Source: Octopus bimaculoides (taxonomy: Eukaryota). From it: a stretch of DNA of 62,164 bases. Below are positions 1 through 62,164 of this stretch, in pieces. The position numbers and the translations under genes were made by a program. The stretch lies in assembly GCF_001194135.2 (NCBI RefSeq), contig NC_068997.1:51583462-51645625 (forward strand). The letters run 5' to 3'. The notes below the pieces were generated by a model. It saw nothing but the letters and a program-made list of their open reading frames with translations. It was not told where the DNA came from and made no database searches. How positions within the stretch are numbered: the stretch's first letter is position 1; the number at the start of each line of letters is the position of its first letter.

Positions 1-64
1 TATATATACAGATACACAAGCACACACAGATACTCAAAGACAGAGAGACAGATACACAGACACA

Positions 65-99
<35 letters not shown>

Positions 100-366
100 A
101 GCATAACTCTAAGTAGAATGCGTGCACGTAGCTGAAATCCAATTGAAACCTGTTATACATGATGTTGTTCTGTTATTCAACGACTGTAGAATTGTCTGAA
201 GATATTTGTCTTAATTCGACATGTGTTGGAGGCATGCAGTGTGCTTTGCCTCCAGAACAGGCAAAACTTTGTGTTTAAATGAAAAGAGGCGCCAAACTCG
301 CATCAGATTCATCTGAACGAATCAAAAAATCCCAATTGCAAATATATCTCTCCTAATTTATCTCTT

Positions 367-411
<45 letters not shown>

Positions 412-566
412 CAACAACAAAATCATCACCACTACCTCCCCAACGGTACTACAACTGCGACTACTACTACCCCCTACTCCCACCACTACAACTACTACCA
501 GTGACACCACCACTATTACTACGACTACTACAATCACGCACCCCGTCCCCACTACTACTACTACTA
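367..566. repeat. (ACT)n/(ACC)n trinucleotide microsatellite, degenerate to the right
   Basis: Visible tandem ACT array; it produces the poly-V ORF 358..573. Confidence 0.95.
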
Positions 567-580
567 TCCCCACCCCGCTA

Positions 581-782
581 TTTCAGTCATTTAACTGCGG
601 TCATACTGGGGCAAAACTTTGAAGGGTTTTAGCCGAACAAATCTACACCAGGATTTATATTTTACTTCCTTTTGAAGCCTCGTACTTATTCCATCGACCT
701 CTAGTGTCGAACCGCTAAGTCACGGGGGCGTAAACTTATTAACACCAGTTTTCAAGCGGTGGTGTGTTGACAGACACACAGT

Positions 783-864
<82 letters not shown>

Positions 865-1010
865 ACGGACTTCTTTCAGTTTCGACTAACAAGGCTTCGA
901 ACGACCTGAGGCTATTGTAGTAGACACTTGCCAAAGGTGCCACGCAGTGGGACTGAACTCGGAACCATGTGGCTAGGAAGCAAGCTTCTTACCACACAGC
1001 CACTCCTGCA
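581..1010 (-). mobile_element. SINE group A, near full length (tRNA-derived head, internal CA/TA microsatellite, conserved tail)
   Basis: Head (minus strand) GCAGGAGTGGCTGTGTGGTAAGAAGCTTGCTTCC...GAGTTCAGTCCCACTGCGTGGCACC with A/B-box-like motifs; body and tail recur more than 10 times in the window. Confidence 0.85.
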
Positions 1011-1027
1011 CCTATATATATATATAT

Positions 1028-1239
1028 NNNNNNNNNNNNNNNNNNNNNNNNNNNNNNNNNNNNNNNNNNNNNNNNNNNNNNNNNNNNNNNNNNNNNNNNN
1101 NNNNNNNNNNNNNNNNNNNNNNNNNNNNNNNNNNNNNNNNNNNNNNNNNNNNNNNNNNNNNNNNNNNNNNNNNNNNNNNNNNNNNNNNNNNNNNNNNNNN
1201 NNNNNNNNNNNNNNNNNNNNNNNNNNNNNNNNNNNNNNN
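1028..1239. other. Assembly gap (first of 14 N-runs, starting at 1028, 14100, 20446, 38728, 41399, 47268, 48681, 49510, 50577, 52207, 54335, 57512, 59199, 61140)
   Basis: N-runs flanked by (TA)n, (TC)n, (TG)n or (ACT)n, as expected where short-read contigs break. Confidence 0.99.
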
Positions 1240-1303
<64 letters not shown>

Positions 1304-2273
1304 TATCTATATCTATCTATCTATCTATATAGCTATCTATCTATACCTGGTTATCTATCTGTCTATTTATGTTTGTGTGCGTATATTTGTGTATATTATA
1401 AATTAAAAGAATCATTTTAACTTCAATTGCTCATTATGCGTTTGCTTTACTAAAATGTCATAATTATGAATTTTCAAAGGGGAATAAAAAAAAAAAATTA
1501 GTGCAAAAATAATAACCACAGAAAACAGAAGTAAATATACCAACAAAATTTCCAATCTGAACCAGATGACAGGAAACAAGTTATTTCATTCAGAAAAAAA
1601 GAAAAAAAAGAAAAATTAGATTAAATTAAGCGAAGAACCAGATAAATCCTAATTTCATATTTCTTCCAGTCAAAAACTAAGGGATACATGAGAAGTTTCT
1701 AACCTATTGAACAGAGAGTTTATATAACTAATACATTTATCAATAATGTAATTTTAACCGTTGCCATACCAACTGATAGCTATACCCTTGATGCGTAACT
1801 TCTCAAGGGACTTAAGCACCTTAAAGGAAATGTACCGTTTGCCTACGCAGGGAAGTAGATTTAAAAAACACTAGCAAGGAGAGGATGAAGAGTTTAAAAT
1901 TGTGATCAGACGAACAGATATATAATACATAACATTGATACGAATTAAACTGGTGTTTGATTTAAACAGCTGTATGTAAAAAAGTTGCCAGTTGTTTACC
2001 TTAGTGCAAATTTTGTTTATTTTATTGGTATCTGGGAGGAGTTTACATATGCAGTGTGACTCAGATAAACAGGCCCGACGCAGCTGGACATTGCTTCTGA
2101 TCATTAATCAAACTATATACACACAGCCACCCCCCACACACATATATATACATACATACACACATGCACATATATATATTTACACATACATATATGCACA
2201 TAAACATGTAGATATTTGTATATATACACACATACATATATACACACATATATGTACATATACATACACATAC

Positions 2274-2358
<85 letters not shown>

Positions 2359-2989
2359 TGTGTGTGTTTGCAAAGCGACATGTGTTTTTATTTAATTATG
2401 TTATTTGTGTTAATTATAATAAATATATCTTGTTCTGGTTATTTGTCTCCCTACCCCCGATCTCTTGTGTGGAATATTGTTCCGGAAGTTTAACCCCTGC
2501 TGATTACGATGGTTGCACGATACTTTGTTGGTTACAATAGTGAGCGGTAGGAGTTGGTATAGCCATTGCGTTCAATAAATCTGAGAAAATAATACTTGAG
2601 TTGAAGATTAAAAAAAGAAAACCGTCTAGAAAGAGTTTTCCCACCACAGGCAATAACCAGTTGCACTTTTGCAGCAGTTTGCTATGACCTGCATTATACT
2701 GCACCTACGCAGCTCTATACGATAGACTGCAATGTGATGCACATATACAGCCTAATGCTGCAGACAGAAATGTGCTGCACCTATAAGATTCTGTATTATT
2801 GACAACAATGTGTTGCAGGTTTCCAACTTTACGTAAAAAAAGTGAAACAGCTCAGATATTCGAAAATCATACGAGTTCAATAAATTGTGATGGGGGTTTC
2901 ATATTAACAAATGCATATATTTATATTTGATTGTATATGAAAACATTTTCGTTAAAGACAAAGAACACCTCGAAAATATCACTCCGTGT

Positions 2990-3410
2990 CCTATATGAGA
3001 AGCTGGCCTATATTACACGAAGGGTGGATGGGGTACCGTTGCGCAGTAAAGGCAGTCGAAGTCGGTGCACGTGCGTTCGTCACAGTGTCTGTGTTTGTGA
3101 ACTACGCGGTCAGCTTGGAATCAAGGATCGCAAAATGCGGACAAAGGTGTGGTAGAAAGACTCCGTGCCGGCGCAACCATCATGTCCATGCGGGCGGCTT
3201 TGACGAGCGCGATTACGAGCGCACAACACACGGGCACACACACACACACTCGAGCTCGATGCTCCCCTGTGACGTCCTTCCAGACGTCGCCGGATGCTAC
3301 TTGACGTCGTCTGACGCCGATGGACGCCGCCGGACGTCGTTGGATGCAAAATCGACCGTTCTCGTCCGTGGCGACGCAATTGGGCCTCCTGCCGTCAGAG
3401 ACAAATGAGA
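2990..3410. other. GC/CpG-rich island containing a 10-bp-period GACGYC array
   Basis: Many CpGs in an AT-rich context; no recognisable protein in any frame. Confidence 0.6.
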
Positions 3411-3634
3411 AGAGCTGAATGTAGTTATGGGAGGAAAGATGTGATGTAGATCGAACTAAAGAGGAATAACAGTTACGTTATTGGACATAGTAAGAAGGAA
3501 ACAGTTTGAAAAAGGTCTTACATGGGTTTTACGAGGCCATGAATGTGCCGTACGCCTTTTGATATAATTCTGAGATTCCTGGCCGCTGGAGATACGATCA
3601 GTCATTGTTGGTAATTATGACACATCTCTTATGT

Positions 3635-3878
3635 TCTTTTATTCTTTTGATTGTTTCAGTCAGTTGACTGTGGCCATGCTGGAGCACCGCCTTCAAGGTT
3701 TTAGTCGAACAAATCGACCCCAGGACTTGTTTTTTTTATATATTTTTTCTTTAATGCCTAGTATTTATTCTATCGGTCTCTTTGACACTAACTCCTATGT
3801 TACGGAGACGTAAACACACCAACACCGGTCGTCAAGCGGTATGGGAGGGGGAACATGGATACAAAGACACACACATAC
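3635..3878 (-). mobile_element. SINE group A tail/body fragment
   Basis: TTGTTTCAGTC...GGCCATGCTGGAGCACCGCCTTCAAGGTTTTAGTCGAACAAATCGACCCCAGG matches the group A tail. Confidence 0.8.
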
Positions 3879-3884
3879 ATGTAT

Positions 3885-4182
3885 TCTTTTATTCTTTTAC
3901 TTGCTTCAGTCATTTTGACTGTGGCCATGCTGGAGCACCGCCTCTTAGTCGAACAAATTAACTCCTGGACTTTGTAAGCCTGATACATTTTCTGTCGGTC
4001 TCTTTTGTCGAACCGCTAAGTTACGGAGATGTAAACATACTAAGATCGGTTATCAAGCAATGGTGGAGGGACAACAGACACAAACACACAAATATATACA
4101 TATATATACAGCAGGCTTCTTTCAGTTTCCGTCTACGAGATTTCACAAGACTTTGGTCGGCCCAAGGCTATAGCAGATGACA
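3885..4182 (-). mobile_element. SINE group A, 5'-truncated
   Basis: Second tail plus body up to AAGGCTATAGCAGATGACAC. Confidence 0.8.
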
Positions 4183-4196
4183 CATATAATATAAGC

Positions 4197-4328
4197 GCAG
4201 GCGTGGCTGTGTGGTAAAAAGCTTGTTTCTCAACGACATGGTTCCGGGTTCAGTCGTACTGCGTGGCACCTTGGGCAAGTGTCTTCTACCATAGCCTCTG
4301 GCTGACCGAAGCCTTGTTAGTAGATTTG
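4197..4328 (+). mobile_element. SINE group A head
   Basis: GCAGGCGTGGCTGTGTGGTAAAAAGC...GGGTTCAGTCGTACTGCGTGGCACCTTGGGCAAGTGTCTTCTAC. Confidence 0.85.
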
Positions 4329-4333
4329 ATATG

Positions 4334-4376
<43 letters not shown>

Positions 4377-4380
4377 AACG

Positions 4381-4528
4381 GACTTTCAGTTTCCGTCTAC
4401 TAAATCTAACCACAAGTCTTTGGTTAGCCTGAGGCTATGGAAGATAGTTTCCCAAGGTGCCACGCAGAGGGACTGAACCTGAACCTATGTGAGATGCAAA
4501 CACCTTACCACACAGCCAAGCCAGCGCC
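4381..4528 (-). mobile_element. SINE group A head, inverted relative to 4197-4328
   Basis: Reverse-complement homologue of the preceding head, separated from it by (TA)n. Confidence 0.8.
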
Positions 4529-5012
4529 TATATATTGAATTTATTTAGTTTAAAAACCATCCCATACCATCGACTACTTCCAGAACATTCCTCCGATTAC
4601 TTAGCACTAAACATCGAAAATCAACTTGATATTGAGAGAGAGAGAGAGAGAAAGAGAACAGAGAGAGATAGAGAGAGCGAGAGAGCAAGAAGAACAGAGA
4701 GAGCGAGAGAGAGTGTTAGAGATAGGGAGAGAGGTGGTGAGGAGGGAGAGGAAGAGGGGTGAGAGAAATGAATGCCTGATTTTGTTAAAAAACATATTAG
4801 ATGACAATCCTTAATACTTATATCTTACGTCAGATTTGCTAGAATTTTAATCTGGAGGAATCAAGAGACGGGATTATAATTGGTCTGCAATGATGTCTGT
4901 AGAAATTGAGAAGACATGCCAAATGCCAACTTGTTATTACTAGTAAGAAATAGTCTTAAAATTTCTGAATATTCTATAACTTCGAATAAGCAGATTTGTA
5001 TTCATAATATTG

Positions 5013-5220
5013 TTTTCAAATTTTAGCACAAGGTCATCGATTCCTGGGAGGGTGTAAATTAATTACTTCGGTCCCAGTAGGCAGCTGGTACTTATTTTAT
5101 CGAACCTGAGAGGAAAGCAAAGTCGACCTCGGCGGAATTTGAACTCAGAATCTACACTCAGCCGAAATGCCGCTAACTCGTTTTGCCCGGCGAGCTCAAG
5201 TCTTGCCAGTTCGTCGCCTT
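5013..5220 (-). mobile_element. SINE group C
   Basis: Diagnostic GCAAAGTCGACCTCGGCGGAATTTGAACTCAGAA...CGAAATGCCGCTAA motif (B-box-like GAGTTCAAATTCC on the minus strand). Confidence 0.85.
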
Positions 5221-5503
5221 CTTCGTATCTAAAATATTCCGAAATAATATTTACAAAACTTTAAAAATTTTATCTTAAACGGACACCATTGCAGATTTTT
5301 ATACGTTGCACAGGTTCACATCGAAAGTTCCAGAATCGGCATCTTTTATGAGGCAGAGAAGAGGGATATGTACACTTGTTGTTTTATGGGAATCATGATA
5401 GGAAATGAGGAAGGAGGTTGGCAGATAGTTATCTGGTTTCTCAGAAGGAGAGAACGGAGGTGGATTGTGGGGCAGAAATGTCGCTCATAAGTATATACTA
5501 GAT

Positions 5504-5668
5504 CCAGGCATGATTTTGTGGTTAAGAAACTGGCATTGCAACCAATGCAGTTTTCAGTTTAGTCCCACTGCACGGTACCTTGAATAAGCGTCTTGTACTA
5601 TGTCCCCGGATCGGCTAGTGCCTTGTGTGTGAATTTGGTAAACGGAAACGCTGTGGAACACATTCGTA
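5504..5668 (+). mobile_element. SINE group A head, diverged
   Basis: CAGGCATGATTTTGTGGTTAAGAA...CAGTTTAGTCCCACTGCACGGTACCTTG...GAATTTGGTAAACGGAAAC. Confidence 0.7.
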
Positions 5669-5765
5669 TACATATATAAATTTACTTGCGTGAATTTTGC
5701 TACCCTGGTAAATGTTTCTTGAATTTTCCATATATATATATATATATATATATACACGCGTGTGT

Positions 5766-5961
5766 CGTTAGCACGCTAGACGAAATGCTTAGCGGTATTT
5801 GGTCTGTCTATATGTTCTGAATTCAAATTCCGCTGAGGTCGACTTTGCCTTTCATCCTTTCGAGGTCAATAAATTAAATACCAGTTTGCGTACTAGGGTC
5901 GATCTAATCGACTGGCCCCTTCTCCAAAACTTTCGGACCTTGTGCCTAGAGTAGAAAAGAA
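5766..5961 (+). mobile_element. SINE group C
   Basis: CGTTAGCACGC..ACGAAATGCTTAGCGGTATTT...GAATTCAAATTCCGCTGAGGTCGACTTTGCCTTTCATCC...CTTGTGCCTAGAGTAGAAA. Confidence 0.85.
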
Positions 5962-6029
5962 TGTGTATGTGTGTATATAAGAGACCTCAACACAAGCGTA
6001 AAAAATAAGAACGATTGTTCGTTCTCGTT

Positions 6030-6180
6030 TTTTTCTTCGTCCCTGTAACTTAGCGGTTTGGTGAAAGAAAACGATAGAGAATGTGCAAGACTAAAATCAA
6101 TCAAACATACAAACAAAAAAAGCTAAATAAATACTGATGGTGATTGGCTGCAGTTCAATGGCTGAAACAAACGAAAGATA
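6030..6180 (+). mobile_element. SINE group A tail, diverged
   Basis: CGTCCCTGTAACTTAGCGGTTTGG...GGCTGCAGTTCAATGGCTGAAACAA. Confidence 0.6.
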
Positions 6181-6582
6181 AAATTGAAGGTAAAAGATAA
6201 ATGGGAAGAGCGTCGGTGTGGGTTGTGTGTTATGGAGTCTGCACTCCCATACATGACGTAGTTTTTCTATATTTAATGAATGGTAATAACACAGAATAGC
6301 AACATTTCGAATTCCGAAATTGATTTCAAAGAATTATTTAAATGAAGAAAATTCTGGGAATATTCCAAGTAACAACCTACGACCAGACAATTCTAACTGG
6401 GAAGGGAAATATTACATATTCTCTAATAGTAATCATTACTTGAAGATCATGAAATCTTAAGTACTTGTGTTTCGTAAAAGCAAGGTCTTAAGTACATCTA
6501 TTCTGTAAAAGAAAATGTATACAGGAGTGTCACAAAATTGTGGCCACTACAGTTTTCTCTTCGATATTTATAAAAGGATTTT

Positions 6583-6680
6583 AAAGCGGCGTGCTGGCAG
6601 AATGGTTAGCACGGTGGGCGAAATGTTTCGCAACATTTCGTCCGTCTTCACATTCTGAGTTCAAATTCCACCGAGGTCGA
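6583..6680 (+). mobile_element. SINE group C 5' fragment
   Basis: AAAGCGGCGTGCTGGCAGAATGGTTAGCACGG...GAGTTCAAATTCCACCGAGGTCGA. Confidence 0.8.
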
Positions 6681-6728
6681 TTAAAATGAGAACCAATTGA
6701 GTTGGCCCTGTTCAAAAATTTGAAATTT

Positions 6729-7062
6729 GCATGGCTCATAGGTCAGAGCGTCGGGTTCATAACCGTGAGTTCGATTCCCAGACCGGGTTGTATGTTTTGT
6801 TCTTGAGCAAGACAATTTCGCGTTGCTCCCGTTCACTGAACTGTAGAAACGTGTTGTGACGTCACTGGTGCCAAGCTGTATCAGCTTCTGCCTTTCACCT
6901 TGAATAACATCGGTGGCGCAGAAAGGGGGGGAGATGGTATGCACAGGCAACTGCTGGTCTTCCACACACAACCTGGCCCGGACTTGTGCCTCTGAGGTTA
7001 ACTTCCTAGGTGCAATCCCATGGTCATTCGTGACCGAAGGTGATCTTTACCATTTATCCTCA
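6729..7062 (+). mobile_element. SINE group D (tRNA head, conserved core, tail type 1)
   Basis: TGGCTCATAGGTCAGAGCG...GAGTTCGATTCCC B-box; core TTCTTGAGCAAGACA; homologous to 51247-51528 in the opposite orientation. Confidence 0.8.
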
Positions 7063-7127
7063 CACCAACCTGGTTTTTCTTGCTATCGTAATTTCTTCCC
7101 AGGGAACCGCATGCCCATCTAGCTCAT

Positions 7128-7163
7128 TTTTGTGACGATAGACTAGTGTCCGAAACGTCAAGG
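7128..7163 (+). ncRNA. Degenerate minimal type I hammerhead motif (PLE type)
   Basis: TTTT-GTGACGA-T-AGAC(TAGT)GTCC-GAAA-CG-TC-AAGG; C3 is mutated to G and the base of stem II is mispaired. Confidence 0.5.
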
Positions 7164-8385
7164 CATTTTCCCATCCTTTTAAACGTTAAAAAGATATCTC
7201 AGTCACACCGTACGTCACTACAGGGCTGACCCCGATCCCGACAACCTCAACAGAAGTTGAACGTCCATAGGATATTATTACTGGATAAGAGTTAATTTAC
7301 ATTTCTACTTATGAAATTCTACAGGTATTTTGAGAAGTCATTGGAAACAAGTACATCTTAAAGGACAGCTGTTCTCTAAAATTAATCGGATTTTGAGCTG
7401 ACTCTGCCAATTATTTTTACTTCTCGCTTGAAATGAGTTCATAAGCATTAATACTTCACATAAAACCATAACCTTTTGGTCCTGCGTGTACACTTGAGAG
7501 ATCGCGTATTTCCTTTGACTATACAACTGGAGGGTGCAAATAAGGACGACCATTTTATGTTTACGGCTTGCTGCTAATTCGCATATACATCGTTATTTTC
7601 AGCCGTAAACATAAAACCATATGGCCGTCCACTTCAGCGTTTTCCAGAGTTATTGCCAAACGAATTCGCACTCACTGAACCGTACTTATCGGTTCAACGC
7701 ACTCAACGTCACCTAACTTCTTGTTTCATTTGTAAATATAAGACTGCGAGCTCAAGTTCAGGTCTCAACATTTGATCGCTAAAATAGCTGTTAGAAACAT
7801 CTTTCTTCAGTATAATATATGTTGGTGTAATGCATAGAAACATGAGTACATATGTAAAGACATTCTGGAACAATCTGGAAACACAACTAAATGTAAGCCT
7901 GTCGAACGGTTAGCCGACGATTATGATTGTTTGAAATAAAAGTGACAGTGGCACATGGACGATACAAGTTAGTGTTAAAGGTCAGGTTGTTTCAATGTCG
8001 ACGTTATTGATTCAGTAACTGCACCGAATTTGTTTATGAGATAAGACTTGTACACGCCAGCATAACTCTAAACATTTTTATTTGTTTGTAAAAGTCAGCC
8101 GACATTTTCATGTAATGTTAATACACGCCAATACTTTGACGGTGAATATACATGTATACAGGGGGGAGATGGGAGAGAGAGAGAGAGAGGGGGGAGGAGA
8201 GAGCGGAAGAGAGAGATAGAAACACATACATACATGTGTATGTAAGAGAGTGACGGCATGGCTGCCTGGTTAAAATACATGCCACCCAACTCTGTGTACG
8301 TATATTTATATACACATGCACGCATATACATACACATATACACGCGCGCGCAGATACGCACAAACAAACATGCACATAGACACAC

Positions 8386-8421
<36 letters not shown>

Positions 8422-8528
8422 TTACAAATATATTTACATAAAGAAAAAGACAAATACTAAGAGAATACACATTACGTGCTTTCTCTACTGAGCGTATCCA
8501 ACTCATTTATTGCCTCTCTCTCTCTCTC

Positions 8529-8584
<56 letters not shown>

Positions 8585-8592
8585 TCCACACA

Positions 8593-9026
8593 CAGGGTGT
8601 TCAAAAAGTCTCTCTGCAGTGAAACAAATCAGCCTAGGAAGTGCTCACACAGCAGTAAAAAGAGAAATTAGATTTCTTTCCATACAAAGTGCTGGCCATT
8701 CAAGAATTGAAGACTACGGATCATGCTAAAAGGCTTCATTATTGTCATCGGTTCTAAAACTGTTGCCGAAAAAGCCATAGAAGTGCTGTTTTTACACCGA
8801 TGAAGCTTCGTTTCATCTGTCGGGACACACAAAATCGCAAAACACAAGGTTATGGAGCACTGAGAATCCACAAGCTGCGCATGAGCAACCTCTGCATCCC
8901 GAAAAAGTTGGAGTATGGATAGCAAATGCAAGAAAGCGTATTGTGGGATCGATATTGTTTGAAGACACCATCAACACCGAGAGATATTGCTCAAATATTG
9001 CCTATGTTATTCAGCCCACTAATTAA
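8593..9026 (+). mobile_element. Internally deleted Tc1/mariner-superfamily (rosa/DD41D-like) transposon relic
   Basis: Left end CAGGGTGTTCAAAAAGTC. Translated LDFFPYKVLAIQELKTTDHAKRLHYCHRF*, then after a frameshift FYTDEASFHLSGHTKSQNTRLWSTENP...PLHPEKVGVW...IVGSILFEDTINTERY (first catalytic D at 8799). The second D is absent, so the subfamily cannot be assigned firmly. Confidence 0.85.
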
Positions 9027-9053
9027 TGAAAGGAATAATGGAGCTCAGATTGA

Positions 9054-9359
9054 AGGCGCGTGGCTCAGTGGTTAGGGTATTCGGCTCACGATCATGAGGT
9101 CATGAGTTCGATTCTCGGCGGCGCGTTGTATCCTTGAGCAAAACACTTTATTTCACGTTGCGCCAGTTCGCTCAGCTGGCAAAAATGAGCTGTACCAGTA
9201 ATTCAAATGGGCCAGCCTTGTCACGTTCTGTGTCACGCAGAATGCAATAAGGCTCCACATGTTTGAGGAGTACGCAGCCACTTGCATGGTAATTTGTCGT
9301 GCAGGCTATTCCGTTGATCCGATCAACTGGAACCCTCGTCGTCGTAATCGACGGAGTGC
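9054..9359 (+). mobile_element. SINE group D (head, core, tail type 2)
   Basis: GGCGCGTGGCTCAGTGGTTAGGG A-box; GAGTTCGATTCTC B-box; tail GCCAGCCTTGTCAC...GATCCGATCAACTGGAACCCTCGTCGTCGTAA. Confidence 0.85.
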
Positions 9360-10002
9360 TAGTGGAGCTGTGGGTGAGAACTTTTGTTTCTCAGACCCTT
9401 GACGTAACTAATTCCAAGAAAGAAAATTATTGAGGGGTGGGGGGAAATCGACGCACTACTTATAGGATTCGAACTCAGATTGTAGAACTTAGAACCAGTT
9501 AAAATACTGCCAGGCATTCTATCCAACTCTGCCAATTCACCCTCTTCCTACTCGTCTGAACTTGCAAAAGTGTTCAGCGATGATAACACAAAAGAATGAC
9601 CAGGACGGCTGAACCGGAACGCAGGCCGCAGCACGATTTCAACTCAGGCATTCCATTCGAGTCTGCTGATTTACTGTTTTCTTTCTGGTTTGAACTTGCT
9701 GAAAGGGTTCAGCCATATTAACAAAAAGCAATATAATAGAAGTATCACTGAACTGTCTCGATATAACAAACAGGTGTCAAAATAACAGATAATACAGACG
9801 CGCCAGACGTGACGTAACGACAAATATTTTCTAAACAAGTACTAAAAGACGAATCCAGCATTAATGTCAGACAGTAACTGACAATCTGGACAATGTTGGA
9901 TATAAAATATTTTTCCCAAACTGAAAGAAAATACAACAGAAATAGATAAAGAGTGAATCTTTAGAGATATATTAATTTAGTGTATTATTTCATTTTATTA
10001 AA

Positions 10003-10170
10003 GCGTCGGCCAAAATGCTTAGCAGCATTTCGTCCGTCTTTACGTTCTGAGTTCAAATTCCGCCGAAGTCGACTTTTCCTTTCAATCAATAAGTATCAGT
10101 TTAGCACTGGGGTAATCAAGTAGCCCAGACCCTTCACAATTTTGGGTCCCTTGCCTATTAACAGAAATGA
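10003..10170 (+). mobile_element. SINE group C, 5'-truncated
   Basis: AAAATGCTTAGCAGCATTTCGTCCGTCTTTACGTTCTGAGTTCAAATTCCGCCGAAGTCGAC. Confidence 0.8.
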
Positions 10171-10186
10171 TCATTTCATTTTATTG

Positions 10187-10398
10187 TAAGGCGGCGAGCT
10201 AATAGAATCGTTATCATGCCGGACAAAATGTTTTGCAGTATTTCTTCCGGTTTTACGTTCTGAGTTCAAATTCTGTTGAGGCAGATTTTTTCTTCTACCC
10301 TTCCGGGGTCGATTAAACATGCCAGACAATTACTGAGGCTGCTGTAAACTGCTTGGCCCCTCCTTCAAAATTTCGGGCCTTATGCCTATATTAGAAAG
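10187..10398 (+). mobile_element. SINE group C
   Basis: AAGGCGGCGAGCT..AGAATCGTTA...GAGTTCAAATTC...CTTATGCCTATATTAGAAAG. Confidence 0.85.
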
Positions 10399-10411
10399 TA
10401 TTCATTATATT

Positions 10412-10625
10412 GGTTTCAAATTTTGGCCCAAGGCCAGCAATTTCAGGGAAGGGGTTAAATCAATTACATTGATCGACTCCAATACTTAACTTGTACTTAA
10501 TTTATCGACCTCGAAATGATGAAAGGCACGGTCAACCTCAGTGGAATTTGGGCTCAAAACATAAAGACGAAATGCCAGAAAGGATTTTGCCCAACATGCT
10601 AATGAATCTGCCGACTTCCCAGTTC
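10412..10625 (-). mobile_element. SINE group C, tail-to-tail with the previous copy
   Basis: TTTCAAATTTTGGCCCAAGGCCAGCAATTTC...GATGAAAGGCACGGTCAACCTCAGTGGAATTTG. Confidence 0.8.
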
Positions 10626-11889
10626 ACCGAACCCTGGTTATGATAGAAAAGCATTGGCGAAGAGAAAATACCGTGACTTGGATTTGACCATGGAGTAATG
10701 TAATTGCATCATGAACTTTTTAACTACGTAGTACATAGCAACACATATGAAATTGCCCAGTGTGCTGCACATTGAGAACGAACCCGTAGTAAAGCGATTG
10801 CTGAATGAATGCGTAAATCACAAAGTTATACAAAATTACCTCAAGATCCCGCGCAGTGGGATCGAGCCTGTAATAAACTGATTGCAAAATTACCTTCTTA
10901 ACCATACTGTAACGCACGCACCTGTGTTGTAATTAACATATTTTCTTCTTCGTGGCTTGAAGGGAGTTCCATCTCATTCAACTCTATTGCTTTCGCTATC
11001 AATGCTACTACAGCTGCCGATGCCGCTGTTACTGGCGTTAATATAAATATGTTAATGCGATAAACTACGTGATTCACATGAGCGTAAAGAAGTACAGCTG
11101 TAATTACTGTGTTGTTAGCGCTAATGCAGGCGTCTGACTGTGTTTTTATCAGCGAAACATAACGGACTCCTGGTTAATAAGCACCGTCGTACATTTATTA
11201 AGCACTATTCAAATGATATCATTCGTAGAAATGATGCGCAACAAAATTGTTCCATTTTGACTTCATATAATTGATTTAAATATTAATTGGAATATTTTAC
11301 TTCGTTTTCAGACTTCAAAAGGATTTTTCAAGAGAACTTCATTAAGAGGAATTTCATAATGAAATACTCCCGGAATTATACATATGCTGTTTAAAGAGTG
11401 TATAATGATACATACACATGACTAAATTTAGAGCCGGGAAACTGAAGCGAAGTGCTGAAAAGTTTGATGTATCTTCCCGTATAAAATAGACGCGTTTCTG
11501 AAAATAAACTAGCATAAAGAAACCACACGCGCTCGCACGCACATACTCACATGACACTCGTATATATTCGTTAAACATACATTCACATATATAAACAGAT
11601 CTCCTACACTCCTTATATTATACCAGATTGTTCAACTACCTTCTTTTACACTGTGATAACTTTGAGGGAAGTACTCAATACAGTGTGTATACATTATTTC
11701 TTACACATGCCCTGTTTATATGTGACAAATTCATTTACACACACAAAGACAATTCTTTCTCTTCCACCTCTTTCTAACAAGCCGATAGACTCGCTTCTAC
11801 AAGGGCTCGTCACAGTGATAGGTCTGGGGAAGTACACAATACCTGGTGAATATAGTGCTTGTGTATGCCCTGGTTACGTCATCCGTCCA

Positions 11890-12283
11890 ATGACATGCAT
11901 TACTGACACTGCATCGCTTACGACGACGAGGGTTCCAGTTGATCCGATCAACGGAACAGCCTACTCGTGAAATTAACGTGCAAGTGGTTGAACACTCCAC
12001 AGACACGTGTACCCTTAACGTAGTTCTCGGGGAGATTCAGCGTGACACAGAGTGTGACAAGGCTGTCCCTTTGAAATACAGGTACAACAGAAACAGGAAG
12101 TAAGAGTGAGAAAAAGTTGTGGTGGAAGTGTACAGCAGGGTTTGCCACCATCCTTTGCCGGAGCTTCGTGGAGCTTTTAGGTGTTTTCGCTCAATAAACA
12201 CTCACAACGCCCAGTCTGGGAATTGAAACCGCCATCCTATGACCGCGAGTTCGATGCCCTAACCACTGGGCCATTGCGACTCC
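11890..12283 (-). mobile_element. SINE group D-related (different head, tail type 2)
   Basis: Head (minus) GGAGTCGCAATGGCCCAGTGGTTAGGG...GGTTTCAATTCCCAG; tail shared with 9215-9359 and 19625-19800. Confidence 0.85.
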
Positions 12284-12671
12284 ATAATACGAACACAGAC
12301 ACACGAACACACTTCCTTGCACTATACATCTTCCTCACACTACCAAAGTGATAAACTAGCTTCATCCACAAAGGTTTGTCACTGTGACAGATTGAGGGCA
12401 GTTCTCAGTAAACACCACATAATTGGTTGAACATCTCCTGTTCCAGGTCGTCAGGCCACAGACGAAGCTGTCTTTGACTCCGACGTTATTACTAAGTTTG
12501 AATGTTCGCTCCAGACGCTCGAAATGCTAGTGGCAACTATCATGATGCTATCATAATTTTCGTGTGAGCACAGAATTTACCAGCCATGTCTCGAGGCCGT
12601 ACAGAGCCACTCAAGAGAAAACGCGCACATTCATGTACCACACGCAGCCACTCCTTACACGCACACACACA

Positions 12672-12715
12672 CACGGACGCCCGCACGTATACACACGGAC
12701 GCCCGCACGTAAACA
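12672..12715. repeat. 22-bp tandem duplication
   Basis: ACACACGGACGCCCGCACGTA twice in tandem. Confidence 0.85.
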
Positions 12716-12917
12716 CACGCGGTTGTAGATCTCCCTCATTCACTCTCTCTCTTTCTCTCTGTGCCTCTGTCATATTTATTTGATTATAATAGTTGTGATC
12801 CGGCAGAACCACAACCGCATAGTTGAAATACGTAAAAGATATACACACATATATGCATGGATACACACATACATATTGTGTGTTTATACTGAGTACAGTA
12901 AACAATATATGTGTATG

Positions 12918-12959
<42 letters not shown>

Positions 12960-13015
12960 TGTATATACGCATATATATATATATATACACACATACATTC
13001 GTATACACACACACT

Positions 13016-13072
<57 letters not shown>

Positions 13073-13543
13073 ATACACACAAACACACAAACGCACACAC
13101 ACACATATATATAAAGGTGGCTAGTCGTAGTCAATGAGGAGTGAGGGAGGTGAGAGAGAAAGAGAGGTGCACAAAATTCTCGCATAAAATTCTCATCATA
13201 ACATGAAGCACATTGTGTGTGTGTATTTGTGTATGTGTGCTTCTATCGCATTTGTGTGTCTGAGAAACTACACATATTGCCAGTTATCTAATACGAGCAC
13301 AAAACATATAAAGTTTTATACCAGCTATTGTAACGCGGATAATTCTACAAGTTATTTACAATCGGGTGTTAACATCTTGTACCAGAAAATAAATACGCTA
13401 TATAATAAAATAAATCTAAATTGAATGGAATGCCAGCGAAGAATAATTAACATTTACAAGTCTGAATATTGAGTAAAAGTTATCGTAAAGGCATTTCAAC
13501 AAACGCAGGCGATATATTCGCATAAAGCTTGAAACATATATTT

Positions 13544-13587
13544 CATGTAAGTCAGGCTCATACGACATGTAAGTCAGGCTCATACGA
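13544..13587. repeat. Perfect 22-bp tandem duplication
   Basis: CATGTAAGTCAGGCTCATACGA twice in tandem. Confidence 0.95.
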
Positions 13588-13753
13588 AACAACATATTAA
13601 TCTTGAAATAACGGAAATAATTTTCGATCGAAATTTCCAAGAAACGTTCTTGCTAAGCAAACAGGTTGATCTATCAAGCTATCAACAATTATGTAACTAG
13701 TGTGAAATTTTATTTCTAAAGCTAGAATCCATAAAGAATATATAGCGTTGACT

Positions 13754-13792
<39 letters not shown>

Positions 13793-13961
13793 CATAAAAA
13801 TATATTCCATTCAGAAATATCTCTTGAAAACCCATTATTACTTCATAATGCGTAAGAGGTTATGCATATATACATACATATATATACGCAATATATACAG
13901 CATGTGTGTGTGTATATGCGTATGCGTGTATACACATACATGCTTTCATAATTTATCAATT

Positions 13962-13995
<34 letters not shown>

Positions 13996-14061
13996 CGTTT
14001 GTTTAAAAACATTTTTATGTTTATATTCCCATTATTTTGACATATATGTATGATATATATA

Positions 14062-14099
<38 letters not shown>

Positions 14100-14278
14100 N
14101 NNNNNNNNNNNNNNNNNNNNNNNNNNNNNNNNNNNNNNNNNNNNNNNNNNNNNNNNNNNNNNNNNNNNNNNNNNNNNNNNGTGTGTGTGTGTGTGTGTGT
14201 GTGTGCATATGTATATGTGTATAAACATATATATGTCTGTGTGTGTGTGCATATATATGTATATAAATATATATAATG

Positions 14279-14326
<48 letters not shown>

Positions 14327-14888
14327 CTCACATGCATGCACACGCACCTAATTTTACTTTGTGAACAAATCGCTCGGGGATAAAAAATTTTTCTGTTGCT
14401 CTTCTTTGTTGCTCCACCTTCCTTTCACACAAATACATGCAACTACTCAATCAACATTAACCTCGAAATGTATAATATGCTACATAACAAATCCTATTGA
14501 TATAAACATCCACGCAAAGTCACTCTTAAATATTTATAGCTCTTTGTATATATACTTCGGTAAATTCACAAAATACAGAGAGGATATTTCTACGCAAACA
14601 TATACATCACTATTGACATGTACATCTACGTTTATATCGATTATTCTACATATAACTATAATATAATTAGCTATCAAACTGAACATATAGAGAGAATATA
14701 GTAGTATATTTTGACTTACATAATACACAGATATCAGATTTTCAGTGTAAAAAATATATTTGTAATGTAAAAGTGTACGCGAACATATAAACATGAAATT
14801 ATCTAATTTATGCATGTGTGTGCATGTGTGTTTAATAAAAGCTCGCCTTTAAACTTTTGGGCCCCTATGAATTTGTAATATATATGTG

Positions 14889-14933
<45 letters not shown>

Positions 14934-15194
14934 GTCTTTCTCGCTCTCTCTTTTGTCTAATGTATATATATATATATATATATATAGTTTAAATTTATAG
15001 AATAATAGAAGAAAAAGTAGATCTATGAACAACAGGTAAAGGTTTGATGCACTGATGCGCGGGAAAAAGGAAAAGTATGTATGTATGTATGTAGTAAATC
15101 CAAAAAGAGAAAAGAACAAACAAAAGAACACAATAATACGAGGACTTGGTACATGTAAAGTATTATTAGACGCTCAAGGAAGGAAAGAAAGATG

Positions 15195-15229
15195 GTTTAA
15201 CGTTTCGAGCAACGCTCTTCTTCAGAAAC
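15195..15229 (-). ncRNA. Minimal type I hammerhead ribozyme, intact core
   Basis: Minus strand GUUU-CUGAAGA-A-GAGC(GUU)GCUC-GAAA-CG-UU-AAAC: CUGANGA, 4-bp stem II, GAAA, palindromic ACGU stem III, GUU cleavage triplet, 4-bp stem I. Confidence 0.8.
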
Positions 15230-15309
15230 AGAGGAAAGTCCAATAGAAAGGAAGACGCAGGAAGAAAATCTCCAACGATTCACATGTGGTTACATTTTGA
15301 AAATGTATG

Positions 15310-15354
<45 letters not shown>

Positions 15355-15443
15355 GAGAATATACAAAAAATAACAACAGACGAGGACAGGTGGTGTAAAT
15401 AACAAAAGTATATATTAGTATGACGCTCGGGAATACGGAAAGT

Positions 15444-15478
15444 CTTTGACGTTTCGAGCTACGCTCTTCAACAGAAAG
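15444..15478 (-). ncRNA. Minimal type I hammerhead motif with one core substitution (A6U)
   Basis: Minus strand CUUU-CUGUUGA-A-GAGC(GUA)GCUC-GAAA-CG-UC-AAAG; GUC triplet. Confidence 0.7.
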
Positions 15479-15549
15479 AATACGGAGACAAGGAGAAAAA
15501 CACGGAGAAAAAAAATTGAATAGTGTTCAGTCAACGGTCAATCATAATA

Positions 15550-15609
15550 ATGTATCGCTACACACTATTATATATATATATATATATATAATAGTGTGTA
15601 GCGATACAT
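15550..15609. repeat. Perfect 60-bp palindrome centred on (TA)n
   Basis: ATGTATCGCTACACACTATTA-(TA)n-ATAGTGTGTAGCGATACAT. Confidence 0.95.
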
Positions 15610-16399
15610 ATTTACTAAATTACTTAATTATGTTTCCATTTAAGGACTTTCATTCGCTCTCATAAAATGTGTGATTAAAATACTTTGCTTAAAATGGTAA
15701 GCAGTGAAATGCATCTGCGAACCATGTAATTACGATGCAAAGTGATTGGCCCATCAGTAATCTGTAAAAAAAATTGGTCTCGCACAGTAAGCATCCCAGG
15801 AAGGACACACATGTTAATGTGTATCGAACCGTTACTCTGCCCTTCGCTGGAGGTTTAGAATCGTCGGTTCCCTACTGTTACCACCTGCAATTCGCCTTAA
15901 GCATTTCTCTCAATCCTTCTTTCTCACCGTATTGAACATCCATTGGTCTTACTTTATTACCAGCATTGAATTGCACGAATAAGCTGAAGTTAAATGCATC
16001 AAAGCCGTACAGCGGAAGTAGTAAATTGGTAAAAATGGTGTATAAGCATTCTTTCTTTCATAAATATCAACTACTTCTCAAATTTACATTGAAATACAAG
16101 TAAATTATTGCTGATCGATGTTAATTAAATATAATTTTGAAATATCATTAGTAAACGTTTGTCCAACGTTTATAAGTGTATCGTATTCGGGAGCATAGTA
16201 GACCCTCTTTGTTTTTAAATGTATCTCAAAGTATCAACCAAGCTCTTATATGCGACGTTGGGCTATATATCATATATACCACATATTTCACGTATATCAT
16301 GCTTTAATGCACTAAAAACATTTTACCTGTGTATGTGCTACTGAAATTGGTGGTGCTTCTGGTACGCTCGTGCATCTTCTATGCTATGAAATACGGTAC

Positions 16400-16545
16400 T
16401 CATAAACTATTGCTCTTCAGATCAGGTGTGCGGCTGTTTGCCGTTGCAGCGCGTCGCTGCATCCACGAGTTGTCGATATCAGCTTGGGGCGTCCCGGATA
16501 AACCTTCCGAGCAGTGTCCCAGACAGCTGTTATCTCTGTGAAATA
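16400..16545 (-). mobile_element. Possible Tc1 transposase C-terminal relic
   Basis: Minus-strand EITAVWD and PQADIDNSWMQRRAA (two frames) resemble the Tc1 W..ipq..i.nL..SM.RR tail; weak. Confidence 0.3.
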
Positions 16546-16599
16546 CTCCCTTATCCATCGTGACCATATGGCATGTGGCGAATCAACACAAACTATAAC

Positions 16600-16767
16600 C
16601 CTGGGGGAGGGGATTAAAGTCGATCACATCGACTCCGGTGCAGATGACCCCGAAGGGATGAAAGGCAAAGTCGGCCCCGGCGGAATTTGAACTCAGAACG
16701 TAGCGGCAGACGAAATACCGCTAAGCATTTCGCCCGGTGTGCTAACGTTTCTGCCAGCTCACCGCTT
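16600..16767 (-). mobile_element. SINE group C
   Basis: GAAGGGATGAAAGGCAAAGTCGGCCCCGGCGGAATTTGAACTCAGAACGTAGCGGCAGACGAAATACCGCTAAGCATTTCGCCCGG. Confidence 0.9.
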
Positions 16768-16776
16768 ATTAATTAT

Positions 16777-16982
16777 CCTTTCTACTATAGGTACAAGGCC
16801 TGAAGTTTTGGGTAAGAGGGAGGCAGTCGATTAGATCGACCCCACTACATAACTGGTACTTAAGTTATCGACACCGAAAGGATGAAAAGCAAAAGCGACC
16901 TCGGCGGAATTTGAACTCAGAACGTAGCGGCAGACAAAATACCGCTAAGCATTTCGCCCGGCGTGCTAACGATTCTCCGCCT
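16777..16982 (-). mobile_element. SINE group C, head-to-tail with the previous copy
   Basis: Same diagnostic motif with a complete tail CCTTTTCTACTATAGGTACAAGGCC. Confidence 0.9.
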
Positions 16983-17519
16983 ATTAATGATGATAGTAAT
17001 GATATCGTTTCAAAATTTCATTCAAAAAAAATTAACGGCTTCTATGAGTAATCAAGCCAGAAATATTTTAATTATTTTTCAGCGCACAGTGTTGAATATT
17101 CTGCATCCTTTTGCAACGTTTATACATCACCTTATCACATGTATTAGAAATGTATTTGATGATTTTGCCGAAATTACCAGTCGGTGGTTGGAAAATGAGA
17201 CGTTATTGAAATGTAATACCATCCCAACACACAATATCCTGTTTTCCGTTCTCATATATATTTCTGACTTTTACGTAGACACATTAAGATATATTTCCAT
17301 TTTAAAACAATATTCATCTTAAATAGAATAAATAATGCAAGAAATCATTAATCCTAAATAAACAAATGCTTACGAAGATAAGCTCTAAGTTCCGCCCATA
17401 TAGGTACGTATGTATTATTTGTAGACACGTTACGTAAACAGATTGAAGAACAGAGGCACAACGCATATACATACAAACATATATACAAGCACACACACAC
17501 GTACATATACACATACCTA

Positions 17520-17550
<31 letters not shown>

Positions 17551-17581
17551 AATATCTCTCATGTATGTATATATATATATA

Positions 17582-17975
17582 CGACAGGAAGTCAAAAATT
17601 ATCCGCACTTTTCGCCGTAACATATCTTTATTATTGACACACTGCCTTTTGTGCGTGTGTGCTTGTAATTGGTACTATTGTGGTCACGTGATTGAAGTTT
17701 GAGCCTGAATGCGCCATTTTTCGTTCTGACTTTACAGTGTTTAGCATGGTCGCTCCACTAGCAATGTGCATCAAAGAAGAGCAAAGCTTCAAGTGATTCT
17801 AATGGTGAACCGGTTCACCATTACCATCTCTCGAGCTTGTTGTATCTTCTCGTCAGTGGTGGAGGCTGACGGGCGTCCAATTCCCTCTTCGTGCATTACG
17901 CTTGTCCGAATCACATAATAAACATGGTTTTCACTTCGTAGTGAAAATACTCACCATGATCACGGCATAGGCTCC
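17582..17975 (+). mobile_element. Mariner transposon 5' relic with an internal inversion
   Basis: TA|CGACAGGAAGTCAAAAATTATCCGCACT terminus; MVAPLAMCIKEEQ from ATG 17746 (+). The continuation RTSVMHEEGIGRPSASTTDEKIQQAREMV (mariner GRTSV.DE.RSGRP motif) is on the minus strand, about 17812-17910. Confidence 0.8.
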
Positions 17976-18106
17976 TCATCAGTGAGAGAGAAATATCAAG
18001 TTCAATAATTGATTATTATATTTGGCTTCCTTTAAAGCCATCATTAGGATTCGCTTACTTTCGCCTGGTAGAGAGAAGTCAATGAGAACATAGATAGATA
18101 GAGATA

Positions 18107-18170
<64 letters not shown>

Positions 18171-18719
18171 GAATGAGAGAGAAAGAAAGAGTGAGAGAGA
18201 CATAGAGCGAGAAAAAGAGAGAACGAGTGAGAGTAACTTGAGCAAAGTAGTCTCAAACATCTTTATATAGAAGTCTTGTGTCGGTTGAGCATATTAATTA
18301 ACAGAAAGATTGGCAAAATAAATATTAGAACAAAATTCATATACGTAGCTGCTTTCATTTGCTAAATAAATATATTTTAGCCTTACTGTGAAAATAGACC
18401 CCATATTTAGACCGCGAGACTTATCTATATGTACTCGTTGCGTAGAATTTAATATGTAAGGTGTATGTGAGTGCATGACGTTTGTTGATTGTACTAGCCA
18501 ACAGGATACGGCATGCGGCGGTACCACCGTCGTTGATGTTTACACTCTATATCTGTTTCTTGGTATTTGATGTCGCTGAGTTAGGTCTATCTCTGGCGGA
18601 TGTTGCTTCATCAAGAATCTCACAACTGCCCAATTCTTGATTGGGCATATTGAATAAGTTGAAATGTTACGTTACGTAGATTGTCATGAATACCATAAAG
18701 ATATTCATCTTTTAATTTG

Positions 18720-18965
18720 TTTTATCTTTTACTTGATTCAATCATTTGTAAACACACCAACACCGGTTGTCAATAGGTGGTGGGGGCAAGCACAGGCACA
18801 AACACACAAGTACACACACACACACAAGTACACACACACACACACACGGTTTGGTCGGTCCAAGGATATAGTAGAAGACACTTGCCCAGCATGTCATGTA
18901 GGGAGTTTGAACACGGGACCATGTTGCTGGGAAGCCAACTGCTTACCACACGACCATGCCTGCAT
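18720..18965 (-). mobile_element. SINE group A
   Basis: GTAAACACACCAACACCGGTTGTCAA...GTAGAAGACACTTGCCCAG...CTTACCACACGACCATGCCTGC. Confidence 0.85.
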
Positions 18966-19169
18966 CTATATCTTTTATAGATACTTTCGAAAATATTCCA
19001 GCATCTTGTCCTAAAATCCTTCAGTGTCACCAAGTCTGAGGAGTTGCCTCAGTTTTTTGCACCAAGATGGATGCAATTTATTTTCTAGAAATAAATTTTT
19101 GTGCAACATTTGTTTCCTTCGTTTCTGACAGTAGATCCCTTAATCAGAATCAGCGAATATTTTCTCATT

Positions 19170-19405
19170 TATCTTTTACTTGTTTCAGACATTGGTCTAC
19201 CGCCATGCTGGAGCACCACCTTGCAAAGATTTAGCCGAACAAATCAGTCTTTTTAATTACCTTTTTTAAAGTTTGGTGCAAAAGAGAACGATAGAATAAA
19301 TACTAAGCTTACAAAGAATAAGTCCTGAGGTCGATTTGTTCGACTAAAGGCGGTGTTCCAGCATGGCCGCAGTCCAATGACTGAAACGAGTAAAATAATA
19401 AAAGA
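19170..19405. mobile_element. Two SINE group A tails in inverted orientation
   Basis: CTTTTACTTGTTTCAG..CCATGCTGGAGCACC (minus) facing GGCGGTGTTCCAGCATGGCCGCAGTCCAATGACTGAAACGAGTAAAA (plus). Confidence 0.8.
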
Positions 19406-19624
19406 ATTAAATAATGCATTTTCCTGTAACTCACAATCACAAACCGTTCAATAAGAACACTGATAAGTTTAGTTATGCCTCCTTAAGTAACATCACATAT
19501 TAAATGCACCGTCACAGCCTACGTCGCACAAACACAAACTCACAATCGTTGCCTCTAAAATGTAGCTGAAAAAAATTCATCACATGAAAATAATTATGTA
19601 AGGACCTACAATTGTTGTTGGCCC

Positions 19625-19885
19625 TCCGTCGCTTACGACGTCCAGGGTTCCAGTTGATCCGATCAACGTAACAGCCTGCTCGTGAAATTAACTTGCAAGT
19701 GGCTGAGCACTCTACAGACACGTGTACCCTTAACGTAGTTCTCGGGGACATTCAGTGTGACACAGTGTGACAAGGCTGTCCCTTTGAATTACTAGCACAA
19801 CAGATACAGGACGTAAGAGTGAGAGAAAGTCTCGTGGAGCTTTAGGTGTTTTCGCTCAATAAACACTCACAACGCCCAGTCTGGC
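19625..19885 (-). mobile_element. SINE group D-related fragment with an internal deletion
   Basis: Highly similar to 11913-12215. Confidence 0.85.
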
Positions 19886-22115
19886 AATCGAAGGACCTAC
19901 AATAGTCCCTCAAAAAATACGCAGGGATAAAAATGAGCCCCACTTCTTATATCAAAATTTATTTGGAAATTAAAGAGAGCAAGGTTACCACCAACATGCC
20001 AACAAGAGGGATTATAGTCAAGGTTTCAAATACATGAAAAATAAGCAGTCTTTGCTTGAGGGTGATATACAACATCGTGGGTCAATATTCCGCTGTATTA
20101 AATAAGAAGCCCGAAATTTTGTTCTCAAGCAATCAGAGAGAGAGGAAAAAAAGAAAAAAAGAAACGCCGAAATCTGCCAACACCAACCGAAAATTCTTTA
20201 AAACTCAAATTGAAATACTCTTTCCTGAATGAGCAAAATCTATATTCTTGAAATCGATCAGCTTTGGAATAGAAAATCAATAATTGAAGCTCATGAGGGC
20301 GCAACACTAATAGCATTGACAGGAATAGATACTACGTACATGTGGTGAAAATATTTCCACGTGCATTACATTAACAAAGGGTTTAATGAAATAGAATGAA
20401 TCTAAAATGGATAGCGGTACTATATATATATATATATATATATATNNNNNNNNNNNNNNNNNNNNNNNNNNNNNNNNNNNNNNNNNNNNNNNNNNNNNNN
20501 NNNNNNNNNNNNNNNNNNNNNNNNNNNNNNNNNNNNNNNNNNNNNNNNNNNNNNNNNNNNNNNNNNNNNNNNNNNNNNNNNNNNNNNNNNNNNNNNNNNN
20601 NNNNNNNNNNNNNNNNNNNNNNNNNNNNNNNNNNNNNNNNNNNNNNNNNNNNNNNNNNNNNNNNNNNNNNNNNNNNNNNNNNNNNNNNNNNNNNNNNNNN
20701 NNNNNNNNNNNNNNNNNNNNNNNNNNNNNNNNNNNNNNNNNNNNNNNNNNNNNNNNNNNNNNNNNNNNNNNNNNNNNNNATATATATATATATATACTGA
20801 GAATTAGAAGATTAAATATATGTGTGAATGCTTGTTTGTATATATGTGTATGTACGTGTGTGTGTGTGAACCTGTTTTAAGAATTTCCGTCCAAAATATG
20901 AATTCACAAATTAATAATGAAAATTTCAATATTGCTCCCATTATTTGTACAGTTCCAACTTCCCAGCTGGTCTTTTAATCTAAAATAAACTATACACCTA
21001 TATTCATTATTAAATCGACCTGAATTCCTTTAATTTCTTTCGCAGACCATTTTATGGGGGTGGAAAAAGAGAAAAAAAATGAAACTATATCAGCTCCCAT
21101 CACTACCCCATTTTGCTTAAGTACACTGATTATTTTAAATATGTAACACGTTCCTCAGGAATGAATTAAGGAAGTTTAAATGTAGGCCTAGAAACGCATC
21201 GTCTTTGTCTGTATAAGCATGAGCCCTGGCAGCCACTCTACATTGTCGGCATGACTATCATCGTCGTAGCGGTTATCGTATTAGCGGTCAGTGGTGAAGC
21301 CGTTGCCGTCGTCATCATCATCGTAATCCTCACAATCATAATCAACAACAACTGCAACAACAACATTTCTACCACTACAACCATGACGACCTTCTTTGCT
21401 GTCTTTTATTCCATAATGTTGCTTCTCTCAAATCACGCTGCTAGAAATCACCATCTCATCCCATTCATATTTTAGATCGATACCTATGAATGTTTGTCAA
21501 ATGCCGTTATTGATTACATTGATCTATTAAATATTAAGACACAAGCTATTCCATGGGTGATGGTTTCGCGATGGCATGAAGTCACAGACTATGACCGTCA
21601 AAACAAATGAATCTGTTAGTATTCTACCTATGGTTATATGGGATTCAGTAATCGCATTATTTTGTCCGAGTTAATGGTTGTCTATGTTTGATGCAATAGA
21701 AATTCAATGCTGCAATTCCAGCAGGAACCAATTCTTCGACCTTTCTGAGATGGGAATGCTGTTGCGTTGATCCGTTATATATCCAAGCTTATTGTATTAA
21801 CCGTAGAAGGGAGGCGGGGCAGCATATAAGATGGTGTTGCAATCAAGATATACGTCGGTGGTTGCTGGATAACTTCGACTGTGTCAGTCTTTTAACATGG
21901 AGACAGTCTTTTAAAAGTGGAGAGTAAATATGCTAATGTGCACCGTTTTCTTCCCGATACGCATTCTTGTTTCTATTGATCATGCGTTTGTGTTGTGGGT
22001 TGTAATGCAGCAGTAACCGAGTTTAGTCATGACATGGCTTGAGTGTGTACCGCCAGAGAGAGCCCTCGAGTTTTAACCCTACTTCCGTGCCCTAATCAGC
22101 TTAAACAGGCTTATA

Positions 22116-22242
22116 CAGGGTGTCCACAAAGTCTGGGTACATGAGAATTAACACATACTTTAAGAAATTATTATTTCTTATATTTAATTGTTTATGTTAT
22201 AGTTTTGTTTACTCCATGTAGCCAGACTTTGTGGACACCCTG
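22116..22242. mobile_element. 127-bp Tc1/mariner-type MITE
   Basis: 28-bp TIRs CAGGGTGTCCACAAAGTCTGG(G/C)TACATG with one mismatch; TA on both sides (22114-15, 22243-44); AT-rich interior. Confidence 0.92.
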
Positions 22243-23308
22243 TACATCAAGTCCCAAAGCACTACCCCATAAAAGAATTGTTTGGGCTGGACCACCCTAA
22301 CTTATTCCTTCCCTTTGTTATACTTTAAAGGTTGGTAGCCTGGAATCGCACCCTTTAAATTCCCAATAGGGAAGTGTTTCCATTGTCAACCCTAACTGCT
22401 CCATTGTTGACAAATTTATAATTATCAACGTAAATAAGCAGCTTAAATTAGCAACTTCCAATAAAGCAAGGTTTATGACATGGAACCACATTCCTAATGG
22501 AATGGAAATTGCCGTTTTACACTTGCCTTTTGCACAGTTCTCATTACCTCATGACCAATTTCTTCCCAGTTGTTGCTAAGTGATTCCATTCATAGTAAGA
22601 ACTACAAAAGGAATACTTGACTGTGTCCAAGATTGTGTGAACCATTCCTGGTATTCTTCCTGCTTCAGCTCTTCCTCTCATTGATGTTGATACTATTGTT
22701 GTGGTCGCCATTTAGCTCCATATTAGTGTTGAATCAGCAGTTGTATGAAAAAAAGATGCTCCAGCCGTGACCGTCATGCAGGTTCTTTAGAAAAGAGTGT
22801 ACGAGTGTATTTATGATTATTCTATCTAAAATACCCTTCCTTCACAAAAGGAGTGGATTGAAGATTTTGTTGCAATTTCCACTTCGTTTAGCAATCACAT
22901 AGCTTGGACTAATAACTCGGTCTCTATCGATATTAGAAAGGTTCTCACTTTCAATGGCCAGTCGCATACAATTGAAAATTGATGGCTATGTCTTGTCGAA
23001 ACGCATCAAATCGTTGTGGTATAAAGTCGCCCATTTGGGCATTATGGAATGCAATGTATCGGACAAGTTATTTTATGTTACCGTTGTAAATACATATTTA
23101 TTTTAGGCGTTTAAATAAATATAAAGTATGCTATAAATTGTAAGATATCACAATCGCCATCTAAAGCATCGCGTGAAAAATAAATAACATTAAACTGGCT
23201 GCGTATTTAGTGTTTGGGAATTGGGTAATTTAAGATACAAAGTGTTGGTTTAATAGGTTTATTTTTAAATATGAAATACTTAAATCAATAAGATCTGTCC
23301 TTATATAC

Positions 23309-23423
23309 GTAGATATGGTTTTTCGCTTACCAATATGTGGTAGATATGGTTTCCATTTACCAATATATGTAGATATGGCTTTTAGTTGTCAATATGTGTG
23401 GATACGGTTTTTAGTTGCCAATA
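23309..23423. repeat. Minisatellite, four units of about 29-31 bp
   Basis: GTAGATATGGTTT..(A/C)G/TT(A/G)CCAATAT repeated with divergence. Confidence 0.85.
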
Positions 23424-23697
23424 AAATAATGCCAGAACATAAAATTATTTAACAAATGTGCAAAGTTGAGTGTATTAGATTTACAACTACATAATATGTG
23501 ACAAGTAATTTGATATCATTTCTACAGCCGTTAAACAGTGGACAAATTGTAAGGTGACATTTGACCCGAGTTCAGTGTTTAGCTGTGATAAACTACAAGA
23601 ATAACCGTCTCCCACCTCTGAGAACTGAGCAGGTCCTTGGAGATTTTTGCGACATATACATTTTATTGTGTCGTCAAATTTCTCGCCAAATGCTATG

Positions 23698-23745
<48 letters not shown>

Positions 23746-24489
23746 GTGTGTGTATGTGTGCTTGTGTGTGTGTGCATGCGTATGTGTGCGTGCGTGTGCG
23801 TATATATATATGTAATACGCACACACATACAGAGATGTACTTCCGTAGCAAGTGACCTGATCTGAGATCGTGTGCTAACACTGTAGATTTAGTTGCATTA
23901 ATTACCATCGGGGGAATTAGGTTGTGAGATTTACAAATGGTCAGAACGATGGTATGCGATCCTAACAGCCTAAAGAGTAAGGATGGTATGTTTTTCCCCA
24001 ACAGCTCTGCGTTATTTAGTGCAAATGTACTTACACATATTGTAGCGTACCATATTGATGCATAAAGTCTGACCTGTCGGATGACCCCATGCATTTTTCT
24101 GTAAATAAGTAGGATGCAAATACGTAAATCAGTCGTAAAAAAAGAAAAGAGCCTTTGTATTTTAGAGTAACGTTTTCATTAAGCTTGTAGCGCTGATCGG
24201 ATTTGTCCCATGAGCATAAATAAAGGAAATGCATATTGATTCAGAAGTTTCTTTATTAATGCATTATTCACTAGCGAGGGTGAAAAAATAGCGAGTCAAC
24301 CTGGGCTTCAGGTTAAAGGGTTTTATCCAAATGATTTCCAGTTGATAAAGTCATACTTTCTCGATGCAAAAATGGAATATCCTGGTATTATTATCTTTGG
24401 TAAACCACAAATAAGAAAACACAATTCTACTACAATGCTATGGTTCGAGAAAATCAACAACTTTGGTGCCAACTTTGGGGCAACGTGAA

Positions 24490-24592
24490 ATGATGCGTTT
24501 CGCTCAAGAACATAACTCGCTGCTCCGTCCAAGAATCAAGCCCACGATCTAGCAATCGCAAGTGCAACACCCTTGACCACTCGGCCATGCTC
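24490..24592 (-). mobile_element. SINE group D head fragment
   Basis: GCTCAAGAACATAAC...ACCACTCGGCCATGC, homologous to 51420-51528. Confidence 0.6.
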
Positions 24593-24754
24593 TTTCACAC
24601 CATGAAGTCTACATTCCCGGTATTTGTACCAAATCAGATGACATAACAAAAGGGTGTTTACATAGTATCTGATGAGAAAAAGGAATGACATAAACATTAT
24701 ACGTAGCTTAAAAATACATCGATGATACAATCAACCTGGTACCATATAACCAGC

Positions 24755-24971
24755 AAGGTGGCGAGCTGGCAGAGTGGTTAGCACGCCGGGCGAAATGCTT
24801 AGCAATATTTCGTTTGCCGCTACGTTCTGAGTTCAAATTCCGCCGAGGTCGACTTCACTTTTTATCTTTTCAGGGTCGATAAATTAAGTACCAGTGAAAT
24901 ACTAGGTCGATGTAATCGACTAGTCCCCTCCCCGCAAAATTTCAAGGTCTTGTGCCTTCAGTAGAAAGGAT
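24755..24971 (+). mobile_element. SINE group C, full length
   Basis: AAGGTGGCGAGCTGGCAGAGTGGTTAGCACGCCGGGCGAAATGCTTAGC...GAGTTCAAATTCCGCCGAGGTCGAC...TTGTGCCTTCAGTAGAAAGG. Confidence 0.9.
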
Positions 24972-25071
24972 TATATGACCTCCGGCTAAAACGAATCAGG
25001 AACTACACATATTTCAGATCATCTGGCCACCAAGGGCAAGGAACCCCTTCCAGCTCTTTCTCTCCCGTCTA

Positions 25072-25440
25072 CAGGCAGCACATGCTTAAAGTAGTTCGTT
25101 TCCCTCATTCAGATTCAATCCCACTGTGCGCTACCTTGGACAAATATCTTCTGCTATAGCCCCGACCAACCAATACCTAGTGATTGAATTTCGTTGACAG
25201 AAACTGTGTGGAAGCCCGTGACATATATATACATATGTGTATATGTGTGTGTGTTAGTGCTTTCTCTCCACACCGCTTGACAACCGGCGTTGGTTTATTT
25301 ACGTTGTCGAAACTTACCGAAAGGAACCGATATAAAAACTAACAAATGCTAAAGTCAATTTATTCGACCAATTCCTTTAAATCCATGCCCTAGCACGACC
25401 AGAGTACAATAACTGAAATAAGTAAAAGATAAGAGATAAA
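25072..25440 (+). mobile_element. SINE group A, full length, diverged
   Basis: Head, GACAGAAACTGTGTGGAAGCCCG, microsatellite, ACCGCTTGACAACCGGCGTTGG, tail ACTGAAATAAGTAAAAGATAAG. Confidence 0.8.
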
Positions 25441-26434
25441 AAAACATATACATACATATATACACACATGTATATATACATACATATCACACAGAATCAC
25501 ACACGTAATCAAATTACTAGTCGAGTCAGCATTTCAATATTTTCGTTGAATAGTTGATGTCAGTTGTTTCACTGGTTGAAAATCAATTTTTTATTTACAT
25601 TATCCAGAATCTGTCAACTCTGCGATAAAAAAACACGAACATGAGAAGCTAGAGCGAGAGAAAATCGCTTTCCTATTAGTGCAGATCTCACCATCTTCGC
25701 TGACATAAGACGCAAATAATACGTAGAATTATATAAACACACGTTTTACTCTATGTTATTATACAATCTACTTATGTAATCTCCTGTATAGACGTGATTT
25801 AAAGAAGAATAACAAAACAGCTAAATACACAAAGTAACAAATAGATATTAAAAAACAACTGATTCAACTTGTGTCTGAAACAAACCAATAAATAAGTATA
25901 AAAGTATATATATATACATATATATATATATGTGAAATAGAAAAATTGGAAGTCCGTGATATTATCATTGTTAAATTTACGGCTATCTATGTTTCTCATA
26001 ATGTAAACATCATCTTCAATGTATTTGTTGACAAGCAAGCAGCCCAATTTATAGACTGAAATACGAAGCCGATCGCCGTGCCGCTGTGATTACGGGAGAA
26101 AAAGTGAAGTTATGCATCTTGTACAATGTCAAGATTCAAGTCGAAGATCCATTAGAGAAAACTGATACAAAATTAACAATGGCTGCCAAAGATACGTGAT
26201 ATCAGACCGATTAAACGTTATAAAAGTGATATTTCTCTATTATACACCACAAGAATGGAAGCATTTTTCGTAGCCGTTTCTCATTTTCTTTTCTGATCTT
26301 ATAGATTCCAGCTATAAACAGAACTTGAGATTCTACAATGAAACCAGTCTATTAGTATTCTGCCCCCGAAAATCAACAAAAAAACTAATGACACTTCTTG
26401 TATCACAGTTACCAGAAGTACCAGTGGTTAGTTA

Positions 26435-26470
<36 letters not shown>

Positions 26471-26934
26471 AAGTATTTGTACTATTCTTAAGGACAAGAG
26501 AACTTTTAAGTTAGACTGTATCTCATAACTGGGGCCATGATAGCCTCATTGGGTGGTTTTACATAAACAATGGGGCCCCACATATTTCAGAAATACAAGG
26601 AGTAAGGCGAGAGAAGCAGAAACTAATAGATAAAAAGACAGACAGCTGATAGAGAAAGGGTGAGAGAGAGAGAGACAGATTGTTAGGTGCGACTATCACT
26701 CAGTTCAGTCTTGTGTTAAAAAAAAAAATCAATAGTAATCATTGATAGTTTATAATTTCTGTCAACATACAGATTTGCTGGGGTTTATGAAACCAGCAGA
26801 ATATTAAACTAAACGTCTCATAATATTTAGCATCTTCTCTGTACGTTCTGACTGTACTCCACTAGCTTTATTCTTGTCTTCATCAACTCCACCCAACCTG
26901 ATGGACAGAACGAGTATCAGGATTAGCGATAACT

Positions 26935-27215
26935 TTTCAAATTTTGGCACAGTGCCAGCTGCTTTTGTGTAAAATGGTAAGTCGACTACATTGACCCCAG
27001 AACATGACTGGTGTTTTTTTTATCGATTTCCGAAGGGATGAGATGCAAAGCTAACCTTGGCGAAATTTGAACTCAGAACGTACAGACAGACGATTCTGAG
27101 TTCAAATTCACCCGATTGTTTCGATCAAATAATTACCAGTTCAGCACTGGAGCCGATGTAAGGGACTAGTACCGCCCCACTCAAAATTACTTGCCTTGAG
27201 CCTAAATTAGAAACG
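26935..27215. mobile_element. Two SINE group C fragments in inverted orientation
   Basis: GAAATTTGAACTCAGAACG (minus) abutting TTCTGAGTTCAAATTC (plus). Confidence 0.7.
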
Positions 27216-27469
27216 ATCGTTAGTGATAGCTTTATTGTTTAACGTCTCGTTTATTTTACTTATTAAAGGAAGATAATGTTTATCGACCGACCACATAATA
27301 AGCGATATTATTGGTACTGATTATTATTTAGCAAAATATACGGCGATTGACTCTTTTCAGTTTTATTACCCAGCTAAATCAGAAAATTCGAGGATGTACT
27401 TTTCTAGGAAGTGGTTTGATCTAAGACCACAAGTTCAAACTGAAGCAGTTACATGGTGAAAGAAAAGTT

Positions 27470-27590
27470 CCAGTTATTTAATAACGCACAAAATGTTAAA
27501 TTCACACTTTATTTAAATGGCGAAGTTTTAAAGCTTCTATCACACTACAGCGACCTGGTAACTGACAAATTTATGCTGAAAGAATTGTGC
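27470..27590 (+). mobile_element. Possible LINE RT C-terminal relic
   Basis: FTLYLNGEVLKLLSHYSDL resembles the l.lnG..l..v....dLG segment of non-LTR RTs; weak. Confidence 0.25.
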
Positions 27591-27654
27591 TTGCGATATT
27601 TAAGCCGGGGTGAAGGTAACCTAACATATCTTCAGTAAATATACGTGAGCTGCT

Positions 27655-27828
27655 AAGGTGGCGAGCTGGCTGAATCCTTAGCAAGTCGGGAAAAATACTT
27701 CACGGCATTTTGTCTGTCCTTACGGTATGAGTTCGAATTCAGCCCAGGTCGATTTTGCCTTTCATTCTTCCGGAGTCATAAAAGAAATACCAGTCAAATT
27801 GCTGCTCCTGTGCCAAATTTTGAAATCA
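27655..27828 (+). mobile_element. SINE group C
   Basis: AAGGTGGCGAGCTGGCTGAATCCTTAGC...GAGTTCGAATTC...GTGCCAAATTTTGAAATC. Confidence 0.8.
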
Positions 27829-29127
27829 ATATATGAGGAGTTTTCCAAAGGATTTAGCTTCACGATGATCCCAACTAAGGATAAAAAATTTTTTTTATAT
27901 CATGAAGTATTTTGGGGGAAAATGCTTCCGCTTTGTAAAGAAATTGCAATGTCCTTCAATCTGATCTTCAACATACTTCAAGTGTTAATGTTTCTGCTAC
28001 ACAATAGCAGATTTGCAATGATTTGCAATTATGACATCTAACAAGTCAATATAATGTAAGTAATGAGTCAGTGAGAAGGTCGCAGATGTGCGACGAAAAT
28101 GTTGACACGTCGTGTAATAAGTGGAAAGTGAATTTAACAGCTCTTTAGTATTTAGAAGGCCCAAATCCCTTTCTTCCGAGGATATTGGCAACATCATATT
28201 TATTATTCTCGCTACTGAAACCTCTTTAAACACCAATTTCTGAGCAAAATTCACAGAAAGGCAAATCAATATGTGGTCAATTAAACCATTATATTTCTAT
28301 TAGCAATAAACTTAATAATGGATTCATTGTTTATAAGTGACAACTATTGGGGTAATTGAATATATGAGGAGAAATTCCATTGTTATCGCAGTAAGAGTAC
28401 ATGACCGTTTATAAAGTTTCACTACTAATTAACAAAGAACTAATATTATTTCATAAGTTACGATAAATGATTATAGCTTTAGTATTTTTATTTATTATAA
28501 AATAATAATTCTCAAATAAAATGCATGCCTTTAAGACTAACAAGAACACTGACCGTAAACGAGAGAGAGAAAGAAAGAGAGAGAGAGCTGGGAAGAAAAC
28601 AAAAGCGAATATTTCGTGTGAAGCCGAAATAATAATAATAACGATAGTGCTGATTATGATAATGATAATAATAAACAATATAGAATACAGTAGACAATTA
28701 AAGACAAACGGCTTTTAGAGGCAGCATGGTGAGAGAACTAAGACAAATGGAGACTGTTAAAATGTCAAATTGAATCGACGATGAGTCTTGGCTATTTTTT
28801 TCAGTCACGTATTGTAAAAATACTTTATTCTTTAATCCTGGTGATCTTTTATCAAGATATATATTTTTCTTAGTTTGTTTTCTGTGTATTTTGTTGTGGA
28901 GTTTACATCACGATAATTCAATTTAATTTAATTTAATTCTTGTACTTGTTATTTCCTTATTAAAATGGTAAACCATCGAAAAGTGAAGCTGCAACACACC
29001 TCACGAGCGACACGTCGAGTCACTCGATCAACACAATTACCCAAACAAATTCCTTACTTCTTTCAAGCAGTCTCGAAGGACTTGGAAATGGTCACGAACG
29101 CTACTCTTCTGGCCGTGACTGGTCTCA

Positions 29128-29510
29128 CATTTTGGCACCAGGCCAGCAATTTCGGGGGAGGGGGAAAATCGATTACATCGGTCCACTGCTCAACTGGTGC
29201 TTATATTATGGACCCCGAGATGATGTAAAGCAAAGTCGACCTCTTTGAACTCAGAACGTAAAGACGGACGAAATGCGGATAAGCATATTTTATTTCTTTA
29301 TTGCCCACAGGGGGCTAAACATAGAGGGGACAAACAAGAGGATTGAGTCGATTACATCGACCCCAATGCGTAACTGGTACTTAATTTATCGACTTCGAAA
29401 GGATGAAAGGCAAAGTCGACCTCGGCGGGATTTGAACTCAGAACGTAGCGGCGGACGAAATACCGCTAAGCATTTCGCCAGCGTTCTAACGATTCTGCCA
29501 GCTCGCCGCT

Positions 29511-29566
<56 letters not shown>

Positions 29567-29775
29567 TCATGCTTCTGTATGCACAAGACCTGAAATTATG
29601 GGGAGGGAGCTAGTTGATTACATTGACCCCAGTTCTCAACTGGTATTTACTATATCGACGCCGAAAGGATGAAAGGCAAAGTCGACCTCAGCAGAATTTG
29701 AACTCAGAACAAAGACGGACGAAATGCCGCTAAGCATTTTGCCCCGCTTGCTAACGATTCTGCCAGCTCGTCGTC

Positions 29776-29809
<34 letters not shown>

Positions 29810-29830
29810 TAATAATAATAATGATAATAA
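29128..29830 (-). mobile_element. Head-to-tail trimer of SINE group C (29128-29285, 29289-29512, 29575-29776) with (ATT)n arrays after the second and third copies
   Basis: Three copies of GCAAAGTCGACCTC..GAACTCAGAAC..GACGAAAT; (AAT)n at 29512-29567 and 29776-29830. Confidence 0.9.
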
Positions 29831-30329
29831 TAAGAAAGTAAGAAATTTAATTCTTGTAATTGAGTGTTTCCTTTCTGAAACTATGAGCTCACCAGAAATA
29901 GAATGTGCGACATTTCTCAAGAGAAATATGTAAGATTCAGTCAATAAACGCAATTAAGCAACGTAATCCTTCGCTTCCGTCTACCAGGCGTGAAGAACCT
30001 GGAGATGCTCATCAACGTCGCTCTTTCGTCTCTGATCAAAATATATGATTTAACAATTCCTTGTTGGTTCCAAAATGGCAGCAGGTACTCTAGAATCCAA
30101 AAACCTTAAGACAACTCGTCCAACCCACCTACAGAGAAAATTCTCTATCCTAATATCAGTTTCATCTCTCCACCCCTAGTTCCCCATCCCTAAATCTCAT
30201 GATGTAGAGTATCTCAGCGTTGTCAGTTTCTATCCACACAAAATTGTTGCTTTCTAAATGTGCGAAGGTTTGATTCGGCAACTCATGTTAATTAACATTT
30301 CAGCCATCAGACTGCAGTCATGCATCTTT

Positions 30330-30648
30330 TAGACGAATGAATCTTCAGGCATCTTTTAGGCGAATGAAGCGATCGCAGGACGTTTTTATAGCTTGGTACT
30401 TATTCTATTGTTATGGGGGTCTTAAACACACCGGCACCAGTTGTCAAGCGATGGTGGAGGATAAACACTCACACATATACGCTATATCACGGGCTTCTTT
30501 CAGTCTCTGTCTTTCAAATCCACTGACAAGGCTGTGATTGGCCCGAGGCCATAGTAGAACACACTTGCTCAATTTGCTCCTCATTGAGACTGAACGCGGA
30601 ACCATGTGGTTTGGAAGCAAACTTCTTACCACTACGCCACGCCCTGCC
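30330..30648 (-). mobile_element. SINE group A
   Basis: CACCGGCACCAGTTGTCAAGCG...GGGCTTCTTTCAGT..GTAGAACACACTTGCTCAA..CTTCTTACCACTACGCCACGCCCTGC. Confidence 0.8.
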
Positions 30649-31029
30649 TAAACTTATTTGATGTCTCCATTTCGAATTCAGATATCCTTTGAGTTTTCGA
30701 TCTTTTGGAGACTGAGTAGAATAAACTGGAAACACTGGCTGCTGTGCTAGAAAAGCTGAAAGTTAAAAGACACTTATTTTCGGAAGTCAAGGTCACAAAG
30801 ATGTCATGTTTTGATTATAGAATGCGCCACGAGTCACTGATTAAAAGACTAGCCTGAAAAATGTTGGGATGAGAGTAAGTAGCTGTCACAGACGTTTGTA
30901 GACAGAAGACATCAAAGAACTGACTGGCATAGAACCTGGGTTAGTGTGAGTATATGACATCACATAAAGTGAACTAGACTGTTTTGGCAACTCGGCCACT
31001 GGTCAAAGAGAGACAGAAAGCATCTGGCA

Positions 31030-31420
31030 GATAGTTAATAATGGACACATTAAATGCTATAGTCTCATTTATGCGTTTGAACATAAATCTACGCCATCAG
31101 AGCTATCAAGAGGTGAAGCAAGAAGAAAAACAGAAGCAACAGCAACCACAACATCTACGGGGTCAGCTTTTGCATTTTGTGACACTTTATATAAAGGGCC
31201 TCTGTCGGTAAATTTATCCATGAAACTGATTATGTACATGCTGACTCTAGCAAGATTTCTTTGTGGAAGCTTGACATTTGCCCGTGCTTGGCTGTTTGGC
31301 TGTCTACTCTCTCCACGATGCCGTTGTTTCTTCAAACAAAAGGCAGCCAACTTGGCCTGGCACAGCCCAACACAAATGTCGCAGACATTGTGGACAGAAT
31401 GCAAAAATCCAGAACAGATT
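31030..31420 (+). mobile_element. Probable RTE-clade LINE 3' relic
   Basis: Frame reads NNGHIKCYSLIYAF...GSAFAFCDTLYKGPLSVNLSMKLIMYMLTLARFLCGS, resembling a..aF..L...w....ls..tKl..y...v...LlYGsE after the RT thumb; highly diverged. Confidence 0.4.
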
Positions 31421-32412
31421 ACACAAAGCATCTTGTCTGACCCTTTAAAAGATCCACCAACACACAACTTTTTGTTGGAATCTCTTTATTGGCCTGAAGG
31501 GAGGGAAAAGCAAAGTTGACCACGGTACGATATGAACTTGAAAAGCGCAGTGAATCGGGAAAAGAATACCGCGTGACATGCAATCCAACGCTTTAACAAT
31601 GCCACCAATTCAAAGCATTTTACCTGCCATATTGTTCCAAATGCAACTACCTCAATATGTGAATGAAAAACAGTTTAGTGTTTGCCTGACAGAAGAGATC
31701 GTAGGGTCTAACTGCGTGCATGCGAAACATTGAGCACATTTCCTGAGATAGGCTGAAATAGAAGGCCTCTGTGACATACCAAATGTCTAAAGCAAGTATA
31801 CCATATCAGCAGCAATCTGAAATGCTTTTATAAATGGCGTCACATAATAAATGCTTAAAATATATACATTTGATTTTTTTTTTCATCTGCTTTTTATATG
31901 CGATAAATGCAAACGACAATGTTGAATATGAATATCTGAAATTAAATAAGCATAAAAACTCTGTTAAAAATATTGTTTAAACACTTTGAACTATGGAAAA
32001 ATTAGATAAAAGATTGTACGAGAAACCTAGAAAATTTAAAGCATGGAGAGAAATGTTTAACAAGAACGCGAAACCCAGAAAAAAAAATAGAATCCCGAAA
32101 CAAATACAAGTTAGAATAAAACACTTTATAAAGAGCAATGTATAAAGAAAAATTCATTCCACAAGCGTTATCTTTAAAATAACAAACAACGAGTCAAGAT
32201 ATTTTGAAAGATAACCTACTTTATCTCAAGGATAATAAGCTTAGTAATGGTTGCCAAAGAACGGATACGCATTTCAATAATATTCAGTAACGTTCGCAAA
32301 ATTAAGAGAATGGATAATAATAATAATAATAATAATAACCATAATAATAATAATAATAACAACAACAATTTCTTTTAGCTGCCACCAGAACGAAAGATGA
32401 GGTGGGGCAATA

Positions 32413-32455
<43 letters not shown>

Positions 32456-32496
32456 GGGTTGGGAGAATACAGCATGCACGGACGAAGACGATAATG

Positions 32497-32532
<36 letters not shown>

Positions 32533-32559
32533 CTTGCATACATATATGCATAAACAAAC

Positions 32560-32596
<37 letters not shown>

Positions 32597-33495
32597 TAAA
32601 TATACGTGTGTATGTGTGTGCATATTGATACTTGTGTGTGTAATGTATTCATGTAAATACGTATACAAATATGTATATCTTCATATAAATTTATGAATAT
32701 ATATTCGTTAGCGAAGTTGTATACATGTATGTGTGTGTGTATATACGTATGCGTGCATGAGCGTATCACTGGTATATCATTTATCATATTTGTAAAGGTC
32801 ACAACTTTTCTATTACATCATATTTTTAAGCGCAAGCGATAACCATCATATTATTACATACATATAGATATATGTAATATATATACATGTATATATATGC
32901 ACACACACACATATATATACATACACGTACGCACACATATACGCGTATATATATATATATATATTACATATATATCTATTAATATATATATGAATAGTCA
33001 AATACATGTACAGAGGTTCGAAACGCTTAGTTTAGAATAGGGGCAGCTGATGAAAGAAATGTTCTCTATGTGTCCTCTCTGTTTTCCTATTTTTTCCTAC
33101 CGTTGTCCGAAAAAAGTTTGTTTTCCGTGCTTTGTTTATATTCACGTTTTTCATTTTGTCCACGTTTTTTTGACTTCCTGTATCCAGATATGCATCTATA
33201 TAGACATGTAGATGTAGGTATGTACATACATGTACGTATATATGCATATACTCACATTTTATTTGTATTATTATATATATATATTCAAATACACATACAC
33301 AATGAATTAAGCGGAGCAAGAGGACACACGTGGACGAAATGGGTAGCGGAAGTGGTCACAGATGTGTGACGAAAGATTTCTGGACAATGGACGTAGATAA
33401 AATAGCAACAGTAATAAACGAGTGAAGAAAGAATATATAGTGCGTGTGTTTATTTGGCAAAAAACAACCAAATTTTTTATATTTCCTTATGAGAA

Positions 33496-33700
33496 GTGAG
33501 CGAGCTGGCAGTATTGTTACCACACCTGACAAAATGCTTAGCGGCACTTCTTCCGGTTTTACGTTCTGATTTTAAATTCCACCGTTGTCGACATTGCATG
33601 TCATCTTTTCAGTGTCGATAAGTTGAACATTAGGGTCAACGTAATGGGTTTGCTCGATCCGCAAACCTCTTGGCTCGTTGCCAAAAATTAGAAAGTATTA
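33496..33700 (+). mobile_element. SINE group C, diverged
   Basis: GCGAGCTGGCAG...CAAAATGCTTAGCGGC..TTACGTTCTGATTTTAAATTCCACCG. Confidence 0.75.
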
Positions 33701-34520
33701 TATTTCATTACCACGATTTTTAGACTTTGTATAAATAAATCAAATCCAAAAATGTTGCATGGTCACATCTTCTGAATGAAGTGGTTAATATAAGTGTGTG
33801 TTGACATTTTGCATTCGAATCAAGTAGTCGTATTTGTGATTGGTGTTTTGTTGGTGTTGCCATTACCTCATAGGCTGAGGTTTTCATTGTTAGTTATTTT
33901 GATTCACTTGTCAACTGTTATTGTTTGTTTGCGACGAGGGCATTCTTATCTGTGTTTATTTTGGTATTTTTCAGTCTTATTAGGATTTGTTTCAACATTG
34001 CTCGTCTCTGTCTTGTGGGAAATGTTACTTTTCAGTTTTATTTTATATTTTGTAGTGATATGCATTACTATTGCTCATTGTTGTCGTTGACGATAACGAT
34101 AGTAATGATGATGTGTTGCTCTAGTTCAGTTCTGATAGTCAGCCGAATAACAGTACGTAACTCAGTTACCTATTTACACAACGTCACCGTCTTGCCGAGT
34201 GCAACTGTGAACACTATAACATACATTGAAGACCTCTAGGGATCATTCTAGAACACACGTTTTTCAATCTGTGCCTTCACAATATTACCGCACCTCCACA
34301 AGTGCGTACAACCTTATACACTGAAATCACACTATCTTCTCTTCACTTCACTTTCCGTTTTAGAGTGGTGCTTTTTCATCGACCCCAAAATAATGACAGA
34401 AAATCTGACCCCGGTGCAATATGATCTCAAAACACCGACGTTGTAATAAATTCCACAAAGCATTTATTACTAATAACAATTCCGTAATTTTCTAGTTTTG
34501 GGTGATTTATTTTGTTTAAT

Positions 34521-34885
34521 ACAGTTCTATATTTAAGAGATGAGGAATTATGTACATTATTTATATTATTTACATTTGACGGATATTTGTCATCTTGTTT
34601 GTTGTTAACACAACATTTCAGCTGATATACTATCCAGCCTTCATCAGGTGTCTTGGGGAAATTTCGAACCTGGGTTCTCATTCCTAAGGTATTTTTCGAT
34701 ATTATTATCATTATTATTATTCAGGTCACAGCCTGGAATCGAACTTTGAATCTTGAGGTTTGTAGCCTGCGCTCTTAACCGCTGCGCCATATGCCCGTGA
34801 TGAAGGCTGGACGGTATATCAGCCGAAACGTTGTGTTAACAAACAAGATGAGGACAAATATCAGTCAAATGTAAATAATGTAAAT
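34521..34885 (-). mobile_element. Composite element: tRNA-derived SINE head, PLE-like tail with hammerhead, and inverted tail copy at the 5' end
   Basis: A-box TGGCGCAGCGG (34779-89) and B-box GTTCGATTCC (34735-44) on minus; HHR at 34607-34652; about 88-bp inverted arms at 34559-34646 and 34798-34885. Left boundary uncertain (34521-34560). Confidence 0.75.
34607..34652 (-). ncRNA. Minimal type I hammerhead ribozyme in the SINE tail
   Basis: GACAC-CUGAUGA-A-GGCUG(GAUAGUAUAU)CAGCU-GAAA-UG-UU-GUGUU. The inverted sister copy keeps CAGCC-GAAA-CG-UU, so the two deviations here look like CpG decay. Confidence 0.75.
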
Positions 34886-36058
34886 CATATAAATGTTATT
34901 TTGTTTATTTTTCATTTATATGTTTGGTGCAGTTTTGGTGCTTTGTGTTTGAGATTCACAATTTATTCTGTGCAATTAGGCTGACGCATTTTATTTTAAT
35001 GTGGAATTTATGGCTTATCCGCATTTACGATTAGATTAATGCATGTTTGAATTTCTGATTATTTGTTTGGGATTGAAGAATTATTTAAATTCTGAGAATC
35101 ATGGCCCACTTTTCTTGGCAGAACTCTTTTTATATTGGTTTTCTAAAGTTTGTGAAAGAACTTTTGCCTCCTATAGTGATATGAAAGCTTGTCAGACGAT
35201 AATTGATATATTTGAAAAAAAGCCGAGGTACTGTTTGATAAATGATCCTTGAGCTAGGTGTGTTGGAACAGAATGTTGATATTTGAAGAAAAAGCGGGTA
35301 ATTCGGTCCTTAGATATTCCAGAGTTGACATAAGCGCATCAGATGACCCCCGCCCCAAGAAGCGGCGCTCTACATGTCCCATATCCGTATCTCCGGATGA
35401 CCCGATTCGATGGACGAGATCGTTTATTCAGAAACGAGGACAGTTTCCAGTGTTTCCAAAAGCGTCTCCCGGCTCCTTTGCGCTTTTGCCGTTTCGCCTG
35501 ACCACCACCACGACTATGATCCTGGAAACCCTTAGAGATGTGCATGAGTGTTGGTTTGTGCTAATTAAGATATTAAACGTTTCCGGATGTGGGTAATATT
35601 TCAGCCGCAACCATATATTGTTCATGTAGCATTTAAACAACCGGGAAGATGTAGATAACATTGAAATGTCTGCCAATGATGAAGTTTGCTAGAGCTTAAA
35701 TTGATGAAGTTATGGGACAATTCTAAGTGAATTGTGAACGGGTAATTAAGCGTAGTAATTAGACTGTCAATGTTTCTACCAAAGGTTTGCATTAAGTCGA
35801 TCTTGTCTGTTTAATACTCAAGCAATTAATGCTTATATAGAGGGGGTTTAGGTCAGTTGGACACGTGACTGCTAATGATGGGGGGGGGGTCAATCTTTCG
35901 CTTTTCTATCTTCATCATGGTAGTTGTGGTTGCGGTGGCTGAGGCGTTGGTGGTTACGTTCGTGGTGGTGCTGCAGATGCTGGTGATATTTCCCCACACT
36001 GCCTTCAAAATAAATTCATACATACATGCTAATTACATACATGCATACATACGTATCA

Positions 36059-36099
<41 letters not shown>

Positions 36100-36111
36100 G
36101 ACACACATATG

Positions 36112-36148
<37 letters not shown>

Positions 36149-36158
36149 GCACGTGTGT

Positions 36159-36235
<77 letters not shown>

Positions 36236-36982
36236 GTCATGTCTGCAGAATTCCTGCCTGTTAATGTATTCTGTACATATTATATGGTAAATATATACAT
36301 ATATTATACTATCGTATGCTATAACAGCGTCATCGCCATACAAGATATGACATCAATAAGTCCCTTATCAGAAACAACACAATGTCATGAATACATTCCC
36401 ACCAATATACATCTGTCTGTCTGTTAGTCTAAACTATGTTGTCTTGACTGCCGTATATTTTTCTATTTTCTGATGTGGTGTGGTTCAAAAGACATTAGTA
36501 ACATAAGCTTGTCTCTATATTTTTGTAGATTTTGTTTTATGTAAAGTATTAAACAATATTGCAATTTCAGTATCTGATATCGGTTTGTTAAGTCTGTAGT
36601 ATACATTTACGCAGTGAATATTAATAAATGATTGGGCGTCTATATATTTTCAGAGGCGTCTTAAGAATATTAAAAGGCGATCTATATTTCAACACTAAAT
36701 AATTTAGAAGCCAATAAATATATAAATAAAAAACAGAAAAAGAACTAAAAATAATTTCATTAAATATAAATCATATTTTTACTGAGACTGCTTAAATGGA
36801 CGTTTTGAAACGTTAAAAATTTTTAAATGATAAAAAATTATAAGAATAAAAAATGAAAACTATTATTAATTTCCTTATTAGAATCGCCCTATCTATTATA
36901 TAACTATACTTTCTTATGTTTCACGTTCCATCATACATAAAAGAATGCTTCTTAAGTGGCTTACATATTCTTGTTTTTTTTT

Positions 36983-37140
36983 ACTATAAGCACAAGGACT
37001 GAAATTTGTGGGGAGGGGACTAGTCGATTATATCGACTCCAGTGTTTAACGGGTGCTTTATTTCATCGACCCCGAAAAGATGACAGGCAATGTCAACCTC
37101 GGCGAAATTTGAACTCAGACTGAAGCAACGGTCGAAATAC
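36983..37140 (-). mobile_element. SINE group C
   Basis: CTATAAGCACAAGGACTGAAATTTGTGGGGAGGGGACTAGTCGATT...GTCAACCTCGGCGAAATTTGAACTCAGA. Confidence 0.8.
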
Positions 37141-38949
37141 ATCACTTCTTAATGGTGCCATCTCGTATATATATATATATAATCACGTTATGAAGATTTT
37201 TAAAATATTAATTAAGCGTCAGTATACACAAATAGCCTACATACAAAACAAATATATACGAACAAAATAAATTAATGCTACACTAGACGTGCAGTCAAAA
37301 TATTTATAAAGGTAATATATATATATATAGTTCAGAAATTCGAACTCAGAAACCCGATTTCACAAACTTTGATTCGTAACTCTGGATTCACAAAATCGGT
37401 TTTCGAACCTTGGATTTCGAACCTCGGACCTAAACATGAATAAATCTAATGTCAAAGCAACCAGTTAAACTAAAAGTTCATGACACAAAACGGCTGCCAA
37501 ACTACGGCAATAATTATAGTTAAAAAAGTTAAATAGTCAAACAAAAAAATTAGTCTGCTTTAAATTCACACAAAACTGCTTCATACAAGCATGCTAAGTA
37601 ACCATTAGATAACATTTATAGTTAGTTGTCTAATACAGAAAATTGTTTTAACAGAAAATAACTCGCAAAATTATAACACAACCTGCCACAAATGCAGGGT
37701 ACAAAATTCACATAAATATTACAATAACATAACTTAAGAAGTTTTTGTACTCACCCTGATGTGACACAGAAATTATTTCAAAACTGACAAGCAAAAATTC
37801 CTGGCGAATTCCTGGAGCATAAAATAATTCCATAAATGCCTAACATAAAGCACAAAGTGCATAAACTAAGCAGGCAGTCAAACCTTGTCTCACAAAAAAA
37901 AAAACCGGATGTACAATTATCACTGCTAATAAATGTTTGCTAAGGTCTAGCCAATTTGTTAGAGTTCCACAGTCACACCTAGCTTCCCCCATTTTGACAA
38001 TGGACTTCATCCTGACCTTACGGTGCAGTATGCAAAACTGTTTGTTTACCTGTTAACATATGTTTATCTTATTATTAGGCATTTTCAGATAAAAACATAT
38101 GGTAAAGAACGATATGGTTATATTCTGATAAACTGGCATCGTAAAGGATTCATACAATAGAGGTGAATAGAATCGGAAACATCTTACATATGGCTATGGT
38201 CAGGTAGAGAAAACAGGCAGCAGGGTAACATCACTGAAGCTAACAATGAGATGCATTTATGAAAGATGGTCAACTATCCAAATCTAGGATGAACACGTCC
38301 TGTGATAGTGGTGTCATCACTGATGCATAGAGGGTATACAACCAACGAAACCCATATGGATTCATACGATTAGGAATCTAATAGACAGCAATCTCTCACA
38401 AACAGGATGATAATTATTTTCGAACCTCACTACTAGATGTTATATTGACGCAAAAAGAGGATAATGGAACAATAGAAAATGCACGCTAGCTCCGAGTGAA
38501 ACTAAACTTCAATCGGAATGATGCGTTTGAAAGTAGCAAAACTTTTGACCTTTGGAATAGTGTATAAGACGTTGTTGGGTGGGTTTCTTTCTGAATAGCC
38601 TGTTTTAAGAGCAACAGATGAAAGAATACCTTTAGCCGATGTCAGAATACAGAATATATTTAGGGAATGTTTAAAGTAATATATTACAACTTCAGTATTC
38701 TTTGATATGCAGCTATCGTGATATATANNNNNNNNNNNNNNNNNNNNNNNNNNNNNNNNNNNNNNNNNNNNNNNNNATATATATATATATATATATAACA
38801 ATTGCATTATGTATAATGCAACTGTTGAAATTCTTTCTAACAATTTTTGCAAGAAGGTATTGAATGTATACGAACTAGAGTTATGAAACATTGTGATTGG
38901 GAATCGAAATACGAAAGCTGAAATAAAGCAGCAAAAGAATGGTCTACAC

Positions 38950-40470
38950 AATGGATGTAATTTGTTTGTAGGGTTGGAAGGGTTAATGAACGTGATGTAT
39001 GATTGGTCAGTTACTTTGCTGCCTAAAAATTCATCATAGGAGGGATTTTCATTAAACACAAGAATGTTTATAATCAGAGTTAAGTATTTCAAGATCAAAA
39101 ATATGATAAGCAATATCCTAGTTTGATAAACTAACATCTTAAAAGCTCCTCATTAGATGTTAGGTCATTACGAGGTGCAAGCTGCTGGAAGAATTTAGTT
39201 AAAGAAAGGAAAGAAAGAAGAGGATACCGTATTTGATATCGAAATGTTTGATATCGAAATACCTGCCAGAATTATTGATGAATTATTGAATGAAGGAGGC
39301 AATTGATTTGTGATGATTAAAGCTGTTGATGAAGACAGTGTAGAAATCAATGGCGAATGGAAGAGTGTAAAAGAAGTATATTCTATTGTAGTGAAAGGTG
39401 TTCTGGGCAGAAGAATAGATAAAAAGAAGAAAATGGATTTCGGAACAAAACATGAGAAGATGTTGGGGTATAAAACCAACAAAAAGAGATTGTTGAAAGA
39501 TGAAGAGGAAATAAGATGGGCCTTAAAATGGATATAATTAAATATTAGAGACTGAGCAGGGAGGCGAAATGGTGTTTAAGAAGTAATAATAGAAGATTCT
39601 TGAAAGTAGAAGCCGAGGAAGTAAAGAAATATTTCAATGTGAGAAACAGTAGTGGAAATATGGTTTATGAAATAATAAACGCGATAACAGGGAAAACAAA
39701 TAGATCAAAAGATTGTTGAAGAATTAAAATTTCTTATAGGAAAGTTAAATTGGTGTTAGTGTTTTAAAGTAAGCTTAAGAATAGCAATGGGTCATTTAGT
39801 GTTAAGGTGACTCAATTCTGCGAGTAGAGTCATATTTATTGCAAAGTCTGTAGTGACCAGCACTTCAAGATTGAATGAATAAGGCAAAAGGTGAAGTTTA
39901 AAGTCCCAATTAACACGAACTTTACTCAAGCATCTGATATATAAAGATCTATGTTGATGGAAGTAGCGTTTTAATACAGTCATGAATAAAGCATGCGATG
40001 GGAGAAATGTTCTGAGGATTTCTGAAGGCATTGAGAGGCTGGAAATTGCTGTCCATGAAACATCTTTTGAAGGAATGATAAAAGTTGTTTAGCAATAAAG
40101 AAACACAAGAATCTTGGGTTAGATAGTTGGGAAGGAGCAATACTGAAATCAGGTAAATACATTATTGAAGCTGTTTCTTAATATATCGAATATAAAAAAA
40201 ATTATATATATGAAGTAAACAAACTGAAAATTTTGATGTCGGTGTAGGACCTAAAATAGCGAAAAAGACGGGATTTCCGTGTTATAGACGGGAGTGTATA
40301 ATTCTAAGCAGCTTATTTATTATTGAAATTATTCAGTTTCTTCATTATCGAGATTTTGGGGAGAACAAACAGGATTCCCATGGTCGCGATGTTTTGATGA
40401 CTAAATTATACAGCAATTCGTCGAATTCCAACAGCCTTTGATAATCTTTTGTAGAATCTGAAAACGCTTT
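38950..40470 (+). pseudogene. Heavily decayed Ty3/Gypsy-like LTR-retrotransposon pol (RT, RNase H, integrase Zn finger)
   Basis: Ordered motifs: KYF 39082, GHYE 39163, AVDED 39322, K..F....LGY 39463 (one frame with stops), LIGKLNW 39733, IYVDGS 39947, DGRNVLRIS 39997, HGRDVL...FVES 40379. Many stops and frameshifts; some spacings exceed the canonical ones. Confidence 0.5.
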
Positions 40471-42112
40471 GACAGCTTACATGGAGGTTACGTTATTACG
40501 GGTTTGTGAGAAAACTAAATTGAACGGGGGAATGCAAAAAAAGCAAATACTGACGGGTCAACCCAGGATAAATGAAAACTTTGGAGAAGAGAATTATTTT
40601 ATTGCCTCATCCCTGTTTGCTGTTTGCTCCTCTAATAAGCTAGGAAGTGAAGGAAACAATTAAAAACCAAAAGGAAGGAAGTGGTTGTATTTATGGTTAG
40701 ATTTTTAGGAAGAATTCAGACAATTTGGATTATGTTGGTAGAATTGTTTGCTATTTAATGAAACATCAACAACACAAAAAAATTACAATTTTGATGAAAT
40801 AGGCGACGGCGTAGTATTTAAGATACATACATACGTATGTACGTATGTGTGCATGCATATATATACATATATACAAACGTTGACCATGGATCGACACATG
40901 TATGTGCAGACCTGAATAAGATGTTTTGAGGAAGACTGAATGTTGACTGTGCATGGAAGACTTCTTTCACAACGCCATCAATGCTTATCCTAGACAGGAA
41001 AGGCCATTGATTTGGGCAGTAGAACCATGCCATTAGTATGAACGCAGGCGTTGTGCTCAGAACCCAAATTCTGGATCAGATAACGTAAAGTATGTCGCCG
41101 GACCTGTTACAGTTCCACCAACATGCAGACCTGGATTGAAACTTTTTTTATCGACCCCCAAAAAGCAGAATTTAAGGCAGTTGATCTTGGCAGGATTTGA
41201 ACTCAAAACAAAGAGGATCTAAAAAGGTGCGGGGAGTATCCAGCATTCTAGCGCCATCATAATTTAAGATAAACATTCATTAAATTAGAATTTTAAGGAA
41301 CGATTGTAGCGAAAGAATATGTCAATGAATGGGTACCCACGAGAAGAGTCAATATAAAATAGCTTGATACGTATATGGAATGGATATATATATATATANN
41401 NNNNNNNNNNNNNNNNNNNNNNNNNNNNNNNNNNNNNNNNNNNNNNNNNNNNNNNNNNNNNNNNNNNNNNNNNNNNNNNNNNNNNNNNNNNNNNNNNNNN
41501 NNNNNNNNNNNNNNNNNNNNNNNNNNNNNNNNNNNNNTATATGCGTGGGTTGTTGAAGAAGTGTGATATTTTGTTGTTGGAGGTCTCCCCTTGTAATCGA
41601 TGGCATATCGAAGGCACATTTTTCTACAAAAGAAAAAATCTAAAAGTATCAAAAATTGAATGTCGAAAACAAGTAAAAGATAAAAGATAAAAAAAAACAT
41701 CTGCATGAGCATAGTACATCGGTTCTTTTATTCTTTTATTCTGTTATTCTTTTAATCGTTTCAGCCACGCAGCTTTAAGTTTATATATAAGTTTACTAAT
41801 TTAACACCGCATCTATTTGCCGCCATTGCAGAACCGTTCGTGCTCGAACAGGAATGTGTTAGGCTGTAAACAATGGGACACACTGTAACAGTGACAAGGC
41901 ATCAATGCTTGTCAAAATGATTTCTAATCGAAAGAAATAAGGCTGTATAGGACCCTCATTTCCCTACCTCTCACTCCGTGAGTTCCGTGCCATATTCCCT
42001 AAAGAGAACACGGAGAAAACTGATCAGATTGCTGTCAAAATAAAATATTTTAATTAACGGAAACTGCTACAAATACGTGTAACCCATATAGTGCGCGTGG
42101 GTGCACAAATAC

Positions 42113-42147
<35 letters not shown>

Positions 42148-42167
42148 CAAACATCGTTGTTGTTGTC

Positions 42168-42254
42168 ATTATTATTATTCAGGTCGCTGCCTGGAATCGA
42201 ACTCGGAATCTTGGGGTTAGTAGCTCGCGCTGCTAACCACTACGCCATATGCCC
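42168..42254 (-). mobile_element. Second copy of the tRNA-derived head of the 34521-34885 element, without the HHR tail
   Basis: GGGCATATGGCGTAGTGGTTAGCAGCGCGAGCTACTAACCCCAAGATTCCGAGTTCGATTCCAGGCAGCGACCTGAATAATAATAAT. Confidence 0.85.
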
Positions 42255-42261
42255 GTATACA

Positions 42262-42460
42262 TACGACGAGTGTCTTTCAGTTTCTGTCTACCAAATCCAC
42301 CAAATCCACTCAACGTATTTGGTCGGCCCGACGCTACAGTAGAAGACACTTGCCCAAGGTGCCACGCAGTTGGACTGAACCCAGAACCATGTGGTTGGGA
42401 GGCAAGCTTCTTTCCACAAAGCTACGCCTGTGCCTCTATGAAACTCCTTACCACGCAGCC
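42262..42460 (-). mobile_element. SINE group A head
   Basis: TCTTTCAGTTTCTGTCTACCAAATCCAC..GTAGAAGACACTTGCCCAAGGTGCCACGCAGTTGGACTGAACCCAGAACCATGTGG. Confidence 0.85.
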
Positions 42461-43059
42461 GTCTATATAAGATATACACACATATATATGTGCTTGTATG
42501 TGCGTGTGTGTGTGTGTGTATAGTAAGTATATATTGCTTATGTGTATATGCTTAGACATTCATGGGTTCAGAGAGCATGATGGTATATAAATTAATCCGG
42601 TAGATGTTAGTCAGCATCAATAAATGATTGATGAAACCCATGGGTATAGGCAGGATGTGATAGAGCTGTGCAGGCCGGGTCAAGGTAAGTATGAGGAGCA
42701 AACAGATGTTTGTCAATCGGATATTCTCTCAAAACTAACAAGGAGTGGATGTGCCGTATTTACCTGCCCTTAGCTCTTACTTGAATTTCTTGAATTTAAT
42801 CCCAGAGGCAGAAAATTTGGTAAACCGATTAAACATATTTGAAAAAGGACTTTTTCATTACCGAAATTTATATACAAGAAAGCTATTTTCAATTACTTTG
42901 CGTGTACGTGTGTGTGTGTGTGTGTATAAATATGTGTATAAATATGTATACATATATATATATATATACATATATACATATATACATATATATATATACA
43001 TACATACTTATATACATAAGTATATATATACATATATATATATATGTACATATACATAT

Positions 43060-43155
<96 letters not shown>

Positions 43156-43278
43156 ATATATATATATATATATATAATCCAAATTGTACATATTTGTTTA
43201 CACTAAGCCACGGACTCAACACACAACATTCACAATGGCTTTCATGCAGATACATATACGCTCATACACAAACGCGCA

Positions 43279-43310
<32 letters not shown>

Positions 43311-43741
43311 CACACTCCCATGCACGCACGCAATGAATGTATTTATACACATTTATTTTTGTGGTTGGTGTTATGGTTACACACGCGTACTTTTCTGATT
43401 TGTTGTAGATTACTTTTTTATTTGAATTTCTCCATTCACTTTTCCCTCGTTCTCCCTTCTCACCTCTCGCTTTCCTCTCTCTCCTTCCCGATACCTCTTC
43501 CTCTCCCTTTCTCTCTACCGTTTGTTTCTGTGAAAGCTGTGCAACGAGGTCCCATATAAGTGATAGATAATCGGCTTAGGAAACTGTTAATGGCCACAGC
43601 ATATGCTGTCCTAAATAGACTAAATTCTGTTTTAATGTCCTGCATGGATCCTACCGCTTAAACGGAAACGATACGCCGTCAGCAACTAAACAACGATCTC
43701 ATGGCGATTCATACGCAATCACAAACAAATATACATATATT

Positions 43742-43950
43742 CTTTTCTACTCTAGGCACAAGGCTCGAAATTTCTTTTTTTGGAGGGTGGGCAGTCGATT
43801 AAATCGATCCCAGTATGCAACTGGTATTTAATTTATTAAGATGAAAAGCAAAGCTGACCTCGACGGAATTTGAACTCAGAACGTAAAGACAGACTAAATA
43901 CCGCTTAGCATTTCGCCCGGCGTGCTAACGATTCTGCCACCTCTCCGCCT
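43742..43950 (-). mobile_element. SINE group C, full length
   Basis: TTTTCTACTCTAGGCACAAGG...GGAATTTGAACTCAGAACGTAAAGACAGAC...TTTCGCCCGGCGTGCTAACGATTCTGCC. Confidence 0.9.
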
Positions 43951-44003
43951 TTTATACAATATATATATTCATTACATACATATATACATATAAGTACATG
44001 GGT

Positions 44004-44148
44004 GCAGGCGTAGCTAAGAGCTAAGAAGTTTGCTTCTGTACCACATGGCTTCTGTTTCAGTGATACTGTGTGGGACATCGGGCAAGTGTCTTCTACTGTA
44101 GCTTCCGACCGATGAAAGCCTTGTGAGTGGAGTTGGCAAATAGAAACT
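44004..44148 (+). mobile_element. SINE group A head fused to a Tc1 fragment
   Basis: GCAGGCGTAGCT...GGGCAAGTGTCTTCTACTGTAGC...GCCTTGTGAGTGGAGTTGGCAAATAGAAACTGTG. Confidence 0.8.
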
Positions 44149-44656
44149 GTGTTGGAACCATAAACTCTGAAAAATATATCGAAATACTTAAGCAAGGACT
44201 TCCGACGTATTCACACGATAGCATAACGAAGAATGAGTTTTTATTCATGGAAGATGGAGCTCCATGCCACAGAGCGAAAAGGAATCAACGATGGCTGACT
44301 GAAAATGGGATCAAAAAGCTTCCTTGGCCGAGCCAATATCCTGACATGATCCCAACTGAAGATCTTTGGAGCATACGAGATAGAGCTATACGAAAAACTC
44401 GACAGAAACCTAAATGTAATGATGAATTGTTTCGATTGTTGCGTGAAAAGTGGGTAGAAATTCCACAAGAGACAATCACAAAGCTCATCAGTTCAATGCC
44501 AAAAAGAGTTTCTGAATTAAAAACTGCAAAGGAAATGTCAATTAAATGCTAAAGTATGTAGTCTTACCTATCGATTACATTTCAAATGTTCGCTTTGCGT
44601 ATCAAATAAAAAAATTTGAAAATTAAAGGTGTCTATTTACTTCCTGCATGCCTGTG
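44146..44656 (+). mobile_element. Tc1 (DD34E) transposon 3' half with transposase C-terminus and right terminus
   Basis: GTINSEKYIEIL...FMEDGAPCH...WPSQYPDMIPTEDLW...SMPKRV; 34 residues between D and E; stop at 44550-52; AATAAA downstream; end GGTGTCTATTTACTTCCTGCATGCCTGTG|TA. Confidence 0.92.
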
Positions 44657-44996
44657 TACGTAAGAATACGGAATATTATTTAATACGCTGTAAACTGCAT
44701 TGAGTAAGTCAACAGACAAACCTCTCCATTGTACATTCTACGAAGCAAATGAAAGTAGAATCTTTGCTTTATATATCTGTTACAACTAAGAAAACCATTG
44801 CTTATGATGGCTCACTGCTTCACTAGGTCAAACAGATTAAAGGTCTTGACTGTTGGATTAACTTTGTAAACTTTATGTTTTGCACCTACTTCCTCTTTCA
44901 TTCTTTTCAACAAAACAAATTCCTTGTATCTGAGCAAACAGCAATGACAATAATTCACCTGAGAGACAAGAGTCTAATCCATAGATTAACGTTTTT

Positions 44997-45131
44997 ATGC
45001 ACCATGTATTTGTTCTTCTCTTGGTAATCATTGTTATTTTATATCCATTTTCTGCTGGAGACACGAAGGACGGAGAGTCGTTGAAGCGGTCACAGATAGT
45101 GAAGAGGTCACAGATAGTAGATATAAAATAA
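44997..45131 (+). CDS. Hypothetical 44-aa small ORF with signal-peptide and dibasic-site pattern (speculative)
   Basis: MHHVFVLLLVIIVILYPFSAGDTKDGESLKRSQIVKRSQIVDIK*; no transcript or homology evidence. Confidence 0.15.
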   Translation: MHHVFVLLLVIIVILYPFSAGDTKDGESLKRSQIVKRSQIVDIK

Positions 45132-46800
45132 GAACAATGATAAACAAGTGGAAATCGAATGGTTTTATTCCTTATCCAAAATACACTTTGTAGACGTAAG
45201 CATGGTTCACCATCCATTCTTACGTGACGTTGACGTTTGTGAAAGATATTCAGATGTTAACTGAGTTACAGAGGATTACAAGATGGTTTCATATATACGC
45301 AAACACGCACACACACGCACTGACACATACACACACACTGACACATGCACACACACATAGATACATTGACACATAGATACACCCCCCTCCTCTTCTTATT
45401 TTCCTTCTCTTTCACTCCACCTTCTCATCTACCTTCTTCAATTCTATTGTTAGTTTTTCACTTCTATTTCTATAACATCTCACTTCGTTTGTCTAAACTG
45501 TAGTAGATTCTTCAAAACTCCTCCTCGCACCCTCGCCATCGCGCCACCGTCCCTACCATCGTCAACACCACCTGCATCATCATCATCGTCATCATCATCA
45601 TCATCATCATCTACCACTGTAACCTCATCTTTAACATTAACAACAGAAAATCTACCTCTACTTCAGAACCTACACTCTTAAGTTTCTGTTTCGTTTACCA
45701 AAATTGGCAACTATTTCTTTGATGTATTCTTTTACACAACCTCTAGGGAAACTTGTCAACATCCGACATAATTAACAGAAGAGACGGTAAACTAACAATG
45801 CATTAATAATTAGCAGAAATTTATCCATTTGAGATACAATGCTCGATTTGAGGAACGAAAATGTTTTGAGGGGAACAGTTCCGTCGCTTTACCATTTGCA
45901 TAAATTCTATAGTTCTTTCCAGCGCCTTATTTAAAAGTAGTCTTTATCATTAAACCACAATCTCAACCATTAGATTTCAGCTCACGAAACTAACTGCATT
46001 ATTCAATATTTTAGACATTTATATTATATCATATATATGTGTATGCATGCATGAATGTATGCACGTGTGTATATATGTCTGTATGTATACTCTTTTAATC
46101 TTTTACTCGTTTCAGCCACGCAGCTGTAGTCAGGCTGGCGCACCACCTTGGACAATATATATCTATGTACCGTTGCTATTATGTTAAACTGTCGTATGTC
46201 CGAATTTGGCCAAATGCGTTTTTTTTTTTTTTTCAATATTTACTTTTGTTTGCAGTAGCCGGTTCCTTTGGTCAAACCATTGTATCAAAATTTGTCAAAG
46301 TGTAGTACAACGGTTTTGCTATGGAATGGTGAAACTATTTTTACCCCCACACCCTCAAAAAAAAAAAAAAGAAAAAAAAAGTTTCAGGAATGTTTCAGAC
46401 AACGGAAACGATGCTTGATATAATGTTTGGCGTCAGAAGAGGACCATTTCCAAGGCGATTATATACCCAATTCATTTGTGTTGTAGTTTTCTTTCCATTG
46501 TACCAGTCGCGATACATTTTGATCAGACCTCGTATACATATACGTATATATTTACACATATATCACACATACATGTAAAGTCATATTCCCAAGACTCTTT
46601 TTCAAATATGACTCGATACATATATCAATTTATGTAATGGAGACGGCGCTCAGCATTTGACACGAGGCTATTAAAAATGTTTAAATTCCATATAGATTTA
46701 AAACACCACCAGCCTAACACCACACACATACACGCATCTTATATTAAGGACACAACATCGTTTATATTAATCACTGTTTATCAAAGATTTTCATATATTC

Positions 46801-47085
46801 TTATGAGGCCGTTATGTTTAGTTGTGTGTTATTGCTAAATTCATTCGTTCGTTTGAAGACCTTCCCAGTCTCATCATCAGAGTGGCAATGTTGATGCTTT
46901 GTTAGTGTGTGCGGAGATCGACATGTGTGTGGAGATCGGCACGTCTGTGGGGTCTGGTATGTGTGTGTGAGGTGTGGGGGGACCAGCGTGTCAAGGGATA
47001 GAGACAACATTTCTCCTGCGTGTTGTAAAATGAGACCAAAGGAAGGATTTGTCCTGCGACCTCGCAAAACCCCCGCTGGCAACGA
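46801..47085 (-). mobile_element. Possible decayed Penelope-like 3' end with a degenerate hammerhead (46842-46884)
   Basis: Minus CACU-CUGAUGA-U-GAGAC(UGGGAAG)GUCUU-CAAA-CG; the reading frame runs through it as HSDDETGKVFKR. Confidence 0.4.
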
Positions 47086-47188
47086 CTACCCAAAATAGAC
47101 CCATACGTTGGTAGGGTTGTCACCTAAATGGTGCAATGGTGTCCTAAAATGGTGGATGCAGCGAAGCGATGTTACAGCTGATGACCCC

Positions 47189-47189
47189 A

Positions 47190-47229
<40 letters not shown>

Positions 47230-47304
47230 GCTACTACTACTACTACTACTACCACTGCTATTGATGCNNNNNNNNNNTACTACTACTACTACTACCACTG
47301 CTAT

Positions 47305-47346
<42 letters not shown>
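47189..47346. repeat. (ACT)n/(GCT)n microsatellite spanning a 10-N gap
   Basis: Visible tandem arrays. Confidence 0.95.
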
Positions 47347-47347
<1 letters not shown>

Positions 47348-48227
47348 ATAACAGATTATTAACTTTCTAGAGCTAGATATAATTGGTAACAAGGCATGTA
47401 TGACTGTCATAATTTATATTAGCGAGATATTTTCCCCAAAATTGAGACTACGGCATGAGTCGGATTATATCATTGATCTCCGTATATTTATAACAGCCTA
47501 GTGCGGTGCTGTGGTAAGTAGACACGCATCTCAAACTAGTATACGGAATTAAATTATTCTGGATATCATTGTAAATGTACATTAAGTAGGAGGAGTACAG
47601 GAGCGCAAGAAGAATACCTTGAACACGTTTTAGTAAGGAGAAAGTGGGTGATAGTTAGAAATGTCTGGGAAGCATTGAGACAGAGAAAATATGGCAGAGA
47701 AAGATTCCGTGAGTATTATCTTCAAAGGCATTGATCATAACACGCAGACTAACGAACGTGCGGTTTTACCGTGGGAGCTATAACGAGACCAAGGCTATGT
47801 TTTAAGATGTCTTAATGAAAAATATATTACTTGAGTAAAGAATCAACGTATAACTTGGTCTAGTTCTAAATATAGCGCAGTCTGTGTCAGTCGCGTCGAT
47901 TAAAGAATAAACCACCCCACCTTATCTGTTTTGATTTCATTTTTCTAACCTCAAGGATATCCGTTGCTAAATACAGGATGAAAATAAAACAAAAAAAAAA
48001 TATTATAAGGGATAGAAAAAATAACAAAACTCAATAGATAAATACATGAGATTTTTTTTTTAAACACGTAAATAAAATGCATAAAGTTATAATTAAATAT
48101 ATAAAAAAAAGAACAAGTTATTTTTAAACAACCAAACAGACAGCATGACATACAAATGCGAATTGCTTCAACGAGTTGTTATTTTAGGGTTTGAATAAAA
48201 CTCGACGAAATGTTTACAAAATGTACG

Positions 48228-48229
48228 TG

Positions 48230-48294
<65 letters not shown>

Positions 48295-48380
48295 CATTAT
48301 TAGTATTATTATCATTATTGTTGTTGTTGTTGGTGTAGGCGGTGGTCGCGGTGGTGGTAGTAGTAGTAGTTGTTGTTGCT
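48228..48380. repeat. (ATT)n/(GTT)n/(GTA)n compound microsatellite
   Basis: Visible tandem arrays. Confidence 0.95.
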
Positions 48381-49432
48381 AACTAGAATATTCAGAAATG
48401 CATTTGTAAGACTTGGAATATGCATGCATATGTATGTAAATGTATGCCTATAAGTATAAACACACACATATATGTGAGTATACACATATACATACATATA
48501 TGCGAGTATGCACATAAACACGCATATTTATATACAAACAAACATATATATATATATATGTATATGTTTGTACATATGCATGCACACACGTATACACACA
48601 GATACACATATATATATATATGTATATATATAAGTTTATACATATATATACATACGTACATATATATATATATATATATANNNNNNNNNNGTCTGCATGT
48701 ATACACATACGTGTATAAGTTGGTACACATACTGAACACCATCTATTGATACATACACACGCACAAAAATAAACACACACACACACACGCACATACACAC
48801 ACAAACTTACACACGCACACACACGCACACACAGAGAAATACACACAAACACACACATATATATGTATCCTAACACACACAAAATCACGCACATACGTTT
48901 TATATTTCCGAACGTCTTATTTTTTTTATTCTTATTTCATATTTTATTAAAACGTAGAAATTTCCAAAAATACGGCAACGACTATCTCCTGTGTATGTTA
49001 TACAACTAATCTCGCTGTTGTTGTTGTTATTGTTATGATTTTCGTTGGAAGACTGGTTGTAATTTTCACTGTTGTAATTTTTGTTGTTGCTGTTGTCGTA
49101 CTATACAACACAACCCTTGCTTTTGTTTCTTTGATGAATAATTCTGAGATGAATGGGTGGAGCACTAAATAAAACTCTTTCTTCCTGTTATTCTTACAGT
49201 TTGTAACACCTGACTTGCGTTCTCCATTCATTTCACCCTCCTCCGACTTCTCCTCCTTCGCCTTTTCTTCACTTCCAATCTGCCATCCTCTTCCTCCTAC
49301 GAATCTCTCTTTTTATAATTATGTTTGTGTTTTTTCCTTCATCGTCTAAGGCAATCTGTGCAAGTCTATTTGTTATATGTGTATGTGTGCGTGTGTGTAT
49401 GTGTGATGCAATATTTGTACATGTATATATAA

Positions 49433-49509
<77 letters not shown>

Positions 49510-49985
49510 NNNNNNNNNNNNNNNNNNNNNNNNNNNNNNNNNNNNNNNNNNNNNNNNNNNNNNNNNNNNNNNNNNNNNNNNNNNNNNNNNNNNNNNNNNN
49601 NNNNNNNNNNNNNNNNNNNNNNNNNNNNNNNNNNNNNNNNNNNNNNNNNNNNNNNNNNNNNNNNNNNNNNNNNNNNNNNNNNNNNNNNNNNNNNNNNNNN
49701 NNNNNNNNNNNNNNNNNNNNNNNNNNNNNNNNNNNNNNNNNNNNNNNNNNNNNNNNNNNNNNNNNNNNNNNNNNNNNNNNNNNNNNNNNNNNNNNNNNNN
49801 NNNNNNNNNNNNNNNNNNNNNNNNNNNNNNNNNNNNNNNNNNNNNNNNNNNNNNNNNNNNNNNNNNNNNNNNNNNNNNNNNNNNNNNNNNNNNNNNNNNN
49901 NNNNNNNNNNNNNNNNNNNNNNNNNNNNNNNNNNNNNNNNNNNNNNNNNNNNNNNNNNNNNNNNNNNNNNNNNNNNNNNNNNNNN

Positions 49986-50025
<40 letters not shown>

Positions 50026-50084
50026 TCACCGACGCACTCATACGTATACACAAATATATATGATTACATATGGCTGTGGATGTA

Positions 50085-50240
50085 CGCGTGGCTGCCAGAT
50101 CGTGGGTTCGTTTCCTCGGAGTGTTGTTTTCTTGAGCAAAACACCTCGTTTCATATTGCACTACCGGTGGGAGAGTGGCAGTCTTTCGCGCGCATCGGCA
50201 AAAGTGTTTTCCGGTATACCTCTACATTCTGAGTTCAAAT
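50085..50240 (+). mobile_element. Chimeric SINE fragments (group D head and core, then a group C piece)
   Basis: GGGTTCGTTTCC..TTCTTGAGCAAAACAC followed by TTCTGAGTTCAAAT. Confidence 0.55.
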
Positions 50241-50517
50241 CGCACTCGGCTAGAACAGGCAATGGGAAACCAGTACTCATTCGATTGTAGTCATAGTAGC
50301 CCAAGTTCAGTTCCAGTAATCCACTTAAAAGCGGCAGGGGATGGTACAGATCCTCCTTTGGTCGTCGTATATAACCAGTTCAAGGGTAGATCACATAGAC
50401 ACGATTATCATGTCAAATTGTCAAAGCATGCTATTTGTTAATCCTATTTTGAGAATGAAGATAGGCTGAATTGCAAACCAGGATAATCAATTGGTATATA
50501 GACATACACACTCCCGC

Positions 50518-50576
<59 letters not shown>

Positions 50577-51246
50577 NNNNNNNNNNNNNNNNNNNNNNNN
50601 NNNNNNNNNNNNNNNNNNNNNNNNNNNNNNNNNNNNNNNNNNNNNNNNNNNNNNNNNNNNNNNNNNNNNNNNNNNNNNNNNNNNNNNNNNNNNNNNNNNN
50701 NNNNNNNNNNNNNNNNNNNNNNNNNNNNNNNNNNNNNNNNNNNNNNNNNNNNNNNNNNNNNNNNNNNNNNNNNNNNNNNNNNNNNNNNNNNNNNNNNNNN
50801 NNNNNNNNNNNNNNNNNNNNNNNNNNNNNNNNNNNNNNNNNNNNNNNNNNNNNNNNNNNNNNNNNNNNNNNNNNNNNNNNNNNNNNNNNNNNNNNNNNNN
50901 NNNNNNNNNNNNNNNNNNNNNNNNNNNNNNNNNNNNNNNNNNNNNNNNNNNNNNNNNNNNNNNNNNNNNNNNNNNNNNNNNNNNNNNNNNNNNNNNNNNN
51001 NNNNNNNNNNNNNNNNNNNNNNNNNNNNNNNNNNNNNNNNNNNNNNNNNNNNNNNNNNNNNNNNNNNNNNNNNNNNNNNNNNNNNNNNNNNNNNNNNNNN
51101 NNNNNNNNNNNNNNNNNNNNNNNNNNNNNNNNNNNNNNNNNNNNNNNNNNNNCAGTAGGCTGAAGTAATTGATAGATGAAATGGATGAAATAGAGGTACA
51201 TGGATGATTCTCTAGGTCTCTTCAGAAATTTCATATAAAGTTCCAT

Positions 51247-51528
51247 GGACTTTACAAGTCCAGGCAAGGTTGTTTATGGAAGACCAGCAGTCGCCCATGT
51301 ATACCGGTCTCCTTTCTCCACGCCACCAGTGTTATCCAAGGGAAAGGCAAAGGGGCCGATACAGCTTGGCACCTGTGACGTCGCAACTCATTTCTACAGC
51401 TGAGTGAACTAGAGCAACGTGAAATAAAGTGTCTTGCTCAAGAACACAACACGCAGCCTGGTCGGAGATACGAACTCACAACCTCACGATCGTAAGCTCG
51501 ACGTTATAACCACTAAGCCATGCGCCTT
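51247..51528 (-). mobile_element. SINE group D (tail type 1)
   Basis: Reverse-complement homologue of 6729-7030. Confidence 0.85.
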
Positions 51529-52004
51529 AACACACACACGCACACACACACACACACACACACATACACACACACACGCACGCACACACACACACACATA
51601 TACATATATTTTCATTGGATTATATATATAATAAGATGCCGTCCATATATACGCATCATTGTCATGCTCAAAGTTATATATTCAGAGATACGACACATTC
51701 CCACACAGAATTTCAACCCGAATATTACTGGTATCCATACCAATAATAGTATTCATGCCACAGAAGTAACAATGAATCCCGAAGGACTTATAGTTATTGA
51801 GACGCATATTACATAAAAGCAAATCAAACTGTGGATATGTTATTAGTGTTTGTGTGTGTGTACGTATATATGCATGTATGTATGAGATTAAGCTCAGAAT
51901 GGTACTGAACCCTCGATTTACAGGATGTCCTATGATACTGTTTATCTGCACCTTTGCCCCCATGTACATATGTATGGACAAACATATATGGACAAATATA
52001 TCAC

Positions 52005-52066
52005 ATAATATAATATGATATAATATAATATGATATAATATAATATGATATAATATAATATAATGT
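52005..52066. repeat. (ATAAT/ATATG)n pentanucleotide repeat
   Basis: Visible tandem array. Confidence 0.9.
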
Positions 52067-52106
52067 AATATATATATATATGTATATCTGTATATATATA
52101 TATACG

Positions 52107-52139
<33 letters not shown>

Positions 52140-53083
52140 TGTTGTATTTGGGGATGGTCATGTTGCCAGTTTATATAAACGTATATGTATGAATATATAT
52201 ATATATNNNNNNNNNNNNNNNNNNNNNNNNNNNNNNNNNNNNNNNNNNNNNNNNNNNNNNNNNNNNNNNNNNNNNNNNNNNNNNNNNNNNNNNNNNNNNN
52301 NNNNNNNNNNNNNNNNNNNNNNNNNNNNNNNNNNNNNNNNNNNNNNNNNNNNNNNNNNNNNNNNNNNNNNNNNNNNNNNNNNNNNNNNNNNNNNNNNNNN
52401 NNNNNNNNNNNNNNNNNNNNNNNNNNNNNNNNNNNNNNNNNNNNNNNNNNNNNNNNNNNNNNNNNNNNNNNNNNNNNNNNNNNNNNNNNNNNNNNNNNNN
52501 NNNNNTATATATATGTCCATTGAGAAAATAGTTTCTCATTGGGTGAAGCTAACAAGATAGATAATTTCCGGTAGGATTAATTTGAAGACATAATTTGTTT
52601 GTGAAGCTAAACGTTGAATATGTTTGCTAATATAATTTTCTTGATCAGCGTTCGGTTAATGTTTGAACAGATTCCCTCTCTATGTAAGGTAAACAATTTG
52701 AAGGTCTTGTGAATATTTTGAGATTTCATTTCATATTTGAATGCTTATTGCCGAAATTTGCGGTTATATTTTCTAAGTATTTTTCTGTTGTATGAGAAGC
52801 CCTTTGTTTTATATAAATATGGTACAAAATGTGTTATTTTTCCTTAATAGTTCAATAACTTTCAAACCTTAATAATAAGAACCTTAAAATATCGATGGCA
52901 GAATAAAAACAGGAATTGCAACAAATATAATCTGAAATGAAATCTATATCTGAAAAATAGAAGGAAGAGGTGGCACATTGAAAATTTAGAAGGGAAGGGG
53001 AAAGAGAACAAGGAAAAAAGAAAAAGAAAGCCACAAAAGGAAAAAAAGAAAAGGAAAGAAACGATAGTTTATAAACAGTTTAT

Positions 53084-53316
53084 AAGGCGGCGAGCTGGCA
53101 GAAACGTTAGCACGCCGAGCGAAATGCTTAGCGGTATTTCGTCTGTCGCTACGTTCTGAGTTCAAATTCCGCCGTGGTCGACTTTGCCTTTCATCCTTTC
53201 GGGGTCGATAAATTAAGTACCAGTTACGCACTGGGATCGATGTAATCGCTTTAATCCCTTTGTCTGTCCTTGTTTGTCCCCTCTGTGTGTAGCCCCTTGT
53301 GGGCAGTAAAAGAAAT
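53084..53316 (+). mobile_element. Young full-length SINE group C with a 22-bp target-site duplication
   Basis: AAGAAACGATAGTTTATAAACA at 53056-53077 and 53317-53338. Confidence 0.93.
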
Positions 53317-53942
53317 AAGAAACGATAGTTTATAAACATTTGAATTGCGTACATATGTGTCTAAAGATGTATAACCCAAATGCGTATCAGTTGCTTCGCA
53401 TAGCGTTTGCCTTTCACAATAATCTATGATTTAGTGTCCAAGTTGAGACTAACTTTATACAGCTTTTTAATTCTTCTTCTTTGGTTTCCTGTTTATAACG
53501 TCTGTTTCCTTACTTGAATGTCTTAGTATTTTCAATAATTCTGTAAAAGAGCAATTCCATTATTCCTTTTTAGAGCTGCTCTGACATTGACGAGTGGTCA
53601 AAGTTTCCTCCAGAAATATGGATGGTGTTAGTTACAGTGTTGGATTTTGACCGTGTATTTGATTTAGCTCCCTTAAACATCATGGCCAGAAATCTAAGGG
53701 TAGCTACACATTTTCGAATGTTAAGTATTACAGGTTAATTAAACTTAATTGCACATATTTAATGTCGCAATGTGTAGATATGGACACCAAAATAAAAGTG
53801 TATAAAATCGTCAGATTTCAGATTTAATCGTGAAGGAAAAGTAAACATATTAAGAGAGAATCCGTATAAATATTGCTTCTGTTTGTTTTAGCAGATAAAT
53901 ATATACTAAGAAATAAACAAGCTTTGTGGATGTGGAGGTATG

Positions 53943-53989
<47 letters not shown>

Positions 53990-54049
53990 GCGTATATATG
54001 TGTGACTCTTTACATGTGCATATATGTGTGTATGTTTGTGGGGTGTCTC

Positions 54050-54082
<33 letters not shown>

Positions 54083-54215
54083 CATACAGTTGGTCCTTAT
54101 TTGTATTTGTGTAGGTGTTCTGAAATAAATATCTGTATGTATATTGTTGCATCTAGAGAAGCGCAGATGATGTCTATCTATCTATCTGTCTGCCTGTTTG
54201 TCTGTCTGTCTGTCC

Positions 54216-54285
<70 letters not shown>

Positions 54286-55099
54286 CTATCTATCCATGTG
54301 TCTGTTCGTCTGTCTGCCTAACTTTATATATATANNNNNNNNNNNNNNNNNNNNNNNNNNNNNNNNNNNNNNNNNNNNNNNNNNNNNNNNNNNNNNNNNN
54401 NNNNNNNNNNNNNNNNNNNNNNNNNNNNNNNNNNNNNNNNNNNNNNNNNNNNNNNNNNNNNNNNNNNNNNNNNNNNNNNNNNNNNNNNNNNNNNNNNNNN
54501 NNNNNNNNNNNNNNNNNNNNNNNNNNNNNNNNNNNNNNNNNNNNNNNNNNNNNNNNNNNNNNNNNNNNNNNNNNNNNNNNNNNNNNNNNNNNNNNNNNNN
54601 NNNNNNNNNNNNNNNNNNNNNNNNNNNNNNNNNNNNNNNNNNNNNNNNNNNNNNNNNNNNNNNNNNNNNNNNNNNNNNNNNNNNNNNNNNNNNNNNNNNN
54701 NNNNNNNNNNNNTATAGATAGATATACATACATACATACAAACGTAGATATATACATACGTACGTACGAACATACATGCATATATACACATACATATACA
54801 TATAAATCTTCATTTCTAATAATCGGTTCTTTCTCTGCTATACGTATGTATCTTACATGAAAGAGCCTGTCTGCACATATGCATGTTGTTTCGTATTTGT
54901 TTAGGTGTTTAACCGAGAAATAAGCAGTAAATTTACAAATATAAAATTCACATTTGTTCATTAACAAACGCAGAGGCCTCTTTTGATAATTTCAAGCTGT
55001 ATTTATATAATTCTTCATACAGGTGTGCATGTGTGCGTGTGTGTGCTCAAGAATAAAACCGTGGTAACAAATATGCAATCACTGGTAAATTTAATCTTT

Positions 55100-55500
55100 T
55101 ATCGTTTACTTGTTTCTGTCACTGGACTACGACCATGCTGGAGCACCACTTCGAATGGTTTCAGTTGAACCAATTACCATCAGAGCGTATATTTCAGAAT
55201 GGTACTTATTCTATCAGTCTCTGTGCCTAACCATTAGCTTACAAAGATATAAACAAACCAATATTGTTGGTGAAGTGAGGCATGTTGGTGGAGGTAATGG
55301 TAGTGCGGGTAAGCACAAGAACAAAGACGCACAAATATATACACATATAAGCTTCTACGCAGTTTCCATCCATCATAATCCCTTACGAGGTATCGGTCAT
55401 CACGAAACTATAGTAAAAGACACTTGCCCAAGATGCCATGTAGCAGGACTGAACCTGAAACCACGTAGTTGTCAAGCGACCTTCTTAACCACACAGCTGT
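55100..55500 (-). mobile_element. SINE group A, full length, diverged
   Basis: Tail CTTGTTTCTGTC..CCATGCTGGAGCACC; head GACACTTGCCCAAGATGCCATGTAGCAGGACTGAACC..CTTCTTAACCACACAGC. Confidence 0.8.
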
Positions 55501-55538
55501 GATGGTGTCATATATTTAAGCAAATGTAGAAGTGAACA

Positions 55539-56052
55539 ATGACGGAAATATGAGAGACATATTTATCGTTTCAGTTCTTAGCGTCTTCTTTTCCGGTTTC
55601 TGTGCTGAGAGGAGATATCCACTCCGAAATACACGCATCGAAATCCGGTTAAGGAGTGCTGTGAATTTGTCCACGACGAGAAATTTTCTCTATCATTAAA
55701 TACAGTGAATGGCTTTCTTACGAGTTCGAATAGGCCTCAAGCGTATCTGAACTGGTAACAAGTTTGCACTTATAAAAACATCTCTGTCAAGCGCTATCAC
55801 CCCTTATCTTATTTACAGCAAATCGCTGGATAGCGCAACCAGTCATTGAAAGATGACGGAAATATCATCGGAGGAACCTGCCTCTCGGATCAGTTCGTTG
55901 CGCCTGACTTACCGGTCTCTGTTGCTGAAGAGGAGATAACCACTCCGAAATGCATGTAACGAATAGTCTCGTTAGCGGGCGCTATGAATTTTCTGCTTAA
56001 CAATGTACATTCAAGGGATATCTAGCGGGTTCGAACAAGCCTCAACGTTAGG
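55539..56052 (+). mobile_element. Two tandem PLE pLTR-like units of about 315 bp, each with a hammerhead-like motif
   Basis: Shared ATGACGGAAATAT, CCGGT.TCTG.TGCTGA(A)GAGGAGATA.CCACTCCGAAAT and GTTCGAA.A.GCCTCAA. Confidence 0.6.
55921..55960 (+). ncRNA. Hammerhead-like motif with an intact core but G at the cleavage position
   Basis: GUUG-CUGAAGA-GGAG(AUAACCA)CUCC-GAAA-UGCA-UG-UAAC; the sister copy at 55601-55639 lacks one core nucleotide. Confidence 0.6.
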
Positions 56053-56721
56053 ATTCTGATACACAGATAAGCGAATGAACATATGGATACATGAAATCAT
56101 GAGTGAATGAAAGAATAAGCGAATGGAAAACGTGAACAAATGAATGAGTGAAAGAAGGAGAGTACGAGTATAGGCATGAGTGAATGGTTAAGAATATTGA
56201 TGATTGAATAGGAGAATCGATGGACGAACGGAATCGATGAATCGGTCGTGGCACGACCAAATCGAGATTTGTGACGATTAGTCGATAAAGGAATGACGCG
56301 AACAAGCTCTGAAAGAAGAGCAGAGAGGAGACCTAAAAGGAATGGTTTTGCGATTAAATATGGTGTGTGTGTGTGTGGGGGGGGTATGTGTGTGTGTGTA
56401 TCTGTCTGCCTGTGGGTGTATATGTGTGTGAGGGGGGATGTCGTTGTGTGTATGGACATGTGTGCGTATATGTGTGTGTGTATGCATCTGGATGTCATTG
56501 TGTGTGTTGTGCGTGTTTGTGTGCGTATGTCTGCGTATATAGCTGTGTGGGTGTACGTGTGTGTGTGTGTGTGCGTGTGTGTGTGTGTGTGTGAAAAGTC
56601 ATAAATTTTACACAATTGCAAAATCTGGCGTTTCCATTGTAAAACACAGGCAAAACAATATCAACAAATAAATAAAAAATGTGAGATAAAAACAAACAAC
56701 GGCAGTAATGAGAAGACAAAA

Positions 56722-56724
56722 TAC

Positions 56725-56770
<46 letters not shown>

Positions 56771-56843
56771 TAATAATAATAATGATGATGATGCCGACGA
56801 CGACGACAACAACTTCAACAACAACAATAACAGCAACAACTAA

Positions 56844-56908
<65 letters not shown>
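56722..56908. repeat. (AAT)n/(GAC)n/(AAC)n compound microsatellite
   Basis: Visible tandem arrays. Confidence 0.95.
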
Positions 56909-56909
56909 T

Positions 56910-57110
56910 GATTTTAAATTTTGGCACAAGGCCAGCAATTTCAGGGAGAAGATAAGTTGATTATATCGACCCCAGTGTCCACCTGGTAGTAATTTTTATC
57001 GACGCTGAGACGATGAAAGGCAAAGTTGACTCTGGCGGAATTTGAACTCCGATCGTAAAGACGGACGAAATGTCGCTAAGCATTTTGCCCAGCGTGCTAA
57101 GGATTGTGCC
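56910..57110 (-). mobile_element. SINE group C with an (ATT)n tail
   Basis: TTTAAATTTTGGCACAAGGCCAGCAATTTC...GGCGGAATTTGAACTCCG..GACGAAATGTCGCTAAGCATTTTGCCC. Confidence 0.85.
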
Positions 57111-57169
57111 CCATTGTTCGACAAGTACTTATTTTATTGACCCCGAAGTAATAACAGTAATAATAATAA

Positions 57170-57480
57170 TCTGTTCTACTATAGGCACAAGTCCGGAAAT
57201 CTCCGCGGTGCGGGGCAGAGGGTCGATTATATCGACTTAGATGCTCAGATGGTACTTAGCTTATCGACCCTAAAATGTTAAAAGTTAAAGGCGACCTTGG
57301 CGGAATTTGAAATCTATACGTCAAGCCGTTAAGCATTTAGTCCGTGGTGTTAATGGTTCTGCCAGCTTGCAGCCTTGGACAAAGTGCTTAACGGTATTTC
57401 GCCCGTCTTTACGTTCCGAGTTGAAAATTGGTCTTTCATCTCCTTACGGTTGATCAATTAAGTACCAGTAGTGTATTGGT
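57170..57480. mobile_element. SINE group C (minus, 57170-57375) followed by an inverted fragment (plus)
   Basis: GGCGACCTTGGCGGAATTTGAAA, then GCTTAACGGTATTTCGCCCGTCTTTACGTTCCGAGTTG. Confidence 0.7.
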
Positions 57481-57657
57481 GGTAATCTTGGTGGTGACTG
57501 TGTGTGTGTGTNNNNNNNNNNNNNNNNNNNNNNNNNNNNNNNNNNNNNNNNNNNNNNNNNNNNNNNNNNNNNNNNNNNNNNNNNNNNNNNNNNNNNNNNN
57601 NNNNNNNNNNNNNNNNNNNNNNNNNNNNNNNNNNNNNNNNNNNNNNNNGTGCTTATA

Positions 57658-57689
<32 letters not shown>

Positions 57690-57702
57690 TTAAAATACTA
57701 CT

Positions 57703-57790
<88 letters not shown>

Positions 57791-57842
57791 TTCTTATTGT
57801 TATTGTTATTATTGTTATTATTGTTATTATTGTTATTATTAT
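57658..57842. repeat. (AAT)n/(ACT)n/(ATT)n compound microsatellite
   Basis: Visible tandem arrays. Confidence 0.95.
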
Positions 57843-58489
57843 CATGATAGACTTAAGAGAAGAGGCAGCCGTGACGGTAGAAGGCACGTGACTTTAGTAT
57901 GTAATTGTTGTCTACTATGTTTTCGCTTTGGAACATCTGTCAGACAAAGAAATAAAAGTGAAATAGCAATAACAAGCGATGAATTCTCTCTAAATTTGTC
58001 ATAACGTCTCAAAAGATATTAGTGCTTTGTAAAAAATATCACCGTTATGTTAAGGCATACCGAAAAGTCGTCCAATGTCATCCAAGGTCACGTCAACACG
58101 AAAACAAACACATGCACACGTACACACAGATACAATCGCGCACCCATTTTTTATATTCACATATAAGGGGCGACTTTATATTTATGTGTTCATTGCTTTT
58201 TTTTTTCTCAAAGAGAAAGGGTTGGTTCCTAAGTGAAAAAACAAAGTGCTTTCGTTGGAATTTAGACATCATCTACAGTTAACCGTATAAAATTACATAC
58301 TCAAGTCCCTACCACACCCTTAAGAAAGTGGAGAAAACCACCGGCCCTTAAAAAAGAAAACGAAGATAAAATCTAGTTGTTTGAAAGCTATTTAGAATTT
58401 TAACGTTTATAAATTCACATAGCTGCTTACGCACATAGATACACATGGATACAATCTCTCTCTCTCTTCTCTCTCTCTTTCTTTCTCTC

Positions 58490-58528
<39 letters not shown>

Positions 58529-58639
58529 CATACACAGGCGCAGGCAAACATACACACTTCTGCACTTACGCTCTCAGGCACACGTGCAAACACATGCACA
58601 CACACACAAACACATGCACACGCATACGCATACACCCTT

Positions 58640-58686
<47 letters not shown>

Positions 58687-58687
<1 letters not shown>

Positions 58688-58820
58688 AGTTGAGCCTTGA
58701 TTTTCGAACAACTCTGATTGCAAATAAATCGTGCTTTATCTTCTGTTTTCCTTATTTTCATTTAATGCAGTAGGACTTCGCTTTACGAATGTCTCTGATC
58801 ACGAATAAATCGTGCTTTAT
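58687..58820 (+). repeat. Two direct 53-bp repeats (period 81 bp) resembling pogo/Tigger left ends
   Basis: CAGTTGAGCCTTGATTTTCGAAC..AATAAATCGTGCTTTAT versus CAGTAGGACTTCGCTTTACGAAT..AATAAATCGTGCTTTAT. Confidence 0.5.
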
Positions 58821-60502
58821 ACTAGGTACTATTGCCGAAGCGTCGTTCTTATAAATGATCTAATATGACATAGTCGGGCACTGAAAGAAATATCTACATG
58901 GTTATATTATGTTAGCTAAGGGAGACAGCCATTATGTTCCCACACATAAAAAGCTTTCACGTGGACTATGTTGACACCAGTAAGAAACAATTATGAACTT
59001 TTCATTTAATTACACTTTTAAAAATATGTATTTTTGATAAGGTTCGTTTTTTCAAGAAGAACTGAAACATGTAAAATATCTCTAAGAAAATTAAAATTTA
59101 TCTTATATAGTGGCGTTTTCAAACTTCTTTTTTATAAATATATACCCACTCGTATGCCATTAGACTTTTTATCAATATGTATATACATATATATATATNN
59201 NNNNNNNNNNNNNNNNNNNNNNNNNNNNNNNNNNNNNNNNNNNNNNNNNNNNNNNNNNNNNNNNNNNNNNNNNNNNNNNNNNNNNNNNNNNNNNNNNNNN
59301 NNNNNNNNNNNNNNNNNNNNNNNNNNNNNNNNNNNNNNNNNNNNNNNNNNNNNNNNNNNNNNNNNNNNNNNNNNNNNNNNNNNNNNNNNNNNNNNNNNNN
59401 NNNNNNNNNNNNNNNNNNNNNNNNNNNNNNNNNNNNNNNNNNNNNNNNNNNNNNNNNNNNNNNNNNNNNNNNNNNNNNNNNNNNNNNNNNNNNNNNNNNN
59501 NNNNNNNNNNNNNNNNNNNNNNNNNNNNNNNNNNNNNNNNNNNNNNNNNNNNNNNNNNNNNNNNNNNNNNNNNNNNNNNNNNNNNNNNNNNNNNNNNNNN
59601 NNNNNNNNNNNNNNNNNNNNTATATATATATATATATACATGTATGTAGATATGTATGCATGTATGTATGTATGTATGTATGTATGTGATTCATGTTCCC
59701 ATAACCTACCAGTAAAAAAGTTTGATTGATTAAATAGAAAACTTACAATATAGGCACTGTCGTCCATTTGCTTCCAGGTAACCTCGTTTCTGTGGTACTC
59801 TAGCGTGGCTGCAGTTCAATGACTGAAACAAGGAAACGATAAAAGAAAATATAAAAACTATCAGAAAATATCCCCATTCCGTTATTTTAATAAACTTTCC
59901 TCTGAGCTCTCTCTCCTGAATATCCTTGCTTGTTTTCGGACTTCTAGTTAGCCCTTGTTTCAGATGTTCTTACTAATATAAAGCTCTCCTTCCATAAGTC
60001 TCAAGTTACTCTGTTGGTTGGCAAAAAAAATGGGAATATGCATCATATATAATGCATGGACCTCAGGTAAATATGTCCTTTGTAGAGTGTGTGATACACA
60101 GGGTAAGTAAAGGATTAATTCGACAGCAGAATACTCTGTACTTGTAATGATATAAAGTGGCCAAGAAATAAGTATAAATGCACATGAGTGCTTTGAAACC
60201 CGCTGTCGATGTGTAGGAGCGGCCACTAATATTCAGGAAAGCCGAATATTGTAAGACTGAGATTGTGTGTACCATTCTGTCAATCAACAGTGAGGAAATG
60301 AAATTGTATAAGGCGAATAGAATATGTTTGTTCTGAGACGTCATGATGCTGGGTAACACAGATGGCGAGAAAGTGAATTTAAAATTGTAATTTTGTAAAG
60401 AGAATTACTATTTACATTGGTGATGAGGGAATGGTCTGTTAGAAATGCGTCTACGATCAACGTAATCATCGATCAAGCCTAGCGGAGGATAAGTGGCATC
60501 AA

Positions 60503-60538
<36 letters not shown>

Positions 60539-60989
60539 TGGAGTCGTTGAGATAAAGTTGTTTCATGAATTTACAAATGACTCCAGGCAGACCTCTACAT
60601 GTAAGACCCAAATAACTGTGTTTTAATCAAACAGGTTCATTTAGAATAATTCAACGTTTCGGAAATGTCATTAATAAAAACAAACAATGACAAAAAACAA
60701 CGACAAAAATGTTACGTTGGTAAAATTCAATTTCGTACCGTGATGGAGACGTTGGTTTCTTTTGGGAGTTTTCATCATTGATGCTGATCCCCCACCACCA
60801 TTTTTCTGTCTGTACAATGGCTGTTTGGTTCCATAAAAAGATGGTATTGCTGCTGCTGCTGCTTTTGCGTTCATTAACTGCTCCTCAGAAGTTGTAGATA
60901 AAAGAAGTCAGGTTTATAGACGTTTTTCTCTCTTTTTTATACGAATGTATTTTTTTTAAATTCAAATTTAAAAAAAAAAATCTTAAGTA

Positions 60990-61060
60990 TTGGGGTCGAT
61001 TCATTCGACTAAAACTTCTTCAAGGCGGTACCCCAGCATGGCCGCAGTCTAATAAAAGGT
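60990..61060 (+). mobile_element. SINE group A tail
   Basis: GGGGTCGATTCATTCGACTAAAACTTCTTCAAGGCGGTACCCCAGCATGGCCGCAGTCTAAT. Confidence 0.8.
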
Positions 61061-61160
61061 AAAAGATAATGCAGTACTGTTAACGTTCACCTACATAACA
61101 GTGCACTGTTAATTTCCACCGAATCATCATTCGTAGACGNNNNNNNNNNNNNNNTATATA

Positions 61161-61191
<31 letters not shown>

Positions 61192-62111
61192 GTGTGTGTG
61201 TGTGTGTGCGTGTATACATATATATATATATATATGCAAAAACACCTTGCAGCCATAAGGTGTGTATGTGAATTGTTTACAGAAATACCTTCACTATAAT
61301 CCCATGATATTAATCATATTTTCATGACATAGATCCCTTTGTCCATAGCTGTCTAGAACCATCCTACCAACATCAGCATCAGTATTAACAGTAATATTTC
61401 GAGTTGTATTAACTACAGCAGACATGAGACAAGCCTTAGAAGATATCTCACCAATATGTGGTGAATGTTTCCTATTCTTACAAAGTAAGAATATGGAACG
61501 GCATAGATGCCACAACTTGAATTCTATGAATGTAATGTGAAAAAAATTATTGTCGTTTAATAAATCTTAGAATAAACGTTCAATCTTTGCTTAATTAAAT
61601 GACCATAAATATAATTAAAATTTTGCGATATCTACCAGATTAGGTTAAAAAAATAGAAACATAATTCTTTCGTTGCGATAAAGATTAACCAGTTCTCTTG
61701 GGATTAGTCAAAGCATAACCAAAGATTCTCACACACAGATTGAAACAATCCTATTAATCCAAACACATATTACGATTTGGATTTATTTTGAAGTGTTGGA
61801 TTTTCGTATGAAAAGTGGGTGGAATTATACCGAATCTTCTTGGTTTTCTGTAACGCTTTATACACAACGGCCAGTAGATGTTGCTCGCTTCAAACGATAT
61901 TTATGTCCACGTAGAGGTGTCCATATATTGATGCATGTTAAAACATTTTCATGCATTAAACGGTTACTGGGAACTTTGACAGAATCCCATAGAGTAAAAA
62001 TAAATAAGATTCTATAGTAAAAGGCATAAGAACTCTCGTGTGACTACATTGAAATTACATAAAACTTCTGGGTTCAGTTCCACTGCGTGGTAAATTGTAT
62101 ATATGTGTATA

Positions 62112-62164
<53 letters not shown>

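Follow-up and report, generated by a model that had tools for sequence, protein, structure and literature searches.

A tRNA-headed, hammerhead-bearing SINE family of octopus genomes, probably mobilised by Penelope-like elements

Here we describe a composite repeat in a stretch of 62,164 nucleotides of Octopus bimaculoides DNA (contig NC_068997.1), referred to below as the window. The structure at positions 34519-34895 is probably a single old insertion belonging to a composite SINE family that occurs in octopus genomes, is non-autonomous, carries a tRNA-derived head and is mobilised by Penelope-like elements (PLEs). The same modules were found in the same order at other loci. Inverted partner copies, target-site duplications and an extension at one end only match the insertions left by PLEs, which makes a PLE-mobilised composite SINE the most economical reading of the structure. 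No SINE assigned to a PLE partner was found in the searchable literature.

Results

Organisation of the element in the window

Read on the minus strand from 34797 to 34519, the element is composed of a head, an (AAT)n linker, a body, a hammerhead and an AT-rich tail (Table 1), and the whole structure between the duplications occupies 377 bp. No run of four T residues is present within the window element or in the 284-nt consensus of the family, and no open reading frame for a reverse transcriptase was found in the 62-kb window. The window copy is an old, decayed relic, with a CpG to TpG change at ribozyme positions 11.1 and 15.2.

A preliminary description of this DNA, made from the letters alone, had proposed a SINE with a tRNA-like head, an (AAT)n spacer, a short body, a type I hammerhead and an AT-rich tail. 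All these features were found at the minus-strand positions given there, and the reported lack of TTTT between head and ribozyme holds for the entire element. The upstream AT-rich part of the interval described has to be reassigned, as it actually represents the tail a second time, in antisense and truncated at its 5' side. This inverted copy, the 12-nt duplication, the one-sided 3' extension and the second head at 42256-42153 were absent from that description.

Table 1. Features of the composite element and of a related head in the window
Feature	Position	Strand	Remark
Left target-site duplication, TTATTTTGTTTA	34507-34518		Perfect 12-nt direct repeat of 34896-34907
3' extension, the long-form end of the sense copy, ...GTACATAATTCCTCATCTCTTAAATATAGAACTGTAT	34519-34552	-	The inverted arm at this locus lacks it
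Tail, AACAACAAACAAGATGACAAATATCCGTCAAATGTAAATAATATAAATAAT	34553-34606	-	Aligns in 10/10 loci and in inverted arms
Minimal type I hammerhead	34607-34652	-	Descriptor match
Body, 43 nt, AAAATACCTTAGGAATGAGAACCCAGGTTCGAAATTTCCCCAA, with a second B-box-like GGTTCGAAAT inside	34653-34695	-	Always with the hammerhead in external copies
Linker	34696-34720	-	(AAT)n (34720-34701), then ATCGA
tRNA-derived head, 77 nt, the 5' end of the element	34721-34797	-	12/13 universal tRNA positions
Head A box, TGGCGCAGCGG	34789-34779	-	
Head B box, GTTCGATTCC	34744-34735	-	
Inverted, 5'-truncated second copy (ribozyme from U4 and short-form tail)	34798-34895	+	Inverted repeat; nhmmer E = 2e-26
Right target-site duplication, TTATTTTGTTTA	34896-34907		Perfect 12-nt direct repeat of 34507-34518
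Second head and linker, without body, hammerhead or tail; then (GT)n	42153-42256	-	84% identity to the head at 34797

The tRNA-derived head

The head is colinear with tRNA numbering, and 12 of the 13 universal positions match (U8, A14, G18, U33, R37, which is A37 in the consensus, G53, T54, T55, C56, R57, A58 and C61); at a fixed register, the probability of such agreement by chance is about 7e-8. In the consensus, the A box TGGCGTAGTGG lies at positions 8-18, the B box GTTCGATTCC at 53-62, and the anticodon loop is CU-ACU-AA. The tRNA-like nature of the head proposed earlier is borne out by these boxes and by the universal positions in register.

Only 9 of the 21 tRNA stem pairs are kept in the head, which accounts for its being missed by tRNA finders. 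ARAGORN at default settings reported no tRNA in the window, and the Rfam tRNA model (RF00005) gave no match at its gathering score, nor at E<=10 in the window and E<=1 in eight external loci. With relaxed settings, the window copy alone was called by ARAGORN, as tRNA-Cys(ACA). The 5' ends of five copies (window, window copy B, L001, L008 and L013) agree within 3 nt, at GGGCAT..., which corresponds to tRNA +1, as expected of a Pol III start.

A profile search revealed no further composite copies in the window. Its sole further match was the tail-less head, recovered as 42251-42153 by nhmmer and covering profile positions 2-100 only. Window copies A and B have a common linker variant, (AAT)4-GAY-AAY-AAY.

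The hammerhead ribozyme

On the minus strand the ribozyme reads GACAC-CUGAUGA-A-GGCUGG..UCAGCU-GAAA-UGU-U/GUGUU. Helix I (GACAC/GUGUU) is of 5 bp and helix II (GGCUGG/UCAGCU) of 6 bp, an extra A follows CUGAUGA, and GAAA is followed by UGU-U17. Cleavage after GUU at 34612, as predicted in the preliminary description, would fall between 34612 and 34611 and yield a 5' fragment of 186 nt counted from 34797.

The 62-kb window was scanned with a descriptor demanding both core boxes (CUGANGA and GAAA), no more than a single extra nucleotide, 4 bp or more in each of helices I and II, and U16.1-H17. It matched two sites, 34652-34607 and another, different one (15229-15195). In first-order Markov shuffles, 0.013 descriptor matches were obtained per window and none when 5 bp were demanded in both helices, a stringency which the site at 34652-34607 satisfies. 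Thus, matched by descriptor against such a low expectation, the type I hammerhead described earlier is real. The minimum-free-energy fold of the isolated hammerhead segment contains helices I and II.

Conservation was assessed in an alignment of ten copies. None of the ten departs at C3, at the extra A that comes after A9, or at A13/A14 of GAAA; U4, G5, A6, G8 and A15.1 are conserved in at least 90%, and A9 and G12 are kept in the majority, while N7 is free to vary (U, C or A). The designated helix pairs are formed in 83% of alignment cells, as against 18-51% with the partners slid. Covariation in the ribozyme helices amounts to two compensatory pairs in these ten copies, no better than in shuffles. 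The pair 10.1-11.1 is G-C in five of the ten copies and G-U in three; in the window, the sense copy has G-U and the inverted arm retains G-C.

The inverted arm of the window reads CAGCC-GAAA-CGUU and the sense copy CAGCU-GAAA-UGUU. Each of the two differences is a CpG to TpG change, which indicates that G10.1-C11.1 and a perfect ACGU palindrome were present in the ancestral ribozyme. This palindrome is present in the window inverted arm, L004 and the inverted copy of L005, and its CpG-decayed form AUGU in most other copies. Loop III is absent, and helix III is reduced to the palindrome 15.1-16.1. G10.1-C11.1, the lack of loop III, palindromic 15.2/16.2 and an A after CUGANGA are among the traits of the minimal hammerhead ribozymes (min-HHRs) of PLEs (PMC4209133). 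The window motif carries these PLE-specific traits.

The Rfam Hammerhead_1 model (RF00163) gave no match at its gathering score, nor at E<=10 in the window and E<=1 in eight external loci, as is to be expected for a ribozyme without helix III. Matches to miRNA models that Rfam returned in L008 were rejected as artefacts of the head-to-head hairpin.

Copies at other loci

Further copies were sought with a 94-aa open reading frame (34427-34711, minus strand) that runs through body, hammerhead and tail; in its frame, PDEGW corresponds to CCU GAU GAA GGC UGG of the hammerhead. The head lies outside this bait, and the sample of loci is therefore unbiased as to head presence. An exhaustive HMMER search returned 20 proteins, all matching element-encoded residues only. 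Contigs behind eight of the nine hits tried provided nine independent external loci: L001, L003, L004, L005, L007, L008, L013 and L017 from the SRA series SRR11869384-94, and L018 from a 626-kb ENA contig. Together with the window they make up the ten loci considered here. The external sample is small and consists of ORF-bearing copies only, drawn from that SRA series, the ENA contig and a single UniRef entry. Scans of IMG/VR and of JGI metagenomes, collections that seem to contain no cephalopod sequences, for exact DNA patterns of the ribozyme core and of the head returned no matches. A 48-aa open reading frame spanning head to body, a short and low-complexity query, gave no candidates in protein searches.

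One of the matched proteins, UniRef A0A0L8FV75, an 'uncharacterized protein' of Octopus bimaculoides, is a translated copy of the family, which places the family in Octopus. The loci from SRR11869384-94 show a weak match to an abundant SINE of the window, a hint at a related cephalopod. Units are about 250-285 nt long, and copies are 8-29% diverged from the 284-nt consensus. A related headless unit was noticed in other assemblies (P0006, P0014 and P0017), where it forms tandem arrays of about 129 nt.

Recurrence of the composite order

Head, linker, body, hammerhead and tail follow one another in this order in the window, L001, L003, L007, both copies of L008, and L013. The head is present in all seven copies that reach 5' of the linker (window, L001, L003, L007, the sense and the inverted copy of L008, and the sense copy of L013). 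The inverted copy of L013 is an eighth head-bearing copy, with the contig edge cutting within its linker. At L007 the contig edge falls inside the head, and L001 retains the first 14 nt of the head (GGGCATATGGCGCG) and has an internal deletion. L004, L017 and L018 are 5'-truncated copies, and the L005 unit starts exactly at the body (TCGAAA...), where head homology stops. The length of the linker varies: in L008 it is as short as 7 nt, and in L001 the linker is a degenerate A/T-rich stretch exceeding 100 nt.

The antisense copy of L008 includes head, body, hammerhead and tail, and a head is also found in the inverted copy of L013. The occurrence of the head within inverted copies indicates that it was part of the reverse-transcribed RNA. 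A head-tail junction unique to this locus had been named in the preliminary description as one of the findings that would refute its proposal of a PLE-mobilised SINE; instead, the order recurs in at least five other loci, and the count of head and tail together, which it had suggested making, comes to seven out of seven copies extending past the linker. The head-tail junction is thus a family trait, rather than the result of chance nesting. The head module and the 3' module may also exist separately, as seen in the tail-less 42256-42153 and in L005.

Scars of insertion

The arms of the inverted repeat in the window (34550-34646 and 34798-34894) are 97 nt each and 86% complementary. The plus-strand arm is truncated at its 5' side right after C3 of CUGAUGA and abuts the first base of the head with no spacer. 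An abutting, inverted, 5'-truncated partner was found in seven of the ten loci (window, L001, L003, L005, L008, L013 and L018), with an 18-nt spacer between the sense and inverted copies in L001. L004 and L017 have no inverted arm, and L007 could not be scored because of the contig edge. The truncation point differs between loci: it lies at U4 of the ribozyme in the window, in the same box in L005, in the body in L003, in the tail in L001, in helix II in L018, and in the head in L008 and L013. Inverted arms are between about 80 nt and about 220 nt long.

The 12-nt direct repeat TTATTTTGTTTA surrounds the window structure, with P of about 1.25e-4 in local-composition shuffles. Its right copy begins 1-2 nt past the outer end of the inverted arm (34894/34895), and its left copy lies 31 nt past the end of arm homology; this gap of 31-34 nt is the conserved long-form 3' end. 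In L001 and L018, the structure as a whole lies between 10-nt direct repeats (ATAAATAGTA and ATAACAGGAA, respectively), and no direct repeats of at least 10 nt were found around L003 or L005. Duplications of 10-12 nt are thus present in three of the five complete structures. In the window, no duplication surrounds the head alone.

In the window, L001, L003 and L018, a single one of the two copies carries the 3' extension of about 35 nt; in L005 both do. Its sequence is conserved in the inverted copies of L001 and L018, the sense copy of L003, both copies of L005 and the O. bimaculoides ORF P0001. The 3' end consists of two to three copies of a 9-nt unit, AAATAATGT. No partial direct tandem of the pseudo-LTR type was detected in the ten loci, where copies are single or head-to-head and never head-to-tail. 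The window, L001 and L018 insertions lie in AT-rich unique sequence, and L017 adjoins (TAC)n and (GAT)n runs.

Insertions of PLEs are 5'-truncated and often have an extension of 30-40 bp at one end only (Craig et al. 2021, PMC8557442; TE curation guide, PMC8969392), and the features given for them there are stated not to be seen in the target-primed reverse transcription (TPRT) of LINEs (PMC8557442, PMC8969392). Target-site duplications around the whole unit, a partial direct tandem forming a pseudo-LTR and a bias towards microsatellites were also described for PLEs (PMC8557442). The inverted twin, the one-sided extension and the duplication match the published marks of PLE integration.

Discussion

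A possible route of mobilisation

The following sequence of events would account for the structures observed. Pol III would start at tRNA +1 and transcribe the whole unit, which has no internal T4 terminator. The 3' module (body, hammerhead and tail) would then serve as a handle for the PLE reverse transcriptase and GIY-YIG endonuclease, as the type of the ribozyme and the insertion scars suggest. If reverse transcription were primed from each of the two nicked strands of the target, one strand would receive a full-length copy and the other a copy truncated at its 5' side, the two being joined head to head. The pair would be flanked by a target-site duplication of 10-12 nt, with the long 3' end usually on one copy only. 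This is the architecture seen in the copies themselves. The hammerhead, which has an ACGU palindrome in place of a helix III with its loop, by analogy could cut only as paired ribozymes, and such cleavage would free the head-body part of about 186 nt from the tail.

The use of PLE machinery was already proposed in the preliminary description, and both the insertion architecture and the PLE min-HHR traits argue for it. Some of our observations weigh against a PLE-mobilised SINE. Direct tandems of the pseudo-LTR type, the other mark of PLEs, were not found in the ten loci. The covariation of the ribozyme does not exceed that of shuffles, and no copy gave an Rfam hammerhead or tRNA match. The tail-less head at 42256-42153 and the start of L005 at the body also fit this reading poorly.

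Alternative origins of the composite structure

The main rival is the recurrent formation of chimeras by template switching, which we regard as unlikely. A PLE-derived unit of body, hammerhead and tail, either a solo pseudo-LTR or a retrozyme-like element, would be joined to a separate simple SINE consisting of the head and (AAT)n. The reverse transcriptase would reach the 5' end of the unit RNA and jump to the 3' end of the SINE RNA, as in U6-L1 chimeras, and the same junction would arise repeatedly. The tail-less copy at 42256-42153, which ends in the linker, would then represent the simple SINE, and L005, which begins where head homology ends, would be the unit without it; the highly variable length of the linker and the tandem arrays of the related headless unit are also in line with such an origin. 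However, template-switch chimeras are normally a small minority, whereas the head accompanies every copy that extends past the linker. Moreover, the linker variant common to window copies A and B makes B look derived from the composite subfamily, and in L008 both copies of one integration event have the head.

It is also conceivable, though we find it improbable, that the family is an ordinary LINE-dependent tRNA SINE, with a 3' module taken from a CR1- or L2-like LINE, a hammerhead-like motif that is incidental or inherited, and inverted copies arising by twin priming. CR1 and L2 LINEs end in short tandem repeats, and the repeated 9-nt unit at the 3' end could suit some LINE clades; duplications of 10-12 nt are typical of LINE integration too. 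Nevertheless, abutting inverted copies in seven of the ten loci are far above what is known for LINE-driven SINEs, and the ribozyme has PLE-specific traits. Twin priming of the L1 type inverts an upstream part of the same RNA without duplicating its 3' end, but here both copies share the tail.

Chance nested or adjacent insertion of a tRNA SINE and a hammerhead-bearing inverted repeat is very improbable: at least two families of hammerhead repeats and several of tRNA-derived SINEs are scattered in the window, and no separate duplication around the head would be expected if the head lay at the junction, but one 12-nt duplication flanks the whole structure while none flanks the head alone, and this explanation is contradicted by at least five further independent loci in which the modules follow one another in the same order. 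The least probable origin, to which we give hardly any credence, is a derivative of a DNA transposon (MITE or foldback) with a hammerhead-like sequence in its terminal inverted repeats; it would agree with 97-nt inverted arms flanked by a direct repeat, but some copies (L004 and L017) have no arm, the outer ends are the 3' ends of the element in long or short form rather than fixed termini, duplications of 10-12 nt and variable length misfit the cut-and-paste superfamilies, and arm length varying by locus through 5' truncation contradicts it.

Relation to known elements

Returning to the PLE-mobilised SINE, its ribozyme can be compared with the minimal type I hammerheads which Lunse and co-workers reportedly described in PLE pseudo-LTRs in 2017. 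Like the pseudo-LTR min-HHRs, it has the CUGANGA and GAAA cores, G10.1-C11.1, no loop III and palindromic 15.2/16.2 (PMC4209133), and in the min-HHRs of PLEs this last combination implies action as dimers (Cervera and de la Pena 2014, PMC4209133). Thousands of min-HHR motifs were reported, most of them dispersed in non-coding DNA (PMC7761336). In contrast to the ribozymes of pseudo-LTRs, the octopus motif sits in the 3' module of a tRNA-headed element of about 280 nt, with no adjacent RT/GIY-YIG open reading frame.

The closest precedents of the octopus family are the schistosome SMalpha repeat and the animal retrozymes. SMalpha has a canonical, efficiently cleaving type I hammerhead and is often found in tandem; Pol III promoter boxes were also reportedly noted in it by Ferbeyre and co-workers in 1998. 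In the passage of PMC8490949 that cites Ferbeyre et al. 1998, SMalpha and Sjalpha of Schistosoma appear as short dispersed SINE-like elements with a type I hammerhead. The octopus family shares with SMalpha the union of SINE-like structure and a type I hammerhead in a short dispersed retroposon. According to the features described for SMalpha, the octopus element differs in that its hammerhead is minimal and of the PLE type, its copies are dispersed or head-to-head, and its host belongs to a different phylum.

Metazoan non-LTR retrozymes are non-coding, hammerhead-bearing and non-autonomous (Cervera and de la Pena 2020, PMC7229834), as is the octopus family. It has been argued that retrozymes descend from the pseudo-LTRs of PLEs and make use of PLE enzymes (Li et al. 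2026 preprint, 10.64898/2026.07.22.740005). Retrozymes consist of tandem repeats of 170-400 nt, give circular RNAs processed at two ribozyme sites, and have no tRNA head (PMC7229834; 10.64898/2026.07.22.740005). The octopus family, in contrast, has one ribozyme per unit, a head of the Pol III type and no direct tandems in the ten loci.

Octopus was already said by Ohshima and Okada, in 1994, to harbour tRNA-derived SINEs, OK and OR. Classical tRNA SINEs with tails taken from LINEs, OK/OR among them, resemble the family described here in their tRNA-derived head containing A and B boxes, their fixed 5' end, their truncation at the 5' side, their target-site duplications and their modular build of head, body and tail. 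Several features of SINE2 elements were found in this family, which is short, non-coding, dispersed and multi-copy (10 loci and the UniRef copy), with a common 5' end, truncations and duplications of 10-12 nt. What sets it apart from classical LINE-tailed SINEs are the tail module, the inverted truncated partner and the one-sided extension, which point to a PLE partner. The octopus family most likely spreads by borrowing PLE enzymes.

Implications

A broader proposal, which we put forward tentatively and with less than even confidence, is that a Pol III-driven tRNA SINE may have a PLE instead of a LINE as its partner and be recognisable by PLE scars, with the hammerhead and tail acting as the handle of the PLE reverse transcriptase. 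If this were general, many of the orphan min-HHRs, thousands of which are scattered through invertebrate genomes, would be SINE tails. Self-cleavage could occur only when two ribozymes pair, by analogy with PLE min-HHRs, and the ACGU palindrome would possibly act as a dimerisation handle in the choice of template by the PLE reverse transcriptase.

Among the major mechanisms of retroelements, none is understood less well than the retrotransposition of PLEs. An in vitro system for it was called for (Craig et al. 2021, PMC8557442), and a non-coding element of about 280 nt with all cis-signals would be a compact natural substrate. It could serve to ask what the PLE reverse transcriptase and the GIY-YIG nuclease recognise, what purpose the hammerhead has, and how the inverted twins originate. 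For annotation, the UniProt 'uncharacterized protein' A0A0L8FV75 of Octopus bimaculoides can be flagged as a translated SINE. The family would also provide a genomic context for many of the dispersed minimal hammerheads, and would widen the relationships between SINEs and their partners beyond LINEs.

Other repeats and gaps in the window

A second minimal hammerhead family, unrelated to the hammerhead of the head-bearing SINE at 34797-34519, is represented in the window by one good and one degenerate copy, which lie in direct orientation at a spacing of about 245 nt. Both units terminate in a microsatellite, (TA)n or (TACA)n, and neither has a tRNA-like head in its vicinity. This family could be the remnant of a pseudo-LTR of a Penelope-like element (PLE), or else a different non-autonomous family that targets microsatellites.

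Two further tRNA-derived families are present. The more abundant one, SINE-like and with eight copies in the 62 kb of the window, resembles the major Octopus SINE, and the 3' end of its copy at 42445-42262 is directly adjoined by the tail-less head copy at 42256 (head and linker of the hammerhead SINE). The other matches the profile of the hammerhead SINE family weakly, through similarity of the heads. Among the ORFs of the window, just one is clearly protein-like, and from its motifs it looks like a transposase fragment.

The window contains 3138 N. Nearly all of the gaps are bordered by microsatellites of the (TA)n or (AT)n type, a pattern expected when a genome rich in microsatellites is scaffolded from short reads; the representation of elements adjoining these gaps may be incomplete.

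Repeats, ORF and gap sites in the window
Feature	Position	Strand	Sequence
Second minimal hammerhead family	15229-15195; about 15480-15440	-	GUUU-CUGAAGA-A-GAGC-GUU-GCUC-GAAA-CGU-U-AAAC
Abundant tRNA-derived SINE-like repeat	42445-42262	-	...GGTTCTGGGTTCAGTCC...GGCACCTTGGGCAAGTGTCTTCTAC...GGTAGACAGAAACTGAAAGA...
Further copies	4189-4307; 1008-902; 30649-30515; 44005-44136; 4491-4383; 55498-55408; 18888-18850		
Third tRNA-derived SINE family	9055-9330	+	head GGCGCGTGGCTCAGTGGTTAGGG...GAGTTCGATTCTCGGC
Further copies	51526-51384; 19732-19650; 12017-11935		
141-aa ORF	44127-44552	+	Tc1/mariner transposase C-terminal motifs DGAPCHRAK...LPWPSQYPDM
Gap sites (examples among many)	980-1240; 20440-20790; 49500-49990; 50580-51150		

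Hammerhead units as a source of misannotation

The 51-aa Octopus bimaculoides 'uncharacterized protein' A0A0L8FV75_OCTBM of UniRef (P0001) is an annotation artefact, namely the translated body, hammerhead, tail and extension of the hammerhead SINE. Three other matched proteins (P0006, P0014 and P0017, on ENA contigs of 65-352 kb) are spurious ORFs in which a repeat of about 43 aa (about 129 nt) occurs two to four times in tandem. Every one of these repeats codes for a related set of body, hammerhead (CUGAAGA...GAAACGUU) and tail. Judged from the protein sequences, they seem to be headless tandem arrays, resembling retrozymes, of a unit related to that of the hammerhead SINE.

Misannotation might also concern RNA. 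At the external locus L008, two SINE heads form a head-to-head dimer (162-281) that yields a long hairpin; against Rfam, this hairpin matched several plant and animal miRNA-precursor models, with E down to 6e-6 and below the gathering scores. Inverted twins of the PLE type could give rise to miRNA annotations that are false, or to genuine hairpin RNAs.
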